Shown here piece after piece: positions 1 to 3,759 of a stretch of 3,759 nt of DNA. How positions within the stretch are numbered: position 1 is the first letter of the stretch; the number at the start of each line of letters is the position of its first letter. This DNA comes from Dictyostelium discoideum (lineage: Eukaryota): positions 1 through 3,759 of the forward strand of contig CH709159.1 in the NCBI GenBank assembly GCA_000004695.1, read 5' to 3'. Both the position numbers and the translations under genes were made by a program. A model generated the notes under the pieces. That model worked only from the letters and a program-made list of their open reading frames with translations. It was not told where the DNA came from and did not search any database.

Positions 1-225
1 TACAGTTTTTACACAATGTTGGTGAAATTGTTTTGGTTTTAATGCTAATGCTTAAACATCATATTTGAATTTTTAACAATTAAAGCATCACCACTATTTA
101 CATATAGTACTTTGGCTGCTTTTTCGAGGAATTTAGTCAAATTTTCCTCTGCATCTAACTATTATTCATTGCCAGATTCAATGGCTAAATTTCTTAAGAG
201 TTTTATCAAATCTATTAATTCTTCG

Positions 226-388
226 ATCATTCTTTTTTTTTTGAAATTTTTTTTTTTATTTTGTTTTTTCAATTTTTTTTTTTATTTTTTTTTGTTTTTT
301 TTTTAACAAATGTAATTTTTTTTTATTTTTTTCAATTTTTTTTTTTTTTAATTTTTATTTAATTTTTTTTGTTTTTTTTTAATTTTTT
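226..388. repeat. Oligo(dT)/oligo(dA) low-complexity block (runs of 9-14 T separated by 1-4 nt)
   Basis: Directly visible homopolymer T runs. Typical AT-rich intergenic or 3'-flank DNA. The six-frame 'ORF' 112..306 is just a poly-Phe translation of this block. Confidence 0.85.
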
Positions 389-414
389 GTGTTGATTTGT
401 GTTGATTTGTGCTT
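389..414. repeat. 10-bp tandem repeat (GTGTTGATTT) x about 2.5
   Basis: gtgttgatttgtgttgatttgtgc seen directly. Confidence 0.8.
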
Positions 415-444
415 TTTTTGTGTTTTTTGATTTCGCCACTTGTT

Positions 445-450
445 TTTATT
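445..450 (-). terminator. AATAAA polyadenylation signal for the minus-strand gene ending at 499
   Basis: Minus-strand AATAAA (plus-strand tttatt) lies about 50 nt downstream of the TAG stop at 499-501. The A-rich tract follows on the minus strand. Confidence 0.4.
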
Positions 451-498
451 TTCTAATTTCCCCATAACCCCTTCTATTAATTGCAACCAAATCAAGTT

Positions 499-1023
499 CT
501 AATTTTTTGTGTCCTTGTTAACTTTGTTTTTGCAACTTTTTTTTGAAGGTATCACATTAACGATTGTTCCTATTGATGGTGATTTGGAAGGTGATTTGGA
601 AGGTGATTTGGATGGTGATTTGAGAGGTGATTTGGATTGTGATTTGAGAGGTGATTTGGATGGTTTGGAATGTGATTTTAAAGGAGGTTTATTAACAATT
701 GGTATCTTATGATGACGGCCTCTGAGACGTTTTACAGTTTTTAAAAATGGGAGTATTTCTTCTTGTTCCATTTCATTATTGAGTTTGTGTTGAAATTGAT
801 TATCGTTAATGATAGGTGGAATATTTGATGGATTGTTAAGGGCATCTTCCAATACCCTAAATGGATCATTTTGTGTTACCAATTGATGCAAGTTGAAATT
901 GGATAAATCCTTACCAAGATTTTTAATAAATTGAACCAGAAATTCAATAACTTTCCCATCATTATTTAAATAAAGGCCAGAAGTAAAAGAATCAATATCT
1001 TTTGGTATGTTTGGCCAAAAATA
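499..1023 (-). CDS. Hypothetical low-complexity protein, C-terminal part, with a KSPSKSP/SPLK tandem-repeat tail. Open frame of 174 codons plus a TAG stop at 499-501. The 5' limit is set by an in-frame TGA, not a start codon.
   Basis: The six-frame track gives 499..891; its first codon is TTG, so this is not a real start. The same frame stays open upstream to 1023 with strongly A/T-ending codon usage (cca, gat, tct, tta, gtt, caa). It translates as ...FWPNIPKDIDSFTSGLYLNNDGKVIEFLVQFIKNLGKDLSNFNLHQLVTQNDPFRVLEDALNN...KSPSKSPSKSPS...KDTKN*. No ATG lies in frame before residue 'NNEMEQEE', so the true start must be upstream via a frame change (see next feature). Confidence 0.55.
   Translation of the reverse strand, partial: YFWPNIPKDIDSFTSGLYLNNDGKVIEFLVQFIKNLGKDLSNFNLHQLVTQNDPFRVLEDALNNPSNIPPIINDNQFQHKLNNEMEQEEILPFLKTVKRLRGRHHKIPIVNKPPLKSHSKPSKSPLKSQSKSPLKSPSKSPSKSPSKSPSIGTIVNVIPSKKSCKNKVNKDTKN
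578..682 (-). repeat. 12-bp coding tandem repeat (GGTGATTTGGAA-like, about 8.5 units) encoding (K-S-P-S/L)n on the minus strand
   Basis: Units seen directly: ggtgatttggaa x2, ggtgatttggat, ggtgatttgaga, ggtgatttggat, tgtgatttgaga, ggtgatttggat, plus degenerate units. The plus-strand 'ORF' 509..712 (GDLEGDLEG...) is the antisense artefact of this repeat. Confidence 0.9.
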
Positions 1024-1185
1024 TCAACTGTTGATTGTTTATAAAGAACCAACTTACCTCCTACAACCAGAGTATAAACCTTTTTTTTGAAGGCTATTGA
1101 TTCCATCTTCCAAAAATTCAAGTTTATAAAGTTGTTTAGTGTCTTCCTGTATTACCTTATGAATTTTACACAAAATAAATATTTT
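1024..1185 (-). CDS. Probable upstream coding continuation of the same gene. The well-coded frame switches at homopolymer runs. Frame a reads ...QEDTKQLYKLEFLEDGINSLQKK. After the T8 run at 1081-1088, frame b reads (MESIAFKKK)VYTLVVGGKLVLYKQSTVDIFGQTYQK. After the T4 run at 1000-1003, it joins the 499..1023 frame.
   Basis: Codon-usage quality moves from frame a to frame b to the downstream frame exactly at A-runs on the minus strand. Frame b has an ATG at 1106..1104 (MESIAFKKKVYTLVVGG...) and is open to a TAA at 966-968. A GTAAGT donor-like hexamer (minus strand, 1057..1052) sits where frame a hits its stop. The only downstream AG gives a 30-nt intron that enters the 3' frame at a TGA, so splicing does not explain the switch. 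The gene structure is unresolved. Confidence 0.3.
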
Positions 1186-1260
1186 CTATTAGAATTAAAT
1201 ATAAAATTTGTTAATTATTACTGTTTCTTATATTATTATTAATCTTTATGTTTTAATTAC
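1186..1260 (-). other. Candidate intron or inter-ORF spacer (about 90% A+T). On the minus strand it begins GTAATT just after a TAA and ends AATAG.
   Basis: Composition and GT...AG ends are seen directly. However, all three frames of the upstream ORF hit stops before the GTAATT, so its use as an intron is unproven. Confidence 0.2.
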
Positions 1261-1478
1261 TTATATTATTTTTTTAATTTCTAGAAAAAGTACAGTATCA
1301 CCAACTTTAAATCCCTTTGGTGGTTTTGAATTCCATTGATTTTGGTAACTTGTGAGATTTTCAAGAATAGCTGTTCTTTCTTTTTTGAAACATCTGAAAC
1401 ACCAATTGATTGAGAGTTTTGTTCTGATTGAACATTAATAAACAAAGGTACAATACCAACAGCTTGAGATGATGCCAT
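1261..1478 (-). CDS. Small ORF or first exon. It reads MASSQAVGIVPLFINVQSEQNSQSIGVSDVSKK. After the T6 run at 1381-1386 the better-coded frame shifts to ERTAILENLTSYQNQWNSKPPKGFKVGDTVLFLEIKKII*. Alternative start ATG at 1517. The track frame ends at 1281.
   Basis: Track ORF 1281..1517 (-). The AAAATGG context at 1478 is better than that at 1517. Codon usage (ggt, gtt, tca, gat) is excellent up to the A6 run, then better in the -1 frame, which ends at TAA 1261-1263. It lies about 60-100 bp downstream of the outward-facing TATAAATA of the left repeat arm. Confidence 0.4.
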
Positions 1479-1567
1479 TTTAATTGTTCTTGTTTTCGTA
1501 TTATTGTAATCATACAAAGCTTGTTTTAATCCCAGTGAGACAATCCGGCCATATTAGTCACATTCAC

Positions 1568-1575
1568 TATTTATA
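1568..1575 (-). promoter_or_regulatory. TATAAATA box at the outer end of the left arm, facing outward on the minus strand toward the ATGs at 1517 and 1478
   Basis: Plus-strand tatttata is TATAAATA on the minus strand. It lies 175 bp from the HSE. Its partner is at 3048-3055. Confidence 0.35.
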
Positions 1576-1620
1576 CATTTTTATTTTCTTAAAAATTTCC
1601 CAAAACTAAAAAAATAAGTG

Positions 1621-1746
1621 TTTTCGACCCTTCACAATTTTCGTGCATTGTGTGGGTTCGGAATTTTTATGTTTTTTGACCTTGCGCATTTATCGCGTCA
1701 TTGTGCCGGTTCGAAATTTTTACTTTTCTTTCGAAAATTTTTTATT
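1621..1746. repeat. Degenerate tandem sub-repeats of about 52 bp inside the left arm (two units plus a partial third), each ending in GGTTCG(A/G)AATTTTTA or TTCGAAAATTTTTTA
   Basis: Unit 1 (1621-1669) and unit 2 (1672-1723) align: ttttYgaccYtt...cattgtgNNggttcgRaattttta. A third copy of the 3' half is at 1731-1745. Mirrored in the right arm at about 2877-3000. Confidence 0.7.
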
Positions 1747-1747
1747 C

Positions 1748-1768
1748 TTCGAATGTTCTAGAACATTC
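1748..1768. promoter_or_regulatory. Heat-shock element in the left arm: TTCGAAtgTTCtaGAAcaTTC
   Basis: Four contiguous perfect nGAAn/nTTCn pentamers with 2-nt spacers, plus an abutting TTC. CTAGAACATTCTAA matches the Pelham consensus CTnGAAnnTTCnAG at 13 of 14 positions. Confidence 0.65.
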
Positions 1769-1823
1769 TAAAAAAAATTATCTTAGATATTTGGGAAATT
1801 CAAATAAATAAATGTTATTAATA

Positions 1824-1843
1824 ATATATATATATATATATAT
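1824..1843. repeat. (AT)10 microsatellite, with a further (AT)5 at 1853-1862
   Basis: Seen directly. It could act as a TATA-like element for inward transcription from the HSE. Confidence 0.9.
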
Positions 1844-2624
1844 GATAATATTATATATATATGATAATATAAATTGCCCCGTTTCAATCGTCCAATGCAA
1901 AAATGTATGTACACCATAACTCACTTCCATCTCACCGTTTACATCACAATTTTCGCCCTGGAAATAGTTTGTAAGACAGAAGAAGGCTCAACATTTCTGG
2001 ATGTCTATCGCGTTGACTAATAACCAGCTCCCAACCACTATTTCCTTTAGCACCTTTCATATCTACATCAACATTATACTTAATCAATAACTTTACTAGG
2101 CCTGTGTTATGATTCTCAATAGCCCAGCACTTCGGTTTAAATGGGAAGTAAGTATAGGTATGACAAATGAAAAAAATACGTGCTCATGCGAATATATAGG
2201 ATGGGTAGGTCGGCATCTATGACTCGATAGAATTTTTACATTACATGATAATAAGGCATCAATAATGACTGGTTGAGTTGTATATTTGGAAATAGATACG
2301 TTCTAATATAACATTAAACGATTCATTTATTTCATTTATTTCGGTCGTTTTTAAATTATATAAATTACAATAGCACAAAATACATCTCCAAAAAGAGTGT
2401 ACACCGAAAACTTCACACATTCCAGTTAAAACTATATTGTATGCGTAATCATTCACCATAAATTGTTTAGAAGGTATTTATTCACCATCTACATCTAAAA
2501 ATCCACATTTTATACCAATCATTTAATTTATCAAAAATTGACTTTCATCTTTTCCTAAAATTCTTGATAAGTTTCCTTCCCGTGTAATACAAAAATTGGT
2601 TTGTTCACAGCAAAGAAAAATGCA

Positions 2625-2768
2625 CCTTTAAAGCAAATTTAAAGCAAAGTTGATTTAAATTGGATTTAAATTGAATTTAAAGCCGCGTTTAAAAAATTCA
2701 TTTTTAAGGTAATTTTTAAGGTAATTTTTAAGATATTTAAAAATGCCTTTAAAATTTGCTTTAAAATA
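2625..2768. repeat. Cluster of short TTTAAA-cored micro-tandem repeats: (TTTAAAGCAAA)x2, (GATTTAAATTG)x2-3, (TTTTTAAGGTAA)x2.5, (CTTTAAAAT)x2
   Basis: Seen directly, immediately inside the right arm. Confidence 0.75.
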
Positions 2769-2781
2769 AATTTATATTATC

Positions 2782-2800
2782 ATATATATATATATATATA
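2782..2800. repeat. (AT)9.5 microsatellite
   Basis: Seen directly. Confidence 0.9.
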
Positions 2801-2854
2801 TTATGAATAACATTTATTTATTTGAATTTCCCAAATATTTAAGATAATTTTTTA

Positions 2855-2875
2855 GAATGTTCTAGAATATTCGAA
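2855..2875. promoter_or_regulatory. Heat-shock element in the right arm: GAAtgTTCtaGAAtaTTCGAA
   Basis: Mirror image of the left-arm HSE. Four perfect alternating pentamers. Confidence 0.65.
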
Positions 2876-3047
2876 GAATAAAAAATTTTCGAAAGAAAAG
2901 TAAAAATTTCGAACCGGCACAATGACGCGATCATTGCGCAAGGTCGAAAAACTGAAAAATTCCGAACCGACACTATGCACAAAGTTGTGAAGGGTCGAAA
3001 ACTCTTATTTTTTTGAGTTTTGCGAAATTTTTAAGAAAATAAAAACG

Positions 3048-3055
3048 TATAAATA
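3048..3055 (+). promoter_or_regulatory. TATAAATA box at the outer end of the right arm, facing outward toward the ATG at 3223
   Basis: Seen directly. It lies 175 bp downstream of the HSE and about 170 bp upstream of the ATG. A second TATA-like run (TATATATAT, 3107-3115) and an oligo-dT-rich stretch lie closer to the gene. Confidence 0.35.
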
Positions 3056-3122
3056 GTGGCACTAAAAACTAAAACAATTTGATTTATTTTATTTGGGAAT
3101 TCCTCCTATATATATTTAAGAT

Positions 3123-3134
3123 ACACACACACAC
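3123..3134. repeat. (AC)6 microsatellite in the 5' flank of the right gene
   Basis: Seen directly. Confidence 0.9.
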
Positions 3135-3222
3135 AAATTTTATACAAATAATTATTTCTCTTTATTAATTTTTAATATTATTATTTTTCTCATATTATAA
3201 TTTTAGATATCAACAATAAAAT

Positions 3223-3759
3223 ATGTCTACCACTGTTAATAATAATGATGCCTCTAGTAGTAGTACCTCTGCCTCTAATAGCGCTGAATCCTTTGATTTA
3301 AGAATGAAATCAATGGAGGATCAAATCAACAACCTTTCCTTAGCCTTTACAAGATTCATGAAAGAACCTATGTTCTCATCTAATACCAATTCACGTAGCC
3401 AACCTTCTCATGATAACTCTGACACCGAGAATGAACAAAGTGAAGATGAATCAAGTAACAATGTCGATGTTCCAACCGATTATCAATTATCCGATACTTT
3501 ACTTGGTCAGTACAAACATATGGTAAACAATCAAGGTTTACTCGTCGAAGAAGAATGTATCCTCAAGAAAGATGAGATATCCGAATTGAATAAAGTATTC
3601 AACTTTCCATCTAACTTCCAAGTGAACGTCGCTCCATTCGGTACACCTGAAGGTATTACTGTATCATCCAACGTCAAGAACAATGATACTGACTTGTTGA
3701 TTGTCGAAAAGCGAATCAATGATAGCTTAAAACCTTTGCTTCTCATGTCAAGTATGTTA
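3223..3759 (+). CDS. Hypothetical protein, 5' portion. 179 codons open to the window edge with no stop. N-terminus is MSTTVNNNDASSSSTSASNSAESFDLRMKSMEDQINNLSLAFTRFMKEPMF.... It has a Ser/Thr/Asn-rich N-terminus and an acidic stretch, then ...LLGQYKHMVNNQGLLVEEECILKKDEISELNKVFNFPSNFQVNVAPFGTPEGITVSSNVKNNDTDLLIVEKRINDSLKPLLLMSSML...
   Basis: ATG lies in an AATAAAATATG context. I re-translated every codon from 3223 to 3759 with no stop. It is absent from the ORF track only because it has no stop inside the window. There is frequent use of C-ending codons (acc, tcc, aac, atc, ttc, gtc, gac). I could not assign a family. Confidence 0.7.
   Translation, partial: MSTTVNNNDASSSSTSASNSAESFDLRMKSMEDQINNLSLAFTRFMKEPMFSSNTNSRSQPSHDNSDTENEQSEDESSNNVDVPTDYQLSDTLLGQYKHMVNNQGLLVEEECILKKDEISELNKVFNFPSNFQVNVAPFGTPEGITVSSNVKNNDTDLLIVEKRINDSLKPLLLMSSML

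Follow-up and report, generated by a model that had tools for sequence, protein, structure and literature searches.

A decayed copy of the transposon Tdd-4, with broken reading frames, beside DIRS-1 sequence in Dictyostelium discoideum

The original description of the transposon Tdd-4 is reportedly that of Wells in 1999, which is said to give six introns for the element and to propose a DNA-binding role for its SPXX repeats. As published, Tdd-4 is 3,839 bp long, is flanked by 5-bp target site duplications (TSDs), and belongs to the Ginger2/TDD group (PMC2836005). The centromeres of D. discoideum consist of ~49% DIRS elements, together with DDT, Skipper, and a few percent of Tdd elements, and in these DIRS-rich regions the Tdd elements have been fragmented by later insertions (Glöckner and Heidel 2009, PMC2665215). 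One D. discoideum gene model, DDB_G0282919, is listed as 'DDB_G0282919_TE, Tdd-4' in an expression table (PMC12405889).

The window analysed here is a stretch of 3,759 nucleotides of D. discoideum contig CH709159.1 (assembly GCA_000004695.1), AT-rich and dictyostelid-like in composition. A first-pass annotation placed one or two host genes on its minus strand, and attributed three jumps of the reading frame to errors in homopolymer runs or to a young pseudogene, perhaps linked to an adjacent insertion. The supposed host gene or genes are the 3' part of the Tdd-4 transposase gene, cut off at ~1530-1536, the point at which DIRS-1-related sequence starts. The suggestion of a pseudogene came close to the truth, except that the pseudogene is a transposon's and not that of a host gene. 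The minus strand of window 1-1530 is a decayed copy of a known transposon, already known in kind and bringing no new biology, and it can be called with high confidence a dead, 5'-truncated copy of Tdd-4, a cut-and-paste DNA transposon whose transposase resembles a retroviral integrase.

A word-indexed protein search with the conceptual translation returned two matches, P0001 (ACTFIT_009771) and P0002 (DDB_G0282919, AX4, partial). That so few were returned is probably due to the low-complexity KSPS tail, which would have crowded the list of candidates. An exhaustive profile-free search of 1.84 billion proteins with P0002 as the query returned a 19-member D. discoideum cluster of 'integrase catalytic domain' proteins, as well as distant relatives in D. 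cf. discoideum, D. dimigraforme, and D. firmibasis. The locus of P0002 was taken from P0003, a longer model in the same cluster. Four loci, L003-L006, all encode another cluster member, P0014 (715 aa), in identical form, and they do so within an element of 3831 nt whose copies are 99.6% identical to one another. The reference copies L003-L005 have terminal inverted repeats (TIRs) of ~320 nt with the termini TGTTG...CAACA (TG..CA), and the target duplications of the reference copies are the 5-bp sequences ATGAC and CATAT. Element size and the 5-bp TSD at the loci encoding P0014 agree with published Tdd-4 (PMC2836005). In P0014, Pfam places Integrase_H2C2 at residues 76-119 (32.1 bits against a cut-off of 25.5), and rve and rve_3 at 183-306, both below threshold. 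In the intact copies, each exon of the complete 715-aa protein is read in a single frame, without a shift at any of the disputed runs, and L003-L006 served as references for the calling of lesions. As a reference, L002 was dropped because of its own 5-nt insertion at the intron donor, deletions of 9 and 48 nt, and two in-frame stops.

By blastn and alignment, window 1530..1 on the minus strand is collinear with L003 2659..4461, and the copy covers ~1483-3285 of the 3831 element coordinates. A base-by-base comparison with L003 over window 1535..440 gave 97.7% identity (1070 of 1095 aligned nt). The copy spans residues 296-715 of the 715-aa integrase-like transposase; 3' of the coding part that ends with residue 715 lie an AT-rich region and then a conserved downstream ORF, and the remaining ~546 nt at the 3' end of the element, TIR included, would fall past window position 1. 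With the six frameshifting indels undone, the copy yields a translation of 337 aa, identical at 324 of 337 positions to P0014 residues 296-715 and carrying the same C-terminal peptide as intact Tdd-4. What remains is the extreme end of the integrase core, followed by the C-terminal region together with the SPXX repeats; residues 1-295, with the zinc-binding H2C2 domain and the DDE core, are missing from the break beside DIRS-1 sequence onward. In place of an integrase-like transposase with H2C2 and DDE (rve) domains, the window copy is a fragment of a member rather than a functional member, and a Pfam scan of the conceptual protein as first proposed, and of the right-hand ORF, gave no matches. 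The exon/intron junction of P0014 (..EIKKNN/KILILCK.., with the slash at the junction) is common to the window copy and intact Tdd-4. At its other end, MASSQ was put forward as a protein start, but the ATG at 1478 encodes an internal Met of the 715-aa protein, found in the family within ..TKTRTIKMTPSQAVG.., and its frame stays open upstream to ~1529 (LKQALYDYNNTKTRTIK; LKQALYDYNN...), where homology ends.

Lesions of the window copy were called by alignment to intact Tdd-4 copies, and their sharing was judged against a sister fragment, L001, which lies in an independent assembly (GCA_054883475.1, CM142509.1) and is annotated as ACTFIT_009771. The features are collected in Table 1.

Table 1. 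Positions in the window of the Tdd-4 fragment, its lesions, and the flanking DIRS-1 sequences
Feature	Position	Strand	Remarks
5'-truncated Tdd-4 copy	1..1530	-	matches L003 2659-4461 (blastn and alignment to L003-L008)
Internal Met codon ATG	1476..1478	-	..TKTRTIK-M-TPSQAVG.. within transposase
-1 nt, G of AAAGAAG	1382/1383 (run 1381..1386)	-	frameshift 1; created A6 run; window copy only, absent from L001
-3 nt TAT, one Ile lost	1369/1370	-	in frame; common to L001
A8 to A7	1269..1275	-	-1 frameshift in last exon codons; A8 in all other copies; not in L001
Tdd-4 intron	1186..1264	-	79 nt here, 76 nt (GTAAGT...AATAG) in intact copies
Intron donor G to A (GTAAGT to ATAAGT)	1264	-	splice donor lost; common to L001
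+3 nt inside intron	1239-1241	-	no effect; common to L001
A8 run, proposed site of second jump	1081..1088	-	no lesion; A8 in 8/8 other copies; intact ORFs CAA AAA AAA GGT (QKKG)
-2 nt TT (GGTTTTGTA to GGTTGTA)	1066/1067 (1064..1067)	-	true frameshift 2; common to L001
-3 nt AAC	1055/1056	-	in frame; common to L001
-7 nt (TTTTTAGAACATCGCC to TTTTTGGCC)	1017/1018 (1015..1018)	-	true frameshift 3; window copy only, not in L001
T4/A4 run, proposed site of third jump	1000..1003	-	no lesion; identical in all copies; family frame PNIPKDIDSF already through run
-135 nt (45 codons) against intact copies	739/740 (739..740)	-	in frame; common to L001
SPXX (KSPS/KSPL) tandem repeats, transposase C-terminus	574..678	-	12-nt period
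A7 to A8	537..544	-	+1 frameshift; A7 in seven copies (L002-L008); stretch deleted in L001
A5 to A6	503..508	-	second +1 frameshift; A5 in seven copies (L002-L008); stretch deleted in L001
Family stop codon TAA	446-448	-	
Tdd-4 3' TIR end ...CCCTACAACA	would fall left of window position 1		
Junction between Tdd-4 fragment and DIRS-1 repeat, ~30 nt	1531-1564		
DIRS-1 terminal repeat copy	1565..1869	.	inverted relative to 2770-3060
DIRS-1 terminal repeat (2770-~3060), then ORF1 start (ATG 3224)	2770..3759	+	

In total the window copy carries six frameshifts (-1, -1, -2, -7, +1, and +1), and the three frame jumps noticed at the outset are the first, third, and fourth of these. At the site of the first, the intact copies read GVSDVSKEERTAIIL. 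The A7 at 1269-1275 puts a TAA at 1261-1263 in frame when the genomic sequence is read through. The SPXX array has suffered in-frame deletions of 60, 24, and 24 nt, leaving it 108 nt shorter than in L003, and this region is deleted in L001. In the absence of selection, the copy would have gathered such frameshifts, together with the dead donor and the in-frame deletions, and it probably has no function of its own. The list of three sites drawn up in the first-pass annotation had missed four further disabling changes as well as the real 79-nt intron at 1186-1264, and the C-terminus that it proposed (..SKKSCKNKVNKDTKN, then stop) is an artefact of the +1 at 537-544, the family C-terminus being ..SKKVAKTKLTRTQKLELDLVAINRRGYGEIRK followed by the stop.

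The three moves of frame within 966-1478 of the minus strand are themselves real, with a protein-like reading that switches between two frames, and the plus-strand runs T6 (1381-1386), T8 (1081-1088), and T4 (1000-1003) are present as described. The reading passes from the frame of ATG 1478 (MASSQAVGIVPLF...) to a second frame (..ERTAILENLTSYQNQWNSKPPKGFKVGDTVLFLE), resumes in this second frame past an AT-rich stretch (KIHKVIQEDTKQLYKLEFLEDGINSLQKK..), moves to the first frame (..VVGGKLVLYKQSTVDIF..), and finally returns to the second (..DIDSFTSGLYLNNDGK.. up to the KSPS tail). The claim that each jump falls at a homopolymer run holds for the first site only, where the lesion at 1382/1383 lies in or beside the A6 run, and even there the event was likely the loss of a G between A runs rather than a change in run length. 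The second jump had been assigned to the A8 run, which is A8 in all eight other copies, and stems from the loss of TT at 1066/1067, ~15-20 nt downstream; the third had been assigned to the T4 run, unchanged in all copies, and stems from the 7-nt deletion at 1017/1018, ~14 nt upstream. There are 17 runs of >=4 bases in the 513 nt of region 966-1478, or ~1 per 30 nt, and the intervals free for each switch, bounded by the stops of the two frames, measure 151, 95, and 55 nt and contain 6, 2, and 3 runs. With runs so frequent, chance alone would be expected to place one close to each jump.

Restoring single bases at the three runs (+1, -1, and +1) does produce continuous ORFs mechanically, but two of the repaired peptides differ from the family sequence, which reads LQKKGLYSGFVGGNKLVLYKQ in place of the proposed LQK-VYTLVVGGKL, and DIFRTSPNI[QP]KDIDSF in place of GQTYQK-DIDSF. 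Relatives from D. cf. discoideum, D. dimigraforme, and the cluster of P0005 are 40-66% identical at the protein level, and at this distance the motif Q-x-x-G-x-x-x-x-[FY]-[VI]-G-x-x-K-L is conserved. The motif SPNIP-x-D-x-DS-[FY]-TS is kept in one relative, P0006 (D. cf. discoideum), and its TS-x-[LF]-Y core is present in all relatives compared. Because these motifs are conserved, they establish the ancestral frame across the A8 run and, taken together with the intact copies, in the stretch upstream of the A4 run, and neither of the two repaired peptides can be ancestral.

An intact gene whose frame is displaced only by homopolymer errors of sequencing or assembly is very improbable. It is true that four of the six frameshifting differences (1381-1386, 1269-1275, 537-544, and 503-508) are single bases in or beside A runs, an error type typical of long-read assemblies, and in principle the four single-base differences (1382/1383, 1269-1275, 537-544, and 503-508) could be read or assembly errors as well as the mutations for which they are taken here. 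However, L001, which comes from an independent assembly, has both the -2 at 1066/1067 and the mutated donor at 1264, the loss of 7 nt at 1017/1018 is no run-length error, and the A8 and A4 runs blamed for the second and third jumps are unchanged across all copies. Furthermore, were every indel repaired, residues 1-295, with H2C2 and most of the integrase core, would still be absent. Since the whole catalytic part is missing, the choice between error and mutation at the four single-base sites leaves the identification of a decayed Tdd-4 copy unchanged. Homopolymer error as the main cause of the jumps must be given up, with the second lesion present in another assembly, the third a loss of 7 nt, and two of the three sites misplaced.

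Shared lesions tie the window copy to L001, which lies 5.7-17 kb from the end of a 6.43-Mb chromosome. Both carry the -2 TT, -3 AAC, -3 TAT, and -135 deletions, the G to A change of the donor, and the 3-nt insertion in the intron, and both have the same 5' break with a GGG insertion and with DIRS-1 repeat sequence adjoining the break. In contrast, three changes of the window copy are absent from L001, namely the loss of G, the shortening of A8 to A7, and the -7. L001 has lesions of its own: a -9 at the first site, a -4 by which the intron acceptor is destroyed, the loss of the entire SPXX region (window 491-675), and a deletion of ~120 nt across the DIRS-1 repeat junction. The lesions in common show that the two copies derive from one fragment that was already truncated and frameshifted, and their presence in an independent assembly means that they cannot be errors of the window assembly.

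L001 also bears on the idea that very short introns join the frames of a functional host gene, or of a transposase fragment that has been domesticated, as in the ACTFIT_009771 model for P0001. In that model of 250 aa, a 47-nt GTAAGT...TTTTTAG 'intron' bridges the same -2 frameshift and the real intron region is skipped by means of GTACTC...ACAG, and transcripts of DDB_G0282919_TE have been detected and are raised in a DNMA knockout (PMC12405889). The 'intron' of P0001 is, however, coding sequence in the intact copies (GGT AAC AAG TTG GTT ... GTT GAT ATT TTT AGA) and in distant relatives, and its TTTTTAG acceptor has been removed from the window copy by the 7-nt deletion, making the same model impossible there. 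Further frame-breaking indels set the window copy apart from L001, a difference that speaks against constraint; the fragment gave no Pfam domain, and a host function of this kind is very hard to credit. As for splicing in the window itself, the one short intron of the decayed Tdd-4 copy corresponds by homology to a GT-AG intron of 76 nt in the intact copies, but has its donor mutated to AT. It had been stated that splicing cannot explain the last two jumps and that no GT..AG is available; the frames are indeed broken by indels that splicing does not reconcile, but a GTAAGT...CAG does lie at 1058-1029, in sequence that is coding in intact copies and too short for an intron. For the second jump, a 30-nt intron running from the GTAAGT at 1058 up to the CAG at 1029 was weighed and rejected, this sequence being coding in intact copies and distant relatives and far shorter than the real intron of 76 nt.

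Runs such as A6 and A8 are classic slippery sequences, and the transposases of IS3 and IS1 are made by -1 frameshifting, points that would favor expression of the transposase by programmed ribosomal frameshifting or transcriptional slippage at the A runs. Against this, the intact Tdd-4 copies use one frame per exon with no shift at the A runs, and the frame changes map to deletions that these copies lack. To our knowledge, there is no precedent for three shifts of mixed direction within 400 nt. Rather than a conserved change of frame at a slippery site, four loci encode an identical 715-aa protein unshifted, and the likelihood of programmed frameshifting is vanishingly small. It had been judged unlikely from the outset, a judgment borne out by the intact copies, which show no frame change at the positions concerned.

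One further reading starts from what the window copy and L001 have in common. The two may belong to a distinct, internally deleted Tdd-4 sub-variant that was active for a time and was later copied, along with the DIRS-1 junction, by segmental duplication between centromeric arrays, a scenario that is unlikely as it stands. Such a sub-variant could have been one without the 45 codons between LPFL and TVKRLRGR and with a shorter SPXX array. Among the 23 coding substitutions against an intact copy, 10 are synonymous and 13 non-synonymous. This 10:13 ratio represents an excess of synonymous changes over pure neutral decay, such that some of the divergence may date from the time of an active sub-variant, and it gives a hint of past constraint on the lineage of the window copy and L001. 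If true, the scenario would provide a dated marker of how centromere repeats turn over in D. discoideum.

The sequences that flank the decayed Tdd-4 copy are those of DIRS-1. Between window 2770-3759 and L001 177-1087 the identity is 96-97%; the L001 stretch is followed directly by genes with matches to RVT_1, RT_RNaseH, and Phage_integrase (tyrosine recombinase), DIRS-1 being complete there, and the window flank has the inverted terminal repeats and ORF1 by which DIRS-1 is recognized. Insertion of DIRS-1 probably caused the 5' truncation of Tdd-4. It is possible that the rest of the 5' part of Tdd-4 sits beyond the DIRS-1 sequences, outside the window, in which case the element would be interrupted rather than truncated. 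The DIRS-1 context, together with the position of L001 near a chromosome end, suggests that the window represents a DIRS-1-rich region of the centromere-forming kind.

For annotation, two consequences follow from a genome so AT-rich that a run occurs every ~30 nt: a run close to a frame jump is no proof of cause, and the site of a lesion can be located only by comparison with intact copies. Furthermore, the NCBI gene models ACTFIT_009771, ACTFIT_007025, and DDB_G0282919 are transposon pseudogenes, presented as 'hypothetical proteins' by way of invented mini-introns.

Compared with described systems, the locus has its nearest counterpart in Tdd-4 (Wells 1999, Bao et al. 2010), with which the window copy has in common 97.7% nucleotide identity, the exon/intron junction, and the SPXX region. 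Unlike intact Tdd-4, the window copy is a fragment, missing the 5' TIR as well as the H2C2 domain and DDE core; it has six frameshifts and an internal deletion of 135 nt, its splice donor is dead, and its SPXX array is shortened. More distant are P0005, from a second D. discoideum cluster, and P0006, P0007, P0009, P0011, and P0012, which have the architecture of the window family and its motifs in the disputed stretches; at 40-66% protein identity, the P0005 cluster and the dictyostelid relatives were used to fix the ancestral frame only. The P0005 cluster, which is unnamed in any source, is possibly Tdd-5. In its setting, the locus resembles the fragmented transposons of the centromeres (Glöckner and Heidel 2009, PMC2665215), where, as in the window, a Tdd fragment lies beside pieces of DIRS-1.

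The window copy and L001, the sister Tdd-4 fragment in GCA_054883475.1 (CM142509.1), are duplicates of one composite Tdd-4/DIRS-1 segment that was rearranged afterwards. Alignment of L001 4860-4944 with window 1531-1739 shows that ~120 nt (window ~1537-1655) are missing from L001, a loss that runs across the place where Tdd-4 meets the DIRS-1 repeat and has an AC microhomology at the joint, and the DIRS-1 material of L001 is arranged differently from that of the window. Furthermore, ~76 nt of DIRS-1 ORF1 (window 3246-3321) are missing from the DIRS-1 copy at L001 177-1087 and are found in that at L001 9793-10382; this difference is an indel polymorphism among DIRS-1 copies.

Two inverted DIRS-1 repeats are separated by ~900 nt (window 1870-2770), for which DIRS-1 internal sequence was ruled out. 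Within this segment, window 2354-2533 is 97% identical to L001 1-180, the flank of a DIRS-1 in L001, and the minus strand holds an interrupted reading with AIENHNTGLVKLLIKYNVDVDMKGAKGNSGWELVISQRDRHPE, whose similarity to ankyrin repeats is weak and sub-threshold (Ank_2, E=0.003). A 171-nt TTTAAAG-rich repeat recurs several times in L002, a defective Tdd-4 locus, at 98-99% identity (L002 3283-3453, 5782-5952, and 11239-11409), and a large insertion within the Tdd-4 intron of L007, a further Tdd-4 copy, ends in this repeat too. The repeat is probably the terminus of a different D. discoideum transposon, which we would guess to be a DDT-type element.

Coordinates of repeat, reading-frame and gene-model features
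Feature	Location	Strand	Remark
Short ORF	window 45-140	minus	contains EENLTKFLEKAAKVLYVNSGDALIVKNSNMMF; beyond the AT-rich stretch 3' of transposase
Very AT-rich stretch	window 200-440		3' of transposase stop (446-448)
TTTAAAG-rich repeat, 171 nt	window 2606-2776		contains GATTTAAATTGAATTTAAAGCCGCG .. TTTTTAAGGTAATTTTTAAGG
Gene model P0001	L001 5001-6240		defective copy
Gene model P0003	L002 5001-7538		defective copy
Gene model P0002	AX4 DDB_G0282919		defective copy

Where public gene models sit on a defective Tdd-4 copy, as these three do, they carry the name 'hypothetical protein', and invented short introns let such models bypass frameshifts and stops. In P0001, for instance, GLYSGCRR is spliced to TSPNIPKD, and P0003 leaves out the SPXX region, the tandem-repeat region at the transposase C-terminus, which in L002 carries two in-frame stops.

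The short downstream ORF is kept in every Tdd-4 copy, and in intact loci is annotated as a gene of its own, of 110-114 aa (L003 4231-4629, for example); relative to other copies, that of the window has a 1-nt deletion and a differing end. Wells 1999 is said to describe Tdd-4 with an unusual sixth intron, and the short ORF may be the last Tdd-4 exon, lying behind that intron.

Follow-up and report, generated by a model that had tools for sequence, protein, structure and literature searches.

Two head-to-head DIRS-1 terminal repeats very probably account for an apparent 1.5-kb element in Dictyostelium

What kind of object do two long inverted repeat arms form in a 3,759-nucleotide stretch of Dictyostelium discoideum DNA (the window)? 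DIRS-1 (Tdd-1), the element that the arms call to mind, is a tyrosine-recombinase retrotransposon of Dictyostelium discoideum, reportedly described by Cappello et al. in 1985. Its canonical form is 4,814 bp long (PMC7192593, citing GenBank M11339), and the initial annotation took positions 1554–3065 for a truncated element of this type. We compared the window with nine Dictyostelium loci (L001–L009, 145 kb in total). The comparison indicates that the 1.5-kb 'element' is very probably an accidental composite, in which two independent DIRS-1 long terminal repeats (LTRs) lie head to head, 897 bp apart.

The long inverted repeat itself is present. Its arms, given earlier as 322 and 297 bp with about 93% identity, span 1565–1875 (311 nt, left) and 2769–3058 (290 nt, right) and agree at 275 of 289 aligned positions (95%, or 88% with gaps included). 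The largest gap between them results from a 19-nt tandem duplication close to the outer terminus of the left LTR, at 1828–1871. Similarity ends sharply on both outer sides, as had been noted, at 1565 and 3058 rather than near 1554 and 3065; the abrupt right-hand end is not that of the LTR, which reaches ~3103; the apparent stop near 3058 reflects the truncation of the left copy. Base composition departs from the earlier description. The inner segment, put at 35–40% GC, has 30.5% (32.5% for 1874–2605), with 200-nt windows reaching 36–37% only at 1900–2300, and the surroundings are not 80–85% A+T overall, the window averaging 28% GC and the flanking coding stretches 29–37%. No target-site duplication is visible around the 1554–3065 unit, in agreement with the first reading, and scans of the window for tRNAs and Rfam families returned neither.

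By sequence comparison, both arms are DIRS-1 terminal repeats. They are 89–97% identical to the LTRs flanking GAG-RT-YR in full-length D. discoideum DIRS-1 copies (L001 9548–14305, L003 5177–9861), the right arm showing 91–97% identity to DIRS-1 LTR copies and the left arm 84–92% to most LTR copies in L001–L003, L008 and L009. Each arm contains two perfect matches to the heat-shock-element (HSE) consensus TTCnnGAAnnTTC, and the TATA box TATAAATA is found in both; with at most one mismatch, the consensus occurs eight times in the window, a count reached in none of 200 shuffles. The proposed likeness to DIRS-1 ITRs in size and HSE content was thus borne out. The outer terminus of both arms reads TTTATATTATCATATAT...ATTATGAA or its complement, matching L' (TTCATAAT...GATAATATAAA) of the ICR, an 88-bp segment next to the right LTR that we read in L001 (13866–13953) and L003 (9441–9490). 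The arms share with DIRS-1 the ~330-bp inverted LTR, the HSEs, the TATA box and the 33-nt ICR-complementary left terminus. [quoted passage not shown]

The arms are also multi-copy, with 17–25 matches in the 145 kb of the nine loci, which bears on whether they might be a locus-specific palindromic promoter, firing in both directions upon heat shock to serve two cellular genes. Such a promoter would explain why each arm combines an HSE array with an outward TATA box, directed toward ORFs that start with ATG at 1478 (minus strand) and 3223 (plus strand). As a locus-specific structure it is refuted by the multi-copy nature of the arms, which are DIRS-1 LTRs; neither the arms nor the flanking genes proved to be single-copy. 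Furthermore, the right ORF is DIRS-1 GAG, and the left ORF is a frameshifted Tdd-4-type transposase fragment whose homology begins upstream of the ATG at 1478, right at the LTR/Tdd-4 junction. We give this explanation next to no credence.

The right-hand LTR is part of a DIRS-1 copy in canonical order. A complete left LTR of 333 bp, delimited by collinearity and LTR alignment, occupies 2771–3103 on the plus strand, with the terminus TTTATATTATC at 2771, an HSE array at 2855–2872, TATAAATA at 3049–3056 and the inner boundary GGGAATTCC at 3095–3103; the right arm matches other LTRs as far as 3087–3103, and over its first ~33 nt it is complementary to the ICR half L' in L001 and L003. A blast extension over 2748–2768 was rejected as LTR sequence, its resemblance to the right-LTR extension being due to chance in AT-rich DNA. 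Downstream on the same strand lies the 5' untranslated leader (3104–3222), collinear with the left-LTR-proximal sequence of the L001 and L003 copies and different in alignment from their right-LTR inner flank. It is followed by the first 179 codons of ORF1 (GAG), from the ATG at 3223 to 3759, where the ORF exits the window. As a whole, 2770–3759 (990 bp) is collinear with LTR, leader and ORF1 at 94.8–97.3% identity (L001 9548–10537, L003 18704–19707), and from 2771 onward the left LTR–leader–ORF1/GAG order is the canonical one, at 95–97% identity to full-length copies. The ORF1 product has 163 Dictyostelium protein matches, with up to 96–100% identity and many per contig. Some homologous gene models are fused with RVT_1 or Phage_integrase, and in L001 and L003 ORF1 lies directly upstream of the RT and tyrosine-recombinase genes. 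[quoted passage not shown] In this right-hand copy, the HSEs and TATA box would drive sense transcription into the element, as in every DIRS-1.

Whether the span between the outer arm ends is one element can be judged from its geometry. In full-length DIRS-1 (L003 5177–9861, L001 9548–14305), the terminus TTTATATTATC is followed by the HSE, TATAAATA, GGAATTCC and ORF1. In the window the arrangement is reversed: the termini at 1873 and 2771 face inward, and the TATA boxes at 1567–1574 (minus strand) and 3049–3056 (plus strand) face outward. Given this orientation, the 897 bp between the termini belong to neither copy. Compared with DIRS-1, the flagged region thus comprises the 5' end of one copy and an LTR stump of another, with non-DIRS DNA between them. 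A retroelement of DIRS-1 type that is discrete, has its own ITRs and is either internally deleted or non-autonomous would accommodate arms that are genuine DIRS-1 LTRs of ~300 bp with HSEs, as well as the missing target-site duplication, which tyrosine-recombinase elements predict, but not termini that face the middle with promoters facing outward, nor a right arm that runs unbroken into the DIRS-1 leader and ORF1. Likewise, its left arm would lack the inner 45 bp, and its middle would be devoid of DIRS-1 ORF sequence and of the ICR, with most of it having no other copy in the 145 kb. The ICR is experimentally essential for DIRS-1 retrotransposition (PMC7192593). The whole 1554–3065 unit has no second copy in the 145 kb of the nine Dictyostelium loci. 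With its geometry inside out, its right arm continuing into ORF1 and its middle lacking a DIRS-1 interior, the truncated element first proposed is exceedingly improbable.

The DNA between the outer LTR termini at 1873 and 2771 was searched for remaining internal parts of DIRS-1. Neither GAG, RT-RNaseH-MT nor YR sequence was matched in 1860–2790 by blastn or tblastx against loci with several full DIRS-1 copies, and the ICR is absent from 1874–2747, the sole window matches to it being the LTR termini. The 5' end of ORF1 and the ICR, named earlier as parts that might persist here, were accordingly found by neither method. Most of the middle is a low-copy sequence, termed Y (1874–2605, no strand assigned). 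One part of Y (2358–2605) has a single match in the 145 kb, at 97.6% identity (L003 4930–5176), adjoining another DIRS-1 left LTR; the other (1874–2357) has no match in the nine loci, and no protein homologue of the middle was found among 5.8 billion proteins. In Y, one minus-strand frame shows a modest deficit of stop codons and an ankyrin-like stretch that stays below threshold; for Y as such, tblastx matched L003 only. A decayed ankyrin-repeat gene was considered for the middle and rejected, given a Pfam Ank_2 hit below the cut-off (E 0.002), no protein homologue and only that modest stop deficit. The remainder, termed X (2606–2770, plus strand), comes from a short inverted-repeat (MITE-like) element, of which it is the terminal ~165 bp; the terminus of the DIRS-1 left LTR cuts it off. 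It is 98.8% identical to L005 2727–2897, its terminus CACAGCAAAGAAAAATGCACC is common to six copies whose upstream flanks differ, and a ~550-bp copy of the X family with inverted ends is present at L003 4082–4632. An X–LTR junction that L002 seemed to share was discarded, since alignment typed the L002 terminus as that of a right LTR, so the junctions differ.

The left arm is a DIRS-1 LTR stump at 1565–1873 on the minus strand with its promoter directed leftward, identified by LTR alignment, terminus typing and HSE content. Its landmarks are TATAAATA at 1567–1574, an HSE array at 1751–1768 and the left-LTR-type terminus GATAATATAAA at 1873; the inner ~45 bp are missing, and LTR homology ends at 1565 in every match. 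Of 17 typed ends, 14 have the terminus type that agrees with their LTR side, and the other 3 are swaps. On this concordance the arm is probably the left LTR of a second DIRS-1 copy in opposite orientation. It might instead be a right LTR, left over from a DIRS-1 circle junction or tandem array in which it once abutted the left LTR before X and Y split the two. The succession of one LTR running inner to outer, one running outer to inner and then ORF1 fits such a tandem junction, which the ICR also mirrors. However, the terminus of the left arm is of the left-LTR type (GATAATATAAA), without the 55-nt right-LTR extension (TTTAATATAAAATATAATTTAAT...TTTTTAA), and to its left lies Tdd-4 sequence rather than DIRS-1 interior. 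A right-LTR-type terminus or ICR-proximal sequence was looked for beside the left arm and is absent there, with the proviso that terminus swaps do occur (3/17). Moreover, the DIRS-1 terminus that borders Y in L003 is not the one seen here and meets Y at another position, implying that Y behaves as target DNA. A junction relic is accordingly very unlikely, and two separate insertions are the preferred reading.

Beyond the stump, a 31-bp filler (1534–1564, no strand assigned) separates the start of LTR homology at 1565 from the end of Tdd-4 homology at 1533; it has no match in the nine loci. The remainder of the left flank (1–1533, minus strand) is the 3' ~60% of a Tdd-4-type (Ginger2/Tdd) DNA transposon, decayed to a pseudogene. 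Tdd-4 is a DNA transposon, reportedly described by Wells in 1999. Blastn identity is 87–95% to positions 7159–8961 of L004–L007, within an element of 3,831 bp (5677–9507 in L004) that has ~245-bp terminal inverted repeats (TIRs), TG..CA ends and 5-bp target-site duplications (CATAT, ATGAC) and is 99.6% identical across the four contigs. The coding relic of the transposase C-terminus, delimited by blastp and blastn, extends over ~499–1533 with an intron near 1170–1290, and 1–498 is the T-rich 3' non-coding part. In blastp, the conceptual translation aligns with residues 290–697 of P0274 (715 aa, Integrase_H2C2+rve) at 67% identity (E 1e-166). Full-length relatives of the transposase carry Integrase_H2C2 and rve, and the catalytic part is absent from the window. 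Published TDD-4 measures 3,839 bp, with a 260-bp TIR and a 5-bp target-site duplication (PMC2836005; Bao, Kapitonov & Jurka 2010). The assignment as Tdd-4-type was made through relatives and these published properties of Tdd-4, whose reference sequence is AAFI02000006.1 352615–356458. The 3,831-bp relative shares with Tdd-4/Ginger2-Tdd elements the TIRs, TG..CA ends, 5-bp target-site duplications, an H2C2 and DDE integrase-like protein and C-terminal SPXX repeats.

This relic is decayed. In contrast to an intact element, the window holds only the 3' 60%, with frameshifts; deletions of 1, 5 and 7 nt and one of 135 nt distinguish it from the intact copy, and the LTR stump takes the place of its 5' part. 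The 12-nt tandem repeats encoding SKSP/SPXX of the transposase C-terminus (566–676, minus strand) form a shorter array than in the intact copy, with 36- and 72-nt deletions relative to L004. A first protein search with three matches had suggested a low-copy cellular gene for the left ORF; this was rejected, as P0123 led to a multi-copy integrase-like family and the DNA matches the 3.8-kb TIR element. The flanks are thus DIRS-1 ORF1 on the right and a truncated Tdd-4-type transposase relic on the left, so that the locus neither lies between two cellular genes nor stands apart from a DIRS cluster, as had initially been assumed.

This setting has a parallel in a related locus. Locus L003 contains the same LTR–Tdd-4 junction, has LTR variants in common with the window and lies among DIRS-1 and Skipper-like genes. 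On the 6.4-Mb chromosome record that carries it, L003 spans 696–21,935, which places it less than 22 kb from the end of a D. discoideum chromosome. We are highly confident that the window is a transposon mosaic of D. discoideum, or of a very close relative, of the kind found in centromeric DIRS-1 clusters, the centromeric comparison being drawn from the content of the window and from the related locus L003. Such clusters in D. discoideum consist of fragmented DIRS-1, DNA-transposon and other repeats together with non-unique non-transposon sequence (Glockner & Heidel 2009, PMC2665215). The window shows a similar mosaic, and L003 lies at a chromosome tip.

The identity and orientation of the pieces, the collinearity of the right-hand DIRS-1 copy, the truncations and the multi-copy status are direct observations, and from them we infer an order of events in which nested insertion preceded deletion or recombination. 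The enclosed DNA would be what separated the two insertions, namely the tip of an X element and the low-copy Y. A rearrangement would have removed everything inward of the TATA box from the left copy, joining its LTR through the 31-bp filler to the middle of the Tdd-4-type transposon. Outward transcription from the left LTR into the Tdd-4 relic may still occur.

The underlying biology is already known. A functional role can be envisaged for the head-to-head LTR pair as a hairpin locus, where read-through RNA over 1565–3058 would form a double-stranded stem of ~300 bp that Dicer could cut into LTR small RNAs, although we regard this as a long shot. DIRS-1 LTR-derived small RNAs are strand-symmetric and independent of RrpC, an RNA-dependent RNA polymerase (PMC3950715). 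For comparison, an earlier proposal derives small RNAs from a Skipper hairpin (PMC5633606), to which the LTR-pair hairpin would be analogous. Weaker still is the possibility that, upon heat, the left LTR stump might drive production of a truncated protein from the Tdd-4 C-terminus. The analysis is mainly of value as a correction: the appropriate annotation is a DIRS-1 LTR with GAG, an LTR stump of DIRS-1, the Tdd-4 relic and further repeat debris, whereas a new short DIRS derivative or a promoter between cellular genes is unwarranted. Similarly, gene models including ACTFIT_009771 and DDB_G0282919, listed as 'hypothetical protein', represent fragments of Tdd-4 transposases that have decayed. 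DIRS-1 insertion near other DIRS-1 copies is expected to yield inverted LTR pairs as by-products, and such pairs would matter only if they are true hairpin sources of silencing RNAs.

Global alignment of window positions 1565-1875 with the reverse complement of 2769-3058 confirmed the long inverted repeat, with 275 of 289 aligned positions identical (95%), a value that falls to 88% once gaps are counted. The largest gap between the arms is a 19-nt tandem duplication (ATATATATATGATAATATT) at 1828-1871. It sits within the left LTR copy, directly next to the outer terminus, and was found neither in the right arm nor in the other LTRs examined. The heat-shock-element (HSE) consensus TTCnnGAAnnTTC is matched perfectly twice in each arm, the two matches overlapping, and the HSE count of the window was reached in none of 200 shuffles. 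The arms enclose DNA of 30.5% GC in a window of 28% GC overall, indicating that the composition first estimated (about 35-40% GC enclosed, 80-85% A+T elsewhere) was only roughly right. Neither tRNA genes nor Rfam families were found in the window.

The ORF starting at 3223 has 163 homologues, every one in Dictyostelium and up to 96-100% identical, many of them on one contig and some in gene models fused with reverse-transcriptase (RT) or tyrosine-recombinase (YR) domains. In DNA fetched around these related proteins (loci L001, L002, L003, L008 and L009), window 2770-3759 runs collinear, at 94.8-97.3% identity, with the left ends of full-length copies of DIRS-1, which have the order LTR, leader, ORF1, RT, YR, internal complementary region (ICR) and right LTR (L001 9548-14305; L003 5177-9861). 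LTR copies matching both arms gave 17-25 hits in 145 kb of sampled Dictyostelium DNA. This collinearity, together with the many LTR matches, identifies both arms as DIRS-1 LTRs, in agreement with the literature and bearing out the initial guess that they are DIRS-1 terminal repeats.

LTR limits were defined by aligning the arms with the left and right LTRs of full-length DIRS-1 copies. The LTR starts with the outer terminus TTTATATTAT(C/A)ATATAT..., followed by the HSE array, TATAAATAGTGGCAC and the inner boundary GGAATTCC, past which a left LTR is followed by the leader and ORF1 and a right LTR by GACTAAGGGCGGGTGGG and the ICR. As read in L001 and L003, the ICR complements the left terminus with its first 33 nt and the right-LTR end (...TTTAATATAAAATATAATTTAAT(T/A)AATTAAATTTTTAA) with its last 55 nt, the same make-up as published for the ICR, which is experimentally essential for DIRS-1 retrotransposition (PMC7192593). 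In the right arm, on the plus strand, a left LTR is present in full (terminus 2771, TATA box 3049-3056, inner boundary 3095-3103) and forms the usual 5' end, with promoter, of a DIRS-1 copy; the left arm has this sequence in the opposite orientation (terminus 1873, TATA box 1567-1574, minus strand). The outer termini thus face one another and the promoters point apart, the reverse of the geometry of DIRS-1 elements, whether intact or with internal deletions, implying that neither DIRS-1 copy includes the 897 bp between the arms. A search of these 897 bp for DIRS-1 interior sequence and an ICR found neither, and the 1.5-kb unit as a whole contains no ICR, RT or YR, and therefore no feature needed for DIRS-1 retrotransposition. 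The truncated DIRS-type element proposed for 1554-3065 does not exist as an entity.

Among 25 LTR outer ends surveyed, 17 of which could be typed, the terminus type found on both arms was associated with the boundary on the ORF1 side in 9 of 10 typed cases, suggesting that the left arm is probably a left LTR too and the arrangement two 5' ends head to head. Outer-end types were swapped in 3 of the 17 typed ends, a left-type terminus being present on one right LTR and the 55-nt right-type extension on two left-type LTRs, and in L001 the DIRS-1 3' end is duplicated in tandem with a period of 847 bp (swap and duplication sites: L001 13025-13480 and 13872-14305; L002 ~345-735; L008 ~14580-14880). 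These rearrangements suggest recombination or template switching between LTRs.

In every comparison the left arm is LTR-like only as far as 1565, immediately internal to the TATA box, and the right arm matches other LTRs as far as 3087-3103. The left-arm DIRS-1 copy lacks ~45 bp of the LTR and the entire interior, leaving an orphaned stump, which is linked via 31 bp (1534-1564, no match in the sampled loci) to the sequence on its left.

The left ORF had only three relatives in the initial protein search. One of these, P0123, is integrase-core-like in its N-terminal half, and its homology to the window starts at the junction itself, upstream of the ATG at 1478. Searching exhaustively with P0123 revealed a multi-copy family of D. 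discoideum proteins of 650-800 aa with Integrase_H2C2 and rve domains and without reverse transcriptase; the conceptual translation of the window aligns end to end with residues 290-697 of P0274, a family member of 715 aa (E 1e-166). At the DNA level, window 1-1530 shares 87-95% identity with part of a 3,831-bp element, itself 99.6% identical on four contigs, with ~245-bp terminal inverted repeats (TIRs), TG..CA ends and 5-bp target duplications, properties matching those of the published TDD-4 (3,839 bp, 260-bp TIRs, 5-bp target-site duplication, Gypsy-integrase-like transposase; PMC2836005). Relative to the intact element, the window copy carries frameshifting deletions of 1, 5 and 7 nt and a 135-nt deletion, and is therefore a pseudogene. 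Wells (1999) reportedly described C-terminal SPXX repeats in Tdd-4, in agreement with the SKSP repeats at 566-676; intact Tdd-4-type copies have an array of these 12-nt repeats that is longer by 108 nt (36 + 72), and L003 has a shorter one than the window; the array length is unstable. The 3' non-coding part of the Tdd-4-type element contains a very T-rich tract (~10% GC, window 230-430), its position conserved with small indels in loci L004-L007. The 'hypothetical protein' models ACTFIT_009771 (P0121) and DDB_G0282919 (P0122) are decayed C-terminal Tdd-4-type transposase fragments (window 499-1533, minus strand; L003 10001-11240). Contrary to the initial assumption, neither flanking gene is cellular, the right ORF being DIRS-1 ORF1 and the left a Tdd-4-type relic.

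The same relic occurs at 93-96% identity in L003, a locus at a chromosome tip (696-21,935 in a D. discoideum chromosome record of 6.4 Mb), where it is preceded by an 85-bp LTR piece with the left arm's private variants (shared junction L003 9860-9944, window 1537-1739). L003 differs from the window by a 122-bp deletion that removed the TATA box, and a full DIRS-1 adjoins the remaining LTR piece. The shared junction and variants imply that the LTR-Tdd-4 junction predates the split of the two loci; L003 represents either a segmental duplicate or another strain's version of this locus. It is surrounded by genes of DIRS-1 and of Ty3/gypsy type (Skipper-like, with RT plus integrase), the fragmented DIRS, DNA-transposon and Skipper mosaic that has been described from Dictyostelium centromeres (PMC2665215).

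Between the arms, segment X (2606-2770) is 98.8% identical to L005 2727-2897, and its terminus CACAGCAAAGAAAAATGCACC is common to six copies with unrelated upstream flanks. By these alignments, X represents the end portion of a short element, AT-rich and with inverted ends, that looks like a non-autonomous TIR element, present as a ~550-bp copy at L003 4082-4632 and also at L005 1062-1199 and L004 11034-11194; the DIRS-1 left terminus interrupts it in the window. Segment Y (1874-2605) has a second copy of 2358-2605 only, at L003 4930-5176 (97.6%), where the terminus of a different, full-length DIRS-1 adjoins it at a different position, indicating that Y behaves as target DNA. The rest of Y had no DNA relative in the 145 kb of loci and no relative among the proteins searched. 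One minus-strand frame of Y has 9 stops in 242 codons, versus 14-23 in the other frames, and includes an ankyrin-like stretch, KLLIKYNVDVDMKGAKGNSGW, with sub-threshold Pfam hits.

Two DIRS-1 insertions probably took place near each other in opposite orientation, which agrees with the known preference of DIRS-1 for DIRS-rich DNA; a later deletion or recombination probably joined one LTR to the Tdd-4 fragment. An in-frame ATG of the relic lies ~90 bp downstream of the HSEs and TATA box retained by the stump, which could therefore drive a chimeric transcript, probably a non-functional one. A transcript across both arms would form a ~300-bp stem; such a read-through hairpin as a source of small RNAs is possible but unsupported, and very improbable. 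The repeat is real and its arms are DIRS-1 LTRs, in an arrangement that is ordinary for D. discoideum repeat clusters.

What the first reader, a model, noticed from the sequence alone, without database searches (positions are those of the whole stretch)
1568..3055. Mirror-image HSE + TATAAATA modules facing outward toward two divergent genes: a candidate bidirectional heat-shock promoter
Each arm has a perfect four-unit HSE (1748-1768; 2855-2875) exactly 175 bp from a TATAAATA at the arm's outer edge (1568-1575 on minus; 3048-3055 on plus). The two flanking genes point away from the element. The minus-strand ORF ATGs are at 1517 and 1478, about 60-100 bp beyond the left TATA. The plus-strand ATG is at 3223, about 170 bp beyond the right TATA. 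Heat-shock transcripts could therefore read out of the element into both neighbours. Inward transcription from the same HSEs, using the (TA)n tracts as TATA, is also possible.
Basis: partly seen in the sequence, partly recalled or inferred. Interest (0 to 1): 0.75.

Follow-up and report, generated by a model that had tools for sequence, protein, structure and literature searches.

The report
Two DIRS-1 retrotransposon LTR heat-shock promoters
The two mirror-image heat-shock modules are two copies of the terminal repeat of the Dictyostelium retrotransposon DIRS-1, whose heat-shock promoter was described in 1984, and the "genes" they face are transposon reading frames, so the finding is real but already explained.

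Summary
There are two about 300-bp inverted arms, 93% identical. Each has a perfect four-unit HSE (1751-1768; 2855-2872) about 173 bp from a TATAAATA. No shuffle of the window produced such an HSE.

The window is Dictyostelium discoideum transposon-cluster DNA.

- **Right arm (2770-3087):** this is the complete left LTR of a full-length DIRS-1 retrotransposon. The ORF at 3223 is DIRS-1 ORF1 (GAG). In another assembly of the same locus the element continues through RT/RNase H/tyrosine recombinase, an internal complementary region and a right LTR.
- **Left arm (1565-1874):** this is a second, dead DIRS-1 LTR of the left type. It is cut 3 nt after its TATA box and fused to the frameshifted 3' half of a Tdd-4 DNA-transposon transposase. 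The "ATG 1478" is an internal Met of that protein.

The HSE and TATA are invariant in all D. discoideum LTR copies aligned. This is the published DIRS-1 terminal-repeat heat-shock promoter. It is not a shared bidirectional host promoter. Reporter data in the literature show the LTR fires in one direction only.

One small extra: LTRs sampled from three sister species lack the perfect HSE.

The parts
2770..3087 (+). Complete left LTR (inverted terminal repeat) of a full-length DIRS-1 retrotransposon, 318 bp. The outer terminus is ATTTATATTATC... and the inner edge is ...GATTTAT.
   Evidence: Ten LTR copies were aligned. The outer end is defined by left-LTR copies with unrelated flanks. The inner end is the point where left- and right-LTR copies diverge. 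In L003 (the same locus; identical to the window except a 22-bp and a 4-bp indel) the element continues to a right LTR. Its ICR is complementary to this terminus. [quoted passage not shown]
2855..2872 (.). Four-unit heat-shock element GAAtgTTCtaGAAtaTTC in the right arm.
   Evidence: Its GAA/TTC units are unchanged in all 10 aligned D. discoideum LTR copies. All 13 perfect four-unit HSEs in 52.7 kb of D. discoideum loci lie in this same LTR context.
3048..3055 (+). TATA box (GTATAAATAGTGGCAC) of the LTR promoter, about 32 bp before the inner LTR edge.
   Evidence: Present in all D. discoideum copies aligned (one copy has a single substitution 3' of the TATA box). Conserved in sampled D. firmibasis and D. 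citrinum LTR copies, and as TATAAAAGG in D. dimigraforme. [quoted passage not shown]
3088..3222 (+). DIRS-1 5' leader between the LTR and ORF1. Its first ~55 nt (about 3088-3140) are nearly identical across three species.
   Evidence: Alignment A2. This block is nearly identical in D. discoideum, D. firmibasis and D. dimigraforme, while the LTR body is about 70% identical.
3223..3759 (+). DIRS-1 ORF1 (GAG), first 179 codons. It runs off the window.
   Evidence: 163 hits, nearly all from Dictyostelium, with many copies per contig. Some gene models are fused to RVT_1 or Phage_integrase. It is followed by an RT/RNase H/tyrosine recombinase gene in L003 and L002. No Pfam family matches it.
1565..1874 (-). 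Second DIRS-1 LTR, left-LTR type, in inverted orientation. The outer terminus is intact at 1874. The inner 29 nt are missing: it is cut 3 nt after TATAAATAGTG. It carries a 19-bp TA-rich duplication at 1828-1871.
   Evidence: It lacks the extension found on right LTRs. It diverges from all other copies right after TATAAATAGTG.
1751..1768 (.). Four-unit heat-shock element GAAtgTTCtaGAAcaTTC in the left arm.
1568..1575 (-). TATA box of the truncated LTR. It reads TATAAATA on the minus strand.
1537..1564 (.). 28-bp junction filler of unknown origin between the truncated LTR and the Tdd-4 fragment. Any transcript from the left TATA would start about here.
   Evidence: DNA homology to the L004 Tdd-4 copy ends at 1536. 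LTR homology ends at 1565.
449..1547 (-). 3' half of a Tdd-4-type (Ginger2/Tdd) DNA-transposon transposase gene. It is a pseudogene, and it includes the (SPxK)n repeat encoded by the 12-bp array at 578-664.
   Evidence: tblastn of the 693-aa protein P0123: aa 242-693 align to 1547..449 across frames -2/-1/-2/-1/-2/-3, with stop codons and a 45-aa gap. Residues 1-241, which hold Integrase_H2C2 and most of the rve match, are absent. The paralogue DDB_G0282919 is listed as 'DDB_G0282919_TE, Tdd-4' (PMC12405889).
1875..2605 (-). Low-copy spacer between the two LTR outer ends. It contains a frameshifted ankyrin-repeat-like pseudo-ORF (about 2147-1880, minus strand) that stops at the LTR terminus.
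   Evidence: Pfam Ank_2 scores 30.2 bits against a cutoff of 27.3. The frames are shown. No homologue was found by word search. Segment 2354-2605 recurs inverted next to another DIRS-1 in L004.
2606..2769 (.). A/T-rich repeat with 11-12-bp periodicity, abutting the outer end of the right-arm LTR.
   Evidence: Tandem repeats at 2652-2681 and 2700-2732. Related copies lie beside DIRS-1 and Tdd-4 pieces in L001, L003 and L004. L003 has a 22-bp deletion at 2749-2770.

Best explanation
The window comes from a transposon cluster of Dictyostelium discoideum. In another assembly of this locus it lies at the end of a 4.9-Mb contig. The two 'arms' are two copies of the roughly 320-bp terminal repeat (LTR/ITR) of the tyrosine-recombinase retrotransposon DIRS-1, and their outer ends face each other.

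Each LTR is a one-directional RNA polymerase II promoter. An array of four alternating GAA/TTC units, a binding site for heat-shock factor trimers, sits about 173 bp upstream of a TATA box. Transcription starts about 30 bp further on, near the inner edge of the LTR.

The right arm (2770-3087) is the functional left LTR of a full-length DIRS-1. It drives the element's own 4.5-kb GAG-RT-recombinase mRNA.

The left arm (1565-1874) is the left LTR of a destroyed DIRS-1 copy. Everything beyond 3 nt past its TATA box has been lost. It is joined through 28 nt of filler to the frameshifted 3' half of a Tdd-4 DNA-transposon transposase. This arm keeps its HSE and TATA, so it could still fire a stress-inducible read-out transcript into that dead fragment, but no intact protein would result.

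Shown here: the identity of every part, the boundaries, the conservation of HSE and TATA in D. discoideum copies, and the DIRS-1 architecture. Taken from the literature: promoter activity, its direction and heat inducibility. Inferred: activity of these two particular copies.
For: **Arms and motifs.** The arms are 93% identical. The HSE occurs twice against 0 in 200 shuffles.

**Right-hand ORF.** It has 163 hits, almost all from Dictyostelium, with many copies per contig. Some gene models are fused to RVT_1 or Phage_integrase.

**Same locus in another assembly.**
- L003 243-3975 matches the whole window and is identical apart from two indels.
- There the right arm is followed by a 1229-aa RT/RNase H/Phage_integrase gene.
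- An LTR in the opposite orientation lies at L003 7401-7793.
- A sequence at L003 7283-7366 is complementary to the left terminus and to the right terminus. This is the DIRS-1 internal complementary region, as described.
- The element is about 4.75 kb, against the canonical 4814 bp.

**LTR alignment.** Ten LTR copies fix the boundaries at 2770 and 3087. The HSE units are unchanged and the TATA box is present in all ten. The left arm is a left-type LTR cut after TATAAATAGTG. All 13 perfect HSEs in four D. discoideum loci lie in LTR context.

**Left-hand ORF.**
- tblastn aligns a 693-aa integrase-like transposase to the minus strand at 449-1547, with frameshifts.
- Its paralogue DDB_G0282919 is annotated as Tdd-4.
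- The same LTR-Tdd-4 fusion occurs on another chromosome end (L004), further damaged by a 121-bp deletion and a newer DIRS-1 insertion.

**Literature.**
- The right LTR drives GFP only in the forward orientation.
- Heat shock triggers the 900-nt antisense E1 transcript.
- The titles of the 1983-84 papers state that the family is heat-induced and that the terminal repeats contain a heat-shock promoter that works in yeast.
Against: - No expression data for this locus were available, so activity of either copy is inferred.
- DIRS-1 clusters are reported as heterochromatic and RNAi-silenced, so both promoters may be largely silent in wild-type cells.
- The left arm has lost the native start-site region (29 nt), which could weaken or abolish initiation.
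- The original 1984 papers could not be read here. That the published heat-shock element is this exact GAA/TTC array therefore rests on titles, secondary citations and my recollection.
- The accessible literature ties heat induction explicitly to the right-LTR antisense transcript, and less explicitly to the left-LTR sense mRNA.
Confidence: 0.92

Rival explanations
1. One palindromic host regulatory element acts as a shared bidirectional heat-shock promoter for two divergent cellular genes.
For: Both modules point outward. ORFs begin 60-170 bp beyond each TATA.
Against: - Both ORFs are transposon-derived: DIRS-1 GAG and a truncated Tdd-4 transposase.
- The arms belong to a repeat family with many copies. 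At least 13 HSE-bearing LTRs occur in 52.7 kb of other loci.
- The right arm is demonstrably one end of a 4.75-kb element with its own partner LTR.
- The two HSEs are 1.1 kb apart, and each has its own TATA.
Confidence: 0.02
2. Positions 1565-3058 form one mobile or foldback element: a non-autonomous transposon with about 300-bp terminal inverted repeats and a 0.9-kb core.
For: The arms are long inverted repeats flanking a non-coding core. [quoted passage not shown]
Against: - The LTR outer termini, which are the true integration ends complementary to the ICR, face inward at 1874 and 2770, not outward.
- Homology of the right arm continues past 3058 into the leader and GAG of the same element.
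- In L004 the pieces occur separately and rearranged.
- No other copy of the 1565-3058 unit was found, apart from the same locus in L003.
Confidence: 0.02
3. The facing LTR pair matters as a hairpin. A read-through transcript spanning both arms would fold into a roughly 300-bp dsRNA stem and feed Dicer, giving LTR-specific small RNAs that help silence DIRS-1.
For: - RNA from 1565-3058 folds into one long stem, with a minimum free energy of -541 kcal/mol.
- LTR small RNAs are reported to be symmetric, independent of RrpC, and possibly Dicer products.
- Convergent DIRS-1 repeats are used as a knock-down vector.
Against: - No promoter is known that would transcribe across both arms.
- Both LTR promoters point away from the spacer, and reverse-orientation activity was not seen.
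- Inverted LTR pairs are common in DIRS-1 clusters, so nothing singles out this pair.
Confidence: 0.05

Closest known systems
DIRS-1 (Tdd-1) inverted terminal repeat heat-shock promoter of Dictyostelium discoideum. References: Zuker et al. 1984 PNAS; Cappello et al. 1984 MCB; Cohen et al. 1984 MCB. Titles are cited; the reference sequence is GenBank M11339.
   Same: The repeat length, inverted arrangement, ICR complementary to the termini, GAG/RT/recombinase content, HSE plus TATA module and transcript start near the inner LTR edge all match. The right arm is simply a member.
   Different: Nothing differs for the right arm. The left arm is a truncated copy, lacking the last 29 nt and the whole element body, fused to foreign DNA.
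E1, the 900-nt heat-shock-induced antisense transcript from the DIRS-1 right terminal repeat (PMC3950715).
   Same: In both cases an LTR copy fires a stress-inducible transcript into whatever lies on its inner side. The left arm would do the same.
   Different: E1 runs antisense into DIRS-1 itself. Here the downstream sequence is a dead Tdd-4 transposase fragment, and the native start region is missing.
Tdd-4 / Ginger2 DNA transposons with integrase-like transposase (PMC2836005).
   Same: Window 449-1547 is homologous to the C-terminal half of a 693-aa Integrase_H2C2 + rve protein and carries its SPxx repeat tail. The paralogue is annotated as Tdd-4.
   Different: The catalytic half is absent, the frame is broken at least three times, and no terminal inverted repeat or 5-bp target duplication could be identified in the window.
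Heat-activated LTR retrotransposons elsewhere, for example Arabidopsis ONSEN/ATCOPIA78 with HSEs in its LTR (from my own knowledge, not checked here).
   Same: A heat-shock factor binding array is embedded in a retrotransposon LTR, so stress activates the element and can activate neighbouring sequence.
   Different: It is an unrelated element class (Copia, direct LTRs, DDE integrase) and was acquired independently.
Canonical eukaryotic heat-shock element (alternating nGAAn units; Pelham box CTnGAAnnTTCnAG) (established knowledge).
   Same: There are four contiguous perfect alternating units, and two overlapping near-matches to the Pelham consensus.
   Different: It sits about 173 bp from the TATA box. 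From recollection, not checked here, this is farther than in classic hsp70 promoters. A TTCGAA junction adds an out-of-register fifth triplet.

Membership tests
DIRS-1 retrotransposon (DIRS order) | Inverted terminal repeats of about 320-350 bp at both ends of a roughly 4.8-kb element | tested here: met
   In L003 (the same locus) the left LTR equals window 2770-3087, and an inverted copy lies at L003 7401-7793. The element is about 4.75 kb. The canonical length is 4814 bp. Only the left LTR and the start of GAG lie inside the window.
DIRS-1 retrotransposon (DIRS order) | Internal complementary region (ICR) just inside the right repeat, complementary to the outer tips of both repeats (the circle junction) | tested here: met
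   L003 7283-7366 reads rc(left terminus ATTTATATTATCATATATA...) directly followed by rc(right terminus ...AAATTAAATTTTTA). This matches the description.
DIRS-1 retrotransposon (DIRS order) | GAG ORF followed by RT/RNase H and a tyrosine recombinase, with no DDE integrase | tested here: met
   GAG family. Downstream gene models in L003, L002 and L004 carry RVT_1, RT_RNaseH and Phage_integrase.
DIRS-1 retrotransposon (DIRS order) | The terminal repeat carries a heat-shock promoter (HSE upstream of a TATA) that is heat-inducible | tested here: inconclusive
   The sequence part is met: the HSE units are unchanged and the TATA box is present in 10/10 aligned copies, and 13/13 HSEs lie in LTR context. 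Inducibility itself cannot be tested with these tools and rests on the literature.
DIRS-1 LTR: the left arm (1565-1874) as a complete LTR | Full repeat from the outer terminus to the inner edge (...GATTTAT), attached to the element body | tested here: not met
   The outer terminus is present, but the arm ends 29 nt short of the inner edge and is joined to non-DIRS sequence. It is an LTR fragment, not an element.
Tdd-4 / Ginger2 DNA transposon | Integrase-like transposase with an HHCC zinc finger and DDE core | tested here: not met
   The homologous full-length protein P0123 has Integrase_H2C2 and rve in aa 28-258. The window holds only aa 242-693 equivalents, with frameshifts. It is a fragment derived from the family, not a functional member.
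Tdd-4 / Ginger2 DNA transposon | Terminal inverted repeats (145-260 bp) and a 5-bp target duplication | tested here: inconclusive
   No TIR pair for the fragment lies inside the window. In L004 an 81%-identical inverted pair (300-510 and 7742-7957) brackets the Tdd-4 piece, but similar A/T-rich repeats occur elsewhere too.
Eukaryotic heat-shock element | At least three contiguous alternating nGAAn/nTTCn units | tested here: met
   Four perfect units in each arm.
Eukaryotic heat-shock element | Bound by heat-shock factor and needed for heat induction | not testable with these tools
   This needs ChIP, EMSA or a reporter mutation.
Bidirectional promoter | One shared regulatory region driving two divergent genes | tested here: not met
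   There are two independent modules 1.1 kb apart, each a separate transposon LTR with its own HSE and TATA. The LTR promoter is reported to be active in one orientation only.

The most novel reading that the evidence does not exclude
The perfect four-unit HSE may be a lineage-specific acquisition of the D. discoideum DIRS-1 LTR. In this sample, LTRs from D. citrinum (4 copies), D. firmibasis (4) and D. dimigraforme (2) keep the termini, and the full-length copies aligned from each species also keep the TATA box and 5' leader. At the HSE site, however, they have only a degenerate or imperfect motif, or a deletion. If so, gain of strong stress-inducible transcription could have contributed to the DIRS-1 expansion that is reported as unique to D. 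discoideum among dictyostelids (PMC5633606).
Probability: 0.15. Interest if true: 0.45.

Novelty: already known. Interest (0 to 1): 0.12.

Why it matters
It matters little beyond correct annotation.

Practical value:
- The two "genes" should not be treated as heat-shock-regulated host genes.
- The truncated LTR fused to a Tdd-4 fragment has a unique junction (1537-1564). That junction would let read-out transcription from a single LTR copy be measured unambiguously in RNA-seq, which is otherwise hard for a repeat family with many copies.
- The apparent absence of the perfect HSE from sister-species LTRs is a cheap lead on how stress-responsiveness of a centromeric retrotransposon evolved.

Tried and rejected
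- **Original papers.** I tried to read the 1984 DIRS-1 papers and the 2001 repeat catalogue (PMC369062, PMC345129, PMC368762, PMC311061, and the PNAS DOI). None is held. I relied on their titles in reference lists and on later open-access papers.
- **AX4 gene models.** Looking up the contigs for P0074 and P0122 returned nothing on record.
- **Left ORFs as a host gene.** This was rejected after the paralogue turned out to be annotated as Tdd-4 and a representative search gave a 693-aa integrase-like protein. Pfam on the window's composite protein alone had found nothing.
- **Arms as TIRs of a DNA transposon (Tdd-4, Tdd-5 or thug).** This was rejected because the arms carry the DIRS-1 termini complementary to the ICR, and these termini face inward.
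- **Left arm as a right LTR.** This would put a + strand DIRS-1 to its left. It was rejected because the arm lacks the right-LTR extension and the left flank has no DIRS-1 homology.
- **Ankyrin-like ORF between the arms.** A word-index homology search found nothing, so its origin stays unknown.
- **Other scans.**
  - The bacterial promoter/terminator scan was at chance level and does not apply to a eukaryote.
  - Rfam and tRNA scans of the window found nothing.
  - The phage, plasmid and E. coli collections, and the viral, metagenome and prokaryote genome scans, were not used because the source is an amoeba.
Full report
**Observation.** The window is 28% G+C, with long T runs and (TA)n tracts. 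A local alignment of the two regions gives arms 1565-1860 and 2766-3058, with 276 of 297 columns identical and 5 gap columns. The repeat finder extends the pairing to 1875. The pattern GAANNTTCNNGAANNTTC is found exactly twice, at 1751-1768 and 2855-2872, and never in 200 dinucleotide-preserving shuffles. TATAAATA occurs once on each strand, at 3048 (+) and 1568 (-).

The description is therefore correct. Small corrections:
- The in-register four-unit arrays are 3 nt shorter than stated.
- The spacing to the TATA box is 172-173 bp.
- Position 1517 is a TTG, not an ATG.

**Right arm.** The ORF starting at 3223 has 163 significant relatives. Almost all are from D. discoideum and close relatives, with many on single contigs. 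Some gene models are fused to reverse transcriptase or tyrosine recombinase domains. This is the behaviour of a high-copy retrotransposon gag.

One fetched locus, L003, lies at the end of a 4.9-Mb contig of another D. discoideum assembly. It matches the whole window and differs only by a 22-bp and a 4-bp indel. There the right arm is followed by a 1229-residue gene model with RVT_1, RNase H and Phage_integrase domains. After that comes a second copy of the arm in the opposite orientation, at L003 7401-7793.

Just inside that second copy, L003 7283-7366 reads as the reverse complement of the left terminus, directly followed by the reverse complement of the right terminus. This is the internal complementary region, or circle junction, that defines DIRS-1. 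The element is about 4.75 kb, against the canonical 4814 bp.

An alignment of ten LTR copies fixes the left LTR in the window at 2770-3087, which is 318 bp. [quoted passage not shown]

**Left arm.** In the same alignment the left arm has the left-LTR type of outer terminus (ATTTATATTATC..., ending at window 1874). It lacks the extension seen on right LTRs. It diverges from every other copy 3 nt after TATAAATAGTG, so the innermost 29 nt and the whole element body are missing.

Beyond a 28-nt filler (1537-1564) lies sequence that I first took for a small host gene family. The AX4 paralogue DDB_G0282919 is listed as 'DDB_G0282919_TE, Tdd-4' (PMC12405889). An exhaustive representative search returned a 693-residue protein with Integrase_H2C2 and rve domains. 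tblastn places its residues 242-693 on window 1547-449, minus strand, spread over changing frames with stop codons and a 45-residue gap. Residues 1-241, the zinc finger and most of the catalytic core, are absent.

The left 'gene' is therefore the dead 3' half of a Tdd-4-type transposase, and the ATG at 1478 is an internal methionine. The 12-bp array at 578-664 encodes its SPxx repeat tail.

The same LTR-Tdd-4 fusion occurs near another chromosome end (L004). There it has lost a further 121 bp across the junction, and a newer DIRS-1 is inserted immediately beside the old HSE position. The fusion therefore predates that duplication.

**Between the arms.** The two LTR outer termini face each other across positions 1875-2769. 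This spacer has no DIRS-1 homology. It holds two features:
- A frameshifted ankyrin-like pseudo-ORF that ends at the LTR terminus. Ank_2 scores 30.2 bits against a cutoff of 27.3, and no homologue was found by word search.
- An A/T-rich repeat with 11-12-bp periodicity at 2606-2769, which recurs beside DIRS-1 and Tdd-4 pieces elsewhere.

**How it works.** The HSE core and the TATA box are unchanged in all ten D. discoideum LTR copies aligned. All 13 perfect four-unit HSEs in 52.7 kb of other D. discoideum loci lie in this LTR context.

The literature adds the following:
[quoted passage not shown] This fits a start about 30 bp past the TATA box, near the inner LTR edge.
- The right LTR drives antisense RNA and a GFP reporter only in the forward orientation.
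- Heat shock induces a 900-nt antisense transcript (PMC3950715; PMC7192593).
- The 1983-84 papers, whose titles are cited, report that the family is induced by heat shock, that the terminal repeats contain a heat-shock promoter, and that this promoter works in yeast.

I could not read those papers. The identification of the published element with this exact GAA/TTC array is therefore an inference, helped by recollection.

My reading is that each arm is an independent, one-directional, HSF-responsive Pol II promoter. The right arm serves DIRS-1 itself. The left arm can at most produce a non-coding read-out transcript into the Tdd-4 remnant, because the reading frame from ATG 1478 stops after 65 codons. 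Whether either copy fires in this heterochromatic, RNAi-controlled setting is untested.

**Rivals.**
- *Shared bidirectional host promoter.* This is excluded by the transposon identity of both ORFs and by the multi-copy nature of the arms.
- *Single foldback or TIR element spanning 1565-3058.* This is excluded because the true integration termini face inward, and because the right arm continues into its own element.
- *Hairpin as a source of small RNAs.* RNA from 1565-3058 would fold into one long stem, and LTR small RNAs independent of RrpC have been reported. However, no promoter is known to read across the spacer, so I give this about 5%.

**Comparison across species.** LTRs recovered next to GAG homologues in D. 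firmibasis (4 copies), D. citrinum (4) and D. dimigraforme (2) keep the outer terminus. The full-length copies aligned from each species also keep a TATA box and a nearly identical 5' leader. None of the ten copies has a perfect three- or four-unit HSE. D. firmibasis has GAAttTTCtgGAG nearby, D. citrinum has a degenerate version, and D. dimigraforme has a deletion. The sample is small, but the perfect array may be specific to D. discoideum.

**Verdict.** The feature is already known, so interest is low.

Noticed in passing
window 449-1547 (minus strand): The left 'gene' is the 3' half of a Tdd-4-type integrase-like transposase. It has at least three frameshifts, a 45-residue deletion and an SPxx repeat tail. 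The catalytic N-terminal half is missing.
   Followed up: yes
L004 5820-6040, compared with window 1440-1780: The same truncated-LTR/Tdd-4 fusion is present near another chromosome end. That copy has a 121-bp deletion across the junction that removes the TATA box. A newer full-length DIRS-1 is inserted immediately next to the old HSE position. This fits the reported habit of DIRS-1 of inserting into DIRS-1.
   Followed up: yes
L005, L006, L007, L008 (LTR copies); window 2855-2872: DIRS-1-like LTRs sampled from D. firmibasis, D. dimigraforme and D. citrinum lack the perfect HSE, although the termini, and in the full-length copies aligned the TATA box and leader, are conserved. The four-unit HSE may be specific to D. 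discoideum.
   Followed up: partly
window about 3088-3140 (alignment A2, columns about 335-390): The first ~55 nt of the DIRS-1 5' leader just inside the LTR (...TTTATTTGGGAATTCCTCCTATATATATTTAAGATACACACACA...) are almost identical in three species. The LTR body is only about 70% identical. This suggests a constrained function, such as priming, packaging or translation.
   Followed up: no
window 2749-2770 and 2782-2785, compared with L003: The only differences between the window and a second assembly of the same locus are a 22-bp indel exactly at the outer boundary of the LTR and a (TA)2 length change inside it.
   Followed up: partly
window 2606-2769; L001 183-351; L003 7776-7853, 12826-13424; L004 112-629, 7734-8238: An A/T-rich repeat with 11-12-bp periodicity (ATTTTTAAGGTA, GATTTAAATTG) recurs next to DIRS-1 and Tdd-4 pieces. 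In L003 similar copies flank both ends of the full DIRS-1. In L004 an inverted pair (300-510 and 7742-7957, 81% identical) brackets the Tdd-4 piece. It could be a transposon terminal repeat or a preferred target.
   Followed up: partly
window 1880-2147 (minus strand): An ankyrin-repeat-like pseudo-ORF (Pfam Ank_2, 30 bits) carries a frameshift and ends at the outer terminus of the left-arm LTR. The word-index search found no homologue.
   Followed up: partly
window 1828-1871: The left arm carries a 19-bp duplication (ATATATATATATATATGATA, 2.2 copies) in the TA-rich outer part of the LTR. The right arm does not have it.
   Followed up: no
window 230-430: About 200 bp are almost pure T, with occasional A, G or C. 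This lies downstream of the Tdd-4 stop codon on the minus strand and reads there as an A-rich 3' region.
   Followed up: no
L004 7914-7985: ARAGORN calls a tRNA-Ile (GAT)-like sequence just beyond the Tdd-4 piece in the paralogous locus.
   Followed up: no
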